Position numbers and translations under genes: made by a program
Shown: one piece after another, positions 1 to 64,000 of the stretch
Layout of the letters: each line of letters opens with the position of its first letter
Position numbering within the stretch: the stretch's first letter is position 1
Origin: Pontiella sp.
GTDB lineage: Bacteria; Verrucomicrobiota; Kiritimatiellia; Kiritimatiellales; Pontiellaceae
Direction of reading: 5' to 3'
Assembly (NCBI GenBank): GCA_050290185.1
Contig: JBNKHE010000002.1
Coordinates: 288,001 to 352,000, forward strand
DNA length: 64,000 nt
The notes under the pieces: generated by a model
Databases searched by the model: none
Seen by the model: the letters and a program-made list of their open reading frames with translations, nothing else
Told to the model about the DNA's origin: nothing

Positions 1-70
1 GTTCATGGGAGGTCACGGAGTACACAGAGGATTTCCCTCCGTGTTTCTCTGTGATAACAATCCTTACCCG

Positions 71-1861
71 TCAGCAGATAGGTCGCGTTTTGGCCTCGAG
101 CCAAGCGGCTTCGTCCGCATCCAGATGCGGCGACAGTTTTTCGAACACGGTCTTGTGGTAGTCGTTCAACCATTCGATTTCTGCGGCTGATAGCAGTTCC
201 AACTTCAGCGGCGTGGTGTCGATCGGACAGAGGGTAAGCGTGCGGAAGCGGTAGAAGGAGCCGGATTCGGTTTCGCGATCCTCTTCGACAACGACCATGT
301 TTTCGGTGCGGATACCGTGGCGGCCTTCCTTGTAGACGCCAGGCTCGATGGTCAGGATCATGCCGGGCTCAAAGGGCGTATCGCTGCGCTTGTGCTGGCT
401 GAAGTTCTGCGGACCTTCGTGCACGTTCAGGTAACAACCAACGCCATGACCGGTACCGCATTTGTAATCAAGCCCCTGCTCCCAAAGCGGTTGCCGGGCG
501 AGAATATCGAGGTTGTTGCCGGCGGCCCCTTTCAAAAAACGCACGCGGGAAAGGTTGATGACGCCTTTGAGCACCAGCGTGTAGTCCGTTTTTTGTTCTT
601 CCGACAGCTCGCCCAGTGCAAAGGTGCGGGTGATATCAGTGGTCCCGCCGAGATATTGTCCGCCTGAATCAATCAGGTAGAATCCTTGCGGCTCCAGCGT
701 GGCGCAGGTTTCCGGCTTCGGGAAATAGTGCATCATGGCCGCGTTGGAGCCATAGCCCGAGATGGATGTGAAGCTCAGGTCGACGCAGTCGGGACAAGCC
801 CGCCGGAAAGCTTCGAGGCGATCGGCCGCCGAGCATTCCGTAACACCACCTTGCGGCACTTCGGTCTCAATCCACTTCCAGAAACGCACCATGGCCGCGC
901 CGTCGAGTTCCTGCACCTTACTCCAGTTTTCCAACTCGGTTTCATTTTTGCACGCCTTTGGTAAATCCGTCAGGTCCTTTCCGGAAACCACCTTGCAGGA
1001 GACCTTGGCGTGCAGACTGGCGCTTACCCGTTCTTCGCAAAGATAGAGCGAAGCATCTTCCGGAAGCGCTTCCAGCGCTGACCAAACGGCATCGTACGAC
1101 GCGGCTTCGGCGCCAGCGGCGGCCAGTGCGGTGCAGACTTCATCCGTCAGCTTGGCTTCGTCGACAAAGAGGGTCGCCTTTTCGTTTTCCACCAGTGCAT
1201 AGGCGGTCAGGATCGGGCACATTGGCGTATCATCACCGCGGATATTGAAGAGCCAGGCAATATCGTAGAGCGAAGAGAGCAAATAAGCGTCCGCCTCCTG
1301 TTCACTCATAGCCTCGCGGATCTCGGCGAGCTTTTCGCCGGCAGAACGGCCGGAATAGGACAAAGGATGCAGTCTCGCCGGATTCACCGGAAGCACTGGA
1401 CGATCTTTCCAAAGGCCGGAAATGAGGTCGAGATCGGTTACGACCCGGATGTGTTTCTTCTTGAGTTTCTTTTCCCACGCCGCGACCTGCGCCGTGGTTA
1501 CCAACCGTCCATCAACCCCTACCGCGCCGCCTTCGGGCACCTTTTCAGCAATCCAATCGATCATCTCCGGCACACCGGGCATCAGCATCTTGAAGAGGTC
1601 GATTCCAGAGCCTTCCAGTTCTTTTTCTGCCTGGATGAAATAGCGTCCGTCTGCCCACAGCCCCGCCTGTTGCGGGAGGACGGCGACCGTTCCGACGGAC
1701 CCCGTAAAGCCGCTGAGCCATTCGCGGCATCGCCAATGGGGATGCACATATTCGGTCTGATGCGGATCGGCACTCGGAACGATAAAGGCGTCCAGCTTGA
1801 ATTGCTCCATTAACACGCGAAGCCGGCGGACGTTTTCAGATGCAGGTGTATTCATGCGCAA
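71..1861 (-). CDS. Aminopeptidase P family (Xaa-Pro aminopeptidase, M24B)
   Basis: Creatinase-N motifs DPHQTEY, SGFTGS, DGRYFIQA; metal ligands DSGGQY-GTTDITRT, GTGHGVG-LNVHEGP, TIEPGVY, GIRTEN. The start may be the ATG at 1855. Confidence 0.93.
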   Translation of the reverse strand: MRMNTPASENVRRLRVLMEQFKLDAFIVPSADPHQTEYVHPHWRCREWLSGFTGSVGTVAVLPQQAGLWADGRYFIQAEKELEGSGIDLFKMLMPGVPEMIDWIAEKVPEGGAVGVDGRLVTTAQVAAWEKKLKKKHIRVVTDLDLISGLWKDRPVLPVNPARLHPLSYSGRSAGEKLAEIREAMSEQEADAYLLSSLYDIAWLFNIRGDDTPMCPILTAYALVENEKATLFVDEAKLTDEVCTALAAAGAEAASYDAVWSALEALPEDASLYLCEERVSASLHAKVSCKVVSGKDLTDLPKACKNETELENWSKVQELDGAAMVRFWKWIETEVPQGGVTECSAADRLEAFRRACPDCVDLSFTSISGYGSNAAMMHYFPKPETCATLEPQGFYLIDSGGQYLGGTTDITRTFALGELSEEQKTDYTLVLKGVINLSRVRFLKGAAGNNLDILARQPLWEQGLDYKCGTGHGVGCYLNVHEGPQNFSQHKRSDTPFEPGMILTIEPGVYKEGRHGIRTENMVVVEEDRETESGSFYRFRTLTLCPIDTTPLKLELLSAAEIEWLNDYHKTVFEKLSPHLDADEAAWLEAKTRPIC

Positions 1862-1864
1862 AAG

Positions 1865-2635
1865 CTAACAATCCAAATCCTTCTTCGCAATCCCGTCCCA
1901 ACAGGAAGTTGCCCGGAATAATTCAGCCTCGTCACTCAGGATGGAGTGGGCAAAACCTTGCGGCCCGGTTTCCTCAACATACATGGAAACCGTTTTCCCA
2001 TAGACCGCTTCGGCGAGATAGTTGACTTCCAGTTTCGTTAGCGTGTGCTTTTGATGGAACTCCAGCGGCAGACTGTTTAATACCCATTCGATGTAGCGCA
2101 CGTTGTTGACATGCCCGTTCAGGTCGAGGTCGCCATAGGAGACCAACACCGACCCGACCCCCGCGCCGCCACAGCTCTTCAACCGGCGCAGCTTGGATTC
2201 AAACACACCGGGACTCACCGGCAGGTCGACGGAAAGATAAATTTCCGGAGGCATGCGTTCGCGCTTTTTGATGTCGATCAGCGACCATCCATTTGCCGCC
2301 AGCAGTACGCGATTCCCATTCCCATCGGTGATCTCGAAATCGCGATAGAAAAACAATTTGTCCCGGCCCGACGGCCAGGTTCGGATATTTACCGTATCGC
2401 CCCACTTCGGCAACCGGTCCACCTCGATCCGCTGACGGGCCAGCACCCAGGTCATGCCGCGCTCGGCCAGAAAAGAGTGTCCAAGCCCAAGGTGTTCGGC
2501 ATGGTGATATGCCGCCTCCTGCATGAAACGGCACAGTGCCGGCAGGCGCGCCGCCTGATGGGGGTCTACATCATACGAGCTGATCGCATGCTCCGTCCGC
2601 CATTCCGGTTTTACTGCTCTCGACATGCAAGACAT
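1865..2635 (-). CDS. Acyl-ACP thioesterase (double hotdog fold)
   Basis: MQEAAxxH, WVL, P.WGD.V.I.TW, catalytic DLDLNGHVNNVRY, VNYLAE. Confidence 0.9.
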   Translation of the reverse strand: MSCMSRAVKPEWRTEHAISSYDVDPHQAARLPALCRFMQEAAYHHAEHLGLGHSFLAERGMTWVLARQRIEVDRLPKWGDTVNIRTWPSGRDKLFFYRDFEITDGNGNRVLLAANGWSLIDIKKRERMPPEIYLSVDLPVSPGVFESKLRRLKSCGGAGVGSVLVSYGDLDLNGHVNNVRYIEWVLNSLPLEFHQKHTLTKLEVNYLAEAVYGKTVSMYVEETGPQGFAHSILSDEAELFRATSCWDGIAKKDLDC

Positions 2636-2847
2636 TTAACACGAAGCGCGCAAAAAACGCGAAGACCGGAAACGGAAATTCTTCGCTGTTACCATGATAT
2701 AAACTGGGAAAGCAAAATACCGCAATCTTCAACTTGATTGCCCGGCGGCCATGGTACCAAATATTTCTTTTTGATTATTGATCGCTTTAAGAAAAGCCGG
2801 TTGCACAAAACCATGTCTTGAAATTCCGAACAGAGAGGAAGAGACCG

Positions 2848-5800
2848 ATGAGAAAAGTAACACAGGTATTCACCGTATTGGCATGGGCAGCCCTGCTACT
2901 GGGAACGGCAACCGCCGGTACATCCACGAACCGGGTGCTATTCATCGGGAACAGCTTCACCTACTACAACGACATGCCGAACATGTTCGGCACGATTGCC
3001 GCCAACCGGGGGCATACTGTGGAGGTGGCCCAATCTACCGAGGGAGGCTATTTCCTTTCCTACCACGTTGCCGACTCCAATACGCTGGCACTCATCGACC
3101 AGGGCGACTGGGATTTTGTAGTGCTTCAGGATCAGAGCACCTGGCCGAGTGCCTGTGCCGTCTATCCGGATGTTATGGACTCGGAAACCTCCGTGGTGGA
3201 AATCCTCTACGACCGGGTCAAGGCGACCAGTCCGAATGCCTCAATTGTGCTGTTCGAGACCTGGGCGTGGGATGAAGGCCGAATCATCAGCAACTACAAC
3301 CAAGACACGAATTCGGTTATGGGCCCGGACGCTGCCACGATGCAGGCGCGTACTTCCTATACCTACCATTACCTGGCCGATTATCTTCGAGGCGTTGGCA
3401 AAAACGATGTCCGCGTTGCCCATGTGGGCGATGCGCGCGAAGTCAACCGTCTCGGACAAAACTACAACATGTTCCATGATGTCTCCCACCCCAATGCGGC
3501 GGGCAGCTATCTCGCCGCACTCGTCTTCTATTCCACGATTTTCGAAGCAGATCCGCTCGAAGTGACCTACAACCGGCTCAGCGCCACCGATAGCGCCTAC
3601 GTCCGTAGCATGGCCCGATACTCAGCGTATATTTCCGCTCCAAATCCTCCGCGGAATCCCACGGCAAGCGTGACCGATACCAATCAGGTGATAGGATGGG
3701 ATGAACCCATCTTTGCTCAAATGACCGGCACGAACGGCCTGGCTACCGGCTATGTGGTGGAACGGGCGCTCACCAGCGGCGGCCCCTATGCGGTGGTCGG
3801 AACCGTGGCGACAAACCAGTTTTCCGATACCGATATCAGCGCTGACGGTCCATACTACTATGTAATCAGCGCAACCAACAGCTCCGGCACCAGTCCCGTA
3901 TCCAAGGAACTTCTCGTGGTGCGAACCGCTCCTGCTACACCGACCGGACTTGTCGCCCAGGGAGGACATGCCAAAGTTTGGCTGACATGGAATGCCGTGC
4001 CGGGGGCAGATGGCTACGCCATCAAACGGGCCACATCCAGCGGAGGGCCCTACACCAATGCGGCGACCGGAACCACCGGGACGAACTATGTCGACACCGG
4101 GCTGATTGACAACACGGACTACTACTATGTCGTCAGCGCAACCAATGCATATGGAGCAAGCCTCGATTCCACGGAAGCTTCCGCAACGACGGTGGCACCG
4201 GCACTGGTGGCGCACTACGCAATGGATGGCGACGTAACCGACAGCTCCGGAAACAATCTCGATGCGACCGTCACGGGAGCGCCAACCTACGTCCCGGGTC
4301 ATTCCGGACAGGCGATTGCTCTAAACGGCTCCAGCGACTATGCCCAGGCACCTGCGGGCATCGCCGATTCGGACGACATCACAATCTCGGCCTGGGTCTA
4401 TTGGGACGGCGACAGCAATTGGCAGCGCATCTTCGACTTCGGGAACGACACCAGCCACTACATGTTTCTTTCGCCGAAAAGCGGCAACGGGACGCTACGT
4501 TTCGCGATCAAGAACGGGGGAAGCGAGCAGATTGTCGATACCACGGCACTCGCTACCGGCGTGTGGACACATGTGGCCGTGACGCTGGAACAGGATATCT
4601 CAACGCTCTACATCAACGGGGCGGCGGTGAGCGCGAACACGGCGGTCACCATCAATCCGTCCGACTTCAATCCGGTAGTCAACTATATCGGCAAAAGTCA
4701 GTGGCCGGACCCCTTGTTCAACGGGCGCATCGATGATTTCCGCGTTTATAACGGCGCACTGTCGGCGGCCGAAGTGAACTCGTTGATCGGCAGTGCGACG
4801 GAAGCCTACTGGAACTTTGAGGAAGGTACGGCGGATGCCTACGTGACCGGTCCGGCTACCGACGGTACATATATCGGCAGCATTCTGGATGTTTCCGGTA
4901 ACGGAAACAACCTGTCGCCCTGGGCGGCGAACTGGGAGTGGTATCGTGCCGATGCAGCCGCAGCGGCGACTCCGCAAAACGAAGTCGCCAATCACCTGAG
5001 CGTCCAGAATGCCAATAACAACAACGCCATGTCGGCCATCGGAACCTCGTTGACAACCTGGAATCCTTCGGCATGGACGATTGAGGCCGCCTTCAAAACC
5101 GATCGCACAACCGGTACCCAGACGATCGTCGGGCGCGACAGCCAGGGAGCCTATGCGGGCGACACGAGGGTGTCGGCGCTCTACTTCTCGGTGCGCGGAT
5201 CGGCCATGGCAATCCAGTTCACGGATACAGCCGGCAACAACTGGAATGTAGCCTCTGCGGCTGGTGTGGTTGCCGCAGGCAACTGGTACGCGGTTGCAGC
5301 AACATCCGATGGTTCAACGCTGTCGCTATACCTGAAAAACGTGACCGCCGGCGATGCGTCCTACACCCTGCTAGGCAGTCTGAATATCTCCAGCAGTGCG
5401 AATCCAGCCCTTTCGGTTGGCGCAGGCGATGGTGCCGATTGGGATGCCGGTGTGTTCTCGGTAGGCCGCGGCCTGTATAATGGCGGTCACGCCGACCGCT
5501 TCTTTGGATACCTCGATGACATCCGCCTTTCCGCGAAAGCGCTTAACCCCGACGAATTTCTGTACAACACGCCTACGGCTCCGTCATCCCCGACGGGTCT
5601 GAACGCAACAGGTGGCGATGGAAATGTGGCGCTCGACTGGGCCGACAATGCAGAACCTGATCTGGCAAGCTATAATGTGTATCGCTCAACAACCTCCGGA
5701 AGCTATGGCCCCGCGTTGGCAATAGGCATTGCGGGCAGCAGCTATACGGATAATACGGTTGGCAACGGCACCACCTATTACTATGTGGTGACCGCCGTGG

Positions 5801-6105
5801 ATACCGATGCCAACGAATCCGGCTTCAGCAGTGAAGCCAACGCGGTGCCCTCCATCGCTATAGCACCCGGAGAATACGCAATTTCCGAAAGCGCTATTTC
5901 CTCCGGAACGAATCTGGCGCTGACGGTTTCTTCTTCCGTACCGGGGCACCTTTACCGGGTGCTGGCCACCGACAGCCTCGTGACCCCGGACTGGCAACCT
6001 GCCGGAACCGCTCTCGCGGGCAACGGCACCAACCTGCTCTTTTCCATTCCCGTCGCCCCCAGCCAAACCAATCGCTTCTTCAAACTCAACGTGCAACGGC
6101 AATAG
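2848..6105 (+). CDS. Secreted modular protein: SGNH/GDSL hydrolase (DUF4886-like), FN3 x2, two LamG-like domains, FN3 and a C-terminal FFK/FYR-type domain
   Basis: Signal peptide after ATG 2848; VLFIGNSFTY, WDFVVLQDQS, DVSHP (DxxH); FN3 YYYVVSATN motifs; LamG WQRIFDFG...GRIDDFRVYN; ends TNRFFKLNVQRQ. Confidence 0.85.
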   Translation: MRKVTQVFTVLAWAALLLGTATAGTSTNRVLFIGNSFTYYNDMPNMFGTIAANRGHTVEVAQSTEGGYFLSYHVADSNTLALIDQGDWDFVVLQDQSTWPSACAVYPDVMDSETSVVEILYDRVKATSPNASIVLFETWAWDEGRIISNYNQDTNSVMGPDAATMQARTSYTYHYLADYLRGVGKNDVRVAHVGDAREVNRLGQNYNMFHDVSHPNAAGSYLAALVFYSTIFEADPLEVTYNRLSATDSAYVRSMARYSAYISAPNPPRNPTASVTDTNQVIGWDEPIFAQMTGTNGLATGYVVERALTSGGPYAVVGTVATNQFSDTDISADGPYYYVISATNSSGTSPVSKELLVVRTAPATPTGLVAQGGHAKVWLTWNAVPGADGYAIKRATSSGGPYTNAATGTTGTNYVDTGLIDNTDYYYVVSATNAYGASLDSTEASATTVAPALVAHYAMDGDVTDSSGNNLDATVTGAPTYVPGHSGQAIALNGSSDYAQAPAGIADSDDITISAWVYWDGDSNWQRIFDFGNDTSHYMFLSPKSGNGTLRFAIKNGGSEQIVDTTALATGVWTHVAVTLEQDISTLYINGAAVSANTAVTINPSDFNPVVNYIGKSQWPDPLFNGRIDDFRVYNGALSAAEVNSLIGSATEAYWNFEEGTADAYVTGPATDGTYIGSILDVSGNGNNLSPWAANWEWYRADAAAAATPQNEVANHLSVQNANNNNAMSAIGTSLTTWNPSAWTIEAAFKTDRTTGTQTIVGRDSQGAYAGDTRVSALYFSVRGSAMAIQFTDTAGNNWNVASAAGVVAAGNWYAVAATSDGSTLSLYLKNVTAGDASYTLLGSLNISSSANPALSVGAGDGADWDAGVFSVGRGLYNGGHADRFFGYLDDIRLSAKALNPDEFLYNTPTAPSSPTGLNATGGDGNVALDWADNAEPDLASYNVYRSTTSGSYGPALAIGIAGSSYTDNTVGNGTTYYYVVTAVDTDANESGFSSEANAVPSIAIAPGEYAISESAISSGTNLALTVSSSVPGHLYRVLATDSLVTPDWQPAGTALAGNGTNLLFSIPVAPSQTNRFFKLNVQRQ

Positions 6106-6135
6106 GAAAACGCGGTCGCAGCTATTCCGGGTCAT

Positions 6136-6268
6136 GGAGCAGCACAAAAGTGCTGCTTCCGTGACCTTCGAGTCTGCGGGAGTTGTTAGGTTTTAGAGAT
6201 GGCGTCCTTCCCGCTAAAGACGGGACACTCGCTGAGCGGGGCGGGCAACGAGGACGTTGCCCCTCCAC
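6136..6268. repeat. Intergenic REP-like palindromes between convergent genes
   Basis: Hairpins GGAGCAGCAC-AAAA-GTGCTGCTTCC (6136-6160) and GGGCAACG-AGGA-CGTTGCCC followed by CTCCAC (6243-6268). Confidence 0.5.
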
Positions 6269-6290
6269 CAAAACCATTCTGCAAACGGTA

Positions 6291-6803
6291 TTAAATCGTT
6301 TTGGCTCGGAGTTCTTCGGGGAGCGAAAGCTGGTGATGGTGGCAGATGGCAATGGCCAGCGCGTCGGCTGCATCCTCCTGCGGCTGCTCGGTAAGATTGA
6401 GCAGGCGCATCACCATCTTCGCCACCTGATCCTTCTGCGCCGCGCCGGTGCCGACCACAGCCGATTTCACACTACGAGGCGAGTGTTCCGTGAGTACCAA
6501 TCCCTTTTTCGCGCAAGCCGTAATGGCCGAGCCGCGGGCCTGTCCCAACACCATGGCCGTCTGGGCATTCTTGGCAAAAAAGGCCCCCTCGATCGCCGCG
6601 CAGTCGGGTGCGTGTTCTTCAATCAGATCCGTGATCGAATTGAAGATGTTTTCCAGACAAAGCGAATGCGGATCCTTCGGCTTGTTTCGGATGCGGCCAT
6701 AGGCAACCGCCCGCAGATCGGATCCCCGTGCCTCAATAATTCCCACGCCCGTCGAACGCAGCGACGTATCAATCCCCAGAATTCGGATAGTCTTCTTTGC
6801 CAT
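6291..6803 (-). CDS. ruvC: Holliday junction resolvase RuvC
   Basis: RILGIDTSLRSTG, AIEGAF, LGQARG, VKSAVVGTGAAQKDQV, EDAADALAIAICH; ATG at 6803. Confidence 0.95.
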   Translation of the reverse strand: MAKKTIRILGIDTSLRSTGVGIIEARGSDLRAVAYGRIRNKPKDPHSLCLENIFNSITDLIEEHAPDCAAIEGAFFAKNAQTAMVLGQARGSAITACAKKGLVLTEHSPRSVKSAVVGTGAAQKDQVAKMVMRLLNLTEQPQEDAADALAIAICHHHQLSLPEELRAKTI

Positions 6804-6864
6804 GACGAACAGACTACCCTGGGCGCAGAAAGTGGAAAGAAAATTTTCCAGTCCTGCCCAAAAC

Positions 6865-6892
6865 AAAAAGCGGCCCGTTTCCGAGCCGCCTT
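6865..6892 (-). terminator. Intrinsic terminator of acnB
   Basis: Minus strand AAGGCGGCTCGGAAACGGGCCGC-TTTTT: GC hairpin plus U-tract just past the acnB stop. Confidence 0.7.
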
Positions 6893-6928
6893 CCACTTGC
6901 ACCAGAAACCTAGTGCCTCTTGCCTAAA

Positions 6929-9487
6929 CTATACCGAAAACTCCGTCATCTGATCGAAGTTGAGGTATTTGTAGACATTGTCGGTCTTGCCTTTCAGCTT
7001 CGGCCCGACGATCTCGACGTATTCAGCCGGAGTCGGCAACGCGCCCTTGAGCGCGACAACGGCGGCGAGCTCGGCCGAACCCAGATAGACCTGGGCATCC
7101 TTGCCCATGCGGTTGTTGAAGTTGCGCGTGGAGGTCGAGAACACGACGGCCTTGTCGTGGACGCGCGCCTGGTTGCCCATGCAGAGCGAGCAGCCCGGGA
7201 TTTCCAACCGCGCACCGGCGGCACTGAATTTCGCGTAGTAGCCCTCTTTCGTCAGCTGCGCCTGATCCATCTTGGTTGGCGGGCAGATCCACAGGTTGAC
7301 GTTGGCGAAACCTTCGCCATCGAGCACTTCGCCGGCGGCGCGGAAATGGCCAATGTTGGTCATGCAGCTTCCGATGAACACTTCGTCGACCTTGGCGCCC
7401 TGCACATCGGACAGCTTCTTCACATCGTCCGGGTCGTTCGGGCAGCACAGCAGCGGCTCCGTGATTTCGTTCAGGTCGATTTCAATAACCTGTGCATATT
7501 CCGCGTTGTCGTCGGCGCTCATGAGTTCGCCGTTTTCGATCCAATCCTTCACAGCATCGATGCGCTTTTGCAACGTCTCGGCATCGCCGTAACCGCCCTT
7601 GATCATCTCTTCCATCAGCTTCACGTTGGAATTGAGATATTCAACAACCGACTCACGACCAAGTTTAATGCTCGCTGCGGCCGCGGAGCGTTCGGCGGCA
7701 GCATCGGTCAACTCAAAGGCCTGTTCGACCTTCAGATCCGGCAGGCCTTCCATTTCCAGAATGCGTCCGGCAAAGACGTTTTTCTTGTTCTTCTTTTCAA
7801 CCGTAAGCAGGCCTTCCTGAATGGCCTGGTACGGAATGGCGTTCACGATGTCGCGCAGGGTTACGCCCGGCTGTAGTTCGCCTTTAAAACGAACCAGCAC
7901 CGATTCGGGCATATCCAGCGGCATCACACCCAATGCGGCGGCAAACGCAACCAGACCGGATCCGGCGGGGAAGGAAATGCCCAACGGGAAACGGGTGTGC
8001 GAATCGCCGCCGGTTCCCACGGTGTCCGGGACCAGCAGGCGGTTGAGCCACGAATGGATCACGCCGTCGCCGGGACGCAACGAAACACCCTTGCGGTTCA
8101 TGATGTAATCGGGAAGCGTGGCGTGGGTGATCACATCCGTCGGCTTCGGATAGGCCGCCGTGTGGCAGAACGACTGCATCACCAGATCGGCATTGAACTT
8201 CAGGCAGGCCAGCTCGGTGATTTCGCCGGCGGTCATCGGCCCGGTCGTATCCTGCGATCCGACCGTCGTCATTTTCGGCAGGCAGGAAGTGCCCGGGAGA
8301 ATGCCTTCAACGCCGCAGGCCTTTCCAACCATCTTCTGGGCCAGCGTGTAGCCCTGATGGGCTGCCGGCTTCGGATTATCCGGTACGACAAAAATGCCGG
8401 ATTCGTTGATGGAGCTCATGCCCAGCGCAGCCCGCGCTTTTTCAGTCAGCTGTTTACCGATGATCAGCGGCACACGTCCACCGGCACGATACTCATCAAG
8501 GATCGTGTCAGGTTTGATGGCGTAGGTAGAGATCTCGTTCCCTTCAGCATCGGTGATGAGCCCTTTGGTCGGATAGATTTTGATCACCTTGCCTGTGGTG
8601 AGCCCGCTCACGTCGGTCTGAATCGGCAGGGAACCCGAATCTTCCGCAGTATTGAAAAAGATCGGGGCAATGGTGCTGCCGATAATGATTCCTCCGCGGC
8701 GCTTGTTCGGGATGCACGGAATATCATCGCCAATATGCCAGAGTAGCGAGTTAATGGCCGATTTGCGCGATGAGCCGGTACCCACCACATCGCCGACAAA
8801 GGTGACAGGCAGGCTGGTCTTCTCCTTGAGTTCCGCGATTTCCTGCGGTCCGTTCGGGAACAACGTTCCGCCCATACAGGTGGAGTGCAACGGAATGTCG
8901 GCGCGGGTAAAAGCAAAGGAAGCCGGAGAGAAGTCATCGGTATTGATCTCGCCGTCTACCTTGTAGACGACCGTTTCAATCTCCTCTTCCACTTCGGGAA
9001 GCGACGTAAACCATTCGCCATTGGCCCAGGACTCCAGGATATCCTTTGCAATGGCATTCCCCTTGTCGGCCAGCGCCCGGACATCTTCAAAACGGTTAAC
9101 GGTAAGTACCATGTGTTTCAGTGCACTACCTGCCGTGCCCGCCAGCGGGCCCTGTTCATCCACCAGACGAATCAGACCATCCAGGTTGTAGCCCCCGACC
9201 ATCGTTCCGAGCAGTTCGACGGCGCGTTCCCGCGTAATGAGCGGAGTCGATTCCTCGCCATGTGCAACCTTGAACAGGAACTCGGCCTTAACCTGCGCCG
9301 CTGGGTCAACCCCCGGATTCACTCGATCTGTAATGAGTGCCACAAGCTCGTCTTCTTTACCGGCCGGCGGGTTCTTCAGCAGTTCAATGACTTCCACGGC
9401 CTGCTCCGTGCTTAGGGCTAGCGGCGGGATTCCCTTCTCTTCGCGGTCCTTGACATGGGCGTAATACGTTTCAAAAAAATCGGCCAT
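6929..9487 (-). CDS. acnB: Aconitate hydratase B
   Basis: [73 protein letters not shown]. Confidence 0.97.
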
Positions 9488-9579
9488 AACATGATCATCC
9501 TTATATTAATTCGCTAATGGGACTAAATTAGTATCTGGGACGCGGGGTGTCAATGTAGATGACGCCCTGAGGCTGGGCG

Positions 9580-10662
9580 CTATGCAAAGTCTTCGTCGCG
9601 CGTGCAGCAATAATCGATGATGCTGGAAATCGTGTCGGTCGATACACCCCGCCAGAAGATCTGCCACTTGCCGGAGAGGTGGTGCCCGTCAGCCTGCTGG
9701 TGGTACCACGAGTTGAAGGGGTTTGCCACGTTGGAGCGCCAGAAGAGCGCCGGGTGGTTTTCGCAGACTTCACGCCAGAGTTCCAGCGCCAGTCCTTCGC
9801 CGCGAGCCTCACGTCCAACAGCAAACTTGGAGAGATAGAGTCCGGCCGGATGCTTTTCGAGGAGTACGGCACCGCGATAATCCTTCTCGATGTAGGCCTC
9901 GCCCACGTTGTCCATGAAGGACTGGCTTTTCAGTTTCTTGCCGAAGCTGGCCTCAAGTAGGCCAACCATGCGGGCATGGTCGATTTTTTCCGCATCATGG
10001 ACGTGCTGGATTTCGCTCCCCTTGCGGAACAGTGTTCCGGCCCCTTTTACGGTAAATATTTCCTGCAGCAGGTTGATCGGCGAGGTAATGGAAAGGTGCA
10101 GTCCCGGCCGCGCTTCAAGCAGTTTTCCGCCCAGCGAAGGATAGTCGACCTCAAGGCTTTCCAACGGTTGCTGGTTTTCCTTGTGCGTATAAACGTAGGG
10201 CATCAGCTCCCCGGCCGTGTTCTTCAGCCCTCCGGCGGCACGAACGAAATGCACGCGCTTGGCCACATCGGGAACAAGCTGAAGCAAGGCGGCGTCCCAA
10301 TCCATGTTTTCGGCCACCAGCACCGGCACCTTGTCATCCAGCTTGGCCTTTTGAATGAAGGCCTTGGCGTCGCTGCCGGCAAGGGCATGAAACTCGAATA
10401 TCGGCTCCCTAGACAAGGAGTCGCGCATTTTACCGGCCTGTTCCCCGCAGAGCAGGATCGCCGGAACCAGTTCGAGCCGCAGCAGGAAATGCAGATCGAA
10501 TGCCAGCACCTCGGACCCGGCCTCGATGCTGCCCGGGTCCGGGCATAGCAATGCAAAGCAGGACGAATGCTCCGACTGGAACTTGTTCAGGTAGAACTCG
10601 TATTCGTCCCGCCGCCCGATGCTATCGAGAAACAGCCGTATCGTTTTGCTTAGCGTGATCAT
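9580..10662 (-). CDS. N-acetylglutamate synthase-like protein (shortened amino-acid-kinase-like domain plus DUF619 NAT domain)
   Basis: SITSP.NLLQEIFTVKGAGTLFRKG linker; YLSKFAV...GEGL...LFWRS...NPFNSWY...DG...FW.G typical of the DUF619 NAT domain. Confidence 0.8.
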   Translation of the reverse strand: MITLSKTIRLFLDSIGRRDEYEFYLNKFQSEHSSCFALLCPDPGSIEAGSEVLAFDLHFLLRLELVPAILLCGEQAGKMRDSLSREPIFEFHALAGSDAKAFIQKAKLDDKVPVLVAENMDWDAALLQLVPDVAKRVHFVRAAGGLKNTAGELMPYVYTHKENQQPLESLEVDYPSLGGKLLEARPGLHLSITSPINLLQEIFTVKGAGTLFRKGSEIQHVHDAEKIDHARMVGLLEASFGKKLKSQSFMDNVGEAYIEKDYRGAVLLEKHPAGLYLSKFAVGREARGEGLALELWREVCENHPALFWRSNVANPFNSWYHQQADGHHLSGKWQIFWRGVSTDTISSIIDYCCTRDEDFA

Positions 10663-10672
10663 TGAAAGGATT

Positions 10673-10841
10673 TAGCCACAGATGAACACGGATTGACACG
10701 GATTTTCTTTGGGGGAATTTAGAAAACGAAGCGCTTAAACTTTACCCCATCGCGCCCAAAGTTGATCAGCAAGCCAACCTTGTGATTGGAAGCCCGGAGC
10801 TCGTTCAGCCATCCGAGTTAATCCGTATTTGTCCGTGGCTA
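10673..10841. mobile_element. Internally deleted GxxExxY element (inverted repeats plus 3' gene remnant)
   Basis: 31-bp imperfect IRs at 10673-10703 and 10811-10841 (25/31 complementary) enclose a GxxExxY C-terminal fragment. Confidence 0.75.
10719..10808 (-). pseudogene. 3' remnant of a GxxExxY gene
   Basis: Minus-strand translation LNELRASNHKVGLLINFGRDGVKFKRFVF* matches the GLLINF...KR terminus of the intact paralog at 34992-35363; no start codon. Confidence 0.8.
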
Positions 10842-11393
10842 CTACAAGGCTTGCTTGGTTTCCTTGACGAGGCGTTTGAGCTTGCCGCCAAGTGCGACCT
10901 TCTTGACGTGCGACATGCGGTCGACGAGCAGAACGCCATCCAGATGATCAAGCTCGTGCTGAATCGCACGGGACAGCAATCCCTTGGCATGGATTTTCAC
11001 GGTGTGGCCTTCGAGGTCCATGTATTCCGCATCGACCTCATACCAGCGCTCCACGTTGGCAAAGATTTCGGGGAAGCTAAGACAGCCTTCGGGGCCGACC
11101 TGCACGTCCTCCGTATGGCCGGTGATCTTTGGATTGATCAGGATCATGGGCATGGAAATGTCCGGATTCTCGCGCTGGCCGGCTTCATCGGTATCGCTTT
11201 CCGGCGGAATATCGATCACGAACATGCGCTCGGTGCGGCCGACCTGCTCAGCGGCGAGGCCGACGCCACGCTCCTCGTACATGGTTTCGAGCATGTCCTT
11301 CGCCAGCTCGTGGATTTCGCCGGTTATTTCAGTAACTTCCTCGGCCTTCTTGCGAAGGATCGGATTTCCGTATGTGCAAATGGATAAACTCAT
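10842..11393 (-). CDS. def: Peptide deformylase
   Basis: GVGLAAEQVG, EGCLS, QHELDHLDG; ATG at 11393. Confidence 0.96.
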   Translation of the reverse strand: MSLSICTYGNPILRKKAEEVTEITGEIHELAKDMLETMYEERGVGLAAEQVGRTERMFVIDIPPESDTDEAGQRENPDISMPMILINPKITGHTEDVQVGPEGCLSFPEIFANVERWYEVDAEYMDLEGHTVKIHAKGLLSRAIQHELDHLDGVLLVDRMSHVKKVALGGKLKRLVKETKQAL

Positions 11394-11427
11394 AGGCGCT
11401 AGGTTTTCGTTAAGATGGCGCGGGATG

Positions 11428-12432
11428 TCAATTGAATTTGAATGGAGGCCGGTGCAACCCGTTTTCCGTAACGATGCCGGCAATCAGCTCGTTCGGCGTT
11501 ACGTCGAAGGCCGGGTTGTAGCCCCGAACGCCCTCCGCCGCCCCGATTTCCGCAGGGTCGCGCTGCTCGATGGGAATTAGATCGCCGGTCGCCAGCGAGG
11601 TGTCGATGGTCGAGGTCGGCGCGGCCACATAAAACGGAATGTTATGGTACTTTGCCAGCACGGCCAGCCCGTAGGTGCCGATCTTATTGGCGGCATCGCC
11701 GTTGGCTGCAATCCGGTCAGAACCGACGATAACCATATCGATCTTCCCCTCCTTCATCACCTGCGCCGCCATGCTGTCACAGATCGTCACTACGTCGATG
11801 CCGCCCCGTTGCAGCTCCCAAGCGGTCAGGCGCGAGCCCTGCAGTAACGGCCGGGTTTCGTCGGAATAAACCGTAAATTTCCGTCCTTCGGCATGCGCAA
11901 CATACATCGGCGCAAGTGCGGTACCGAAATCGCCCGTCGCCAACGCCCCCGCGTTGCAGTGCGTCAGAATGCCCAGTCCTTCCTTGATCAAGGGCGCGCC
12001 ATGCTCGCCAATGGCCTGACACATTTGAATGTCTTCTTCCAGAATCGACAACGCCTCCCGAATTAAATCATCCATGCAAGTGCACTTCCGACAGCGGTCC
12101 AACGCCCAAAACAGGTTTACCGCCGTTGGACGCGAAGCCGCGAGCTGATCGGCCAATGCGTTGATTCCTTCGGAGAAATCGCCATCCAGATGCTGGGCGC
12201 AAGCCGCCAATCCCAGCGCGGCGGCGCAGCCGATGGCCGGGGCACCCCGAACCGAAAGCCGCTTGATCGCTGAAACGATTTCTTCGACATCGTCGAGTTC
12301 GAGATAAACCAACTCCTGCGGCAGGCGGGTTTGGTCGATGATCCGCAGCTTGCCGGGCAACAGCTTCACGCCCTCTTCACTGCCAGCGAGCACCTGTCCT
12401 TCGGTAGTTATCCAGCGTACGGTTTCCAACAT
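11428..12432 (-). CDS. mtnA: S-methyl-5-thioribose-1-phosphate isomerase
   Basis: DQTRLP, VRGAPAIG, SRPTAVNL, LTHCNAGALAT, ETRPLLQGSRLTAWEL, DRIAANGDAANKIGTY, NPAFDVTP; ATG at 12432. Confidence 0.95.
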   Translation of the reverse strand: MLETVRWITTEGQVLAGSEEGVKLLPGKLRIIDQTRLPQELVYLELDDVEEIVSAIKRLSVRGAPAIGCAAALGLAACAQHLDGDFSEGINALADQLAASRPTAVNLFWALDRCRKCTCMDDLIREALSILEEDIQMCQAIGEHGAPLIKEGLGILTHCNAGALATGDFGTALAPMYVAHAEGRKFTVYSDETRPLLQGSRLTAWELQRGGIDVVTICDSMAAQVMKEGKIDMVIVGSDRIAANGDAANKIGTYGLAVLAKYHNIPFYVAAPTSTIDTSLATGDLIPIEQRDPAEIGAAEGVRGYNPAFDVTPNELIAGIVTENGLHRPPFKFN

Positions 12433-12501
12433 AGAGATATTCCTTTCCTTACGGAATCGCGCTATACCATTCCGCAAAGCGCAAGCGAAGGAAAGGGAGA
12501 A

Positions 12502-13134
12502 ATGAACGAGCAAAAACAAGCCGTAGCCGACTGCATGAACCGTCTCTACCGGCAGGGGCTGACCACCACCTCCGGCGGCAACATTTCCCTGCGCCTTTCC
12601 GAAGACCTCATCCTGCTCACCCCATCCGCCACCGACAAGGGCAACATGACGGCTGACCAGATTGCCGAGATCAGCATGGACGGCACGAACTATACTTCGC
12701 ACCTCAAACCCAGCGGCGAAACCTCGATGCACCTGGAAATCTACAAGCGCCGTCCCGATGTGCAGGCCATCGTCCACGCCCATCCGCCGATGGCCAGCGT
12801 GTTTGCCGTGATCGACAAACCGCTCAATGTCCGCCTGATTGCGGAATCGTACGCCATTCTCGGCACGCCCGCCATCGCGCCCTATGCGCTGACCGGAACG
12901 CAGGAGCTGGCGGATGCCGTGGCCGCTTGCCTAACCGGAAACACCGCCTGCGTCCTGATGAAAAACCATGGAGCTCTGTGTGTTGGCGGCAGCCTCCTCG
13001 AAGCCTTCGACCGCATGGAAGTGCTGGAAAACGCCGCCAAGATCAACCTCTTCGCCGCTCAGCTTGGCGGGGTGCATGAACTGAACGACGCGCAGTGCGC
13101 CGCGCTCGACGATTGGGTTGGACGCCATGGCTGA
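12502..13134 (+). CDS. Class II aldolase/adducin family protein (FucA-like)
   Basis: SGGNIS.R, TPS, KPSGETSMHLEIY, IVHAHP, LMKNHG; ATG 12502 follows AGGGAGA. Confidence 0.9.
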   Translation: MNEQKQAVADCMNRLYRQGLTTTSGGNISLRLSEDLILLTPSATDKGNMTADQIAEISMDGTNYTSHLKPSGETSMHLEIYKRRPDVQAIVHAHPPMASVFAVIDKPLNVRLIAESYAILGTPAIAPYALTGTQELADAVAACLTGNTACVLMKNHGALCVGGSLLEAFDRMEVLENAAKINLFAAQLGGVHELNDAQCAALDDWVGRHG

Positions 13135-15502
13135 CATCGTCCTCGCCGCGTTCAACGCCCGCTATGCGCACAGCTCCTTCGGCGCGCGCTACCTGCTCGC
13201 CAACCTTGGCGAAATGCAGGAACAGTCCGAACTGTTGGAGTTCGATCTCGCCGTCCAGCCGCGCATCGCCGTAGAAAAGATCCTCGCGCACCACCCGCGC
13301 ATCGTCGGTATCGGATGCTACATCTGGAACATTGACCTCGCCACCCAAGTCGCCGCCCTGCTTAAAGCCATCCGGCCCGACATCGCCCTCGTTCTCGGCG
13401 GCCCCGAAATCAGCTACGAAACCGAGCAGCAGGAAATCTTCACCTATGCCGACCACGTCATCTGCGGCGAAGGCGAAATCGAATTCCCGAAACTGTGCTC
13501 TGCTCTTTTATGCAGGCGGAACGCCTGCAATACAACGGATGTACCGCAGGCGTCCCGCCTGCCCCGCATCATCCACGCCGAGCCGGTGGATGTATCGCAG
13601 ATCGAGATGCCGTACGAGCTCTATACCGACGAAGACATCGCCCATCGAGCCATCTATGTCGAGGCCTCGCGCGGGTGCCCGTTCCGGTGCGAATACTGCA
13701 TGTCGTCGCTCGATCCGTGCGTGCGCTATTTCCCGAAGGAGCGGTTTCTCGCCGCGATGGGAAAACTGCTCGACCGTGGGGCCCGCACGTTCAAGTTTGT
13801 CGACCGCAGCTTTAATATCGACATCCCCTTCGCGCTGGAAATCCTCGCCTTTTTCCGCGAGCGCTACACGCCGGACATGATGCTCCATTTCGAAGTCATT
13901 CCCAGCCACCTGCCGGACGAACTGATGAATGCCGTCAAGGAATGCTCGCCCGGCATGCTCCAGTTCGAGATCGGCATCCAGACCTTCAACGAAGAGGTCG
14001 CCCACCGCATCCAGCGCCCGCTCAACATCGCAAGGGTCGAAGCCAACATGCGGCGGTTGCGCGCGGAAACGGGCGTGCATATCCATGCCGACCTGATTGC
14101 CGGCTTGCCCGGCGAAGATATGGAAAGCTTTGAAGACGGCTTCAACCGGCTGCTGTCGCTCAATCCACAGGAGATCCAGCTCGGCATTTTGAAGCGCCTG
14201 CGCGGTGCGCCGATCGACCGGCATACCCGTGACTGGGACATGGTCTACAGTCCGCACGCGCCCTACGAAATCCTGCAAACCAGTCTGATCTCCTTCGAGC
14301 AGATGCAACGCATCCAGCGTTTCGCGCGCTACTGGAACCTCACCGTCAACAACGGTCAATTCATCCAAACCGCCCCGCTGATTTGGCAAACCGTACCGCA
14401 GGCGTCCCGCCTGCCCGAGGAAGCCGTACCGACAGGTGATTGCGCGCAAGCAAGCAATCTTCGCCTGCCTCCCGAAACAACCGGATTCAATCCGCACCGG
14501 GAAATTCACCAAACTCGACGCAAACACTATCCCCACTGGACGCAGGATGATTCCACCTATTTCGTGACATTCCGGCTGGCTGATTCGATACCGCAGTCCC
14601 GCATAAAGGAATACGAGGAATTGCGCCGCAAATGGGAAGAACATCATCAACCGCCCTATTCGGAACAGGAACAGATCCGGTTTAACGAGCTGTTCTCAAA
14701 CCGAATCAATGAATGGCTGGATGAAGGCGCCGGCTCCTGCTGCCTGCGTGATCCGGAAATTTCGCGGATGGTGGCCGATACGCTGCGTCACTTCGATGGC
14801 GACCGCTACGACCTGGATGAATGGGTGGTCATGCCCAACCATGTTCATCTGCTGGTACGTCCCCGGGCAGGGCATGAACTTCCGGACATCCTGCATTCTT
14901 GGAAATCGTTTTCAGCCCACGCTATAAACACTTCTCTGAAGCGAACCGGAAAACTCTGGCAGACCGAAAGCTACGACCACATCGTTCGAAACATGGAAGA
15001 ACTGCACCGGATTCGAAGCTATATCCGGAAAAACCCGGAAAAGGCCGGCATTCGTGTTTCCCATGCGGGAAGCAGGCGGGACGCCTGCGATACAGCCCCC
15101 GAGCTGCAGGACGCCCCAGCCGTACCGACAGGTGATTGCGCGCAAGCAAGCAATCTCCGCCTGCCAGAGCAAACCGTACCGCAGGCGTCCCGCCTGCCAC
15201 AGGAGTCATCCCCATTCGCGGCCTTCATGCAGTGGAGCGACTGGCTCTATGCCCAAACCAACACCACCGGTAACCTGCACATGCTGCGGCTCGCCAAATT
15301 GCTGATGCAGTTTCTGACCAAGGAAAAAGGATTGGATCCACAAGCCGTGGCCGAAGCACTCTGGAACGACTACCAGCGTGGAAACCGCCCCGATATTCCC
15401 GGCTTCCTGAAAAAGTTTGGGTTTGGACAAGGCCGGCAAGATGCCGGCGGTACCAACGAACCACAGGCGTCTCGTTTGCCTCGTCAGTCGCGGCACTTGT
15501 AA
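13127..15502 (+). CDS. B12-binding radical SAM protein (DUF4080-type) interrupted in frame by a RAYT transposase domain and REP-derived peptides
   Basis: YIWN...VLGGPEISY...GEGE (B12-binding); YVEASRGCPFRCEYC; FKFVDRSFN; HADLIAGLPGE; continuous frame through the insert. Confidence 0.9.
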   Translation: MADIVLAAFNARYAHSSFGARYLLANLGEMQEQSELLEFDLAVQPRIAVEKILAHHPRIVGIGCYIWNIDLATQVAALLKAIRPDIALVLGGPEISYETEQQEIFTYADHVICGEGEIEFPKLCSALLCRRNACNTTDVPQASRLPRIIHAEPVDVSQIEMPYELYTDEDIAHRAIYVEASRGCPFRCEYCMSSLDPCVRYFPKERFLAAMGKLLDRGARTFKFVDRSFNIDIPFALEILAFFRERYTPDMMLHFEVIPSHLPDELMNAVKECSPGMLQFEIGIQTFNEEVAHRIQRPLNIARVEANMRRLRAETGVHIHADLIAGLPGEDMESFEDGFNRLLSLNPQEIQLGILKRLRGAPIDRHTRDWDMVYSPHAPYEILQTSLISFEQMQRIQRFARYWNLTVNNGQFIQTAPLIWQTVPQASRLPEEAVPTGDCAQASNLRLPPETTGFNPHREIHQTRRKHYPHWTQDDSTYFVTFRLADSIPQSRIKEYEELRRKWEEHHQPPYSEQEQIRFNELFSNRINEWLDEGAGSCCLRDPEISRMVADTLRHFDGDRYDLDEWVVMPNHVHLLVRPRAGHELPDILHSWKSFSAHAINTSLKRTGKLWQTESYDHIVRNMEELHRIRSYIRKNPEKAGIRVSHAGSRRDACDTAPELQDAPAVPTGDCAQASNLRLPEQTVPQASRLPQESSPFAAFMQWSDWLYAQTNTTGNLHMLRLAKLLMQFLTKEKGLDPQAVAEALWNDYQRGNRPDIPGFLKKFGFGQGRQDAGGTNEPQASRLPRQSRHL
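13512..13562. repeat. Intragenic inverted REP doublet (REPIN-like)
   Basis: GCAGGCGGAACGCCTGCAATAC-AACGGAT-GTACCGCAGGCGTCCCGCCTGC; read in frame as CRRNACNTTDVPQASRL. Confidence 0.85.
14386..15198 (+). mobile_element. REP-flanked RAYT (TnpA-REP, IS200-like Y1 HUH) cassette inserted in frame
   Basis: Domain ~14480-15049: YPHW, YFVTFRLADS, WVVMPNHVHLL (HUH, 14840-14848), WKSFSA, LWQTESYDHIVRN, YIRKNP (Tyr 15020); perfect 30-bp direct repeats at 14386-14415 and 15169-15198; long REP variants at 14426-14469 and 15122-15165; inverted REP at 15072-15093. Confidence 0.9.
15431..15480. repeat. Degenerate REP doublet in the 3' end of the radical SAM gene
   Basis: GGCCGGCAAGATGCCGGCGGTAC (reverse complement GTACCGCCGGCATCTTGCCGGCC) then CCACAGGCGTCTCGTTTGCC, again encoding PQASRL. 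Confidence 0.7.
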
Positions 15503-15532
15503 TGCCCGTTCATCTCATCTAGAAAGAACATC

Positions 15533-16393
15533 ATGACCGAAGAAAACAAGAACAGCGGCGGGCAACTGAGTCTACTGGTCGCCATGCAGAACGTTGAGCC
15601 CGTGTGCGAATGGGTGCGCGAAGCGCTGTGCAAGGAACCGATCGAAATGTTGCGACCATTGGCTGATGAGGCGCAGATCGAAGTCTATTTCGACTCCCTG
15701 CTCGAAGCGCAGATTGCGCAAAAGGCCCTACCGCCGGAACTGAACATTCTCGCCGCCGAAGCCAAGGAATATCTGGAGCAGGACTGGACCACCTTCTGGC
15801 AGCACCATTTCAAGACCATGGAACTGGGCCATAACCTGCGGATCGTGCCGGAATGGGAAGAAGCGCCCGAGGATGAGCGAATCAATATCATCATCAATCC
15901 CGGCCTAAGCTTCGGTACCGGAGGGCACTTTACCACCAAATTCTGTCTGGAGGCGCTGGAGCAGGCGGTACAGGAACTGAGGCCAGAAACCATGATCGAC
16001 GCCGGCACCGGCAGCGGGATCCTTTCCATCGCCGCCATCAAACTCGGCATCCCCGACATCGTGGCATTCGACTACGACCCGGTCTGCGTGGATCAATGCA
16101 ACGAGAATGCCGAACGCAACGGTGTGGAGGGAATGATCCACTTTTTCCAGGTCGACGTGCTGGAGCCGGGATGGAACGCCAAACCGGCCGATATCGTCTG
16201 CGCTAATATCCTGACCTCGGTGCTGCTCGACGCCGCGCCGCTGATCAAGCGCGCCGCAAAGAAACGTATCCTGCTCAGCGGCATCCGGGAAATCGAAGCC
16301 GATGCCGTTGCAGAAACCTTCATCCAGCTCGGAGGTCGCGAGGTCTCGCGCGATGGTGACGGGCAATGGTGCGGGCTGGTGATCGATGTCTAA
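15533..16393 (+). CDS. prmA: Ribosomal protein L11 methyltransferase
   Basis: DW..FW..HF, IVPEWE, INPGLSFGTGGHFTT, DAGTGSGILSIAA, ANIL, LSGI. Confidence 0.9.
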   Translation: MTEENKNSGGQLSLLVAMQNVEPVCEWVREALCKEPIEMLRPLADEAQIEVYFDSLLEAQIAQKALPPELNILAAEAKEYLEQDWTTFWQHHFKTMELGHNLRIVPEWEEAPEDERINIIINPGLSFGTGGHFTTKFCLEALEQAVQELRPETMIDAGTGSGILSIAAIKLGIPDIVAFDYDPVCVDQCNENAERNGVEGMIHFFQVDVLEPGWNAKPADIVCANILTSVLLDAAPLIKRAAKKRILLSGIREIEADAVAETFIQLGGREVSRDGDGQWCGLVIDV

Positions 16394-17342
16394 AAAACGC
16401 AAAAATAAAATCAGCAAGCGGACGCGTCTCGATGGCTATCTGGATCTTTTCATACTGGGTATTTTTACCGCCAGCCTGCTCGGACTCCTTGGACGGCTCA
16501 ACTGGTTTTTCGACCTGTTTTCGCACTTCCGGGTGCAGTACCTGCAACTTTGCCTCATCCCGTTTATCATTGCACTTTGGACACGGCGAAACAAACAAGC
16601 ATTGGCGCTGGTGGTGCTGGTGTGCTTTAACTATGTCTTTGTCCTCCCGCTCTACTTCGGCAAGCCTGCTCCGGCAACAGAGAAACCGATCCGTGCCATG
16701 TTAATGAACATCAACGCCGGCAACGGCAATACGGAGCAGGTGCTGGCGTCGATTGAAGGATTCGCCCCCGATGTCCTGCTGCTGGAGGAGGTGACCCCGA
16801 AATGGGTGCACGAGCTGGAATCGCTGAACGCGACGTATCCCTATCGCATCGCCGAGCCCCAGGAGGGTTGTTTCGGCATGATGCTGCTCAGCAAATATCC
16901 GCTCGAACACGGCAAAGTCGAGCTGATCGGAACAGCCGGTGTTCCTTCGGTCGTTGCCGAGTTGTATTCCCCTCAAGGCGTGATTTCCATCATTGGAACG
17001 CATCCCCTTCCGCCCGTCGGCGCCGAAGGTTCCCGGCAACGAAACATACAGTTGGAAGATCTTCCACGTATTGTGCATCAGCAAGAATATCCTGTACTGC
17101 TCATCGGTGATCTGAACACGACGCCGTGGTCGTCCCACTTTAAGAAACTACTGAATGAATCCGGCCTGAAAAACAGTATGAAGGGATTCGGGCACCAGCC
17201 CAGCTGGCCGGAAAACATGTGGTTCATGCGCATTCCGCTCGATCACATGCTGTATTCCGACGGCATCAAGATCCACAACCGTATGATTGGCCGTGATGTC
17301 GGTTCGGATCACTTTCCAGTGATCGTGGATTTTTCCCTATAG
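16386..17342 (+). CDS. Membrane-anchored endonuclease/exonuclease/phosphatase family protein
   Basis: N-terminal TM helices with LFSHFRVQY; DVLLLEE, GDLNTTPWS, IPLDHML, GSDHFPV. Confidence 0.88.
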   Translation: MSKKRKNKISKRTRLDGYLDLFILGIFTASLLGLLGRLNWFFDLFSHFRVQYLQLCLIPFIIALWTRRNKQALALVVLVCFNYVFVLPLYFGKPAPATEKPIRAMLMNINAGNGNTEQVLASIEGFAPDVLLLEEVTPKWVHELESLNATYPYRIAEPQEGCFGMMLLSKYPLEHGKVELIGTAGVPSVVAELYSPQGVISIIGTHPLPPVGAEGSRQRNIQLEDLPRIVHQQEYPVLLIGDLNTTPWSSHFKKLLNESGLKNSMKGFGHQPSWPENMWFMRIPLDHMLYSDGIKIHNRMIGRDVGSDHFPVIVDFSL

Positions 17343-17405
17343 CAAGGCGCCTCAATAAGATTCCATCTAAAAAGAGTGCATGGCTCCCTTTTCCTGTACA
17401 TGCCA

Positions 17406-17419
17406 TTGAACATGATTAA
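17406..17419. promoter_or_regulatory. Possible FNR/CRP-type box upstream of the cytochrome operon
   Basis: TTGAA-CATG-ATTAA matches 8/10 positions of TTGAT-N4-ATCAA, ~100 bp upstream of ATG 17522. Confidence 0.35.
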
Positions 17420-17521
17420 AACTATCACGTTGTAGGACGTGACGGGCGGCCATTCCGCCTGACGTGTTAATCGACTGCGGCCCATCCGCCCATCCTGCAT
17501 GCGTTAGCACCGGGGAAAAAC

Positions 17522-18454
17522 ATGAGTGGGCAACATCAGGGAAGCGGACCTCCGCGCGCGGACTATCGGCATGCATATCCGGTTTTTGTGATCGTCATTA
17601 TCCTGGCGATAGCAGGTCTGGCCGTACGGGCGCATCTTGTTCCGAACACGTTTGGCGAGACCGGATTCTACCGTGGTGGTGATATCACCGATGAACAGCA
17701 GCGCCAACCCCGCTATGCCGGGCAGGCCGCCTGCGAAGAATGCCATGACGATGTGACGGCCATACATGCCAAGGATGTGCACGCTTCCGTTCAATGCGAG
17801 ACCTGCCACGGTCCGGGTACAGCCCACATTGAAGATCTGGATAATACAATGTTTCCAGCCAACCGGAAAGAAGACTGCCTGGTATGCCACCGCCAGCTGG
17901 ACGCCCGGCCGGGCTCATTTCCGCAAGTGGTCTGGACCGAGCACTTCAAGTTTGTCGGTGTCACGGACACCAACATTGCCTGCGTACGCTGCCACTCTGG
18001 CCACGAACCGCTCTTCACGGACCATGATCTCCGCCAGGCACGCCTCCATCCGCTCATTCAGGACTGTGCCGACTGTCATATTGGCCTGACGGATGAACAG
18101 CTCAAGCAACCGGCCGATCATCCGCGAATCTTCCATTGCGCGGACTGCCATCCCACGATTTATGCTTCGTTCATGAAGGACGAACATCGCAGCATCTCCT
18201 GCACCACATGCCATCTCTTCATCAAGGAGAACAACTTCTCCGGACGGATTGTCCGCAACGCCGATCCGCGTTTCTGCCTGCTCTGCCATCGCAAGACCGA
18301 TTTCAAAGTCGAATCAGGCACGCCCAAGATCGACTGGCCGGACCATCTCGGAGAGGTATCGGACGATCCGCCCGACCCGAAGCGGTCCTGCGTGGACTGC
18401 CACATGTTCAACATCCACGACCTCTATCCCAAGGAGAACTCCCATGCCATGTAA
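17522..18454 (+). CDS. Membrane-anchored multiheme cytochrome c (9 CxxCH)
   Basis: CEECH, CETCH, CLVCH, CVRCH, CADCH x2, CTTCH, CLLCH, CVDCH; N-terminal hydrophobic helix. Confidence 0.9.
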   Translation: MSGQHQGSGPPRADYRHAYPVFVIVIILAIAGLAVRAHLVPNTFGETGFYRGGDITDEQQRQPRYAGQAACEECHDDVTAIHAKDVHASVQCETCHGPGTAHIEDLDNTMFPANRKEDCLVCHRQLDARPGSFPQVVWTEHFKFVGVTDTNIACVRCHSGHEPLFTDHDLRQARLHPLIQDCADCHIGLTDEQLKQPADHPRIFHCADCHPTIYASFMKDEHRSISCTTCHLFIKENNFSGRIVRNADPRFCLLCHRKTDFKVESGTPKIDWPDHLGEVSDDPPDPKRSCVDCHMFNIHDLYPKENSHAM

Positions 18455-19190
18455 CTGCAACTTGAACCGACGGAATCTGCTCCGGCGGACGGCGACCAGC
18501 GCCGGGGGACTGTTCATCCTGTGGACGCTCCCCGCTCTGGCATCCTTTAAGACCAACAAGAACAGGAAGGGCCCCTACTACGCCTATGCGGTAGATACCT
18601 CCCGTTGCATCGGCTGCTGCGCATGCATGCGCGCGTGTCGCGCGGAAAACGATGTGCCCGACAGCTACTTCCGGACCTGGGTCGAACGCTATCGTGTTCG
18701 TGCGAACGGCGAGGTCGAAGTCGATGTGGCCACGAAGGATGATTTTATCTTCAAGGAAGCAGAAAAGGAACATGTGGCTAAAGCCTTCTTCGTGCCCAAG
18801 CTATGCAACCACTGCGAACAGTCGGTCTGCGTCCAGGTCTGCCCCGTTGGAGCCACGTACAACACGCCGGACGGGGTGGTGCTGGTGGACCACAAACGAT
18901 GCATCGGGTGCGGATATTGCGTACAGGCCTGCCCGTACGGTTCCCGCTTCATCAACCCGGAAATCCACATGGCGGATAAATGCACCCTCTGCTACCACCG
19001 TATCAAGCGGGACTTGAAACCAGCCTGCGTGCAGGCCTGCCCCAAGCAGGCCCGCATCTTCGGAGACCTGAACAATCCGGACGACCCGCTCAGCATCATG
19101 CTTAAGCAACGCCGGTTTCGCCTATTGAAGCCGGAGATGGGCACCCATCCCAAATGCTACTATCTGGAACTCGACTTCGAGGTCGTATAA
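18444..19190 (+). CDS. Tat-exported 4Fe-4S protein (NrfC/DsrO/PsrB family)
   Basis: NRRNLL Tat-like motif; CIGCCACMRAC, CNHC..SVCVQVCP, CIGCGYCVQACP, KCTLC...PACVQACP. Confidence 0.92.
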   Translation: MPCNCNLNRRNLLRRTATSAGGLFILWTLPALASFKTNKNRKGPYYAYAVDTSRCIGCCACMRACRAENDVPDSYFRTWVERYRVRANGEVEVDVATKDDFIFKEAEKEHVAKAFFVPKLCNHCEQSVCVQVCPVGATYNTPDGVVLVDHKRCIGCGYCVQACPYGSRFINPEIHMADKCTLCYHRIKRDLKPACVQACPKQARIFGDLNNPDDPLSIMLKQRRFRLLKPEMGTHPKCYYLELDFEVV

Positions 19191-20341
19191 TGAATTTTGT
19201 GTTCCCCAACGAACTGCATGTCACCTGGTCGGTGATGATTGTCCTCTACCCCTATATCACGGGCTTGGTTGCGGGGGCGTTTATTGTCTCGTCCCTCTAC
19301 CATGTTTTCGGCAAAAGCGAACTGCGGCCGGTGGCCCGTTTTTCGCTCGCATCAGCCTTCGTCTTTTTGCTGTTCGCGCCGCTCCCGTTGCTGATCCATC
19401 TCGGCCAGCCGGAGCGCGCCTTCAACATCATGATCACACCGCACTTTACCTCCGCCATGGCGGGCTTCGGCTATATTTACACCCTATATCTCATTCTGGT
19501 CATGCTCGAGATATGGTTCGTGATGCGATCGGATTTTATCGCCCGCGCCCAAGGGCACGGCCCCATTGCCTGGCTCTGCCGCTGCATCGTCCTGTTCAAC
19601 TACCGAGAAACCACTGCCACCCGGTTGGCCGACCACCATATTTCCCGCTTCCTGGCGGCCGTCGGCATTCCACTGGCCTGCGTGCTGCATGGCTATGCGG
19701 GCTTCCTCTTCGGCTCACTCAAAGCGAATCCATGGTGGTCCACACCGCTCATGTTCGTGATCTTTATCTTTTCAGCGATTGTGTCCGGCATTTCGGTATT
19801 GATCTTCCACTATTTTGTGGTTTCGAAAGTCAACCGCTGGAAAGTAGATGCGCCCTGCGTGCAATGCATGGCACGGTATCTTTGGGGATTCATGATTATC
19901 GCCGTTTCGCTGGAGATGATGGAACTGCTCTCCATCGTCTACGAGCAGACCGACAAAACCGAAGTACTAGGCGAACTGATTCGCGACAAACTGTTCATCT
20001 CCTACGTAGTTCTGCAGTTCTTGGTCTTCTCGCTTGTGCCGTTTTTCATGCTTGCCGCAAACGCCCTGCTGAAGCTGCGCCAGCGAACCTCGCATCTGCT
20101 GATTTGGCTTTCATCGGTCATGCTGCTCGTACAGGTGTTGCTGATGCGCTGGAACGTCGTGATCGGCGGGCAACTCATTTCCAAATCGATGCGCGGCTTC
20201 ACCAGCTACTTCCCCGGCATCTGGGATCGCGAAGGCCTCATCGCCGCGTTCGTTCTGCTCACCCTGCCCTTCCTGATCCTCTACGTCTTCCACCGCGTGG
20301 TGTCGCTCTTCCCCGATGCTGAAATAGCGAAGAAGGATTGA
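19190..20341 (+). CDS. NrfD/PsrC-family integral membrane quinol-interacting subunit
   Basis: W...IVLYPYITGLVAGAF, HLGQPERA, SAM, HGYAGFLFG...NPWW, RWNVVIGGQ; ~10 TM helices; start overlaps the upstream stop. Confidence 0.9.
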   Translation: MNFVFPNELHVTWSVMIVLYPYITGLVAGAFIVSSLYHVFGKSELRPVARFSLASAFVFLLFAPLPLLIHLGQPERAFNIMITPHFTSAMAGFGYIYTLYLILVMLEIWFVMRSDFIARAQGHGPIAWLCRCIVLFNYRETTATRLADHHISRFLAAVGIPLACVLHGYAGFLFGSLKANPWWSTPLMFVIFIFSAIVSGISVLIFHYFVVSKVNRWKVDAPCVQCMARYLWGFMIIAVSLEMMELLSIVYEQTDKTEVLGELIRDKLFISYVVLQFLVFSLVPFFMLAANALLKLRQRTSHLLIWLSSVMLLVQVLLMRWNVVIGGQLISKSMRGFTSYFPGIWDREGLIAAFVLLTLPFLILYVFHRVVSLFPDAEIAKKD

Positions 20342-20369
20342 CCAGCAATTGGAGCACGGTCAGCAAACA

Positions 20370-21230
20370 TTAGGGGCTTCCATCCGTGTCGAAATAGTCA
20401 ACGCGAAGCGCCTCTTTATTTTGAGAGTACCATGTGGTCCACTCATCCAGGGTATCAAATGACTCGCCAGTCATGACCTCAAGATCCCAAAGGATATTCC
20501 CTCGCTCCTCCCCATTCGACGAAGAGGCCATGTCATGCATTAGCTCGAAGGCAATATAGGGATGAAAGCCCAAAAGCTCTTCAGCAATGCGAACATTCTG
20601 GGTTTTATCGGATTCGGAAATCGTATTCAGCAACTTAAGCTTGGCTTGGTCGTTCGGAAGATCGCCCAGACATGCCCAAAAACTTTCGGTTGCTTCTCGG
20701 GCAAGATCACTGTCAGCATCCCGCATCATGTCCGCCAAGTCGTAAACGGCTTCAATACCGATCCAATCCAATGTTTCGTAAACTTGCCAGCGGACAGCAG
20801 CATTGGAGCTGGAAATCAATTTTCTGGCTTCAGCAAGCGCAGCAGAGAAGTCGCCATCGTCTAGACAGCTTGTCATATCTGCGCAGCGGTCCATCGCCTC
20901 TTTGAGATTGGCCAACTCTTGCTCTGAGAGCACATGCGTCCCTCCCTCCGACATTTCCCGTCGGGTCTTTATTTTATCTCGAAACGCCGCTTTGACCACT
21001 TGTTTCTTTGCAAGATTATGCCTCGACTGCGCGTTCACATCCGACTGATGAAAGGGTGGTGATTGCAAGGAATACCGGTTCTCCCCAGATTCCGGGAGTC
21101 TTTCCATAGTTGATTGGGAGGGAGGTTCAGAGGGGAAACTATTTTTCCGGCTCAAAATCATTAAGGCAATCGCCGCCCCTCCCAGAATCAACAGAACCGC
21201 GATTCCAACCTGGAACCTTCGTATTCGCAT
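20370..21230 (-). CDS. Hypothetical membrane-anchored protein with HEAT-like repeats
   Basis: N-terminal TM helix; helical repeats (VRWQVYETLDWIG, DSDLAREA); terminal W..WY motif. Confidence 0.65.
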   Translation of the reverse strand: MRIRRFQVGIAVLLILGGAAIALMILSRKNSFPSEPPSQSTMERLPESGENRYSLQSPPFHQSDVNAQSRHNLAKKQVVKAAFRDKIKTRREMSEGGTHVLSEQELANLKEAMDRCADMTSCLDDGDFSAALAEARKLISSSNAAVRWQVYETLDWIGIEAVYDLADMMRDADSDLAREATESFWACLGDLPNDQAKLKLLNTISESDKTQNVRIAEELLGFHPYIAFELMHDMASSSNGEERGNILWDLEVMTGESFDTLDEWTTWYSQNKEALRVDYFDTDGSP

Positions 21231-21297
21231 GCAGACCTTTCGAATAAAAAAGAGGGCTGGAATAATCCAACCCTTCCACAAACACGGAATAAATCGA

Positions 21298-21918
21298 TTA
21301 CTCTCCGCCCGTAGTCCAGCCCCAGTTGAAATCGACTTCGCTAACCTTTGACTTGGCCGCAACCACCTGCTCCATGAAGATTTGTGCATCTTCTGCCGCA
21401 TTAATTTTCTCGGTCAGCGTCTTGTTCTGCTTAATGATGACTGAACGAGCATATCCTCCATAGAACTCACCGACCTGAACCTGTCCGGCTCCCTTCGCGG
21501 TAACCCGCCAGTTGCTCGTGTGTGTTGCGTAGTATGAGGTTAAGGTGTATTTCCCGAGAGTGGATCCCCAAATATTCAGGTCTCCTTGGAAGATATCGAA
21601 CCAGATCTCCATAACACCGGATTCCCAAGCGCCAGATTCATCTTCGTTGAAGGTATTGGCATAGGTGTAGATCTCCACTTGGCAGTCATCCTGCAGGTAC
21701 AAACCTTTCTCATACCCGATAAAGGTTGCATTTCCAGAACCCTCCTCAAACACCAAGAACCCGTGGAGGGAGCCCGATCCGATTATGTACATTTCTTTGT
21801 TGTTCACGTCCACGGTTTTGCCGCCAATCCTGACATCGAATACCTGATAAGATAGCGGTGCCGCGAGCGAAACTCCGGCGATAGCTGCAACAACCAAACT
21901 AGCCAACCATTTTTTCAT
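21298..21918 (-). CDS. Hypothetical secreted protein
   Basis: Signal peptide MKKWLASLVVAAIAGVSLA; AGGAGA RBS. Confidence 0.7.
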   Translation of the reverse strand: MKKWLASLVVAAIAGVSLAAPLSYQVFDVRIGGKTVDVNNKEMYIIGSGSLHGFLVFEEGSGNATFIGYEKGLYLQDDCQVEIYTYANTFNEDESGAWESGVMEIWFDIFQGDLNIWGSTLGKYTLTSYYATHTSNWRVTAKGAGQVQVGEFYGGYARSVIIKQNKTLTEKINAAEDAQIFMEQVVAAKSKVSEVDFNWGWTTGGE

Positions 21919-22197
21919 TCCAAAATTCTCCTATTCCTGACCGACCAGAGATTCGCCAGAATGCCCCTAGCAATCCTGAATGAACGCTTCCCTGAAATTA
22001 AAAAGTTACCCGCACCCTTGGAATTATCAACCCAAATACATTAAAAACCCAATAATTGCTTCATTTCAGAGGCGCATCTGTGACTTATAGATCCACCCCG
22101 CTGCTTGGGTATTATCCAATTGATCCCGAAATCCTGTCAGACATGATCTACACCAAATGATAGAGGCGCTTCAACTGATCGCGCGGGACGCGCCGCC

Positions 22198-22304
22198 CTA
22201 AAAAAATCCGCCGGCGTTTTGCAATAGATTTTCGGGAATCTCCGCAAGGAAGCGCGAGGGATCAAGGAAGATCATGCCGCCGTCGCGTTGGCGGCGCACC
22301 ATCG
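22198..22304 (-). pseudogene. Duplicated 3' end of uvrD (att-like direct repeat)
   Basis: Encodes MVRRQRDGGMIFLDPSRFLAEIPENLLQNAGGFF*; 55/56 nt identical to 31220-31275; stop codons in register 8971 bp apart. Confidence 0.9.
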
Positions 22305-22408
22305 TCGAGAGCGCCCTCGCAAAACGGAGCGGCTTGGCCGCGCGAGGCTTCTTGTGGCCCAAAGCCCTTTCTTCTGGTTCTCGATAGTTAATGGCCGGAA
22401 AATACATA

Positions 22409-24391
22409 TCAGGGTTCCGCGCGGACGCGGAAAAATTTATTGCTGGAATCGACCGGGAAGGTCCATGAAACGCTGTCGCCGGCATTCGTCCAGTTGTTCA
22501 GGTCGTTGGACGCTTCCATCTGAAGCGACAGGTTGGCCGTTCCGTTGGAGACCGCCATGCCGATATCGCCGACATGCAGGTCCAGCACGCTGTTGGTGTC
22601 GTAGTATCCGTAGGCATTGGCATTGCTCTGGACATAGGCGCCGAGAAAGGCCGTGTTGTTGATGGTGGGCGACAGGCCGAGCTGCACTTCGTAGCCGTCG
22701 TCATAGCCATCGCCGTCTGAATCGGGAACTTCCGGGTCGGTTTCAAAGACCATCCGTTCCTGGGCATCGCTGAGTTGGTCGCCATCCGTATCGATCATTT
22801 CGTATGCGCCCATGTCCACGGTGCTGTTGATTATCCGGCTGAGCCCGTCGAGGTCGGGGCCGACGGTCGCGCCGTTGAGTCCTGCATCTACGCCGGGAGA
22901 GCCGTACGCAAGGCGGTAGTTGCCGTGTTTCTCATCGGCAAAGACCGGTGCATTCGTGATGTTTCCATTCACGCCATGCGTCGCGCCTGCGTAGCAGGAG
23001 TTTACCAGCGTGCTGCCTGAGACGGTATTCCCGTACACCACACAATTGGTTAGTACAGATGAACCGACCCCCCACGACGTTGGCGTTGGGCCATTCCCAA
23101 CGATTGTGCAGTTCACAGCAACAGAATTTGCAAGTCCTCCTGCTGCAGAATAGGTGGCTTTGTTGTTCAGGATAAGGCAATTGTAAAGCCAACTATCAGA
23201 AACCGCGGCTCGATTAAAGGTCTCGCCATCCTGAATAACGCAATTGAAGAGGCTTACCCCGCTGTTAAGATCGCCAGCCCCGCCAACCAGTGAGGAGCCG
23301 GCGCTTGCGCTTCTGCAATCTCGAATGACGCAGTTGGATACAATGTTATCCGACTCATTTGCGTTAACGGCATAGACACTGGCTTCTATTATGGACACGC
23401 CCTCCAGTTTGGCCTGCCAGTCCATCTTTAAACCGGGATACGTGTATGAAACGCCATCAAGAATCGTTGCGTCTGGCCCATTCACGCTCTTGACCGTCAC
23501 CATTTGAGGAATAGTGAGGTATTTCAACCCCGTTTCGCCTTCATTTGGGTCCACTGAGAATGTGCCGTTGGTCATCAGCACGGTATCGCCTGCCTTTGCC
23601 TCGAGGAGAGCATAAACGAGGTCTTGCGCTGCCGATGCCCAGCTGGTGTAGGGGGCTGTACCGTTGCCAGCTTTTGATACATAAATCGTTTTCGGATTCG
23701 GATTGCTGGCTACCAAGAGCTCTAGCCGTTCCAATGGGCGGTTATAGAAGCGCAGCTCTTTCAATGCGCCCTTCAGATAGCCATCCACATCCCACGCCGA
23801 GCGGCCTAGAAAATTATTCGTGCGGGTGATGTAAGTCGGCAGGGTCCTGTCACTGCTTCCTATGTGTACCCCGTTTCGGTAGAGCGTTACATGACCGTTG
23901 GATTCTTGCACCAACGCGATATGATCCCATTGCCCCTGTACATAAACGCTGGGCACTTTCCATCCCCCGGGGCCGGGACGCACGTCATAAACCAGTGAAT
24001 TGATGAATCCCTCATGGCCTAAGATAATGTTGTTGTTGTCCAGCCCGAGGCTGAAATCAAACACGCGGGAATAGTTCTCATTGAACGAATCATAGCGCAC
24101 CCAGCCCGTGAAACTGAACCCATTGGTGAAGTTGTCGAACCCATCCGGCAGATCGATCCACGCATTGGTGGTCCCATCAAAGACGGCCGCGCCGTTGGCG
24201 AAGGTCACGCCCGACATCACGGTTCCATCCATGCCGTTGCCCGAAGCATCCACGGCATTGGTCGTTAACGGATAATAGGCAATCAGCCCTGCATCCAGGT
24301 CAAACGCACTGGAGGTCACGCACGTGAACAGGAATGCCGATATCGTGGCACAAAATAGGCGAATCTGTATTTTCATGTCTCTATTCCTCAA
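22409..24391 (-). CDS. Secreted protein: LamG, beta-helix (choice-of-anchor Q-like), Ca-binding TSP3-like repeats and an FFR C-terminal domain
   Basis: Signal peptide; LamG; YVSKAG..PYTSWASAA; NC-rich beta-helix; SPGVDAG..DLDG..R..VDMGAYE; DTDGDQLSD; ends FFRVRAEP. The start may be 24376. Confidence 0.85.
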   Translation of the reverse strand: MRNRDMKIQIRLFCATISAFLFTCVTSSAFDLDAGLIAYYPLTTNAVDASGNGMDGTVMSGVTFANGAAVFDGTTNAWIDLPDGFDNFTNGFSFTGWVRYDSFNENYSRVFDFSLGLDNNNIILGHEGFINSLVYDVRPGPGGWKVPSVYVQGQWDHIALVQESNGHVTLYRNGVHIGSSDRTLPTYITRTNNFLGRSAWDVDGYLKGALKELRFYNRPLERLELLVASNPNPKTIYVSKAGNGTAPYTSWASAAQDLVYALLEAKAGDTVLMTNGTFSVDPNEGETGLKYLTIPQMVTVKSVNGPDATILDGVSYTYPGLKMDWQAKLEGVSIIEASVYAVNANESDNIVSNCVIRDCRSASAGSSLVGGAGDLNSGVSLFNCVIQDGETFNRAAVSDSWLYNCLILNNKATYSAAGGLANSVAVNCTIVGNGPTPTSWGVGSSVLTNCVVYGNTVSGSTLVNSCYAGATHGVNGNITNAPVFADEKHGNYRLAYGSPGVDAGLNGATVGPDLDGLSRIINSTVDMGAYEMIDTDGDQLSDAQERMVFETDPEVPDSDGDGYDDGYEVQLGLSPTINNTAFLGAYVQSNANAYGYYDTNSVLDLHVGDIGMAVSNGTANLSLQMEASNDLNNWTNAGDSVSWTFPVDSSNKFFRVRAEP

Positions 24392-24608
24392 TGGTCAATG
24401 CCGCGCTGAGCTGCGCCCGGAACGAAGCTATGTGGCGCACGCCAGCTTGTGTCCACACAGTGGAATGAGTGGTCCGTCAGTTCAAGCACAATGATCTCCG
24501 GCGAAGCCGGAGGGCAATGGCTTGAAGCAGGGCAGCGAGGCTGCCTTATGGGATAGTCAAAATACCGGGCCAACCCCATTTCGGAACAGTCACCCTACCC
24601 ATGCCATG

Positions 24609-27600
24609 CTAGTGCAAAGAAACCTCGACCCTGTAGAAACAGGCCGGTAGCTGGTTGGTATCCGAAAGCATGGTGCCGGGACCGGTACCGGGGAAGAAGG
24701 ACTGGCCTTGAACCGGTTGCCACCCCGTCGAATTCGCCAGGTTCGTGCTCCAGTAAAGCGTATAGAAGCGCGCCGGGGAGCCGGTAAAGGTAAAGGTGTT
24801 GCTGGAACCCAGGATCGCTTGTTCAATCCGGAAGCGATCGCCCGGATTCTGCGGATCGGTATCGGCCACATATTCGGCGTAGGCGTTCGCGCCATCCCCG
24901 TCGACATCGAGCGCGGCATCGGCCGAATTGGTTGGGTTCAGGCTGTGGGCAACCTCCCACCCATCGGGCAACCCATCCGAATCCGAATCGGGATTCAGCG
25001 GGTCCAACGTTGCGGAGAGCGCCAGACTGTGCCCCGTGCCGGCGGAGATGGCTATTGCATGGGTCGCGGAGGCAGGAATCGTGGTCTGGCCAGTGGTATC
25101 ATCTCCCCATCCGACCACCGAACCATCGGCCAGCAGCGCCAGATTGTGATAAAGTCCGGAGGCGATAGCCACCGCGTTGGTCACGGACGCAGGCACAGTG
25201 GTTTGACCGTAGGAGTTGTCTCCCCATGCAATGACCGAGCCGTCGGCCAGCAGCGCCAGACTGTGAAATAATCCGGCGGAGATGGCTTCCGCGTTGGTCA
25301 CGGAGGCGGGAATCGCGGTTTGCCCAAAATCATGCCGGCCCCATCCGATCACCGAGCCGTCGGCCAGCAGCGCCAGACTGTGTCCTGATCCGGCGGCGAT
25401 GGACACCGCGTTGGTCACGGAGGCGGGAACTGTGGTCTGGCCATAGCCATTATATCCCCATCCGATCACCGAACCGTCGGCCAGCAGCGCCAGACTGTGA
25501 CTTCCTCCGGAGGTAATGGCCACCACGTTGGTTGCTGAAGCGGGCACATTGGTCTGGCCATTGAAACCATATCCCCATGCGATCACCGAGCCGTCGGCCA
25601 GCAGTGCCAGACTGTGAAGTCCTCCAGCGGCGATGGCCACTGCGTTGCTCACGGAGGAGGGGACGTTGGTTTGACCGTTATCATTCCAACCCCATGCGAT
25701 CACAGAGCCGTCGGTCAGCAGCGCCAGGTTGTGATTCCATCCCGCGGCAACGGCGACCGCATGGGTTGCGGAGACGGGAATCGTGATCTGGCCAGCGCTA
25801 TTATCGCCCCATGCAATGATCTCCGGCATCTCAAGCAGGTCGTCAAGGCCATCGGAATCGCTATCTGCCTTGAGTGGATTCGTTCCAAGGTAATGGATCT
25901 CCATGTAGTCCGTAATCGTGTCGGAATCGCTGTCGGCATTCAGCGGATCGGTTCCGTATTTGTTCACCTCATCGATATCACTTAGCCCATCTGAATCGGA
26001 ATCCAGCCCGACGTTGCTTACCAGAGGATCGAGTCCGGAATTAACTTCCTGGCCGTCGAGCAACCCATCGGAATCCGAATCGGAATTCAGCGGATTGGTT
26101 CCAACCGTGTTGACTTCCGCGCCGTCGGTTAAGCCATCTAAATCAGAATCAGAATCCAGCGGATCGGTTCCGTAGGTGTTCACCTCATCCAGATCACTTA
26201 GTCCATCCGAATCGGAATCCAGCCCGACGTTGCTTACCGTTGGATCGAGTCCGAGATTGATTTCCTGTGCATCGGACAATCCATCGGAATCCGTATCCTC
26301 CTTCAGCGGATTGGTTCCATACGTGTTGACCTCCGCGCCATCGGACAACCCATCGGAATCCGAATCGGGATTCATCGGATCGGTACCGTAGGCGTTAACC
26401 TCTTCGCCATCCAGCAATCCATCTGAATCCATATCGGCATTCAGTGGATCGAATGTTGCGGAGAGCGTCAAGCAATGGAATTGTCCAGCGGAGATCTCCC
26501 GTGCATTGGTAACGGAGACGGGTACATTGGTTTGGCCATAATCGTTCCGTCCCCAACCGATCACCGAACGGTCAGCCAGCAATGCCAGACTGTAATTTCC
26601 TCCGGCGGCAACGGCCACCGCATTGGTCACAGAAGCAGGAGACGTGTTCTCGCCATACCCATTATAACCCCATCCGATGATCGAACCATCGGCCCGCAGC
26701 GCCAGACTATGATTCTTTCCCGCGGCAATGACCACCGCGTTGGTTGCGGAGACGGGGACGGTGCTTTCGCCATTGGCATTAAAACCCCATCCGATCACCG
26801 ATCCATCGTCCAGCAGCGCCGCGCTGTGATATCCGCCAGCGGCGATGGCCACGGCGTTAGTCACGAAATCGGGCACATTGGTCTGGCTCTGGGAACCACC
26901 TCCCCATCCGATCACCGAGCCGTCGGCCAGCAACGCCAGACTGTGATATCCTCCGGCGGAAATGGCCACTGCATTGGTCACGGCGGCGGGGACGTTGGTC
27001 TGCCCATCATTATTTCGACCCCATCCAACCACCGAGCCGTCGGGCAGCAGCGCCAGGTTGTGATACCATCCGGCGGCAATAGCTACTGCGTTGGTCACCG
27101 AGGAGGGCATATTGGTCTGTCCATAGGTGTCATCTCCCCATGCGGCCACCGAACCGTCGGCCAGCAGCGCCAGACTGTGAGAAAATCCGGCGGCAATGGT
27201 CACCGCGTTGGTCACGGAGGAGGGGACGTTGGTCTCGCCATGACTATTGTTGCCCCATGCAATCAGTTGCGGCAACTCAAGCTGATCGTCAAGGCCATCG
27301 GAATCGCTGTCTACCTTGAGTGGATTGGTTCCAAGATTATGGATCTCTATGTAGTCCGTAATAGTGTCGCCATCACTATCGCGCTTCAATGGATTGGTTC
27401 CATAGGTATTAATTTCCGAGTCATCGTCCAACCCATCCGAATCCGTATCGGGATTCGCCGGATCGGTGCCAAACGTGTTGACTTCCGTACCATCAAGCAA
27501 TCCATCCGAATCGGAATCGACATTCAATGGATCGGTTCCGTATGTGTTCATCTCATCAATATCACTCAATCCATCGGAATCGGAATCCTGCCCGACGTTG

Positions 27601-30600
27601 CTTACCGTTGGATCAAGTCCGGCATTGACTTCCTGAGCATCGGACAATCCATCGGAATCCGTATCCTCCTTCAGCGGATTGGTTCCATATGTATTGACCT
27701 CCGCGCCATCGGACAACCCATCGGAATCCGAATCGGGATTCAGCGGATCGGTTCCATAGGTGTTGACTTCCGCGCCATCGAGCAACCCATCCGAATCCGA
27801 ATCGGAATCCAGTGGGTCCTGCGTTACGGAAAGCGTCAAGCTATGGTAGCTTCCGGCAGCGATGGCTATTGCATGCGGTACAGCAGAGGGCCCCGTGATC
27901 TGGCCATAGTTATCCTTTCCCCATCCGATCACCGAGCCGTCGCCCAGCAGAGCCAGACTATGCGTTTCCCCGGCAGCAATGGCCACCGCATTGGTCACGG
28001 ACGCGGGCACCGTGGTCTGGCCATCGGAACCATATCCCCATGCGATGACCGATCCATTGGACAGCAGCGCCAGGCTGTGCAGTTCTCCGGCAGCAATGGC
28101 CACCGCATTGGTCACGGACGCGGGCACCGTGGTCTGGCCGTTGAAACCATATCCCCATGCAACCACCGTGCCGTTGGACAGCAGAGCCAGGCTGTGAACT
28201 CTTCCGGCGGCGACAGCCACTGCATTGGTCACCGAGGAGGGCACCGTGGCCTGACCATAGTCACTCTGCCCCCATCCAACCACCGAGCCGTTGGACAGCA
28301 GCGCAAGACTATGATATCCACCGGCGGCAATAGCCACCGCATGGGTCACCGAGGCGGGCGCACTGATCTGGCCATAGGTATTATCTCCCCACCCAACCAC
28401 CGAACCGTCGGCCCGTAACGCCAGACCGTGAAAAGATCCGGAGGAGATGGCCACCACATTCGTCGCAGACGCGGGTATGCCTGCATTATCGCCCCATCCG
28501 ATTAGCGACCCATCGGACAGCAGTGCCAGACTTTGATCTCCTCCGGCGGAGATGGACACCGCGTTGGTCACGGAGGCAGGCACATTGAGCTGGCCTCTCC
28601 CATTGATACCGGCTCCAACCACCTGCGGCATCTCAAACTGATCGTCTATTCCATCGGAATCGGAGTCTGCGCTGAGTGGATTCGTTCCCAGATAATGAAT
28701 CTCCATATAGTCTGTAATGGTGTCCCCATCACTATCACGATTCGCAGGATTGGTTCCGTAGGTATTCACCTCATCCAGATCACTCAGCCCATCCGAATCC
28801 GAATCCGCCTTCAGCGGATTGCTTCCGTAGGTGTTCACCTCATCCAGATCACTTAGCCCATCCGAGTCCGAATCCGCCTTCAGTGGATTCGTTCCATACG
28901 TGTTGACTTCCGCACCATCGGACAATCCATCCGAATCCGAATCGGCATTCAGCGGATCCGTTCCAACCGTGTTGACTTCCGTGCCATCGAGCAATCCATC
29001 CGAATCAGAATCAGAATTAAGCGGATCGGTTTCGTAACTGCTCACCTCGTCAATATCACTCAGGCCATCCGAATCCGAATCCAGCCCGACGTTGCTTACC
29101 GTTGGATCAAGCCCGGCATTAACTTCCTGACCATCAAGCAACCCATCCGAATCCGTATCGGGATTCAGCGGATCCAGCGCTATGTTGAGCATCAGGTTGT
29201 GATAGCCTCCGGCGGAGATGCTCATCGCATTGATCACGGAGGCGGGGATGTTGGTTTGGCCATAGTAATTCCATCCCCATCCAAGTACCGAGCCGTCGTC
29301 CAGTAAAGCCAGACTGTGAACGGCTCCGGCGGAGATGGCTGCCCCATTTGTCACCGAGAGCGGGACCGAAGTCTGACCTTGATTATTCTGTCCCCATCCG
29401 ATTACCGAACCGTCGGCCAGCAGCGTCAGATTGTGATTTAATCCTGCGGAGATCGCCACTGCATTGGTCACGGACCCGGGCACAGCGGTTTGACCGTAGG
29501 AGTTGTCTCCCCATGCAATGACCGAGCCGTCGGCCTGTAACGCAAGACTGTGTGACAATCCGGCGGAGATCGCCACGACGTTGGTCACGGAGGAGGGAAT
29601 CGTGGTTTGGCCATAATTATTCCGTCCCCATCCGATCACCGAACCGTTGGACAGCAGCGCAAGACTGTGATTTCCGCCGCCAGCGATGGCCACCGCGTTG
29701 GTCACGGAGGCGGGAACCGTGGTCTGGCCGTCGCCATTCGATCCCCATCCGATCACCGAGCCGTCGCTCAGCAGGGCAAGACTGTGATATCCTCCGGCAG
29801 CGATGTCCACAGCATTGGTCACGGAGGAGGGGACGTTGGTCTCGCCATGACTATTGCTGCCCCATGCAATCACCTGCGGCAACTCAAGCTGATCGTCAAG
29901 GCCATCGGAATCGCTGTCTGCAAGCAACGGGTCCGTTCCTAGATAATGGACCTCCATATAGTCCGTAAGCGTGTCGGAATCACTGTCGCGCTTCAACGGA
30001 TCGGTTTCATAGGTGTTCACCTCGTCTATGTCGGACAGTCCATCCGAATCCGAATCCAGCCCAAGGTTGCTGACGGCCGGGTCCAGCCCATTATCCAGTT
30101 CCTTCTGATTGGTAATTCCATCCCCGTCCATGTCGGCATCCGGATTCAGCGCGGCCACTTCCGATGTACCCAGTGCCCGATTGTAGAAGCGCAGCTCCCT
30201 CAGAGCACCCTTCAGGTAGCCATCCACACCCCACGCCGAGCGGCCCAGAAAATTATTCGTGCGGGTGATGTAAGCCGGTAGGGCCAGCGTGGTACTCGCT
30301 CCTATGTTTACCCCGTTTCGGTAGAGCGATATCTGACCGCTGGATGCTTGCACCAACGCGATATGATCCCATTGCCCCTGTACATAAAAGCTGGGCACGT
30401 CCCATCCCCCGGTGCCGGGACGCACTTCATAAATCAGTGAATTGTTGAATCCCGTATGCCCTAAGAGGATATTGTTGTTGTCCGGCCCGAGGCTGAAATC
30501 AAACACGCGGGAATAGTTCTCATCGAACGAATCATAGCGCACCCAGCCCGTGAAACTGAAACCATTGGTGAAGTTGTCGAACCCATCCGGCAGATCGATC

Positions 30601-30812
30601 CAGGCATTGGTGGTCCCATCAAAGACGGCCGCGCCGTTGGTGAAGGTCACGCCCGACATCACGGTTCCATCCATGCCGTTGCCCGAAGCATCCGAGGCAT
30701 CCGTAGCCAACGGGTAATGGGCGATTAGGTCCAGATTCAGATCCACTGCTGCGCTTGCCGCTCCGCACAGAACAAGTGCGAGCGAAGCCGTATGTATAAA
30801 GTTTTTACTCAC
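24609..30812 (-). CDS. Giant secreted protein: LamG, four RCC1/BLIP-II-like propellers interleaved with DSDSDGL (TSP3-like) repeats, and an FYR C-terminal domain
   Basis: GTG 30812 gives a signal peptide; 27 copies (6+7+7+7) of a ~39-aa WG..GQ..P..VTNAVAIAAG..HSLALL.DG repeat; ends FYRVEVSLH. Confidence 0.88.
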   Translation of the reverse strand: MSKNFIHTASLALVLCGAASAAVDLNLDLIAHYPLATDASDASGNGMDGTVMSGVTFTNGAAVFDGTTNAWIDLPDGFDNFTNGFSFTGWVRYDSFDENYSRVFDFSLGPDNNNILLGHTGFNNSLIYEVRPGTGGWDVPSFYVQGQWDHIALVQASSGQISLYRNGVNIGASTTLALPAYITRTNNFLGRSAWGVDGYLKGALRELRFYNRALGTSEVAALNPDADMDGDGITNQKELDNGLDPAVSNLGLDSDSDGLSDIDEVNTYETDPLKRDSDSDTLTDYMEVHYLGTDPLLADSDSDGLDDQLELPQVIAWGSNSHGETNVPSSVTNAVDIAAGGYHSLALLSDGSVIGWGSNGDGQTTVPASVTNAVAIAGGGNHSLALLSNGSVIGWGRNNYGQTTIPSSVTNVVAISAGLSHSLALQADGSVIAWGDNSYGQTAVPGSVTNAVAISAGLNHNLTLLADGSVIGWGQNNQGQTSVPLSVTNGAAISAGAVHSLALLDDGSVLGWGWNYYGQTNIPASVINAMSISAGGYHNLMLNIALDPLNPDTDSDGLLDGQEVNAGLDPTVSNVGLDSDSDGLSDIDEVSSYETDPLNSDSDSDGLLDGTEVNTVGTDPLNADSDSDGLSDGAEVNTYGTNPLKADSDSDGLSDLDEVNTYGSNPLKADSDSDGLSDLDEVNTYGTNPANRDSDGDTITDYMEIHYLGTNPLSADSDSDGIDDQFEMPQVVGAGINGRGQLNVPASVTNAVSISAGGDQSLALLSDGSLIGWGDNAGIPASATNVVAISSGSFHGLALRADGSVVGWGDNTYGQISAPASVTHAVAIAAGGYHSLALLSNGSVVGWGQSDYGQATVPSSVTNAVAVAAGRVHSLALLSNGTVVAWGYGFNGQTTVPASVTNAVAIAAGELHSLALLSNGSVIAWGYGSDGQTTVPASVTNAVAIAAGETHSLALLGDGSVIGWGKDNYGQITGPSAVPHAIAIAAGSYHSLTLSVTQDPLDSDSDSDGLLDGAEVNTYGTDPLNPDSDSDGLSDGAEVNTYGTNPLKEDTDSDGLSDAQEVNAGLDPTVSNVGQDSDSDGLSDIDEMNTYGTDPLNVDSDSDGLLDGTEVNTFGTDPANPDTDSDGLDDDSEINTYGTNPLKRDSDGDTITDYIEIHNLGTNPLKVDSDSDGLDDQLELPQLIAWGNNSHGETNVPSSVTNAVTIAAGFSHSLALLADGSVAAWGDDTYGQTNMPSSVTNAVAIAAGWYHNLALLPDGSVVGWGRNNDGQTNVPAAVTNAVAISAGGYHSLALLADGSVIGWGGGSQSQTNVPDFVTNAVAIAAGGYHSAALLDDGSVIGWGFNANGESTVPVSATNAVVIAAGKNHSLALRADGSIIGWGYNGYGENTSPASVTNAVAVAAGGNYSLALLADRSVIGWGRNDYGQTNVPVSVTNAREISAGQFHCLTLSATFDPLNADMDSDGLLDGEEVNAYGTDPMNPDSDSDGLSDGAEVNTYGTNPLKEDTDSDGLSDAQEINLGLDPTVSNVGLDSDSDGLSDLDEVNTYGTDPLDSDSDLDGLTDGAEVNTVGTNPLNSDSDSDGLLDGQEVNSGLDPLVSNVGLDSDSDGLSDIDEVNKYGTDPLNADSDSDTITDYMEIHYLGTNPLKADSDSDGLDDLLEMPEIIAWGDNSAGQITIPVSATHAVAVAAGWNHNLALLTDGSVIAWGWNDNGQTNVPSSVSNAVAIAAGGLHSLALLADGSVIAWGYGFNGQTNVPASATNVVAITSGGSHSLALLADGSVIGWGYNGYGQTTVPASVTNAVSIAAGSGHSLALLADGSVIGWGRHDFGQTAIPASVTNAEAISAGLFHSLALLADGSVIAWGDNSYGQTTVPASVTNAVAIASGLYHNLALLADGSVVGWGDDTTGQTTIPASATHAIAISAGTGHSLALSATLDPLNPDSDSDGLPDGWEVAHSLNPTNSADAALDVDGDGANAYAEYVADTDPQNPGDRFRIEQAILGSSNTFTFTGSPARFYTLYWSTNLANSTGWQPVQGQSFFPGTGPGTMLSDTNQLPACFYRVEVSLH

Positions 30813-30956
30813 TTCAATTTCCCTTTCAATTCCGCTTGGAAAAGCATGTTCTATTCCTGTTTCCAGAAAATTAGCCATCAATAACGGTTCTGGATCGAAT
30901 GGCACCCAGTCAAGGCGTATTGAATGGATTTTCCAAGCATTCAGCTCCTCGTCCGG

Positions 30957-31060
30957 GCAGGCGAGCCGCCTGCGATACGTCTACCGTACCGCCCGCTGCC
31001 AGCGGGCTTCGGAGCCGCTAGGATGGCGGCGATACAAACTGTACCGCAGTTCCGCGGTCC
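30957..31060. repeat. Intergenic REP cluster (BIME-like)
   Basis: GCAGGCGAGCCGCCTGCGATAC (30957-30978), GTACCGCCCGCTGCCAGCGGGC (30986-31007), GCCGCTAGGATGGCGGCGATAC (31014-31035), GTACCGCAG... (31041); alternating orientation with the same GTAYCGC head as the REPs in the radical SAM gene. Confidence 0.8.
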
Positions 31061-31168
31061 GATCCGGTCACCGAGGTCGGCGGCAACGCCAAGATCGCAG
31101 AGAGAGAATACAAAAAACCTGCTTCGCGAATCTTAGAGTCCTATGCGCCTTTGCGTTGAACCGTGGAA

Positions 31169-33103
31169 TCAAAAGAACCCGCCGTCGTTCTGGAGCAGGT
31201 CTTCGGGTATTTCGGAAATGAAGCGCGAGGGATCGAGGAAGATCATGCCGCCGTCGCGTTGGCGGCGCACCATCGGCGAGCAGAGAAACAGCTCGTCCTC
31301 GGCGCGGGTGACGGCGACGTAGAAGAGCCGGCGCTCTTCGGCATCGCCCGATTCCTCGATCGACTTCTTGCTTGGGAACATGTCCTCGTTGACGAACAGG
31401 ATGAAAACCGCCTTCCACTCCAACCCCTTGGCCTGGTGGACCGTGGACAAGCGGATGGAGTTGCGGCTGTCTTCGTCGGACGGCGCCTTGCCGCTCTCGG
31501 CATCCAAATTAGTGAGCAGGGCAATCTCCTGGAGGAAGGATTCTGCTGAATCAAACTTCACGGTGAAATCGATCAAACCATCAATATCCTCCTGCCGGAA
31601 TTTATGGTTATCGAAGTTTTCAACCATGTATTCTTTATAGAACGCCTTCACAAAACGGAAGATGACTTCCCCCGGATCGTTGGAAAGATTTTCTTCGCGA
31701 TAGGCGATGAAAATATCCTGAATCTTATGCCACTCGTCCTTCGCCGCCGCGGGCAATGCTGAAAGTACCGCCTCGCAAGTTTCGGGACGCTGTAAGTTTA
31801 CACGGCTTCCAAGCTTCTTGAAAATTTTAACCGCGGTTTTGGCTCCAACCTTTGGAAATAACTGAACGAGGCGGGAGAAAGCCATTTCATTGGCCGGATT
31901 GACCAGAAGTTGCAAGAGACAGCAGACATCCTTGATATGCGCCTTCTCGAAAAAGCGGACGCCTGATGTTAGCGCATAAGGCATGCCCGCCCGATTGAGC
32001 TCCATTTCCAGTTCCATGGCGTGGAAGTGGGAACGGTAAAGTACGCACATTTCCGAGAGCGGCATACCGCTTCGGTTCAGTTCGAGCGCTTTTTCAATCA
32101 CGTAGCGCGCCTGTACCGATCCATCGCGCACCTTTGCAAGATGCGGCATGGCACCGGTTTCGCGAACAGCCTGCAATTCCTTTTGGAACTGCTCCGGATT
32201 GCCGGCGATCACCTCGTTGGCCACCTCCAGAATTTCCGGCGTACTGCGGTAGTTCGTCTGCAAAAGATACCTAGTTGCTTCGGGGAAATAGTCTTCAAAA
32301 CGAAGGAAATTCTTAAAATCTGCGCCACGCCAAGAATAGATACTCTGGAAGTCGTCCCCAACTACCATCAAATTTCCATGTCGCTTAACCAACAAATGCA
32401 CCATCTCAGCCTGAATGGTATTGGTATCCTGATATTCATCAACTAGCACATACATGAATTCATGCTGAAAGAAAGTTCGGACGGCTTCATTCTCCACTAA
32501 AAGCTTGTGGGCATAAATCAGAAGGTCATCAAAATCCATAGCATTGGAATCCTTCTTCCGTTGCTGGTAAAGGTTGTGGACTTTGATTACGGTATCGGCA
32601 TCAACTTCAGAATACTCGAACTGCTCATCAATTGCTGCGTTCAAATCGCCCATCCGGCCGCTGACCACACCGAACAGACTCAACAATACCTCTGGTTTCG
32701 GAAAATGCTTCTTCTCAACGCCAATTTCATCAGCGCACATTCGAAGCAACTTTTTTGCATCATCTGCATCTAATATAGTGAAATCACTTCCAAAACCAAC
32801 CTTGCTGGCCTGTGCACGAAGTAAATAGTTCGAAAAATGATGGAAGGTTCCACTGAACTTACTTGTGAACGGATGCCCGATTAGATCTTCCGCACGAGAA
32901 AGCATTTCCCTAGCTGCTTTATTAGTGAACGTCAGCAAGAGGATTCGTTTGGGATCAATTTTCTTCTCTCGTACAAGATAGGCCAAACGATAAATCAGCG
33001 TACGGGTTTTTCCGGTTCCTGCGGCGGCAATTACCAGCGATGCTCCATCGGATGCGGTGACGGCGGCATACTGTTCTTCGTTGAGTTCTTCCTTAAAATT
33101 CAT
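31169..33103 (-). CDS. uvrD: UvrD/PcrA/Rep family helicase
   Basis: AAAGTGKT, LTFTNKAA, GTFH, LVDEYQDTN, VGDDFQSIYSWRGA, NYRST, STVHQAKGLEW, EERRLFYVAVTRA; ATG at 33103. Confidence 0.93.
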   Translation of the reverse strand: MNFKEELNEEQYAAVTASDGASLVIAAAGTGKTRTLIYRLAYLVREKKIDPKRILLLTFTNKAAREMLSRAEDLIGHPFTSKFSGTFHHFSNYLLRAQASKVGFGSDFTILDADDAKKLLRMCADEIGVEKKHFPKPEVLLSLFGVVSGRMGDLNAAIDEQFEYSEVDADTVIKVHNLYQQRKKDSNAMDFDDLLIYAHKLLVENEAVRTFFQHEFMYVLVDEYQDTNTIQAEMVHLLVKRHGNLMVVGDDFQSIYSWRGADFKNFLRFEDYFPEATRYLLQTNYRSTPEILEVANEVIAGNPEQFQKELQAVRETGAMPHLAKVRDGSVQARYVIEKALELNRSGMPLSEMCVLYRSHFHAMELEMELNRAGMPYALTSGVRFFEKAHIKDVCCLLQLLVNPANEMAFSRLVQLFPKVGAKTAVKIFKKLGSRVNLQRPETCEAVLSALPAAAKDEWHKIQDIFIAYREENLSNDPGEVIFRFVKAFYKEYMVENFDNHKFRQEDIDGLIDFTVKFDSAESFLQEIALLTNLDAESGKAPSDEDSRNSIRLSTVHQAKGLEWKAVFILFVNEDMFPSKKSIEESGDAEERRLFYVAVTRAEDELFLCSPMVRRQRDGGMIFLDPSRFISEIPEDLLQNDGGFF

Positions 33104-33176
33104 AACGGCGCACCATAGCGGAACGCCCAAAGCGGGAAAAGGAATTTGCCGAGCGAAGCAATTGTGAGGGAAAAAG

Positions 33177-33252
33177 TGGAGCCAATGATCGGAGTCGAAC
33201 CGATGACCTATTCATTACGAATGAATTGCTCTACCAACTGAGCTACATTGGC
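33177..33252 (-). tRNA. tRNA-Thr(CGT)
   Basis: GCCAATGTAGCTCAGTTGGTAGAGCAATTCATTCGTAATGAATAGGTCATCGGTTCGACTCCGATCATTGGCTCCA: 76 nt cloverleaf, anticodon CGT, encoded CCA. Confidence 0.97.
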
Positions 33253-33336
33253 CTCGTTAAAGGAGATGAAGTGTTTACGAAAATGCGCTGAGCGGGTCAA
33301 TCTGCATTTGCCGGATTTTTGCGGGGCGCAGGAAAT

Positions 33337-34158
33337 CTATTGTATGGCGGAGAGCTGGTTGAGCTGCAGGTTCAGGTCCTGCCAGAGGGTCGGGGTGGCG
33401 AACTGGGGATATTCACCCCCGTTATCGGACATTTCGAGCACCGTGACCCAATCCGACCCGGCGACACAAACGGCTTCGAGCCGGAAATCGTCGAGCACGC
33501 GCCGCGATGCCAACGTGATCTGATCACACTCGACGATCACCTGAACCACCTGGCGTTTGACCAGGCGCCCAACCTTTACATCAAAATTGGCGTCATCGAT
33601 CGAGGCCAGCTCGTTGCCCTTTTCATCCAGCCACATGATCTTGGCGTCTTTCAACTGCAGCCGGGTTTTATCATTAATGGCATACGGCGGGAAAACCGGG
33701 ATCGAATCGTCCGGCCCCTTTTGCACGGAATTCAACCCGACGGCAGCCCCCAGCCGGCGTCCGATGCCATGCAATACCAGCGGCTCCCAGTTTCCCGAGG
33801 TCGGCACCCGCTGAAAACGGATCTCAGCATTCTTCAGCCGCAGCTTCTTCACGAACGGTTTGTCGGAGGATAGAAAGGAAAGCCAGTTGAAGGAGATCTT
33901 CACATCCGGCATTTCAGCTCCCTGAATAAGCAGCCCTTTCAGCCGAATCCCCATCAAGGGTGTTGCTCCGCACTTTTCCAGCGAAACGGGCAACCGGGTA
34001 CCGTTGGAAATCTTGTCGGCAACCAGGGAACGAACGCCTTCCGTTCTGGAAATCAGATGGGCCCCGATGTAAAGAATAAGAAATACCAGCCCCCCGGTGA
34101 TCAGCCTGCGCTTTAGCCGCTTGTCCCCACCGCTCTTCGCTGACTTCTTTTTAGCCAT
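33337..34158 (-). CDS. Hypothetical membrane-anchored protein (AsmA-like N-terminus)
   Basis: Basic N-terminus, TM helix, beta-rich body; start overlaps the proC stop. Confidence 0.65.
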   Translation of the reverse strand: MAKKKSAKSGGDKRLKRRLITGGLVFLILYIGAHLISRTEGVRSLVADKISNGTRLPVSLEKCGATPLMGIRLKGLLIQGAEMPDVKISFNWLSFLSSDKPFVKKLRLKNAEIRFQRVPTSGNWEPLVLHGIGRRLGAAVGLNSVQKGPDDSIPVFPPYAINDKTRLQLKDAKIMWLDEKGNELASIDDANFDVKVGRLVKRQVVQVIVECDQITLASRRVLDDFRLEAVCVAGSDWVTVLEMSDNGGEYPQFATPTLWQDLNLQLNQLSAIQ

Positions 34159-34948
34159 CTGCCAGTTCCTTTGACCGTGCCTGCGCCGCCAAAAGCGCCG
34201 CAATAATGGAATCCTTAACGCCGCGCTCTTCCATGGTATTGATGGCCGCCGCGGTTGTACCGCCCTTGGAGGTGACCTTCTGGCGTAACGCTCCGGCCTC
34301 CTCGCCGGTTTCTTTCATCAGCTTTGCTGCTCCAATGACGGTGGCCAGTGCCAGCTCACGCGAAGTTCCCTCTGCAAGACCCATCTGATCCGCCGCCGCC
34401 AGCATGCTTTCGAGGAGGTAGAAGACATAGGCCGGACCGCTTCCGCTTAAAGCCGTAACCGCATCGATCTCCTCTTCCTTTACAATAACGGCCGCCCCGA
34501 CGGCACCCATCAGCTTTTCAGCAACGGCCAGATCGGGTTCAGTGGCGTATTCGCCGGCCGCGATTCCGGCCGCGCCTTCGCCCACCAAGGCGGGCGTATT
34601 GGGCATGACCCGCACCACGCGAATAGGCTTGCTGCCTGCAATCTTTTTGGAGGGGATGCCGGCCATGATGCTCACCACCAGCGCATCGGGCTGGAGTGCA
34701 CCGTCGATTTCCGGCCAGACGGAAGGAAAGATCTGCGGCTTGACGGAAAGCACCACCACATCAGACTGTGCGACTGCAGACGCGTTATCCAATGCGGTGC
34801 CTACGCCATATTTGCTCTTGAAATGACCCAGCCGCTCAGCGGATATATCCGTGACGCACACATCCGCAGCCTCGACTACACCATTTCCCACAATTCCCGC
34901 AACAATGGCCTCCGCCATGTTGCCCGCTCCGATAAAAGTAATATTCAT
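34151..34948 (-). CDS. proC: Pyrroline-5-carboxylate reductase
   Basis: FIGAGNMAEAI, SVKPQ, RVMPNTP, TALSGSGPAY, VTSKGGTT. Confidence 0.96.
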   Translation of the reverse strand: MNITFIGAGNMAEAIVAGIVGNGVVEAADVCVTDISAERLGHFKSKYGVGTALDNASAVAQSDVVVLSVKPQIFPSVWPEIDGALQPDALVVSIMAGIPSKKIAGSKPIRVVRVMPNTPALVGEGAAGIAAGEYATEPDLAVAEKLMGAVGAAVIVKEEEIDAVTALSGSGPAYVFYLLESMLAAADQMGLAEGTSRELALATVIGAAKLMKETGEEAGALRQKVTSKGGTTAAAINTMEERGVKDSIIAALLAAQARSKELADG

Positions 34949-34964
34949 TCTTCTTATTCCTAAT

Positions 34965-35389
34965 TTTTCACCACAGAGGACACAGAGAGGACTATATTTT
35001 GAGCCGTTTTATCCCATCAACTAACCGTTCAACATTGAAGTTGATCAACAATCCCGTTCCGATCCCTGATATTTTCATATACGTCAAAGTCTGGGCAGTA
35101 TGAATTCCCTTTAACTCCTCCACCGATTTCAACTCAACGACCAGCCGGTCTTCGACGAGAAGGTCTATTCGATATCCGCAGTCCAGAGTCACATCCTTAT
35201 AGCCGACCGCCAATGGATGCTCCATCTTGAATACAATTCCCTGCAATTTAAGCTCATACGCCAATGCATGCAGATAAACAGATTCCAATAATCCCGGACC
35301 GAGAGTCCGATGCACCTCAATTGCACATCCTATCACTTTTGCTGTTAAGGGATCTTTCTCCATTTTCTCTGTGCCCTCTGTGGTGAAAA
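34965..35389. mobile_element. Inverted-repeat-bounded GxxExxY cassette between yggS and proC
   Basis: TTTTCACCACAGAGGACACAGAGA (34965-34988) and TCTCTGTGCCCTCTGTGGTGAAAA (35366-35389) are 23/24 complementary and lie 2-3 bp from the gene ends. Confidence 0.75.
34992..35363 (-). CDS. GxxExxY protein (PD-(D/E)XK nuclease fold)
   Basis: IGCAIEVHRTLGPGLLESVY, YRIDLLVE, VELKSV, HTAQTLTY, GLLINFN; ATG at 35363. Confidence 0.93.
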   Translation of the reverse strand: MEKDPLTAKVIGCAIEVHRTLGPGLLESVYLHALAYELKLQGIVFKMEHPLAVGYKDVTLDCGYRIDLLVEDRLVVELKSVEELKGIHTAQTLTYMKISGIGTGLLINFNVERLVDGIKRLKI

Positions 35390-36064
35390 TCACCTGCTAC
35401 CAAACAGATCGGTTCCGATGCGCACCCAGGTGCTACCCTCTTCGATAGCGATTTCGAGATCGTGCGACATGCCCATGGAAAGCTCGGGCAATGGTGTTCC
35501 GGTTTCTTCCTGCAGTCGATCACGCAGTTCGCGCAGCGCGACGAAATGGCTGCGCGCTTTTTCGGGGTCCGCAGTAAACGGCGGAATGGTCATCAAACCG
35601 TGCACTTCGACCTTTTGCATTTGGTTGGCGGCGTCAATCACCCCGGCTACCTCATCGGGCTTCATGCCCGACTTGGATGCCTCGCCGGAGACATTGACCT
35701 GCAGCAACACCGGCAGCGTCGTTCCGGCATGGGCATCCAGCGCCTGCAACAGCTTCAGCGAATCGACCGAATGCACCATTTGAAAAAGCTTTGCCGCGAT
35801 TTTGGCCTTGTTGCTCTGCAAGTGGCCGATCAGGTGCCATTCGAGCCCGGACGGGCACATCGGAATCTTGGCTTGCGCCTCCTGCACCTTGTTTTCGCCA
35901 AACAACCGCAACCCGCATCCGGCGGCTTCGCGCACCGCTTCCGGGGGCTTGGTTTTCGACACCGCCAGCAAGCGCACGCTGTCGCGCGTCCGACCCGCCT
36001 TTTCGCAGGCCGCCATGATTCGGTTTTCGACGGCTTCCAATCGTTCTAAAAATGATTCTTCCAT
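35390..36064 (-). CDS. yggS: PLP homeostasis protein YggS/PROSC
   Basis: LAVSKT, FGENKVQE, WHLIGHLQSNK, QVNVSGEASKSG, GLMTIPP, LSMGMSHD, VRIGT.LFG. Confidence 0.95.
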   Translation of the reverse strand: MEESFLERLEAVENRIMAACEKAGRTRDSVRLLAVSKTKPPEAVREAAGCGLRLFGENKVQEAQAKIPMCPSGLEWHLIGHLQSNKAKIAAKLFQMVHSVDSLKLLQALDAHAGTTLPVLLQVNVSGEASKSGMKPDEVAGVIDAANQMQKVEVHGLMTIPPFTADPEKARSHFVALRELRDRLQEETGTPLPELSMGMSHDLEIAIEEGSTWVRIGTDLFGSR

Positions 36065-36242
36065 ACCGCACAGCTCCGCATATTTGTTGAATTATTGCCT
36101 ACAGTAGACCACGTTTGTTCAGCATAGAAAATACCTGATTTCATTTGAGCCTTTTTGGCCCTCTATATATACTCCGCTCAAGTAAAGGTTGAGAGAAGAG
36201 AGAGCCTTCCAACCACTTCACATAAACCCAAAGGAGAGAGTT

Positions 36243-36779
36243 ATGAAGAAAGTCACTATGATCGCACTGGGATGCATGCTGGCCTCATCCGTATTGGCGG
36301 AAGAATCAAAACCATTTCAGGCCAGCCTGACCCCCGATATTGCCATTCATTCCAGTGACACCCGAATTAATGGCGTGGCACTCAGCATTTGGGGCGAAAA
36401 CCCGCAAAGCGCCTTTGCCCTTGGCTTCGTAAACGGATCCACCGGCGACAGCGTTGGCCTCTCCATTGGACTGGCAAACTATGCCGAAAACTACACCGGC
36501 GTTCAATGGGGTATTTTCAATTGCACCAGCGGATCCTTTGTTGGATGGCAGGACGGCTTTGTGAACTACGCCAACAACATGAAGGGGCTCCAATCGGGCG
36601 CCGTTAATATCGCCAACAACCTTACAGGTCTTCAATGGGGATGGGTGAACTATGCCAAGACCGTCGACAATGGCGTGCAGATTGGCCTCGTCAACCTTAT
36701 GCCGGAAAACGAATGGTTCAGCAACTTCCCGGATGAACTGGCGAAAGGAATGGTTATCGTCAACTGGCACTTCGAATAA
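36243..36779 (+). CDS. Exported LA_2272-family repeat protein
   Basis: Signal peptide; G(V/L)QxGxxN repeats. Confidence 0.75.
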   Translation: MKKVTMIALGCMLASSVLAEESKPFQASLTPDIAIHSSDTRINGVALSIWGENPQSAFALGFVNGSTGDSVGLSIGLANYAENYTGVQWGIFNCTSGSFVGWQDGFVNYANNMKGLQSGAVNIANNLTGLQWGWVNYAKTVDNGVQIGLVNLMPENEWFSNFPDELAKGMVIVNWHFE

Positions 36780-36830
36780 CCCTGGGCGCACCATCATGAA
36801 AAGCCCGCGGTTTTAGGGCTTTCACCAGAC

Positions 36831-36868
36831 AAGAGGGTCGCATTATGCAATGCGGCCTTCTTGCTTTT
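36831..36868 (+). terminator. Probable intrinsic terminator
   Basis: AAGAGGGTCGCATT-ATGC-AATGCGGCCTTCTT followed by GCTTTT. Confidence 0.55.
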
Positions 36869-36968
36869 GGCCAGACAAGCAAGGTTCTAGTGCAGACGCT
36901 TTGAGATTGAGAAAGCTGCAGAATCCAATTAGTTTCCCATGCTCATCAAAACAACACGGAGAGCCCGC

Positions 36969-37481
36969 ATGAAATCGATTTTCGCCATACTCGCACTGAC
37001 CTGCAGCCTTGCGGCTTCGGCGTTTGCAGAAAGCAAACCGTTCCAGGCCAGCCTTACCCCCGAAATCGCAACCCAGCCCCGCTTTATGCTCATCGAAGGG
37101 TTATGCCTCAACATCTGGGGGGAAAACGAACAAAAGGCCATTGCTCTCGGTCTTGTTAACGGTTCAATTGGCGACAGTGTCGGCGTTTCGCTTGGCGGCT
37201 TGAACTATGCCGAAAACTACAAGGGCGTGCACCTCGGCCTCGTAAACTATACCAGCGGACAATTCAGCGGGGCACAGGCCGGCTGGATGATGGGTTTCAG
37301 CGCCATCAACTACGCCGGCTCGCTAACCGGCCTTCAGCTGGGACTCTTCAACTATGCCGAAACCGCCGAAAACGGCATCCAGATCGGCGTCATCAACATC
37401 ATCAACCAAACCGAAACCTGGTTCGACAACTTCCCGAACGAGGTTGCTCCGGGCATGATTCTAGTGAACTGGAGCCTGTAA
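36969..37481 (+). CDS. Exported LA_2272-family repeat protein (tandem paralog)
   Basis: Shares ESKPFQASLTP, IWGEN and WFxNFPxE..GM..VNW with the upstream gene. Confidence 0.75.
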   Translation: MKSIFAILALTCSLAASAFAESKPFQASLTPEIATQPRFMLIEGLCLNIWGENEQKAIALGLVNGSIGDSVGVSLGGLNYAENYKGVHLGLVNYTSGQFSGAQAGWMMGFSAINYAGSLTGLQLGLFNYAETAENGIQIGVINIINQTETWFDNFPNEVAPGMILVNWSL

Positions 37482-37493
37482 AGGACAAAGATG

Positions 37494-38591
37494 TCACATC
37501 CGGCGGCGACGGGGCGCGCAGAGGCGGGCGAGGAGGGTTTCGACCATCAGCTCGTGCGGGATCGAACCTGAGGAGAGCATCCGTTCGTGGGTATCCACCA
37601 CCAGTTTCTTGCGGGCAGCCAGGTTTTTCGACGAATAGGCCGCGGCCTGACCGGCAATCTTGGATGCGCGAAACCAATGCATCTTGCGGGGATCGTCGGG
37701 CATGACGGAAAAATAGTCGTCCAGCTCCGGATCGTTCGCCCACTGTATCCGCGTTCCGTTCATCCGCAGCCAGCCGGCATCCATGTATTCGCGGAAACGC
37801 AGCAGGTTGTGGAACAGGTTTTCAAGCTGGATCACCAGCCCGACTCCCGTTTGCTTTTGGAATAGAAGCTGTCGGAAAATACGGATGGCATCGCCCAGTT
37901 TCCCTTCGGCCATCGCGTCGGTCAGATCCCAAATCAACGCTTCGCCGGAAGCGGAGGTGATGATCTGAACATCTGCCTTTGTGATGGCCTTTTCGCCGCC
38001 CTTATAGAGCACCATCTTTTCGACTTCGTTCATGATCTGACGGGTTTCGAACCCCGTCTTATCGATGAAAGCATCAGCCGCGTTGGAATCGATCGTGTAT
38101 CCTTCTCGCTTGAACAGCGTGACCGCGCGCTGGAGGGCGACGGGACGGGCCTCGTAATCGCGCTCGGGAACGGCATATTCCGTGATGTCGCAGACCTCTT
38201 TGAGGGTTTTAAAAAAGGATGATCGCTTGTCGATCCCCGGAGCCGACAGGATCAGATACTGATCCGCAGCCAGTCCGGCCTTAAGATCCTTGGCCAGCTC
38301 GCCCAGTAGGCGCTTGACCTGATCGTTCTTCATGATGACCGAATTGGAAAAGAAGGAAACATCGCGGAACCACACCACCTTTTCCCCGCCGAAAAGCCCG
38401 ACGGTGCGGAACGCCGCCAGACATTGATCGATCGCCGCCACGGCATCATCAATGATGCCCGCGCTGCCATCGATGGTTTCCAACGAAAGCGCCTGCTCGG
38501 CCTCCGGGCAAAGCTCGTCGACTTTCTTCCGGGCATTCAATCCCACCAGATATTCGTCGTTGCCGTAGTAGAAATATATGTTGTCGCCCAT
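37494..38591 (-). CDS. holA: DNA polymerase III delta subunit
   Basis: YFYYGNDEYL, GLFGGEKVV, DKRS, NEVEKMVLY, IWDLTDA. Confidence 0.8.
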   Translation of the reverse strand: MGDNIYFYYGNDEYLVGLNARKKVDELCPEAEQALSLETIDGSAGIIDDAVAAIDQCLAAFRTVGLFGGEKVVWFRDVSFFSNSVIMKNDQVKRLLGELAKDLKAGLAADQYLILSAPGIDKRSSFFKTLKEVCDITEYAVPERDYEARPVALQRAVTLFKREGYTIDSNAADAFIDKTGFETRQIMNEVEKMVLYKGGEKAITKADVQIITSASGEALIWDLTDAMAEGKLGDAIRIFRQLLFQKQTGVGLVIQLENLFHNLLRFREYMDAGWLRMNGTRIQWANDPELDDYFSVMPDDPRKMHWFRASKIAGQAAAYSSKNLAARKKLVVDTHERMLSSGSIPHELMVETLLARLCAPRRRRM

Positions 38592-38767
38592 GCGCTAGTT
38601 CCTCTTCCAATCCTTCCAAGATATGATTTAATGCGGTCGTTTGGAATCGAAAACCGTACAGGGATGAACAGGCAAAATGGTTTTTAGGCAGAAAGATCTT
38701 AATCCGCGAATGCATGGCGCATTGTTCTGCCCCTAATATTCAGTCTGAACGACCGAAGGGATCTGAG

Positions 38768-39250
38768 ATGCAAAAGACAATCTGGGCACCGTGGCGAATA
38801 GAATATATTCTAGGCAACAAGGAGGCCGGCTGCTTCCTATGCAAAATGTTTTCCGAGGACAACGATCGCGAAAACCTGCTGCTCAAGCGCGGCAAAACCT
38901 GCGCGGTCGTCATGAATCGCTATCCCTACACCAGCGCGCACCTGATGGTAACCCCTTATCGACATCTTGAACATCTTAAGGACATGACCCCCGACGAGCG
39001 GCTCGAAATGACCGACCTGAGCATCGACGCTGTCGAAATCCTGAAGGCGCAACTGAAACCGGACGGACTCAACCTCGGGTACAACCTCGGCGCCGCGGCC
39101 GGCGCCGGCCTCAAAGACCATATCCACCAGCACATTGTGCCGCGCTGGATCGGCGACACCAACTTCATGCCCGTTCTGGCCGATACCCGCGTCATGCCGC
39201 AGGCATTGATGGAGCAGTATGACGTACTTCGCCCGCTGTTTGAGAGCTAA
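38768..39250 (+). CDS. HIT family hydrolase (FHIT/Ap4A-type)
   Basis: IWAPWR..YI, CFLC, MNRYPY, NLG.NLG.AAGAG, HIHQHIVPRW.GD.NF. Confidence 0.92.
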   Translation: MQKTIWAPWRIEYILGNKEAGCFLCKMFSEDNDRENLLLKRGKTCAVVMNRYPYTSAHLMVTPYRHLEHLKDMTPDERLEMTDLSIDAVEILKAQLKPDGLNLGYNLGAAAGAGLKDHIHQHIVPRWIGDTNFMPVLADTRVMPQALMEQYDVLRPLFES

Positions 39251-39293
39251 TTCATCCAATCCATTAGACTCACAACGCTGATCGGAGGGTTGC

Positions 39294-39839
39294 ATGGATC
39301 TTGACAGCCTCACAAAGTTCAAAAAATTCGAGGGTCATATTGCAAAAGATTCTTTTCGGGCCATGTGGATCGGATCCTCTCTTTTTACAGTTTTTACCTG
39401 CACCATATTGGCGTTTACAGGACTTGAAGATCTGATCTCCCAAATGAAATCCCTTCCCATAAAGGAAGCTATCGGGCTCCCGTATGCTCTGTTCATCTTC
39501 CCTGCATATCTAGCGATATCGGGCTCCATCGGATGGAAATTCTGGGCGAGGGAACCGGATAGAATTATCCTTCCCGCTGATAGCCTGCTGCTTCATGCCC
39601 TGAACTGCATATTTGTTTTTCCGGCATTGTTCACCTGCATATTCTCTCTCTGGAATATCCTAAAATGGGCCTTTGGCGAGCACCGCAGCCCGCAGGATCT
39701 TGGAACAATGCTTTTAGTTTGGGTCCTTTTCGAATACCTGATTGCCAGAATCTTCTGGGGCTTCGCCTGGTGGACACTTTTCAACATCAAGCGCCTTGTG
39801 ACTGCCCCGTTTGATGATAGCTCAAGAAGGCCGTGGTAA
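39294..39839 (+). CDS. Hypothetical membrane protein (4 TM)
   Basis: Four hydrophobic segments; GGAGG RBS. Confidence 0.6.
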   Translation: MDLDSLTKFKKFEGHIAKDSFRAMWIGSSLFTVFTCTILAFTGLEDLISQMKSLPIKEAIGLPYALFIFPAYLAISGSIGWKFWAREPDRIILPADSLLLHALNCIFVFPALFTCIFSLWNILKWAFGEHRSPQDLGTMLLVWVLFEYLIARIFWGFAWWTLFNIKRLVTAPFDDSSRRPW

Positions 39840-39909
39840 CTGAATACGATCGAAGCCCCATCTACGCATAGACAGGGCCTATGATCAAAGGGAATGACAA
39901 CGGCCGACT

Positions 39910-40395
39910 CTATAACTGACTGGCACTAGCAGCCCTATGAGTCTGTAGGTATTCATTCATCAAACCGGCCAACTTATCGGCATCCTCTCCAAAACACTCG
40001 GGCAACGTGAACTGCACGTCGCCCCCTGCACGATTAAACTTGGCCAACTTCGTCTGGTCAAACTCCGGGACAAAGTTCCAACCGACATACTTCATGAATG
40101 CAATCGTTACCGGATAGAATTCTTCGATATCGTCCCACCTATAGGACTCTTCCTTTTTGAGGATCCCAACCACGAATCCGTCCTGGTTGATCTTTAAAAA
40201 GGAACCGCCCATTGCCATTTGCCTGATCATGATAGGAGTGACCAGCACACCCAGTCCAACGGCCAGCCAGCCATACCAGTGATGGCTCATGACCATCAAA
40301 ACACCCATGAGCGCAAATGCGGGCCCCATCAACACCATAATGATCTGTCTCTTCTTACTCGTCCTCAATACCATCTCTGCTTGTACAGTATCCAT
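39910..40395 (-). CDS. Hypothetical membrane protein (2 TM plus PH-like domain)
   Basis: Two TM helices then L.I...G...Y.W.DI; AAGGAG RBS before ATG 40395. Confidence 0.65.
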   Translation of the reverse strand: MDTVQAEMVLRTSKKRQIIMVLMGPAFALMGVLMVMSHHWYGWLAVGLGVLVTPIMIRQMAMGGSFLKINQDGFVVGILKKEESYRWDDIEEFYPVTIAFMKYVGWNFVPEFDQTKLAKFNRAGGDVQFTLPECFGEDADKLAGLMNEYLQTHRAASASQL

Positions 40396-40565
40396 ATTAC
40401 TCCTTGTCACACATGTATCTGCGCACCGACTCAACCACACAGTTGCGTAGTATTTACTATCTGATATAATCAGTCTGGTACATTCAAAAGAATGGAATTA
40501 ATCCCCCAAGGTTCTTTATAAAGATTTACAATCGACAGGACTCAACCCCAACCGAGAATACCGCA

Positions 40566-41132
40566 ATGAAACCTGCACTCCCTATTCTGTTGTTCGCGCT
40601 TAGTCTTTCATCATTCAGCCTAGCGGATGAAACCAATGACTCCTCCTCCCTGTTCGGCATCACGATTACGAACCAGGTTTCAGCGGCGGAAAAGCAATTC
40701 AACCTTGGATCGGCCTATTTCTCGGGCGACGGCGTGGAGCAGGATCTCCCCAAAGCAATCGAGTACTTCCGAAAAGCGGCGGAGCTCGGCCATGGCCATG
40801 CCCAGTTCAACCTTGGTTTATGCTACATGAATGGCTCCGGCGTGGAACAAAGCGATCAGGAAGCCGCTCTCTGGCTTAAGAAGGCTGCTGACCAGGGGAT
40901 AAAGGAAGCGATCTATCCATTGGGGGTCTGCTGCTACAACCTCGAACAATACACCGAGGCCTATGCCTGGTCCCTTGCCGCCGAAGCCAACGGCGATAGC
41001 CGCCTGAAGGAAATGCTCACCCCCATGTATTCCGAAGAAGAAATTGCTGCCGGAAAGGCCCGATTTGAGGAACTGAAAACCGCGCAGAAAAAACCGGAAA
41101 CGGACGATTCAAAGCCCACAACCGGAAATTAA
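40566..41132 (+). CDS. Secreted Sel1-repeat protein
   Basis: Signal peptide; AQFNLGLCYMNGSGVEQ..EA..W..KAA.QG repeats. Confidence 0.9.
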   Translation: MKPALPILLFALSLSSFSLADETNDSSSLFGITITNQVSAAEKQFNLGSAYFSGDGVEQDLPKAIEYFRKAAELGHGHAQFNLGLCYMNGSGVEQSDQEAALWLKKAADQGIKEAIYPLGVCCYNLEQYTEAYAWSLAAEANGDSRLKEMLTPMYSEEEIAAGKARFEELKTAQKKPETDDSKPTTGN

Positions 41133-41215
41133 CCAGAATCCCCCCTACAGCTTAGTAGTCATTTATTTCGTTTTTTTATGTTCGGTCTGGAGACCGGGCG
41201 GGAATTACTTAATAA

Positions 41216-42853
41216 ATGACCATGAATCCAAGCGACATACAACTCATCAGACAGTTTTCGCAAAACGATGACCCCGCAGCATTTTCGCAGCTGGTCGAAC
41301 GTTATATGGACGTCGCCTATTCGGCGGCAATCACCTATCTGGGCAAGGATGACCTTGCCCACGACGCGTGCCAGCTAACCTTTGTAGAGCTCTCCAAGAA
41401 AGCGCGGCACCTCCCGGAAAAGGTGAAACTCGGCGGCTGGATCTATATCACAGCCCGCAACCTATCCCGAAAAATCCAACGCACGGAAATCCGCCGGCAA
41501 CAGCGGGAACAAAAGTATGTGGATCAAATGGAAACCCAACCAACAACCGAAGCGGACTGGTCTCGACTGGCCCCGGATATTCATGAAGCACTCGAGCGAC
41601 TGAAGGACACAGAGCGCGAAGCCATCATCCTTCGCTATTTTCAAGGAAAGAGCCTCGCCGAAGTCGGCGAGGCTCTAGGCGTTTCGACCGACGCCGCCCG
41701 CATGCGAGTGAAACGGGCGCTGGATGGCCTGAATGGCCGACTTACAAAAAAAGGCATCACATCAACAGCCACCGCGTTGGCCGCCGCCCTTCCCGCACAC
41801 GCCTCGCTAACGGCACCGACCGGAATGGCCGCATCGATTTCCACCACGGTTCTGGCCAATGCCGGAACCACGATTGCAACAACGACCTTAATAGGAGCAA
41901 TCATAGCCATCATGAACGCAAAAGCACTGCTCATCACTGCCGTAGCCGCTACCGTTGTTCTCGGAGGAGGCGTTTATCTCACCACCCGATCGCAATCCGA
42001 AAAAGAACAGACCGCATTGGACCCGCAACTACCATCGCTTGAAGCCGGGCAGCAAATCGAGACCAACGCACAGACCACCAGCGACACTTCGTCAAATCGA
42101 CCGAAGGAATTACTGCGTGGCTTGGCGCAATCCGATTCATCGCACACCGAGACAGCTCCGAAGAACAACGCCATGGGAATAACTCCGGAATACCTGAAAA
42201 CGGCCGAGCAGAGGTTCTCCATTGACTTGAAAAACACGTATTTTAACCCTTATGATAAAGAGCTCCGCGACACGGATCATTTAACCAAAAAGCTCCAGTT
42301 GCGCATGGGATTGAATGCGGATCAAACGGCGAACTTTAGTGCCATTCTGACGGCCTATAAGGACTACAGCGACCAGCAGAAGAAGGAGTTCAAAGGAAAG
42401 TGGCAGAGCATGATGGAAGCGGAGCGGGAGAGCATGATGAACTATTGGGCTCTTTATTCCATGAAGGGGGATGGGGTAGAACTATCCCCCGAACAGAACG
42501 CATATTTGCAGTCAGTGGATGAGCAGAGGGGAACCATCCGGGATCAGGCCTATGACATACACTGGCCCAAAAAATGGTATGAGAACGAGAGTATCCTGCA
42601 GGAACTTAATGCGCAGCTCACTCCGGACCAGCAAAACGAACTTGCCACCTATATCGAGGAAAAGGGAGTCCGCGAGAGAGAAGCGAACGCCCTCCGGCAC
42701 GCCAACGATTTGGCAGAAACGCTGGGTCTGAACGAGGCCGATCGTGGCGCACTGTATGATTATCTCTATGAACATCCGGAAGCATCGGATGATGATATCG
42801 CCGAACATCTTTCTCCGGAGCTGCGTGAACTGATGTCACCCGCCGATGACTAG
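41216..42853 (+). CDS. ECF sigma-70 factor with C-terminal TM segment and extracytoplasmic extension
   Basis: AFSQLVERY...AHDACQLTF, GWIY, REAIILRYFQGKSLAEVG..LG.S.DAARMRV.RAL; Ala/Thr linker, TM helix, ~290-aa tail. Confidence 0.88.
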   Translation: MTMNPSDIQLIRQFSQNDDPAAFSQLVERYMDVAYSAAITYLGKDDLAHDACQLTFVELSKKARHLPEKVKLGGWIYITARNLSRKIQRTEIRRQQREQKYVDQMETQPTTEADWSRLAPDIHEALERLKDTEREAIILRYFQGKSLAEVGEALGVSTDAARMRVKRALDGLNGRLTKKGITSTATALAAALPAHASLTAPTGMAASISTTVLANAGTTIATTTLIGAIIAIMNAKALLITAVAATVVLGGGVYLTTRSQSEKEQTALDPQLPSLEAGQQIETNAQTTSDTSSNRPKELLRGLAQSDSSHTETAPKNNAMGITPEYLKTAEQRFSIDLKNTYFNPYDKELRDTDHLTKKLQLRMGLNADQTANFSAILTAYKDYSDQQKKEFKGKWQSMMEAERESMMNYWALYSMKGDGVELSPEQNAYLQSVDEQRGTIRDQAYDIHWPKKWYENESILQELNAQLTPDQQNELATYIEEKGVREREANALRHANDLAETLGLNEADRGALYDYLYEHPEASDDDIAEHLSPELRELMSPADD

Positions 42854-42946
42854 GCCGGCGTTATGTACTCGTGGTGAGTACCGCCAGCAAACAGAACAGG
42901 AAAACGCAGTAGAAAAGCCCGCCTCGATCCCTTGGTGCCTTTGTGT

Positions 42947-43642
42947 TTAATACAGGTCTTTTCGCTGACGCAGCTCGGCAAACGCCTCGACGGTGTCGAT
43001 CCGCAGAAAAGGATTGGTTTTCATTTCCTCGGCCAGCGTAGCAAAGATCGCGGCGACTGGATCGCGGCGGTATAGCTCCAAGCGGGCTTTCACATCGACG
43101 TTTTCGGGTTCGAGCGATAACGCAAATTCCATGCTTTCGACGAGATAGTCGTGCCCGCCGAAAATGCGGGTTTCATCCGGTAGCGCCTTGATGGCTTGCA
43201 GGCTGGAAAAAGCCTGCTCCGCCGTCCCCCCCAGCAGGCGACCACACGCCCCATTGATCAATGCATCGCCGGCAAACAAAATTCCGAGCTCGGGAAAGTG
43301 ATAGATCTTGTGCACCGCCATGTGACCTGGAGTTGAAATGGAAGAACAGGCGGCACCTAAGACATTGTATTCGCGTTCCTCGACGGCGGGACTCGTAAAA
43401 AGGATGCCCAAACGCTCCTGAATGGCCCGGCAGCCACCTACATGATCGTGATGCGTGTGTGTGATAAAGGCTTCCAGCACCTGCAGATTTTCCTCTTCCA
43501 GCACCCGGAAAACCGGCCCGGCCTCACCGGCATCGATCAACACCGCTTTGCCATCGCGGCATACTAAATAGACGAAGTTGTCGCGCAGTACCGGCACCGC
43601 CAGCACTTCATATTCACCAAATTCAAATCGATCAATCTTCAT
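42947..43642 (-). CDS. gloB: Hydroxyacylglutathione hydrolase (glyoxalase II, metallo-beta-lactamase fold)
   Basis: DNFVY, THTHHDHVGG, TPGH, GDAL..GACGR, GHDY, E..TNPFLR. Confidence 0.85.
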   Translation of the reverse strand: MKIDRFEFGEYEVLAVPVLRDNFVYLVCRDGKAVLIDAGEAGPVFRVLEEENLQVLEAFITHTHHDHVGGCRAIQERLGILFTSPAVEEREYNVLGAACSSISTPGHMAVHKIYHFPELGILFAGDALINGACGRLLGGTAEQAFSSLQAIKALPDETRIFGGHDYLVESMEFALSLEPENVDVKARLELYRRDPVAAIFATLAEEMKTNPFLRIDTVEAFAELRQRKDLY

Positions 43643-43753
43643 GGGGAAAATGTACCACACAATTGCGCCCAGAGAAGCAATTGGATCAAATACACGAAAA
43701 AACGGGATGCGTTTCAGCCGGAATCTATTTCGTGTGCTTCGTGTATTTCGTGG

Positions 43754-44077
43754 TTAATAAAAAATGGCCAGCCAGATGGTTTTTTCGGTCGCTGAAGTGG
43801 ACTCCACACGATGACGCTGACGGGCGGTAATGAGAAGATAATCACCGGGCTTAAGCTCGATCCGCTCGATACCGGATTCCATTTCAACGGACAGCACGGC
43901 CGATCCTGAAACCAGCAAAACCCATTCATTCTGTGCCTGATCGTACCAGAACCCTTCCGGCGAGGCGTGGCCGTCGGAGACGATCCGCTCAACCTTCACA
44001 TGCTCGCTTTCCGCCAGCACGCTAAAGAGTTCCTCGGGCAGATTTACAGGAATATTACTGAACAGATTTGTTTTCAT
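43754..44077 (-). CDS. Cupin domain protein
   Basis: VERIVS.GHASP.GFWYDQ..NEWV, HRVE.T, IWLA. Confidence 0.85.
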   Translation of the reverse strand: MKTNLFSNIPVNLPEELFSVLAESEHVKVERIVSDGHASPEGFWYDQAQNEWVLLVSGSAVLSVEMESGIERIELKPGDYLLITARQRHRVESTSATEKTIWLAIFY

Positions 44078-44080
44078 ATA

Positions 44081-44110
44081 AAAACAGGCGTAACTCGAAA
44101 GCTACGCCCG
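44081..44110 (-). terminator. Probable intrinsic terminator after the outer-membrane protein gene
   Basis: Minus strand CGGGCGTAGC-TTTC-GAGTTACGCCTG-TTTT. Confidence 0.5.
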
Positions 44111-44176
44111 GTCCACTAGAATTAGCGATCGAATAGCCCCATCCCGAAAAATGGAAAGGCCTAACGACGTTATTGA

Positions 44177-44809
44177 TTAGAAGGTTACACCAAAGACAAG
44201 TGCAGCGTTTCCGCCATCTCCACTAATCGTGCCGTCAGCTTTCACGCCACCCCCGAAATCGAACTCTACGTCCGAAGAGAATCCGCCATAGCCGAGTTCA
44301 AGGCCTAATTCAACGTTTGACCCCAGCATAAAGAACGCACCGCCTTTAATCCCATACATGGCGTAGCCGCCGGAACCATCGGAAAATCCGGTAATTTCCT
44401 GTCGCGCACCACCAATGCCCAGATAAGGGCCAAGCTCAAATACAAAAACATCACCGGATCTTACAGCAAGACCACCCTGAACCATCACACCAAACGCAGC
44501 CAAATCAAAGGAACCGCCACCCAGTCCTCCGCTATTTCCTGCAAAGAAAACACCGCCGCCCAGAACGCCGCCAACCGTTGATTCGTCATCACCCCAAAAC
44601 CGTTTGACCGCCAGAATTTCAAGCTGTCCGCCCCCATCTTCGCTTACAGATACCGATCCCCCGCCATCCACTTCCAACTTATTCACTCCGGGCGCACTGC
44701 CCAGCGACACGCGTATCCCAAAATCGCTTTTCGTGGTTTCGTCTGCACCAAAAGCCGAAACACAAATAATCCCTGCAATGACGACACTTCCCTTGATTCC
44801 TAATTTCAT
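44177..44809 (-). CDS. Outer-membrane beta-barrel protein
   Basis: Signal peptide, Gly-rich amphipathic strands, C-terminal Phe (LVFGVTF). Confidence 0.7.
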   Translation of the reverse strand: MKLGIKGSVVIAGIICVSAFGADETTKSDFGIRVSLGSAPGVNKLEVDGGGSVSVSEDGGGQLEILAVKRFWGDDESTVGGVLGGGVFFAGNSGGLGGGSFDLAAFGVMVQGGLAVRSGDVFVFELGPYLGIGGARQEITGFSDGSGGYAMYGIKGGAFFMLGSNVELGLELGYGGFSSDVEFDFGGGVKADGTISGDGGNAALVFGVTF

Positions 44810-44848
44810 CCTAATCTCCTGTCACCCATTTTATTACCGTTCATTCGT

Positions 44849-44861
44849 CCCCCCCCCCCCC
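44849..44861. repeat. C13 homopolymer (G13 on the coding strand)
   Basis: 13 consecutive C, 40 bp upstream of the OMP start codon. Confidence 0.85.
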
Positions 44862-45004
44862 TGCTCTGCGTTACGGCATCGGCAAAGCAAGCGTCGATTA
44901 AGTTCTATAATCGCTTTAAACGTATATGTAAAAACAAGCGTTCGCGGCAAGCACGCATGATTATTTAATGATATTTAACGGGGAAAAGCGCCCGAGACAG
45001 GCTC

Positions 45005-45793
45005 TTATTCCTCGCCGAGCAAAATGCGGAGAACCTGATTGGCCTGCATGTGGGCAGCGATGCCGACGCGGGGAGCCATGAGCCCGCAGCCCGGGGCAGC
45101 GCCGGTGGCAAGGTCGCCGACAATGTAGACGTCCCTACCCATCTTGCGCACCCCGATGGTGTCACCGGGGCCGTAGCCGGCGAGGCCGGAAGCGGCGACG
45201 ATCGGCTGGCCCTTGAAATTTTGCAGCAGCATCGCTTTCTGATCGGCACGATCGAACGCCTCGACCATCACATCCACTTCACCGAAAAGCTCCGGGATAT
45301 TGTCGGGAGTCACGCGTACGCAATGGGCGTCGTACTGCACATACGGATTGATACGGCTCAGATTGGCTTCGAGTGCCTCGGCCTTGGTCATGCCCAGCTG
45401 ATCAATGAAGTATTGCTGGCGGTTGAGGTTGCTGGGCTCGACGACATCAAAATCGGCCAGAATCAGTTTCCCGATGCCGATGCGTGCCAGCGCCACGGCA
45501 ATAGCGGAACCAAGGCCACCCAAGCCGGCGATGCCGACGGTTGCTTCCTTGATCTTTTCATGCACACCGGGCGTATGGCGGGCAGCCATCAACGCCTCCA
45601 GCTCGTCGGCTGGTGGAATTTCTCCACGCCTGATCAGATTAACCGCATCTCCTTCGGAGAGTGCAACATCATAGGCAACAGCCGCACCGTTATAGATCAG
45701 AATATCCGCATCCGGTTTCTCCTGGTTGCGCAACAGGAACAACGTTGTATCGGCGTCCACTTCGATTGGCCGTTCGTTCAGCTTAATTTTCAT
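45005..45793 (-). CDS. thiF: ThiF adenylyltransferase with an N-terminal ThiS-like domain
   Basis: MKIKLNE...IYNG...L.EGD.V.LIRRG then ARHTPGVH, GIAGLGGLGS, DFDVVEPSNLNRQQY, EAFD, GLMAPRV; ATG at 45793. Confidence 0.88.
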   Translation of the reverse strand: MKIKLNERPIEVDADTTLFLLRNQEKPDADILIYNGAAVAYDVALSEGDAVNLIRRGEIPPADELEALMAARHTPGVHEKIKEATVGIAGLGGLGSAIAVALARIGIGKLILADFDVVEPSNLNRQQYFIDQLGMTKAEALEANLSRINPYVQYDAHCVRVTPDNIPELFGEVDVMVEAFDRADQKAMLLQNFKGQPIVAASGLAGYGPGDTIGVRKMGRDVYIVGDLATGAAPGCGLMAPRVGIAAHMQANQVLRILLGEE

Positions 45794-45900
45794 GGATCCA
45801 TTAACCGCAAAAGCATGCATGGAACGCAAGAAGCAAGAATTCAATTCTTCTGGATCACGCATCAGGAATCACGCATCATGCCGCTTCAACCGGAGGTTAT

Positions 45901-46521
45901 ATGCTTACGCGCACAAAGAATTTTTTCAAGACAACCATCCTTGGTGGCGTCATCGTCATCCTGCCGGTCATCATCCTCATCCTGGCGTTCAAATGGCTGT
46001 TCGGCGTGGTGGGCAATGCCATCGCACCGCTCACCAACCTGGTCGTTGATACGCTCCCGACACCCGAAAAATACAATCCGCTCATCGCTACGGTCATTGT
46101 CCTCGCCGTGATTATTATGGGTTGCTTTTTCTTCGGGCTGTTTGTCCGCACAAAACTGGGCCAAATGATCTACAGCAGCTTCGAAAACAGCTTCCTGAGC
46201 AAGGCCCCCGGCTACAAGATGATCAAGGAAACGGTCAACCAGTTTCTTGGGAACAAGGCCTCTCCGTTCTCATCCGTGGCACTGGTCAACATATACGGCA
46301 ACGATACGCTCATGACGGCATTCATTACCGACCGGCACGACAACGGCATGGTTACGGTGTTCGTGCCGACGGGCCCCAACCCCACCTCCGGCTTCATTTA
46401 CCACCTCCCTCAGCAACACGTTCACCCCGTCTCCGTAACGGTTGAAAGCGCGATGCGCTCGGTAATCTCGTGCGGTGCGGGTTCGGGCGCCCTCATCGAA
46501 GGGCTCGCAGACCATACGTAG
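45901..46521 (+). CDS. DUF502 membrane protein
   Basis: G..VILP, P..K.IKE, VFVPTGPNPTSG, VIS.G. Confidence 0.85.
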   Translation: MLTRTKNFFKTTILGGVIVILPVIILILAFKWLFGVVGNAIAPLTNLVVDTLPTPEKYNPLIATVIVLAVIIMGCFFFGLFVRTKLGQMIYSSFENSFLSKAPGYKMIKETVNQFLGNKASPFSSVALVNIYGNDTLMTAFITDRHDNGMVTVFVPTGPNPTSGFIYHLPQQHVHPVSVTVESAMRSVISCGAGSGALIEGLADHT

Positions 46522-47294
46522 GGCTCAATTGATGCTGGCGGCAATCGGGACAGTCGTTCCTATGCCATTAGAAGGCGACTGGAATACCGCAACCAGCTCT
46601 TAGCCGCCCTCAAGCTTGTTTTCAGGTTCCGGGAAGACCGTGTGCAAGGTCAATCGGGCATCCGGTTTTACTTTAACTGGAGCGAATGGCCTTTTGAAGT
46701 GCTTGAAGAACTGGATTTCCCGGTTTTCCGGCCGTCCTTCGAGAGATAGAGCCCAAAGGCCAACACGCCCACCAGTAAAAGAATGGATGCCGCGACAAAA
46801 ATTTCCAGGCACCAGGTCATCAGCGTTTTCTTAGGTTTTGGATACATTCTGAACCCCACTTATCCTTCTGACTACCTATCAGATACTTATACGATCCCAC
46901 ATTAGTGTCTGGCTCTTTTGTAAGCCAATATTATTTAAGCTTAAATTAGGCGGGTAGTAGGCGCTTCAGGGAGTTGGAAAAACGCATGGACACCGCCCGC
47001 TATGAAAACGGCACCCCGATCGACGGTACCGGAACCAACAGCAATAGAGAGATCATGGATCGTCATTCATACGTTTTCCTAAACTCCACGCAGCAAAGTA
47101 TCCGCTAATGAGAATACGCCATTCACATCATTTACGGCAGTCACATTCTAAAAGGAGCCTCAAAATATCTTCTCCTTGATGCGCGCCCCAAATGCGAATG
47201 CAAATACCTATACAGACGTAGGTATTTTGTCTTGTGTTGTTTATAAAAAAGACTATATGCCCGTTAAGGGGTTTGAGAGAAATGGAGGTGCGCG

Positions 47295-50168
47295 ATGAAA
47301 AAACTGCGTATTTTGTCTATGGCTGTGTGGACAGCCTTATTAACGCTAAACACCACGGCCGCTCCGGCGGTCCTCCTGAACCGCTATAGTTTCAATGATA
47401 CCGGATCGGAAATCGCCATTGACTCTGTTGGTGGTCAAGATGGCTTGCTCCTGCCAGGAGCGATTCAATCTGGAGGTTCGGTTTACCTGGATGGAAATGC
47501 TTTGTCCTATGTCGAACTCCCGCCCTACCTGATTCATTCCAGTACAATCACCCAAAACGCGGTAACCCTCGAGTCTTGGGCGAGTTTTGGATATCTTTAC
47601 ACCTGGGCTAGGCTCTTCGACTTTGGCAATACCTATGCTCCAGAAGGCTCGGCAGGCAACTACCTGTTTTTTTGTCCCCACGGGCCGAATTCGGATATTC
47701 GCCTGATTGCCTCGTCCGCGTTCCCGCACGGATGGGAAAACGAGGATGGTGTTATCGTACCCGGCTCGCTGGACTATGTTGATGGCGTATACATTGCATG
47801 CGTAGTGGATTTCGGGCTCAATCGGGCGGCAATCTACATCAACGGTGCACTGGCTGGAGAGGACTCCTACTTCACAAAGAACCTGTGGGACATCAACAAT
47901 GTTTACAGCTTCCTTGGTAAATCCCTCTATACGGCAGATCCAAACATGATCGGTTCGATCGATGAGTTTCGAATCTATGATGGCGCGCTTTCCGCAACGA
48001 ATATTGCGGCCAACTTTCTTGACGGTCCCGATGGCCCGGCAGCTTTCTCGCTCGTCTCCTTTATCCCCCACGGCACGGGCATTACAAACCAACCCGTTCT
48101 GGAGGCGCTCATTGCGGACGGGAGCTCCGAGGTAGATCCAAGCTCCATTCTTCTGTCGCTGGACGGCATACCGGTCGCCCCGTATATCTCCAGGGACAGT
48201 TCGACCACTACCGTCAGTTATGCAGTCACCGACGTGTTGGAACCACTGAGCGCACACTCCGTTCGCCTCGTGGTAGCCGGAGTTAATCCGCCGACAGACC
48301 CCATCACCAACGCATGGACTTTTGTCGTGATCGGCAGTGGAGAACCAAAACGGGTTTACGTGGATGCCACCGATGGCCCGGACGGCAACACCAGAGTCTG
48401 GGATCCGAATACCTTCATGTTCACGGAATGGAATCCGCCGGGGGAAATCTACGATGAATATGATCAGCTATGGGAAAAATGGGAGTTCATCGCAAACAAC
48501 AATTCACTGTACGTGTCCCCGACTACCGAAGACTCCCCAAGACTGAGAACAACGGTCTCAGGAGTGGAAAACGGCGCATACAAAATCTACGCCTACGTCT
48601 GGGGCACCAATCCAGAGTGGGAGATGTGGACCATTCAGGCAGCACTAAACAATGCCGTCGGAAACCTCCCCGTCCACGACGCCACCAGTCAAGGTGTGAT
48701 AGAGCACTACCTGGACATCGATCCTGACGACTCATTCCACTACGTGTCCGCGGTCTATAGTTCCAGCATGAGCTGGAGTCCGTTTTCCAACGATGTAGAA
48801 ATCGCACAAGATCAATGGCGACTGTTCGAAATTCCTCTCGGCATCATGGCGGTCACCAGCGGCGAACTTTCCGTATACATCGACAACATCTACCTGCCTG
48901 CGATCTGGGGCATAAGCTACTACGACGGTATCGGATACGAACCTCTTGATGTTGATCCTGATACATTTGTCACTGGAGGCGGCTGGATTTGGTCTCCACC
49001 CGGCGCTCTCGCCAAGAGATATGACCCCACCACTGGCTCTGATGATCCTCCAGCAGAGACCACCATCGCCCATTGGGATTTTGCCGACCCCGGAGCAATG
49101 GATGGAGCTTTCATGCCCGGCAACCTTTACCGTGAGGATCTGGACGGCGACGGGGCCATGGACCCGGACGACTTTAGAATCAGCTCCTTGGATTTGTCTG
49201 GCAACGGAAACCACATTTCCGCTTTGACCAGCACCTACATAAAATGGAGCGCCGACAGCATCCAGGGTGATTTCAGCATGGTAAACGCCAACGACCTTCC
49301 TGCCGCCGGTACGGATTCCCAGTTCAACCCCTATATCACGGGAGTTGATGTAGAAACCATTACCCCCCAACAGTGGACGATTGAAGTGGTCTTCAAGTCC
49401 GACTACCTCGCACCCTATTGTACGCTTGTGGGTCGCAATGGCAATTTCGGCAATGCAGCAGCCCTGTACTTTTCGACACGCAACTCCGACCTGGCGATAG
49501 CCTACAGGGATGTCGACGGCGTTTATCATGAACTACAGGTGGCGGCCGGTTTTCGGGAGAACACATGGTATCGTGTAGCGGCCGTGAGTGACGGGACAAC
49601 CCTTATGCTCTACCTCGACGGTGAATTGATCGGGCTGCTGGATTTAACCGTCACGGGTACGGACACCGCATTGGCGCAAGGGTATGGCCAATGGACAGTC
49701 GCTCATGGCATGTGGGCGGGCAACTTTACCGACCGTTTTTATGGTGCAATTGATGAGATAGCGATTTCGGATGCGGCGTTGTCGCCGGAAACGTTTGTGA
49801 TCCAACCCTACGTCCCGGTGGAAGGCCGGGCAAACTTTGGCTTCAATGCCAAGTACAAGAAGGGCTCAACCTTGCCGGCCGGCCAGGCCGAGTTCCAGTT
49901 CAAGGTTGGCGATATGAACTTCCACAGCAGCGACTACGAATGGTTGGTGATCACAGGTGCGGACGCCATGCTTAAAGGCACGGGAACCATCAATCACGAA
50001 GATGGCTTTGGCTTCATGCTTACCGCGATCGACGGCAAGCTTCTCGACAACGGCGCAAGTGATCAAGTTCGTCTCCAGATCTGGGAAACGGCAACCGGCG
50101 AAGTTGTTTACGACAACCAAGCCGACACGACCTTGCACGGCGAAAATATTCAAATTCATTCCCGTTAA
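47295..50168 (+). CDS. Secreted multi-LamG protein with a split C-terminal FVTGGGWI...FGFNAKY domain
   Basis: Signal peptide; LamG WARLFDFG...GSIDEFRIYDGAL; second LamG; GGAGG RBS. Confidence 0.85.
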   Translation: MKKLRILSMAVWTALLTLNTTAAPAVLLNRYSFNDTGSEIAIDSVGGQDGLLLPGAIQSGGSVYLDGNALSYVELPPYLIHSSTITQNAVTLESWASFGYLYTWARLFDFGNTYAPEGSAGNYLFFCPHGPNSDIRLIASSAFPHGWENEDGVIVPGSLDYVDGVYIACVVDFGLNRAAIYINGALAGEDSYFTKNLWDINNVYSFLGKSLYTADPNMIGSIDEFRIYDGALSATNIAANFLDGPDGPAAFSLVSFIPHGTGITNQPVLEALIADGSSEVDPSSILLSLDGIPVAPYISRDSSTTTVSYAVTDVLEPLSAHSVRLVVAGVNPPTDPITNAWTFVVIGSGEPKRVYVDATDGPDGNTRVWDPNTFMFTEWNPPGEIYDEYDQLWEKWEFIANNNSLYVSPTTEDSPRLRTTVSGVENGAYKIYAYVWGTNPEWEMWTIQAALNNAVGNLPVHDATSQGVIEHYLDIDPDDSFHYVSAVYSSSMSWSPFSNDVEIAQDQWRLFEIPLGIMAVTSGELSVYIDNIYLPAIWGISYYDGIGYEPLDVDPDTFVTGGGWIWSPPGALAKRYDPTTGSDDPPAETTIAHWDFADPGAMDGAFMPGNLYREDLDGDGAMDPDDFRISSLDLSGNGNHISALTSTYIKWSADSIQGDFSMVNANDLPAAGTDSQFNPYITGVDVETITPQQWTIEVVFKSDYLAPYCTLVGRNGNFGNAAALYFSTRNSDLAIAYRDVDGVYHELQVAAGFRENTWYRVAAVSDGTTLMLYLDGELIGLLDLTVTGTDTALAQGYGQWTVAHGMWAGNFTDRFYGAIDEIAISDAALSPETFVIQPYVPVEGRANFGFNAKYKKGSTLPAGQAEFQFKVGDMNFHSSDYEWLVITGADAMLKGTGTINHEDGFGFMLTAIDGKLLDNGASDQVRLQIWETATGEVVYDNQADTTLHGENIQIHSR

Positions 50169-50205
50169 TGTGGTCGCATACCGTCACGGCGGATCACGCC
50201 TCACG

Positions 50206-51570
50206 CTACGGCATCGGCAGGCCGTCCATCGAGTGCAGCGACTTTTCGAGCAGCTCGTCGGGTAGCGGATAATCCTTCAGGTTGCCGTCGAAGAAGGCTT
50301 CGTAGCCCTTGAGGTCCATCAGGCCGTGGCCGGACCAGTTCATCAGGATGGTCTTCTGCTTGCCCTCCTCCTTCGCGCGTTTGGCTTCGCGGATGGTCTG
50401 AGCGATGGCATGCGACGTTTCGGGCGCGGAGATGAACCCTTCGGTCCGCGCGAACTGAACAGCGGCTTCGTAGCATTCGGTCTGGCCGATGGAGGTGGCT
50501 TCAATATGCCCCTCGTTCATGGCGTGGCTGACCATCGGCGCCATGCCATGGTAGCGCAGGCCGCCGGCGTGCAGCGGCGGCGGCACGAAGGTGTGGCCGA
50601 GGCTATGCATCGGCAGCAGCGGCGTCATCATGGCCACGTCGCCGGAATCATAGCGGTATTTCGCGCGCGTCAGCGTCGGACACGCTTCGGGCTCGGTCGC
50701 CACGATGCGGATATTCTGGCCGTGCATGCGGTCATTGATAAACGGGAACGCAATGCCCGCAAAATTGGACCCGCCGCCGGCGCAACCGATCACGACATCG
50801 GGATAGTCGCGGATCTTCTTCATCTGCGCCTGCGCTTCGAGGCCAATCACGGTCTGGTGCAGCATCACGTGGTTGAGCACGGATCCGAGGGCATAGCGGG
50901 TATCCTCGCGTTGCACGCATTCCTCGATCGCTTCCGAGATGGCGATGCCGAGGCTGCCGGGAGTGTCCGGATCTTCGGCCAGGATCTTGCGGCCGGTTTC
51001 GGTTTCCATGCTCGGGCTGGGAACGCAGTTGCCGCCCCAGGTGCGCATCATGATCTTTCGGAACGGTTTCTGGTCGAAGCTGATGCGGACCATGAAGACC
51101 TTGCATTCGATGCCGCCTACCATCGCGCAGGCAAACGACAGCGCCGAGCCCCACTGCCCCGCCCCGGTTTCGGTGGTGAGCTTCTTGATGCCGAACTGCT
51201 TGTTGTACCACGCCTGCGGAATGGCGGTGTTGGGCTTGTGGCTACCGGCGGGCGAAACGCCTTCGTTCTTGTAGTAGATCTTGGCCGGGGTGCCGAGCGC
51301 CTGCTCCAGGCGGCGAGCGCGGTAGAGCGGCGTCGGACGCCATATTTTCAGGTAGCCCATGATTTCGTCGGGAATGTCGATCCAACGCTCGGTGCTGACC
51401 TCCTGCTCGATCAGGTTCATCGGGAAGACCGGTGCCAGCGCCTCCGGGCCGATCGGGTTGCCAGCCACATCCACTGGTGGCGGCATCGGATGCTCGAAAT
51501 CGGCCGCCAGGTTGTACCACTGCTTCGGTAGTTCGTTTTCGGTTAACGTCACCTTGATCGCTTCACTCAT
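50206..51570 (-). CDS. trpB: TrpB2-type tryptophan synthase beta chain
   Basis: WRPTPL.RA..LE, SPAGSHKPNTA, TETGAGQWG, GSLGIAISEA, GSVLNHV, GGGSNF, HAGGLRYHG, APETSHA, SGHG. Confidence 0.93.
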   Translation of the reverse strand: MSEAIKVTLTENELPKQWYNLAADFEHPMPPPVDVAGNPIGPEALAPVFPMNLIEQEVSTERWIDIPDEIMGYLKIWRPTPLYRARRLEQALGTPAKIYYKNEGVSPAGSHKPNTAIPQAWYNKQFGIKKLTTETGAGQWGSALSFACAMVGGIECKVFMVRISFDQKPFRKIMMRTWGGNCVPSPSMETETGRKILAEDPDTPGSLGIAISEAIEECVQREDTRYALGSVLNHVMLHQTVIGLEAQAQMKKIRDYPDVVIGCAGGGSNFAGIAFPFINDRMHGQNIRIVATEPEACPTLTRAKYRYDSGDVAMMTPLLPMHSLGHTFVPPPLHAGGLRYHGMAPMVSHAMNEGHIEATSIGQTECYEAAVQFARTEGFISAPETSHAIAQTIREAKRAKEEGKQKTILMNWSGHGLMDLKGYEAFFDGNLKDYPLPDELLEKSLHSMDGLPMP

Positions 51571-51910
51571 GCAGCACCCCTTGTGGTTGAATAGTTACGC
51601 TGGAAAAACAACTGGCAGTTGTAGCCGCTTGCCGGTACAGGGTCAAGAAACATGGAATTACATTAGGTGTTTTTGTGTTCCGCTGTCCATGCACGACGGG
51701 TTGGTCTCACACAGCGCAACCGAGATAACAGAGGTTTATTTAATCCTACCCGTTCATTTCTCTACTAGCTCTGCGTGACACTCCCCATGTGTTCGCCAGA
51801 AGGCTTAAATCTCACACAGAGCAACGGAAATAACGGTGTTTTTTACTATTCCATAAATAATCGTCGATGGAGCTGAACAATATGCGAGTAATACGGTCAC
51901 ATTATACATC

Positions 51911-52540
51911 ATGAAAATAAAATCGATTCCCTTCACGCTCTTTACCGCCCTTCTGGGTCTTCTCATAATACCAGTGCCAGCCCGGTCGGAAATTCCTCAA
52001 CCGCAAATCAGCCTCTCGGCCACCAACGCCCCCGCCCTGACGTTAGGTATCTCCAACGTGGCCACCGGCGGCACCTACCATGTCGAGCAAACCGGCCAGC
52101 TGACAACCAACAGCAACTGGAAGGAGGTCTATTCGTTCGAGGGATCGGTCGGCGACACCAACTGGAACACGGCGGCCTCCACCAACGCAGAATTCTACCG
52201 GGTCGTCAGGGAGCCCTATCACGCCAAGGTCGGGCAAGTTGCAACATTCACCACGTATTACCATGGCGTGAGCGGCACGGCGCACATCGTCAACAACCAC
52301 ACCATCGAGCTGCGCAACTTCACCTACGACGCTACCGGAATCGACGTGCGGGTGATCGTGTCCCCCAACGCCTCGTTCAGCCCCTATACAGTTATCAGCG
52401 AGGACCTGCTCGGGCCCGCCTTCTCGAATGCCACCCTCACCCTCACCGTGCCGGGAAGCATCGATCTCAACTACGTGTCCTACATCAGCATTTGGTGCGT
52501 TCCTCTAGGAATCAACTTCGGCGACGGCATGTTCCAATAG
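51911..52540 (+). CDS. Secreted DM13-domain protein with an N-terminal FYR-type domain
   Basis: Signal peptide; YHVE...L....W...EFYRV; H.VSG.A...F.YD..G.D...SIWC....NFG (DM13). Confidence 0.75.
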   Translation: MKIKSIPFTLFTALLGLLIIPVPARSEIPQPQISLSATNAPALTLGISNVATGGTYHVEQTGQLTTNSNWKEVYSFEGSVGDTNWNTAASTNAEFYRVVREPYHAKVGQVATFTTYYHGVSGTAHIVNNHTIELRNFTYDATGIDVRVIVSPNASFSPYTVISEDLLGPAFSNATLTLTVPGSIDLNYVSYISIWCVPLGINFGDGMFQ

Positions 52541-52760
52541 CTGCAATGCTTCCATATTCGCGATTCGCCAATTTTGAATCTTGAGACCTCACCCCGTTGC
52601 CTATCTGCAACGGCATGTATGGTTTTCCCGGATTTTTATGCACATGCGCCATCCTATGCATAGGAAATGAGGGCTCTTCGCATATTTTTGTGGCAACGAA
52701 TATTCCGGTAGGTTGGAGTCGTTGCTACGAGGGTTTAACACACCGACCTGTGGAATTTCA

Positions 52761-53516
52761 TTAGCGCTCGGAATCCTCTACCCATTCGACATCCCCATCA
52801 AGGCCGCTGGGCTCACACACATCCCGGACGACCCGCTCGCCATCCACCTCTGGCCCGTATATTTTCAGCCAGATCCCCATCAGTTCGTCCTCGGAAATCT
52901 TGTTTTCATCATATCCCAGAGTAACAGTGCCCGGTTCAGAGACCGCAATCCGGTTGAACTTTTCTTCCAGCGTCAGCTTTGTCGTCCTGAGCGTCACGCT
53001 TTTACCCGGCTCGATAAGGCTTACCAAACCCGTCCCGGGACCGACATGCTTTATGGTTTCGTGATTACGACTGCTGACCCTCACGAAATACATGCTCTCA
53101 AGCCTCAAGCCCACGATCTGCCGCTTTGAGCGGTTTGTCAGCGTGACTTCATAACAGATGACCTCCCCCTTGCTGAAACCATTGGCCACACCTCCCATCT
53201 TTTTCCTATTGAAGCTTTCGAGCCTTTTCTTCTTGAAGGAAATCCGCAGGCTTTTTTCCGACAATACGCGATTGGCGTCGGCCCATTGCCTAATGTAGGT
53301 CTGGTCATCCGCTGAGAACCGTTTGGGCGAAACCCAGAAACGCTGGCCATCCTCCCGCTCCAATTGGATGGTTCCTTTCACGGAATCGACCGAAACGATT
53401 CTGGCTTCAACAGCGCGCCCCTGCTCATCGGTGAAGACACGGATGCCATTTTCTGCCGACGCTTGCAATCCAGATGACAACAGCACGGCCACCAGCCCCA
53501 CAATGATACACTTCAT
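52761..53516 (-). CDS. Secreted SHD1-domain protein
   Basis: Signal peptide; R.FTD..GR.VEA.....L.R.DG......FS.DDQ.YI..W. Confidence 0.75.
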   Translation of the reverse strand: MKCIIVGLVAVLLSSGLQASAENGIRVFTDEQGRAVEARIVSVDSVKGTIQLEREDGQRFWVSPKRFSADDQTYIRQWADANRVLSEKSLRISFKKKRLESFNRKKMGGVANGFSKGEVICYEVTLTNRSKRQIVGLRLESMYFVRVSSRNHETIKHVGPGTGLVSLIEPGKSVTLRTTKLTLEEKFNRIAVSEPGTVTLGYDENKISEDELMGIWLKIYGPEVDGERVVRDVCEPSGLDGDVEWVEDSER

Positions 53517-53777
53517 CAACACCTCCGATTATCAGGCGATAACCTATAAAACGAGGGAATCAGAGACAAGAGAACATCTCATGCATTGCAAAGACCTCCC
53601 GGTCTGGCCGGAAGCTGCAGGAGCTTCATCTTCCGCCGCTTTCCAAGGCCCTTTGATCCCCAAATCTTGGTACATTTTACTAATCTTATATATAAGTTTT
53701 TATTGTTGCTGTTTCTTTTCTTTTATATGTCATTCCATTGGTGGCAATGAAGCCCCGTTACCCAAAGGAGAGCAGGA

Positions 53778-54047
53778 ATGAAGAGAAGCAAATGGTTGAA
53801 ACTTATGACTGTGGCAATGATTGCATGCTTGGCTAGCGCTTTTGCGGCGGAAACCGGGCCCATCAAGGGCAACCCCGAAAGCAAGATCTACCACAAACCG
53901 GCGTGCCGCTTCTACAACGCAAAAAGCAGTACGAAGGAATTCAAGTCGGAAGCTGAAGCCAAGAAAGCCGGATACAAACCCTGCAAGCAGTGCGCCACCC
54001 CGAAAAGGGAAAAGAAAGAAACCACGTCCGCTGAACAAACCGAGTAG
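53778..54047 (+). CDS. Small secreted Ada-type metal-binding protein
   Basis: Signal peptide; GN..SKIYH...C...F.SE.EA..AGY.PC..C. Confidence 0.8.
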   Translation: MKRSKWLKLMTVAMIACLASAFAAETGPIKGNPESKIYHKPACRFYNAKSSTKEFKSEAEAKKAGYKPCKQCATPKREKKETTSAEQTE

Positions 54048-54068
54048 ACCGACGTATAAGTACACGGC

Positions 54069-54100
54069 AAGCTCCGGGCAACGTGCCCGGAGCTTTTTTC
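54069..54100 (+). terminator. Intrinsic terminator
   Basis: AAGCTCCGGGCA-ACG-TGCCCGGAGCTT-TTTT. Confidence 0.85.
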
Positions 54101-54184
54101 TTTTGGTTCATGATGGATTGCTTTTGGTTTTTCTTCACGGACCATTTCACGTAGCTTGTCCGGAATATTGAATGGGGAATCTGG

Positions 54185-55600
54185 ATGGAAGATCTGAGCA
54201 AGTTGTTAAGCGCCCTGTACGGTGAAGTGGTTTGGGGCCGTTCGATGATCATCCTTCTGGTGGGCACGGGCCTGTATCTGACCGTCCGCCTGTTGTTCGT
54301 ACAGGTACGCCACCTCGGCCATGCCATCGCCTGTGTTTTCGGGAAATACGATCAACCGGAGGAAAACGGCGATATATCTCACTTCAAGGCCCTCTCCACG
54401 GCCCTGTCGGCCACCATCGGAACCGGCAATATTGCCGGCGTCGCCACCGCCATCGTAGCGGGCGGACCCGGCGCGGTTTTCTGGATGTGGGTAACGGCGC
54501 TCGTCGGCATGGCTACCAAGTTCACCTCCTGCACGCTGGCTGTAAAGTACCGCCGGATCCATGCAGACGGATCGGCCAGCGGGGGCCCGATGTACTACCT
54601 TTCCATGGGGCTGAAAAACAAAAAACTCGGAGCCCTGCTCGGCGGCTCATTCGCCCTGTTCGGCATGATCGCCTCGTTTGGCATCGGCAACATGGTGCAG
54701 GCCAATTCCGTGGTTGACGGACTGGGCTACCTATTGCCGGAAATGTTGCAGTCGGGAGGATTCACGCTTTTTGGCTTTGGCATTTCCTGGATGAGCCTGA
54801 CCACCGGCCTGATTCTCTCCTTCCTGACGGGAATTGTTATTCTTGGCGGCATCAAACGCATCGCCAATGTCGCGGGAATCATCGTCCCCTTCATGTGCGC
54901 CTTCTACGTGATCGGAGCGGTCATTATACTGCTCCTGAATATCGAAGCGATTCCGGGAGCTTTCGCACAAATCGTTAAATACGCCTTCACCCCCTATGCC
55001 GTCGGAGGCGGCATATTTGGAACCGCCATCCGCTACGGCGTGGCGCGCGGCGTCTTTTCCAATGAATCCGGACTGGGCTCCGCTCCGATCGCCCATGCGG
55101 CGGCCAAAACCAGCGAACCGGTGCGCGAAGGTACCGTCGCCATGCTCGGCCCCTTTATCGATACTCTGATTGTCTGCACCATGACGGCGCTGGTCATTCT
55201 GGTTACGGGCGCAAACCACAGTGATTTCAACGGCGGCGCGCTGACCGCCCATGCCTTCGAAAAGGGATTGTTCGGCTATGGACAATATCTCGTCGGCATC
55301 GGACTTATGTTCTTCGCCTATTCGACGCTGATTGCCTGGTCGTACTACGGCGACCGCTGCGCCGAATTTCTCTTCGGCGAAAAGGCGATCCCGATCTACC
55401 GCTGGGTCTACGTCGGCTGCATCACCATCGGCGCGGCCGGCGGATTGAAGATGATCTGGAATATCGCCGACGCCTTCAACGCGCTGATGGCCATCCCCAA
55501 CCTGATCGGCCTGATCTTGCTCTCCCGCGTGGTCGCCAACGAAATGAAACGCTATTGCATCCGCCTGAAAAACGGTGACTTCCGCAAGCCGGAATTATAA
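54185..55600 (+). CDS. Sodium:alanine/glycine symporter (AGCS family)
   Basis: ALSATIGTGNIAGVA, GGPGAVFWMW, GGPMYY, GVFSNESGLGS, IDTLIVCT, LMAIPNL. Confidence 0.95.
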   Translation: MEDLSKLLSALYGEVVWGRSMIILLVGTGLYLTVRLLFVQVRHLGHAIACVFGKYDQPEENGDISHFKALSTALSATIGTGNIAGVATAIVAGGPGAVFWMWVTALVGMATKFTSCTLAVKYRRIHADGSASGGPMYYLSMGLKNKKLGALLGGSFALFGMIASFGIGNMVQANSVVDGLGYLLPEMLQSGGFTLFGFGISWMSLTTGLILSFLTGIVILGGIKRIANVAGIIVPFMCAFYVIGAVIILLLNIEAIPGAFAQIVKYAFTPYAVGGGIFGTAIRYGVARGVFSNESGLGSAPIAHAAAKTSEPVREGTVAMLGPFIDTLIVCTMTALVILVTGANHSDFNGGALTAHAFEKGLFGYGQYLVGIGLMFFAYSTLIAWSYYGDRCAEFLFGEKAIPIYRWVYVGCITIGAAGGLKMIWNIADAFNALMAIPNLIGLILLSRVVANEMKRYCIRLKNGDFRKPEL

Positions 55601-55675
55601 CCAAAACAAGCGATTGTAATGGCTGCAACCCGTCATAGGCGTCTACGTTGACGGAGAAACCAACGGGAGAATGCC

Positions 55676-55861
55676 ATGAATGAAAACCGCACAACCGTAA
55701 CCGACGTTGCCATTCCTTTCGGCCGCATGGTGATCATCATTCTCAAGTTCATGCTCGCATCCATTCCCGCCGTACTGCTGTTCTACGTGATCATGATTCC
55801 GGTCTTCATGCTCTTCGGACTGGGGCTGGGCGGCTGTACCGCACTGATGGCGGCCCCATAG
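55676..55861 (+). CDS. Small membrane protein
   Basis: V.DV.IPF.RMV...K..LASIPA; GGGAG RBS. Confidence 0.6.
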   Translation: MNENRTTVTDVAIPFGRMVIIILKFMLASIPAVLLFYVIMIPVFMLFGLGLGGCTALMAAP

Positions 55862-55878
55862 CCGGAATAAAGGGCTCC

Positions 55879-56136
55879 ATGAATCCTGGCTATATAAAGC
55901 TTCTGCGATGGCTGACCATTGCAACCGCCCTTGTCATGATGGTTATCTTCGGTCATTACTGGAATGTAAGAAAGGTCGCCCTCTCCATTCTTATTCTCTA
56001 CGACCTGATGCTCCTGCTTCTTTCGCTGTGCTTACTCGCAATGATCATGACTGATGCCGGCGAGAAGCGGAAAAATATAAACGCCATCGTCTTCCTGATC
56101 GCCGGAGTTCTATCGCTTTTCTTCGTTTTCAGCTGA
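55879..56136 (+). CDS. Small membrane protein (3 TM)
   Basis: Three hydrophobic helices. Confidence 0.5.
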   Translation: MNPGYIKLLRWLTIATALVMMVIFGHYWNVRKVALSILILYDLMLLLLSLCLLAMIMTDAGEKRKNINAIVFLIAGVLSLFFVFS

Positions 56137-56144
56137 CCGGACGA

Positions 56145-57830
56145 TCAGGCAAAGAGTCCGGAAATGAGGTCGGAGCCCATTTCATCCAGTCCCTTCATCT
56201 GCTTGGAGGATTCGAGCAGGTCGGAAAGCGACAGCAGCTCTTCTAGCAGGATCATGCGGGCCACGTACTGGCTGTTTGCCGGAACATTGAGCTGCAGCTT
56301 GTTCTCATCCTGGATCAGCGTGAATGCCATATCGTCCTTGCGCACCTGATAGGTCGGCTGTTCGGTATGCAGGTTGTGCACGAAAAACTCTTCCTGTTGC
56401 ACGGCATGGATATAGCGATGCAGCAAAAACTCGGCAATGTCGTGCGAGGGAAAATCGAGTTCGATCACCTCGATGTTCTCGACACCGCCCACCATCTCTT
56501 TTCGAACCCCCGAGCCCCCCTCGAAGGATTTAACCAAAAGCGGCGGAGCCAGCATCGTCGTCACCACGGTCATCATGATGGCGACGCCAAAGACTCCCTG
56601 ATCAATGACGCCAGCGGCCAGCCCGATGCCGGCAACGATCAGCGCCACTTCACCGCGCGGCAGCATGCCGAGTCCGATGCGTAGCGAACCGCGCAGATTG
56701 AACCGCATCAAATAGGCCGGCAGGCCGCACCCGACCACCTTTGCAAAAACGGCGAGCAACGAATAAACACCCCCGAAAAGCAGGATGGGTTTCATGGCGG
56801 AAAAGTCGACCATCATGCCCATCACACAGAAAAAGATAGGAACCAGAATATTGTAGACGCCTTCGAGGTTGTGTTCGATTTCGTGCGCCAGATCGGTGCG
56901 GGATAGTGCAAGCCCCATGATGTAGGCACCGATAATCATTGCCAGCCCGGCCAACTCCGCCAGCCCGGCCAGCAGTAGCGCGAGCCCGAAACAGGTGGAA
57001 ACCATCACTTCGCGCGAATGGAACTGCTTGATGGCAGCCGTAATCTTGCGGGCAAAGGCCAGTCCCAGTGCCGTGACCACCACGAAAAAGCCGATGGCCT
57101 TGAGGGCTATGAATCCAATCTTGGCCCAGTTGACGCCGCCCCCTTCCATCTCAACTTTTGCCATCCCCATGACGATGGCCAGCGTAACGATGCCCAGCAC
57201 ATCGTCGAAAACCGCACCAGCCAGGATGGTGACGCCCTCCGGGGAAGCCATCTTGCGCTTTTCAGCAAGAATGCGGGCGGTGATGCCCACCGAGGTTGCC
57301 ACGGAGATCACCCCCAGAAACAAGGCGGCCGGATCCATGAACGAATGGATGCCGTTATCCGGCCACAACACGGCGCACAAGTCGCCTAGCAGAAAGGCGA
57401 ACAGCAATCCGCCCAGTCCGACAAACGAGCCCACCACAGAATATCGCAAGAACGCCGCAAGGTCCGTTTCCAAACCGGCGAGAAACAGCAGGATGATCGA
57501 TGCCAACGTGGCAATGCCGTAGAGTTCAGCAGAAGCTGCCAGCCCGTCGTGTTCGGCAAAAAGAATACCGATGCCTGAAATATGGATCATTCCGCCCAGT
57601 GCATAGGGCCCGATCAGCATGCCGGAGGCGAGCTCACCCAGCACGGACGGTAGCTTGAGAAAGCGCTGGAAGAGAAACCCGCCGATCTTGGCGGCAATGA
57701 TGATAATGGCCAACTGGAGGATCAGCAGCATCATCACATGCGTGATGCCGTGGCCGGAGGCTTCGGTCAGATCAACAGCCGCGCCAACGTGCTGGACGGC
57801 GTTTGTGGCGGCATGGACGACTTCTGGCAT
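56145..57830 (-). CDS. CPA2-family cation:proton antiporter with a C-terminal soluble extension
   Basis: PSVLGEL..G.LIGP, LF.AGLETD, ATSVGITARIL, AVFDDVLG, GMLPRGEVALI. Confidence 0.9.
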   Translation of the reverse strand: MPEVVHAATNAVQHVGAAVDLTEASGHGITHVMMLLILQLAIIIIAAKIGGFLFQRFLKLPSVLGELASGMLIGPYALGGMIHISGIGILFAEHDGLAASAELYGIATLASIILLFLAGLETDLAAFLRYSVVGSFVGLGGLLFAFLLGDLCAVLWPDNGIHSFMDPAALFLGVISVATSVGITARILAEKRKMASPEGVTILAGAVFDDVLGIVTLAIVMGMAKVEMEGGGVNWAKIGFIALKAIGFFVVVTALGLAFARKITAAIKQFHSREVMVSTCFGLALLLAGLAELAGLAMIIGAYIMGLALSRTDLAHEIEHNLEGVYNILVPIFFCVMGMMVDFSAMKPILLFGGVYSLLAVFAKVVGCGLPAYLMRFNLRGSLRIGLGMLPRGEVALIVAGIGLAAGVIDQGVFGVAIMMTVVTTMLAPPLLVKSFEGGSGVRKEMVGGVENIEVIELDFPSHDIAEFLLHRYIHAVQQEEFFVHNLHTEQPTYQVRKDDMAFTLIQDENKLQLNVPANSQYVARMILLEELLSLSDLLESSKQMKGLDEMGSDLISGLFA

Positions 57831-57835
57831 TGGGC

Positions 57836-58285
57836 TTATTTCCCTGTTAACAGTTCATAGATCTCGGCATGGGTTCTGGCGGCTAGAAGCTTTTCACGTT
57901 CCGCTGGCTGGCTGATTAGTCGGCTTACTTCGGCCAAAAACTGCATATGCGGACCTGCCCGTTTGACGGGCGAAAGGGTTAAAATAAAAATTTTGCAGGG
58001 GGATCCATCCATTGAATCGAAGTTTACTCCCGCCTTCTGAAGTCCGACGGCTGCCACCAGAGAGTTTACCGCATCCGTTTTCCCATGCGGGATCGCCACG
58101 CCGTTCTGCATTCCGGTCGACATCTTTTCTTCACGCTCGAGTACCGCCTGCAACACGACATCCCTATCCGTAATCTTGCCGGCAGCGACCAGACGATCAA
58201 CCATCTCCTCGATGATGCCTTCCTTGGTGTCGGCCTTCAAATCAACCCATACAGCATCCGGTGACAGCACTTTTTTCAGATTCAT
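57836..58285 (-). CDS. Stand-alone PTS IIA (Fru/Ntr-type) protein
   Basis: ERE.KMSTG...GVAIPH.K, FDSMDG.P, H...LA. Confidence 0.9.
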   Translation of the reverse strand: MNLKKVLSPDAVWVDLKADTKEGIIEEMVDRLVAAGKITDRDVVLQAVLEREEKMSTGMQNGVAIPHGKTDAVNSLVAAVGLQKAGVNFDSMDGSPCKIFILTLSPVKRAGPHMQFLAEVSRLISQPAEREKLLAARTHAEIYELLTGK

Positions 58286-58564
58286 CTTACACGAGCTCCA
58301 ACGTAGACAATAACATATCGATTGTGATCAGAAAGACTATGAGGTCAACAGTTTTCTCCGATTCGCAATACATATTCGCCCGGTTACGCGGCACAGGAAA
58401 CAATCACCTAGTAAATCGTACTAGTTTTTGGATTAATACTTTATTGCTCTTGTTGCCCCAGAATCATATGCCTTCAATATCTGCAGTAATGGATGCGGAG
58501 CCAGAGCCGGTGTCTGGCTTATTCGGGGGCGATCCTGATAGGGATCTGCCGATTTGAGGAAAGC

Positions 58565-58948
58565 ATGTATCATATAGAAAAAGAAGCCGACTGTTTGTCT
58601 GTGGTCTTCAAAGGCGACTTTGATTTCAGCACGGTCAAATGCATCATTAATGATCTGCTCATCACACCTGAATTTTGCTGCTGCCACGATATTTGGATGG
58701 TAGGCAAACACCGTGCCCAGGTCCGTCTGGGGGAAATCCAGAGCATTGTCGAAAATTTCAGCAAACTCTGCCCCAAGAATGCGTGTAATAAAAAAACCGC
58801 CTTCGTGGCTGAGCCCGGACTCACCTCGGCCATCCTTGAGCTGCTGGCATCAGGCCTGGATCGGAAACTTCCTCTGTCCTGCCGCATTTTTGAAACGCGC
58901 GAGGCCGCCGAAGAGTGGTTGGGATTCAAGAAAAGCAGTCTGACCTAG
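58565..58948 (+). CDS. Hypothetical SpoIIAA/STAS-SEC14-like protein
   Basis: KTAFVA...RIFETREAAEEWL; GAGG RBS before ATG 58565. Confidence 0.6.
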   Translation: MYHIEKEADCLSVVFKGDFDFSTVKCIINDLLITPEFCCCHDIWMVGKHRAQVRLGEIQSIVENFSKLCPKNACNKKTAFVAEPGLTSAILELLASGLDRKLPLSCRIFETREAAEEWLGFKKSSLT

Positions 58949-59292
58949 CCATCGTCTTTGGCGTTAGTCCCGTGCGATTTCCATTCATCGATACGCGTTA
59001 GAATCCAAAGTGAAACCCCTGAACGATAGGCCGCACGGGCGATCATGTGCGCCGCCACGGGTGCCGTTAGTAGAAAGAACGCAATCACGACCACGCCCTT
59101 CGAGGTCACCGAGATCGTGTTGAAATGGATCATCATGCCGATGGTAATGGCGCTCACGCCCACGGTGCCGGTCTTGGTGGCGGCATGCATGCGAGTGAAC
59201 AGGTCGGGCATGCGCAACACGCCGGCTGCGGCAATCAGCGTAAGAATTCCTCCTAGAAGCAGAAACAGACATGTCAGAATTTCCCGGATCAT
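58945..59292 (-). CDS. mrpG: Mrp antiporter subunit G
   Basis: GVLRMPDLFTRMHAATK, LTAPVAAH..ARAA. Confidence 0.92.
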   Translation of the reverse strand: MIREILTCLFLLLGGILTLIAAAGVLRMPDLFTRMHAATKTGTVGVSAITIGMMIHFNTISVTSKGVVVIAFFLLTAPVAAHMIARAAYRSGVSLWILTRIDEWKSHGTNAKDDG

Positions 59293-59561
59293 TGCGCACC
59301 GCCTTTCTGGATATAGATCGCGAGCGATACCGTCCCGACAAACGAAAGCAACGCAATGCTGATGGCCGCCGGTATGTAGTAGAAGGAACCTGACTCCACG
59401 CAATGCGTTAGGATCAGCGCCACGACGATAGTGGACGACATGTCCAGCGCAATCACCCGGTCGGCCAAGGTAGGTCCGATGGCGACGCGCACAAACGTGG
59501 CAATCAATGCAACGAGCAACAGCAGCAAAATGATAGGGCAAACGAATTCAACCATGTCCAT
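59289..59561 (-). CDS. mrpF: Mrp antiporter subunit F
   Basis: RV.IGPT.ADRVIALD, ALLSFVGT. Confidence 0.9.
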   Translation of the reverse strand: MDMVEFVCPIILLLLLVALIATFVRVAIGPTLADRVIALDMSSTIVVALILTHCVESGSFYYIPAAISIALLSFVGTVSLAIYIQKGGAQ

Positions 59562-60037
59562 TACCTCAGCAATTCCAGTAAGCGGCGTTCCAGTCCGTCC
59601 TTGATTTCCTTGCGCAAATCGTCGGGATTGACGACATACATGGCGTGGATATACAGCGTTTTTCGGTCCGGCGACACATCGAGGCTCAAGGTGCCGGGCG
59701 TGAGCGAAATAATGTTGGCCAACATGGTGATTTCCAGATCGGTCTTGGCATCGAGGGGAATGCCTATCACCCCTGGCCGCATCAGCGGCAACGGCTTGAC
59801 CACATCCTGCGCAACGCGCCACGTCGATGCCAGCAGTTCCTTGGTGAAGACGAGAATGAAGATGATCAGTTGTAGTGATTTCTGGAAGTACGATGTCTTC
59901 AGCTCGGTCGCCGGATAAAGCACCGCGAGCGACAGATAGCCCAGCACAAAACCAACGCCGAGATTTCCCACGGAAACGTATCCCGTGAGCAACGCCCAAA
60001 ACATCGAAAGCAGCACATTGGTCAGGAACAGACTCAT
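59561..60037 (-). CDS. mrpE: Mrp antiporter subunit E
   Basis: PG...PL, LAN.ISLTPGTL, LYIHA, LER.L. Confidence 0.92.
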   Translation of the reverse strand: MSLFLTNVLLSMFWALLTGYVSVGNLGVGFVLGYLSLAVLYPATELKTSYFQKSLQLIIFILVFTKELLASTWRVAQDVVKPLPLMRPGVIGIPLDAKTDLEITMLANIISLTPGTLSLDVSPDRKTLYIHAMYVVNPDDLRKEIKDGLERRLLELLR

Positions 60038-61536
60038 GGATTGCCACCTCCCAATACAGCCTGGATATAGCCGGATGGATTCATGAGTTGCTCCGCGGCA
60101 ACTTCCGAAATATCGAACACCGCCCCCGCCAGAAAACCGATCGCCACCGTTATGGCAGCAAGTACCATCATCGGCGACAAAAAGCCACGCCAGCGGGACA
60201 CGGTCATCCCATGGCAGTCCGGCAAGGCGTCAGGAGCCGCCTTCCAGAATGCGTTGGCCCATATCTTCGTCATGGAGAAAAGGGTCAACAGACTGACGAT
60301 CAAGGCAACCGAAACGATCATCCACGACTGTGCCTGAAGGCCGGCAATCACCAAGATCAGCTTGGCGAAGAACCCGGAGAGCGGTGGGACACCGGCTAGC
60401 GACATCGCGGGAATCATGAACAGGATGGCTAGGCCGGGGCGCTCCTTGTAGAGCCCCCCAAGCACGTTGAGATCATAGCTGCCCTTCAGCCGTTTCACCG
60501 CGCCGGCCACCAGAAACAGATTGGTTTTCACGACAATATGGTGGATCAGATAGAAGATGGTTCCCGTCAGGGCCAGCTTGGTGAAAAGCCCGAGTCCCAT
60601 CACCATGTATCCAATCTGGCTGACGATGTGGAAAGAGAGTATTCGGCGGATTTCGTGTTGCGAGGCGGCACCCAGCACACCGCAAAGCATCGTTAGCCCG
60701 GCCCCGATCAAGATCAACTCATGCAGAAATTCAGGATCGTTGCAGAAAATGAGCGTAAAGACGCGAACGAGCGCATAGACGCCCACCTTGGTCAATAGAC
60801 CGGCAAAGAGGGCGGACACGGAGGCCGGCGGCGTTGGATAGCTGGCCGGCAACCATGAAAACAGCGGGAACATGCCGGCCTTGATTCCAAATGCCATCAT
60901 GAACATAACCGCCGTCATCGTGACGAGGCCACCCCCGTCCCCTTCCCGGACCACCACCGCAAGCTGGGCCATGTTGAGCGTGCCGGCCATGCCATACAGA
61001 ATGCCGACGCCGGCCAGGAACAGTGCCGATGAAAGGAGGTTGAGTGCGACGTATTTGATCGAACCGGCCATCTGCGCTTTTTCACCACCAAGGGCGAGCA
61101 GAATGAACGATGCGGTCAGCAGTACTTCAAACCACACATACATGTTGAAGAGGTCGCCCGTCACAAAGGCGCCATTCACGCCCATCATCATGATCAGGCA
61201 GAGCGGATAGAAGCCGAAGCGGATGCGCGGCTGGTCGAGATCGAAGCAGGCGTAGATGGAAACCGACAAGGCCATCAAACCTCCAAGCACCAGCATGATG
61301 CTCGACAGGGTATCCACCGCCATGGTGATGCCGAACGGCGCCTCCCAGTTGCCCAGGTTCATCACTGCCACATGGCCTGAACGGGTATGGCCCAGCAGGA
61401 CCAAGGCGATGGCGAGCATCAGGGCCGAGGTCGAGATGCCGATTACCTGTTGCAGGCGCAGGCTTCGGCGAAACAGCATGCAGAGGATGCCGCCGGCCAG
61501 GGGAACCAGAATGGGGAGCACCGGGAGGAGATTCAT
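60034..61536 (-). CDS. mrpD: Mrp antiporter subunit D
   Basis: [49 protein letters not shown]. Confidence 0.93.
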
Positions 61537-61880
61537 TCGTCATCCTCCTTAAGGGCGTCCAGGTCGTCGGTTCCGACCGTTTCATAGGTGCGGAGAAACA
61601 GGACCAGTGCAAAGGCCGTAACCGCAAAACTAATAACAATGGCCGTCAGGATCAACGCCTGCGGCAGCGGATCGGAAGGCTGGCTCGCCAACACCATATC
61701 CCCTTCCGGAATGATTGGCGGCTCACCCTTTCGTAGCCCCCCCGCCGTGAAGATCAGGAGATTGGCTCCATGGCTCAGCAAACCCAGTCCAATAATGAGC
61801 TGAACCAGGTTGCGGCGCATCATCATATAGAGGCCGCCGGTGTAGAGGGTGCCGATTACGATGGCAAGGAGCACTTCCAT
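61533..61880 (-). CDS. mrpC: Mrp antiporter subunit C
   Basis: [25 protein letters not shown] at 61880. Confidence 0.92.
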
Positions 61881-62293
61881 TATTCCTCCTCCCCCAGTCC
61901 AAACACCAGTGTGAGCAAAACGCCGAGCACCACGAAATAAACGCCGAAATCGAAGATAGTGGGTGTGCCGATGTGCAGTTCCGCACCGAGCAGGTGCACA
62001 TCCCACCACTCGCCGGTCAGGAAGGGATGGCCCAGCAACAAAGCCGGCAATCCGCTGCATAGCGCAATCGCCAATCCAACAGCCGTCACGTCGCGTGGGT
62101 CGTAACGCAGCAGCAACCGCGCGGAAGGAACGCCGTTGGCCAGCGCATAAAGCGAGAAAGCCGATCCGGCAAAAAGCCCCCCAACGAATCCGCCGCCGGG
62201 AAAGTGGTGGCCGCGCAACAGGACATAGACCGAAAAAACCAGTAGCGGCGGGAACATGTAGCGGGTGGCCGTGCGGAGAATCATCGAACTCAT
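61880..62293 (-). CDS. mrpB: Mrp antiporter subunit B
   Basis: [22 protein letters not shown]. Confidence 0.92.
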
Positions 62294-64000
62294 GCTTCGT
62301 CCTCCTTCTTGCGGGGACGTAGTTTTAAGAGGGCGTAGGCCCCCATGGCGGCAATGGTCATTACCGTGATTTCCCCGAGGGTGTCGAACCCGCGGAAATC
62401 GACCAGGATCACATTAACGATATTACGTCCATGCGCCTCTGTATAGCTGCTTTCCAGATAGTAGTCGGAGACCGGCGTGGGGTTTTGTACGACGAGCGCG
62501 GCCAGCACGAGCATCGTTACCACCACGCCTGCGGATATGGACACCGCCAGATCGATGAGGCGGGTGCGCTTGGTGGATGCATTGGTGAACTGCGGGAGAT
62601 GATAGAACGCCAACGCCAGCAGAATCACGGTTAACGTCTCGATCACCAACTGGGTCATGGCCAAATCGGGTGCCCCGTAGAACGTAAACAGCAGCGCCAT
62701 ACCGAATCCCACCGTGCCCATGCAGAGAATCGATCGAAGCCGCGACTTGGAATATACGGTCGCAAAGGCGGCAGCGATCATGAGGAGACTGACCAACAAT
62801 ACCGGAATTGACAAAGCCGACAGCCCTTCGATCCGCTCAAGGCCTCCGACACGGAAAAAGGCCATGGCAACCAACAGCGTAGAAGTGATGACCGCATAGC
62901 GTATGTAGTGCCGCAACGTTCCGGTTTGGATTTTCCGCGTCTGCCACGCCGCAAACCGGAGGGTTGCATTCAGGAGCGTTTCATAGACCGCATCCGGCCC
63001 GAAACGTCCGAGTCCGGACAGCCGACCGCCCAGACGAACGAACCGCGGCCGCAACAGGTAGCACACGCAACCGATCGCCAGTGTAACGAGGCTGATCATG
63101 AGATATTTATTGAAGCCGGCCCAAAGATGCAAATGGACGTGCTGTTCTTCGGCGGTCACCGCCGCAGCGACAGGCTCGATGAGCGAATGGCCAACGGTTC
63201 CGCAAACAAAAGCCAATACCAGCGAGCCTACGCCGAGTACCATCGGCCCCATGCGCATCGACCACGGCATTTCGTGGGCGTGCAGTTCTGCCGGGCGCGT
63301 TCCCGCAAACGGTTTCAAACCCACTGAGAAGCCGACAAGCACATAGGCCGCGCCTCCGATCACCGTCGCAACGATCAGGGCCGGATGATGCCCCAGTGCA
63401 TGCAACCAGGTTTCCTTCGCCACGAAACCGAAAAACGGAGGGAAACCACCCATCGACAAACCGGCAAGCAACGCACATGCAAACGATACCGGCATGGCAT
63501 GGCGCAGGCCGCCGAGCTTATCGACCGAGGTTTCGCCGCCGGTTTCATGCGTAATGCCGCCGGCGACCAGGAAAAGCGTGGCTTTGTAGAAGGCGTGCGC
63601 CAGAATGAATGCGGCCATAGCCTTGATGGTTTCCTCGGTCCCAATCCCCAGCAGCATCACCATCGCCCCGAGGGCGGAGACTGTGCTGTAGGCCAGAAGG
63701 CGCTTCAGCACATGCTGCCCCAGCGCCATGATCGCGCCGAGCAGAAATGTTGTCGTTCCAATCACAGTCAGAATCCAGTGCCACTCTTCCGCACCACCAA
63801 GCGCGGGATGCAGGCGGGCCAGCAAATACACGCCGGCCTTCACCATGGTGGAGGAGTGCAGATAGGCGCTCGCTGGAGTCGGTGCTTGCATGGCATTCGG
63901 CAACCAGAAATGGAAGGGAAACTGCGCCGATTTGGTGAAGGCACCGATGCAGACCAGTATAAGGATCGGCAAGTAGTGCGCATGCGCCTTCAGTTCCGCC
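62290..64000 (-). CDS. mrpA: Mrp antiporter subunit A (5' end outside the window)
   Basis: [52 protein letters not shown]. Confidence 0.93.

Follow-up and report, generated by a model that had tools for sequence, protein, structure and literature searches.

An in-frame REPtron inside a B12-binding radical SAM gene of Pontiella sp. points to a mobile element living as an unspliced passenger domain

In the REPtron, as known from E. coli TnpA-REP (PDB 4ER8), a transposase (RAYT) with an HUH and Tyr core and a WQ..(E/D)H..R motif is accompanied by flanking hairpins with a tetranucleotide foot, by inverted REP pairs and by cognate REPs dispersed in the genome (Messing 2012, PMC3479197; Quentin 2018, PMC6006769; Corneloup 2021, PMC8266576). 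The enzyme is a monomer (PMC3479197), REPs are defined by a hairpin with the tetranucleotide GT[AG]G at its foot (PMC6006769), and canonical RAYTs are described as extragenic, non-jumping and vertically inherited (bioRxiv 10.1101/2021.07.10.451892). Most TnpA-Y1 subclasses have an HUH-to-Tyr distance of 58-67 residues and subclass 2.4 a long, variable one with REP inserts (median 88); the same survey set aside proteins that were longer than expected, regarding them as fusions or annotation errors (Quentin 2018, PMC6006769). Intragenic REPs and Rickettsia palindromic elements are non-autonomous, in-frame palindromes of 20-80 residues in tolerant loops, and intragenic REPs are plentiful in Verrucomicrobia (Opitutus terrae), sometimes with two per ORF (Di Nocera 2013, PMC3733652). 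In the literature that we searched, from which most subscription papers were beyond reach, no description was found of RAYT genes lying in frame inside host genes.

The locus reported here lies in a stretch of 64,000 nucleotides from Pontiella sp. (the window), and its features are as follows.

12502..13134, + strand: class II aldolase/adducin-family gene, upstream context (PF00596)
13127..15502, + strand: host gene, B12-binding radical SAM / DUF4080 with internal RAYT, 791 aa (ORF and Pfam)
13151..13492, + strand: B12-binding domain, aa 9-122 (Pfam PF02310)
13512..13562, no strand: site A, inverted pair of REPs without a RAYT in the linker between B12 and SAM domains, in frame (reverse REP 13512-13533, forward REP 13541-13562)
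13661..14137, + strand: Radical SAM domain, aa 179-337 (Pfam)
14231..14389, + strand: DUF4080, portion 5' of the insert, aa 369-423 (PF13311)
14390..15199, + strand: entire in-frame insert at site B, 810 nt or 270 codons, against an ancestral 14-residue loop
14386..14415, + strand: left outer 30-bp direct repeat (repeat comparison)
14422..14469, + strand: left inner 48-nt repeat, a REP variant with extended stem (repeat comparison)
14480..15049, + strand: RAYT / TnpA-REP domain, aa 452-641, without its own start or stop (profiles, structure match, motifs)
15072..15093, - strand: reverse REP at the end of the cassette, GTAT foot (repeat comparison)
15118..15165, + strand: right copy of the inner 48-nt repeat, at a spacing of 696 bp (repeat comparison)
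15169..15198, + strand: right copy of the outer 30-bp direct repeat, at a spacing of 783 bp (repeat comparison)
15200..15431, + strand: DUF4080, portion 3' of the insert, which aligns to orthologues straight after their site B
about 15432..15481, no strand: site C, C-terminal tail, in frame (reverse REP variant 15432-15453 and a decayed forward copy)
15533..16393, + strand: prmA, downstream context (PF06325)

The ATG of the host gene (13127) overlaps the stop codon of the upstream aldolase-family gene. A Pfam scan of the 791-aa ORF recovered the domains that the sequence-only reading of this DNA had named, i.e., B12-binding, Radical_SAM, DUF4080 (369-423) and Y1_Tnp (560-635), and CxxxCxxC is intact at 13676-13699 in the Radical SAM domain. 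With these three host domains and this motif, in the same order, the host is a B12-binding radical SAM DUF4080 protein (YgiQ-like in JGI naming), set apart from other such proteins by REP or RAYT inserts in three loops; its fold resembles those of CysS and TokK (structural matches, E about 1e-19). The host part is under purifying selection (pN 0.12 vs pS 0.61), and in the predicted model the DUF4080 portion after the insert is helical, with a pLDDT of 76-97.

The RAYT domain sits inside DUF4080, between the REP direct repeats, and carries YFVTFR (14558), the HUH motif (14840-14848; HVH at 572-574), WQ..DH..R (14957-14989) and the catalytic Tyr632 (15020). Its Y1 HUH core aligns to PDB 4ER8, the best PDB match and closest solved relative, and it scored 79.1 bits against NCBIfam REP_Tyr_transpos (NF047646; cut-off 80), far above its weak score of 24.8 bits with the IS200 profile (cut-off 55). 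The cassette shares a Y1 HUH transposase and subterminal hairpins with IS200/IS605 elements but has no tnpB and no multicopy identical elements and is always in frame in a host; membership of that group was rejected on the TnpA equivalog score, multicopy occurrence and the tnpB partner. Subclass 2.4 was ruled out by the HUH-to-Tyr spacing of 60 residues, and the E100 position is occupied by D, as in TnpA-Y1 subclasses 2.5 and 2.7. The locus shares hairpins with a tetranucleotide foot, inverted pairs and dispersed cognate copies with the REPtron; unlike the described REPtron, its RAYT is intragenic, in frame and without start or stop, has about 60 extra residues after YFVTFR, and is flanked by REPs with a GTAC or GTAT foot (in every copy read) rather than GT[AG]G. 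The HUH and Tyr motifs were intact in 50 of 50 related RAYTs, a set collected with a RAYT query and hence biased towards intact copies. Purifying selection acts on the RAYT domain as well (pN 0.17, pS 0.78, with dS near saturation), and its GC3 is 0.60 against 0.81 in the window.

The outer repeat proved exact over 30 bp and extends no further, at the spacing of 783 bp first reported for it. For the inner repeat, the spacing of 696 bp held, but its length is 48 nt with one mismatch and not 44 nt, which is the REP part. Deletion between either pair does keep the frame, leaving 530 aa (783 bp) or 559 aa (696 bp). Exact 30-mer repeats 300-1500 bp apart occur in 66 stretches of the genome, so they are not peculiar to this locus; the peculiarity of the 30-bp repeats is that they are REPs flanking a RAYT. 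The forward REP (14393-14414) lies within the left outer repeat and has a GTAC foot and a perfect 7-bp stem. Site B spans 284 aa in the window's protein and 14 in empty orthologues, the empty joint running from 14389 to 15209 with 9 letters between. The reverse REP at 15072-15093, the REP-only pairs at sites A and C and the 810-bp length of the insert are additions to what had been seen before.

Only 8 REP copies (one mismatch at most) were found in the window's genome, 5 of them in the host gene; in relatives, cognate REPs are dispersed, with 53 copies in G069 and 68 in G007 (control, 0). The REP is open in six reading frames, and REP-only copies occupy several frames of Pfam-supported ORFs in those two genomes (a survey of 40 loci with a crude choice of ORF, in which the script put 49 sites as extragenic), which rules out that REPs are limited to one reading frame. 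Repeat layouts and spacings vary from genome to genome in every genome compared. The REP-only alleles of the host gene are of the same kind as the intragenic REPs of Di Nocera (2013); in contrast to those and to the Rickettsia elements, the insert at site B is the transposase gene itself.

No ATG, GTG or TTG lies in frame between the left repeat and YFVTFR in the window's ORF, where only CTG and ATT occur. Among 24 cassettes, 19 lack all three codons ahead of YF[VI]TF and no conserved start codon was found, nor was a promoter-like site found in 14200-15300. Free-standing RAYT relatives have a Met just ahead of the FNP motif, where the fusion carries a REP. Because start, stop and promoter-like site are missing, selection is purifying, empty orthologues exist and the RAYT also occurs in unrelated housekeeping genes, the sequence evidence argues for the earlier proposal of an intragenic, frame-preserving REPtron made as a passenger domain, and the RAYT is probably expressed in the host chain. 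In the predicted model, host and RAYT both fold, and the REP-encoded peptides have a pLDDT below 50. The cassette resembles inteins with homing endonucleases, which are likewise in-frame, start-less, stop-less and patchy, with site-faithful transfer and co-conversion of flanks. An intein was nonetheless ruled out: the Pfam scan found no Hint family, splicing residues are lacking and the ends of the insert are REP peptides, in keeping with the lack of splicing motifs noted at the outset. The nuclease, moreover, is a single-strand HUH enzyme, and the cassette occupies variable loops and linkers rather than conserved active-site motifs and probably remains in the mature protein.

The empty sites and the RAYTs in unrelated genes for which the sequence-only reading had proposed a search both exist. 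We examined 64 related genomes, of which 22 have a RAYT of this clade in the host gene: 13 in the B12-SAM linker (site A), 8 at site B and 1 apparently at both, so that site A is filled in 14; in this last genome (G015) the site-B copy looks decayed and the double occupancy is uncertain, its two contigs overlapping at only about 80% identity. The host gene is RAYT-free in 39 of the 64. Two further proteins (P0024 and P0035) have the RAYT in the C-terminal tail (site C), and the same clade occurs inside Fic or HypF proteins, the copy in a HypF host (G040) having an in-frame stop. There is about one copy of the clade per genome. One relative with the fusion, P0026, is cultured and bears the name Pontiella sulfatireligans at its source. 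REPs are kept with no RAYT match at E 1e-20 in G050 and G042, and site B is REP-only in 7 and has decayed REPs in 2 of 30 anchored family-1 genomes. A metagenome scan returned only four close loci, and a crude metagenome count sorted 80 frames into 46 long and 17 free-standing ones, with 17 not classed.

On the host tree, filled alleles are scattered among empty ones, with 29 changes over 93 rows (a tree that includes RAYT-selected proteins and one mislabelled row); well-supported branches force at least 11 of these changes, and 126 of 500 shuffles were as low. The AU test rejected both the rSAM-hosted RAYTs (p-AU 0.006) and the site-A RAYTs (p-AU 0.001) as single clades. One colonisation per site within a family was not rejected (site B, 0.39; family-1 site A, 0.29; family-3 site A, 0.75), nor was a sister relation of the RAYTs from the host sisters L002 and P0028 (0.47), and because the tests leave these standing, many hops are not proven and repeated hopping within one family is unprovable. 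Between families, RAYTs are 66% and hosts 51% identical, and within families 73-74% and 76-80%, with correlated identities (r 0.42 and 0.62). One cassette shows 98% identity across two hosts that themselves share only 81% (97.9% and 80.7% for L002 and P0007); there, identity begins about 14 residues ahead of the REPs in a tract tightly centred on the cassette, and a second contig (P0122) shows the same pattern. Only two clear recent-transfer pairs were found among 1225. Site-faithful horizontal transfer with co-conversion of the flanks is clear in L002/P0007/P0122 and less clear in P0021/P0029, where the tract extends over the B12 domain, as expected from ordinary recombination. The cassette moves between loops of the host gene, between genes and between species, a stronger point than that of the earlier reading, whereas canonical RAYTs are described as neither jumping nor passing horizontally.

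That the locus is an assembly artefact or a single ancient fixed fusion can be set aside with near certainty. The assembly of the window's genome comprises 163 contigs, and no one run contig covers the whole insert, but contigs from public runs, which may include the window's source, cross both junctions (X1, 14252-14451, the left repeat; X4, 14483-15800, the right repeats with zero differences), 8 other genomes, one of them in 5 contigs, have the same architecture at site B, most orthologues are empty and three sites are in use. No RNA run was listed as carrying the locus. The suggestion that living populations lose the cassette by excision between its direct repeats, yielding two enzyme isoforms, now appears very improbable. 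The frame-preserving deletions favour it and the REP-only and decayed-REP alleles resemble deletion products, yet the sole joint over the insert in four runs is REP-free, of ancestral length and different in three codons. For these reasons the empty allele found in the metagenomes where the window's allele also occurs is a relative's and not a 783- or 696-bp deletion product; a lack of such deletion joints from the lists of the four runs is itself uninformative, because contigs lose rare variants and removal of the DNA between exact repeats of 30 or 39 nt gives few or no new 31-letter words. The variable layouts also speak against a switch, as does the presence of the cassette at other sites and in other genes, which leaves no single isoform pair conserved, and the REP-only alleles of other species are compatible with in-frame loss on an evolutionary time scale.

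Slightly less credible still is a release of the RAYT from the host product by a rare-codon internal start, proteolysis of the linkers or removal at the RNA level, with an enzyme working passenger-free. CTG and ATT are available in frame upstream of YFVTFR and the long linkers, disordered in the predicted model, would be accessible to proteases; against this, the cassettes share no start, no promoter-like site or Hint domain was found in the regions scanned, the Met of the free-standing relatives falls where the fusion has its REP, and an internal start would, with no stop codon, still include the host C-terminus. A more serious contender, if an unlikely one, is domestication without self-directed spread, in which the RAYT is kept for a host job such as REP maintenance, the gene is its vehicle of expression, and swaps arise by ordinary homologous recombination through conserved flanks and REPs. 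The purifying selection, the copy number, the P0021/P0029 tract, the single origin per site that the AU tests allow and the vertical, non-jumping habit of canonical RAYTs are all consistent with it. However, the RAYT is absent from the host gene in most genomes, G050 and G042 kept REPs with no RAYT match, entry into new loops and genes demands more than flank homology, and the L002/P0007 tract is tightly cassette-centred.

We consider it fairly probable that the insert is instead a REPtron that is mobile and in frame, is made as a passenger domain, spreads by homing-like transfer and is lost by in-frame deletion. The unit comprises a forward REP, the RAYT and a reverse REP, to which further REPs are often added as direct repeats, and, start-less and stop-less, would be transcribed and translated as an internal host domain. 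The RAYT may hang from a tolerant loop on disordered REP-encoded peptides, so that both folds form and splicing is unneeded; the anatomy of this step is observed, and selection and the predicted model suggest its translation. By analogy with E. coli TnpA-REP, the tethered monomeric HUH domain could nick and rejoin single-stranded DNA at its own REPs, which would seed REP-only copies across the genome and in gene loops. Once DNA has passed from one relative to another, the cassette would be copied, along with a short piece of host flank, into the corresponding site of the recipient's allele, in a homing-like manner evident in the pattern of identities and presumably directed by the nuclease at REPs, and would more rarely jump to another REP-marked loop or gene. 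Selection and in-register REP-to-REP exchange may maintain the frame, and deletion between direct REP copies would remove the cassette and leave REP-only alleles. More tentatively, with slightly more doubt than belief, we suggest that, next to introns and inteins, selfish elements may have a third mode of life in coding sequence. Such an element would home by means of its HUH enzyme, would not splice, and would have hairpin ends that code for flexible linkers rendering it harmless; it would mark tolerant loops with REP-only copies before entering them, and would have its own REP and preferred host gene in each lineage.

In summary, patchy gain and loss, exchange between species and the use of three loops point, at the level of sequence, to a mobile element living as an unspliced passenger domain. 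The RAYT is the textbook example of a transposase that has been domesticated and does not mobilise itself; because a RAYT lineage has here changed loops, genes and species while resident in proteins, and empty, REP-only and filled alleles of a single gene occur naturally, the question of RAYT self-mobilisation becomes testable. If the nuclease drives the spread, this would be a homing element for which splicing is unnecessary. The inserts may also chart, in many enzymes, the loops able to accommodate a 250-residue domain, and may account for a class of long "fusion" proteins left out of surveys.

The RAYT (REP-associated HUH/Tyr transposase) domain lies inside a B12 radical-SAM gene:

13127-15502, + strand: host gene with internal RAYT; 791 aa; B12-binding, Radical_SAM, DUF4080 and Y1_Tnp matches

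The inner domain scores 79.1 bits on the NCBIfam REP-associated tyrosine transposase model (cut-off 80) and 24.8 bits on the IS200 model (cut-off 55). Its top sequence match is the E. coli TnpA-REP structure 4ER8, which the insert also matches in Foldseek, while the host part matches CysS and TokK; in the foot-binding stretch, W, Q, H and R of 4ER8 are retained and E100 is replaced by D. As the sequence-only reading had it, the 30-bp direct repeat is exact at a spacing of 783, no ATG, GTG or TTG lies between its left copy and YFVTFR, and deletion across this pair or the inner pair stays in frame. The inner spacing of 696 also holds, but that repeat is 48 nt long with one mismatch rather than 44 nt. 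The insert measures 270 codons rather than the 261 or 232 of the repeat spacings, because the ancestral loop in DUF4080 (site B) has 14 residues in empty orthologues. The stretch 14200-15300 showed no promoter-like site. Elsewhere in the window, 17522-20341 encodes in series a multiheme cytochrome c (several CxxCH), an iron-sulfur protein and an NrfD-like membrane subunit, as judged from ORF-list motifs.

The repeats are REPs, with a foot of GTAC or GTAT followed by one base and a perfect 7-bp stem, and the cassette runs forward REP, long REP variant, RAYT, reverse REP, long variant, forward REP. Two further REP-only inserts lie in the host gene, one at the B12/SAM linker (site A), the other in the C-terminal tail (site C). 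The window's genome holds just 8 copies of the REP core at no more than one mismatch, five of them inside the host gene; the relatives G069 and G007 hold 53 and 68, and a reversed-pattern control gave 0. In an AlphaFold model built from a 55-row alignment (mean pLDDT 78, pTM 0.67), host part and RAYT are both folded, and the REP-encoded stretches 138-143, 425-471, 651-691 and 771-784 fall below pLDDT 50.

The closest proteins have source names that point to Pontiellaceae and Kiritimatiellales, and the host gene was detected in 68/89 genomes of the order. Across relatives the RAYT occupies the gene in frame at three sites. In a locus survey of 64 genomes, 13 have it at site A (G055's site being set by a separate look), 8 at site B, one seemingly at both (G015, uncertain) and 39 at neither, with three incomplete loci showing no RAYT; the tail position is seen in proteins P0024 and P0035. 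The proposed search of orthologues for an unoccupied site turned up both empty and REP-only alleles. At site B, where 56 genomes were anchored by script and 4 could not be, the anchored members of family 1 comprise 7 filled, 7 REP-only, 2 decayed and 14 ancestral-length alleles, and all 25 of family 3 and the one of family 2 keep the ancestral 14 residues. Many empty alleles read WQDA, with DNA like part of a reverse REP variant (peptide RQDA; window 14381-14398), either a natural target or chance. Separately, the site A loop of twelve RAYT-free loci (L004, L005, L006, L007, L010, L012, L034, L062, L064, L065, L067, L069) carries a different, unrelated family of palindromic inserts, also in frame (e.g. 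HEGTKDTK...PSCSSSLRG, HRDTEA...SVSPSLRG, QRRKDAK...FAPLR), which may resemble repeats linked to GxxExxY proteins.

Public sequencing runs, the source sample possibly among them, yielded contigs through the left repeat (X1) and through the right repeats (X4), and none covers the full insert end to end. In contigs of X1 and X2, just 9 or 10 other letters separate 14389 from 15209, which restores the REP-free ancestral loop. The X5 contig carrying the empty-joint end differs from the window at 14/195 letters and is therefore a relative's allele. Regulated excision of the cassette was not seen, and we regard it as very improbable.

The RAYT is under purifying selection. All 50 hosted copies keep their HUH and Tyr motifs, in a search that favours intact copies, and among family-1 pairs (18 loci, dS near saturation) pS and pN are 0.78 and 0.17 for the RAYT and 0.61 and 0.12 for the SAM domain. 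In 19/24 cassettes the 45 codons before YF[VI]TF contain no ATG, GTG or TTG, and in the other five a GTG or TTG stands at unconserved places. Selection together with the absent start codon implies that the RAYT is presumably translated through the host frame. Since E. coli TnpA-REP is a monomer, according to Messing (2012; PMC3479197), activity as a tethered domain is plausible by analogy.

The cassette has recently passed between species in at least one case. L002 and P0007 are 97.9% identical over the RAYT and 80.7% over the host part, and the near-identical tract starts about 14 residues ahead of the REPs and stops just past them; P0122, on a separate contig, has the same tract, and P0021/P0029 share a second, broader one. 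Across 1225 pairs the RAYT is less conserved than its host within families (73 and 74 vs 80 and 76% identity) and more conserved between families (66 vs 51%). GC3 is lower in the RAYT than in the SAM domain in 18/18 loci (window, 0.60 vs 0.81). In the RAYT tree, family-1 copies from sites A, B, C and Fic interleave, and HypF copies nest among family-3 site-A copies. A single clade was rejected by AU tests both for the radical-SAM-hosted RAYTs as a whole (p 0.006) and for the full set at site A (p 0.001); one clade was not rejected for site B (0.39), family-1 site A (0.29) or family-3 site A (0.75), nor was L002 with P0028 as a RAYT pair (0.47). These outcomes support movement of the RAYT among A, B, C, Fic and HypF, and repeated hops inside one family stay unproven. 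The host tree, with 93 rows (32 gathered by RAYT query, 12 duplicates dropped, three truncated, the G009 row mislabelled empty), requires 29 changes of the label 'no RAYT'; well-supported branches force at least 11 of them, and 126/500 label shuffles do as well.

Several loci show particular arrangements. At L081 (G055:C137:932-5031) two RAYTs of the window's clade lie 3 kb apart, at radical-SAM site A and at the C-terminus of the adjacent Fic gene, which suggests local hopping. At site B of L043 (G069) the RAYT sits between exact direct repeats of a whole inverted REP pair (~55 nt), as would be left by circle integration into a REP pair. Different RAYT lineages and REPs share one site in xseA (L055, L058, L084 vs L060, L085, L093) and likewise in priA (L090, L106, L137), suggesting replacement of one cassette by another.

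The proposed search for RAYT domains fused within unrelated housekeeping genes turned up such hosts. Within the order, 88/96 RAYT matches (E 1e-40 or better) sit in stop-free frames of at least 400 aa, as do 18/58 beyond it (301 genomes drawn, 55 with a match). Pfam scans of 31 of ~70 ORFs named XseA, PriA, CCA-adding enzyme, HypF, Fic, TatD (C-terminal), mevalonate-diphosphate decarboxylase-like, Methyltransf_9, Mur ligase and HsdR hosts, and the REP peptide is specific to each host group. In a protein search 1051/1216 candidates were longer proteins, and the 120 matches listed add MetH, AlaRS, ValRS, IspG and DNA methylases. Eight proteins (P0019, P0023, P0030, P0032, P0037, P0049, P0059, P0063; MetH, AlaRS, IspG, DUF1156) match the query in two separate stretches, either two RAYT domains per chain or overlapping alignments. 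Free-standing members exist, with a Met start directly ahead of the FNP motif; a second RAYT-like gene, short and free-standing, outside the window (G000:C2:67540-68031) is ~30% identical and has its own flanking direct repeats. In G069, an A-family DNA polymerase ORF with four in-frame REPs adjoins a DUF5906 ORF with one (L224, C1:1724800-1733700), and an FtsX-family permease has five (L232, C2:1355000-1358400). REP-only copies in other genes use several reading frames, so the frame appears to be kept by selection and in-register exchange rather than by the REP.

Bertels (2017; PMC5581495) and Bertels and Rainey (bioRxiv 10.1101/2021.07.10.451892) treat RAYTs as extragenic and vertical, Quentin (2018; PMC6006769) describes in-frame REPs inside tnpA-REP genes and leaves unexpectedly long proteins out of the survey, and Di Nocera (2013; PMC3733652) reports intragenic REPs, mostly in Opitutus terrae. 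In the literature accessible to our search, no description turned up of complete RAYT genes lying in frame within host genes. The canonical REPtron is an extragenic, vertical gene with a GT[AG]G foot, whereas the window RAYT is intragenic and its REPs carry GTAC or GTAT, so it departs from the canonical type in two defining features.

The biochemical background comes from Messing (2012; PMC3479197) and Corneloup (2021; PMC8266576). We propose that host and RAYT would be made as a single chain, that the RAYT would nick single-stranded DNA at REPs, that this nuclease could drive homing-like spread, and that the cassette may be lost through deletion between direct REPs. The core, a mobile translated passenger, we hold with high confidence; the whole model, nicking, homing-like spread and deletion included, is reasonably probable. 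Its main rival holds that the passenger is domesticated and is shifted by ordinary recombination; we consider it unlikely.

The element is not an intein. The in-frame RAYT in its host enzyme is real and not ordinary, and by analogy the element behaves like a homing element without splicing, one built from a REPtron.

Follow-up and report, generated by a model that had tools for sequence, protein, structure and literature searches.

A 123-aa GxxExxY gene lying between yggS and proC in the window (the whole 64,000-nucleotide stretch of Pontiella sp. DNA analysed here) is enclosed by near-perfect inverted arms of short repeated units, and our comparison with relatives indicates that arm, gene and arm together form a unit which has very probably been mobile over evolutionary time. 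In its behaviour the unit differs from an active insertion sequence, and it moves rarely. The class of cassettes to which it belongs is very widespread and apparently undescribed; supplements and most subscription papers aside, we found no account of arm-flanked GxxExxY genes in the literature. The available portion of PMC3424549 gives PDDEXK_3 as a family of unknown function with multiple horizontal transfers, and that of 10.1101/2021.01.26.428298 mentions GxxExxY in passing. As to how the unit moves, we somewhat favour a reading in which its own predicted PD-(D/E)XK protein would bind the arm heptamers and cut the cassette ends while host functions carry out the insertion.

Anatomy of the cassette and its predicted nuclease

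The two arms, each 24 nt long and complementary at 23 of 24 positions (96%), lie 377 nt apart. Of the 15 inverted pairs in positions 34500-35900 theirs is the longest, the runner-up having 17 nt at 76%. Within each arm the CACAGAG unit occurs twice, at a 9-bp period (Table 1). Only 2 bp separate the 5' arm from the ATG of the gene and 3 bp its TAG from the 3' arm; the 5' arm starts at the very next base after the yggS stop (35390-35392), and 16 nt lie between the 3' arm and the ATG of proC. These positions confirm the sequence-only reading, which had described 24-bp inverted repeats of CACAGAG units at 2-3 bp from a 123-aa gene, the right one beginning directly behind the yggS stop. Its remark that no target-site duplication is evident at this copy also holds, none being visible on inspection of the flanks. 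The dispersed arm family, the 133-aa reading from a GTG start and the low G+C content of the gene are additions to that reading. The gene has a G+C content of 44% and the whole cassette of 44.7%, as against 58.5% in yggS and proC and 54.3% in the genome.

Table 1. Coordinates of the cassette and its host genes (window positions) and of related loci elsewhere (G000 is the window's genome)
Feature	Location	Strand	Evidence or remark
yggS, PLP homeostasis protein, upstream host gene	35390..36064	-	TIGR00044 E 2.3e-59; TGA stop abuts 5' arm
5' arm	35366..35389	-	T4 and two CACAGAG units, 9-bp period; purine-rich
GxxExxY / PDDEXK_3 gene, 123 aa, predicted PD-(D/E)XK nuclease	34992..35363	-	ATG 35363, TAG 34992; profile matches, alignment, model
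Candidate 10-codon N-terminal extension through 5' arm, GTG start overlapping yggS stop	35364..35393	-	ORF 34992-35393, 133 aa
3' arm, inverted copy of 5' arm (23/24)	34965..34988	-	inverted-pair search
16-nt spacer with AGGA-type proC ribosome-binding site, outside arms	34949..34964	-	sequence
proC, downstream host gene	34151..34948	-	TIGR00112 E 8.7e-77
Hairpins with GCG-rich palindrome	G000 C1:455286, C2:250397, C4:107864, C5:275648, C9:167361, C10:8948, C10:10141		
Four-helix-bundle loci	G000 C3:54983-81476 (four genes), C1:93903-94199; L279-L283		
Long-form loci with own arms	G000 C1:473869-474174; L301, L310, L312, L313		

A predictive search returned no promoter-like site upstream of the GxxExxY gene and no terminator at the arms, and an Rfam scan gave nothing at gathering level and one chance-level row. 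The 5' arm is likely to supply the ribosome-binding site of the gene as well. It is possible that the GTG start overlapping the yggS stop provides translational coupling, in which case the 133-aa reading would apply. One contig of sequencing run X1, possibly the source of the assembly itself, covers the stretch with zero differences. The contigs of four runs contained neither a near-identical empty allele nor a circle junction, the latter being the trace of excised circles that the sequence-only reading had proposed to look for. Joints skipping the cassette in these contigs were rejected as belonging to other organisms, the contigs differing at many letters.

The protein matches the full TIGR04256 model (E 1e-42, 145.2 bits against a cut-off of 35) and PF13366 (E 1e-40, 139.2 bits against 22). 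Apart from these PDDEXK_3/GxxExxY families no match was obtained in Pfam and NCBIfam, and none to a DDE, HUH, serine or tyrosine transposase. Its closest named homologue is a protein from a Pontiella MAG. Residues H18, G22, E27, Y30, D67, E77 and Q91 are invariant in an alignment of 72 sequences, and K79 and Y95 are kept in at least 90% of them; judged from this conservation the active site (E27, D67, E77, K79, Q91 and Y95) is intact. Nuclease activity and the substrate are predictions. The PD-(D/E)XK fold is predicted by an alignment-based model (pLDDT 96.8; folding of the single sequence reached only 33.7) whose top structural neighbours are all chains of this type, none of them clearly ahead, the best being Cas4 SSO0001 (Z 7.9, rmsd 4.9, 101 residues aligned) and BpuSI (Z 7.8, rmsd 2.6, 90 residues aligned). 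Foldseek gave nothing at E 0.001 or better, no solved relative was found by sequence, and the ESM Atlas returned GxxExxY clusters only. Weak RelE rows (E about 0.5) were dismissed. The predicted fold and the E...D...ExK...QxxxY layout are common to GxxExxY, Cas4 (SSO0001, Pcal_0546), lambda exonuclease, BpuSI and Hjc. However, the likeness to Cas4 and the other PD-(D/E)XK folds does not go beyond the Z given above, and GxxExxY lacks the conserved cysteines of the Fe-S cluster.

The gene is under purifying selection, with a dN/dS of about 0.1 in the two unsaturated pairs (0.09 with the copy at L243 and 0.10 with that at L161). It is also a recombinant across species: codons 83-123 are near the L243 gene and the earlier part is near that of L161, with a break near codon 89 that was reached in none of 5000 permutations.

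Arms, arm words and probable movement among relatives

The TIGR04256 family is present in 37 of the 41 genomes of the order, with 265 matches in total and up to 18 per genome. From the 150 matches that scored best among those listed we retrieved 130 loci, which yielded 127 complete genes, a sample biased to the short canonical form. With arms defined as an inverted match scoring at least 24 within 110 bp of the gene ends, 103 of the 127 genes have them, compared with 1 of 240 control genes; swapped arm pairs pass the same score in 6.5%. In other phyla, where 80 loci gave 75 complete rows, arms are found in 53 of the 75. Thus most homologues carry flanking repeats, the opposite of which the sequence-only reading had named as an outcome that would count against it. 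The arms are built of 2-4 units of a 7-mer with a period of 8-10 bp, and words of the window's class (CACAGAG or CACGAAG) occur in 53 of 55 typed rows from distant phyla. When arm type is placed on the protein tree, 29 changes are needed as compared with 86.7 after shuffling (0/200 shuffles), in agreement with the proposed co-variation of repeat type with protein clade. Since kin share labels, this clustering shows joint inheritance, and the agreement across phyla shows that it is long-lasting. Co-variation of arm and protein is expected of any co-inherited unit and is no proof of binding.

The 127 genes are spread over 69 junctions, and the flanking peptides include what we take to be housekeeping pairs such as trpE-trpG, guaA-carB, gatA-gatB and gyrB-gyrA. 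At 105 of 111 callable loci the gene is in sense to both neighbours, compared with 894 of 1782 host genes. The orientation was called by a hexamer model that placed 170 of 200 test ORFs in sense and 22 in antisense, leaving 8 undecided; an earlier test by open frames was uninformative. In a comparison made at shared junctions the cassettes are persistently low in G+C, at 44% as against 56%. A long form of about 250-280 aa, consisting of the GxxExxY domain and an extension and in some cases a second weak copy of the domain, has inverted arms of its own. Two tandem GxxExxY genes per locus are present at L103, where they belong to different clades, and at L177, where the arms are identical.

Evidence for movement comes from five junctions which, in different genomes, are occupied by clades that are unrelated (about 25-46% identity) and differ in their arm words. 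In addition, several clades with 79-93% identity occupy different junctions, and there the similarity stops, by eye, no more than a few bases from the outer ends of the arms. Clade replacement together with similarity ending at the arm tips indicates that arms and gene arrive together and that the moving unit is arm-gene-arm, which bears out the earlier proposal of a unit of about 425 bp at operon junctions.

The description of this unit as a mobile cassette stands in so far as it is an inserted unit and fails in so far as an active insertion sequence was implied. Of 81 cases with a shared junction, 71 have their nearest protein at that junction. Close paralogues are few: the best within-genome identity among the fetched genes is at most 0.62 in 29 of 30 genomes and 0.84 in one. 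Divergence at fourfold sites is higher in the cassette than in its flanks in 105 of 117 pairs (0.65 versus 0.49), and in none of the 117 is the cassette significantly younger, these pairs being all from different species and near saturation, with flanks that have codon bias. The silent-site result fits old vertical inheritance with many losses. Of the insertion-sequence criteria, terminal inverted repeats are present, whereas a recognised transposase and near-identical genomic copies are absent.

A search for target duplications gave at least 7 shared bases at 10 of 103 loci, the expectation being 5.3%. Of the three long cases two were set aside as direct copies of whole hairpins, leaving L045, where a 10-bp direct repeat adjoins both arms, as the one clean case in 103; most of the copies are, however, old. 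At the corresponding junction of the window's genome the 10-bp sequence is, approximately, single, and the genes overlap or nearly so; the L045 repeat is therefore a plausible, and the best, candidate for a target duplication. GxxExxY cassettes are absent from phage records (0/50,697) and nearly absent from plasmid records (only 8/72,556), so that neither accounts for transport between species, a point against movement driven by the nuclease.

Long residence with saturation of silent sites, purifying selection and the lack of copy bursts would also be expected of a long-established accessory gene that serves the host, for instance in defence or DNA repair, and is inherited vertically and often lost, the arms being autoregulatory operators or mRNA-stabilising hairpins. 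We consider this improbable. Such a gene does not explain 69 junctions for 127 genes, clade replacement at the same junction or the end of similarity at the arm tips; moreover its decay is frequent, its low G+C content persists, and PADLOC matched 0 families at E 0.01.

Decay at the yggS-proC junction and gene-less hairpins

We compared 62 yggS-proC junctions, drawn from 61 genomes within the family and the order, as the sequence-only reading had suggested in expectation of empty sites or hairpins only. An intact cassette is present at three of them, namely in the window, at L006 (72% protein identity) and at L012 (69%), and the three proteins form one clade (support 100/98). Three more are broken, by a nonsense mutation at L243, a frameshift at L253 and an internal deletion with both ends retained at L256. 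The gene is thus found at 6 of 62 junctions, which does not amount to the synteny and vertical inheritance across the family that the earlier reading had held to be damaging. Relics consisting of CACAGAG arms alone are seen at three junctions (L002, L245 and L259) and relics with other CAC- or CGC-type arms at nine. Twelve junctions are empty (at most 20 bp), with stop and start overlapping in five. Of the remainder, one (L021) has the 5' fragment of a different GxxExxY gene preceded by CACGAAT units, two have a four-helix-bundle gene (TIGR02436) flanked by short repeats, ten have 6-7-mer relics, and 19 are unclassified under the rules used. A further intact copy upstream of proC, with its 5' end cut, is present at L161 and lies outside this tally. 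At five of the yggS-proC junctions (L011, L241, L244, L247 and L261) there is a family of perfect palindromes of about 50 bp centred on CGATCG.

A 39-row tree of yggS and proC requires four changes for the five carriers that have enough sequence, and rejects their monophyly (AU p 6e-175). This excludes one recent gain, and an old gain with many losses remains compatible with it. In one pair high identity extends into the nearest codons of the flank. A full natural series is thus available at a single junction, from intact through nonsense, frameshift, internal deletion and hairpin to empty and replaced, and these alleles are ready-made substrates for a direct test. Comparison shows that the unit lies in sense orientation directly behind a stop codon within housekeeping operons, that a resident copy suffers nonsense, frameshift or internal deletion, becomes a gene-less hairpin and is lost, and that junctions are colonised, emptied and recolonised by unrelated versions. 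The window's genome presents the same picture at junctions that are occupied in relatives: some are empty with overlapping genes, some have a hairpin of the same type or a different one, and some have relics with gene fragments.

This series of invasion, decay and loss is one of several observations that would suit a homing-type drive, in which the nuclease cuts an allele that lacks the cassette or has only the hairpin and homologous recombination through the flanking genes copies the cassette in, new junctions being rare accidents. The nearest protein is mostly at the same junction, purifying selection acts at a fixed site, the window gene is a cross-species mosaic, and the ORF is flush with the inner arm ends, as if it interrupted a two-arm site. 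The pattern also matches that of rRNA homing endonucleases, for which the available part of 10.1101/2024.02.27.582315 describes a cycle of gain, decay and loss; there, too, a clade is tied to its site, moves ectopically on occasion and leaves remnants without an ORF. However, the cassette was younger than its flanks in none of the 117 pairs, and gene-less hairpins of the cognate type stay intact beside the intact gene in the window's genome. Homing cannot bring new arm types to a junction either, which has happened at five. As compared with the homing genes treated in that part, the cassette has no intron or intein host, carries terminal motif arms and shows no sign of recent sweeps. We therefore regard homing as unlikely.

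Hairpins of the cassette type are dispersed in the window's genome. The two-unit CACAGAG motif has 22 genomic copies, compared with 0-1 in three Markov-shuffled genomes; the window pair is the only near-perfect one that brackets a gene, and the other copies are short gene-less hairpins or single arms. One of them, a gene-less hairpin of the CACAGAG family on the minus strand, lies at the left edge of the window at about 1-55 (G000 C2:288055). In many gene-less hairpins a short GCG-rich palindrome interrupts the 3' arm at one and the same position (Table 1); it may be a second element or a means of escaping the nuclease.

It might be thought that the gene is a sessile enzyme that amplifies such hairpins genome-wide, in the manner of REPIN-RAYT systems. 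Genomes have about one GxxExxY gene for each arm type, no other CAC-type motif is as common as CACAGAG (23) in the window's genome, and one relative (G007) has 97 motif copies. However, hairpins at yggS-proC and other junctions grade into deletion relics that retain gene fragments, the window's genome has hairpin types without a resident gene, and 18 of 26 CACAGAG hairpins have no second match, their loop and flank being mostly unique. In the 97-copy genome the hairpin sits inside a longer repeat of about 125 bp with ends of its own, and the 12 GxxExxY loci retrieved from it (13 of 15 matches) are all without clear CACAGAG arms, one having mixed units. Amplification by a sessile enzyme is accordingly very improbable. 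The repeat itself (L344-L362) occurs in dozens of copies with imperfect inverted ends and a central CACAGAG hairpin, and looks like a MITE that captured a relic of the cassette.

Possible mechanism and likeness to known systems

The arms may act as binding arrays on duplex DNA or as a stem in RNA. Pairing of the arms in mRNA, which the sequence-only reading had raised, is permitted by the fold, as they pair in the minimum-energy and centroid RNA folds (z -3.66), and such pairing would be expected to hide the likely ribosome-binding site and lower expression. It shows no sign of selection, however: among sense-strand arm mismatches G-U (88) is not in excess of A-C (87). Spacer length agrees between the arms in 95%. 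Variable bases match the own partner arm at 0.55 and the arm of a relative at 0.49, in a comparison where arm core positions are partly fixed by the search pattern; the own arm is the better match in 76 versus 27 non-independent pairs and in 26 versus 15 disjoint pairs (p 0.12). Because word and spacing are kept and perfect pairing is not, protein-binding arrays on duplex DNA fit better than a selected stem.

Genes of another kind share the design of the cassette. Five strong four-helix-bundle (TIGR02436) genes in the window's genome lie, by eye, between mirrored arrays of short repeats, with arm scores of 18-31 that reach at least 24 in three of the five (Table 1). Each has its own word, of 7-10-mers, and one also gives a weak Avd match. 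Being without the nuclease fold and of the same design, these genes keep a shared outside mobiliser in play, and they provide a link to the ORF-bearing intervening sequences of 23S rRNA. The intervening sequence of Coxiella 23S rRNA, according to the available text of PMC4990558, has 428-444 nt and a terminal stem of 28 bp, carries tandem heptamers ahead of a four-helix-bundle ORF, and is excised by RNase III. It resembles the cassette in its length of about 430 nt, in a small ORF that fills the loop of a 24-28-bp stem with one mismatch, in heptamers before the start codon, and in the lack of a promoter and the decay of the ORF (same portion of the text). The cassette differs from rRNA intervening sequences in its position between protein genes rather than inside rRNA, and in a PD-(D/E)XK fold under purifying selection.

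It is conceivable, though distinctly unlikely, that the cassette is likewise an intervening sequence, of mRNA, whose arm stem is excised from the operon transcript by RNase III, the gene being cargo and the unit being moved by a host or trans factor shared with the four-helix-bundle cassettes. Besides the Coxiella anatomy, the predicted pairing, the strong sense orientation, the slightly better match of own arms, and the four-helix-bundle genes with mirrored arrays at yggS-proC and elsewhere in the window's genome are in line with it. Against it are the absence of a G-U excess on the sense strand, the catalytic residues and low dN/dS, which argue against an inert cargo, and an arm motif that follows the protein clade across phyla. 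The intervening-sequence, homing and accessory-gene readings are compatible with one another.

Mobilisation by Y1 transposases was also considered and rejected: the motif was present at none of 30 loci fetched of 39 matches in three genomes, and by eye at none of four in the window's own genome. A Y1_Tnp-like domain is located at 14804-15031 of the window in an open frame of 805 aa, with no CACAGAG arms nearby.

In layout the cassette is similar to an insertion sequence or TIRtron, in site fidelity to a homing gene and in anatomy to an rRNA intervening sequence, and it fails a defining test of each. In REPtrons (REPIN-RAYT) and TIRtrons (TIRYT), as far as the available parts of PMC3733652, PMC3116915 and 10.1101/279083 describe them, an enzyme gene likewise lies in inverted repeats that are also dispersed without a gene, and the repeat type follows the enzyme clade. 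Their enzymes, however, are HUH Y1 transposases in those accounts, which the cassette enzyme is not, and in contrast to REPs the cassette arms are arrays of direct heptamers that are not self-palindromic, while the cassette hairpins look like relics. Restriction-modification genes in inverted repeats with an 8-bp target duplication, described in the accessible part of PMC2853133, are like the cassette in being transposon-like and in having a restriction-fold nuclease and no transposase. Compared with the units of that account, the cassette has no methyltransferase, is a tenth of the size, has clade-specific motif arms, and belongs to a family that is multi-copy and specific to operon junctions. 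The minimal mobile elements of Neisseria share with the cassette a variable content between two conserved genes and cross-species recombination at the locus, but in the portion of PMC3787668 available they have neither cargo-tied terminal repeats nor a candidate enzyme of their own, both of which the cassette has.

Under the nuclease-driven reading that we somewhat favour, the cassette, without a promoter, would ride on the operon transcript, and its protein, which probably recognises the cassette ends, would read the arm motif on double-stranded DNA, as conservation of motif and spacing rather than of pairing suggests. Nicks at the arm tips would free the unit, and a staggered cut, consistent with the one 10-bp duplication seen, would admit it elsewhere. 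Host repair or recombination would then complete the insertion in sense orientation just behind the stop codon of a gene in a housekeeping operon, and exchange with same-junction alleles of related species may maintain purifying selection between the rare jumps. That the nuclease drives the movement is our inference, and it is weakened by a single clean duplication in 103, by the lack of a recent burst and by the four-helix-bundle genes of the same design. To our knowledge, PD-(D/E)XK enzymes do not act as strand-transfer transposases, which also counts against it.

If the protein does mobilise its own arms, this would be transposition chemistry without a DDE, HUH, serine or tyrosine enzyme. 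Tentatively, and with somewhat more doubt than confidence, we suggest that GxxExxY cassettes could be the smallest autonomous class of prokaryotic mobile elements, in which a restriction-fold nuclease of about 120 aa reads helically spaced heptamers at its own ends, excises itself and reinserts behind operon stops, each clade owning its arm word. Four-helix-bundle cassettes, including the ORF-bearing 23S intervening sequences, would be a sister class, and many intergenic hairpins of PVC, Bacteroidota and Deltaproteobacteria would be fossils. Should the protein act on its own arms in this way, the family would be a naturally occurring collection of small nucleases, each specific for a 7-bp target word that can be predicted. 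It would also explain where ORF-bearing rRNA intervening sequences came from, and likewise a large class of intergenic hairpins.

Two other features of the window may be mentioned. A protein of 2098 aa encoded at 24609-30905 consists of what we take to be RCC1-like blocks alternating with Asp-rich DSDSDG repeats behind a lectin-like N-terminus. At 36189-36779 and 36939-37481 are tandem paralogous genes whose products, secreted proteins without a Pfam match, contain short glycine-rich repeats.
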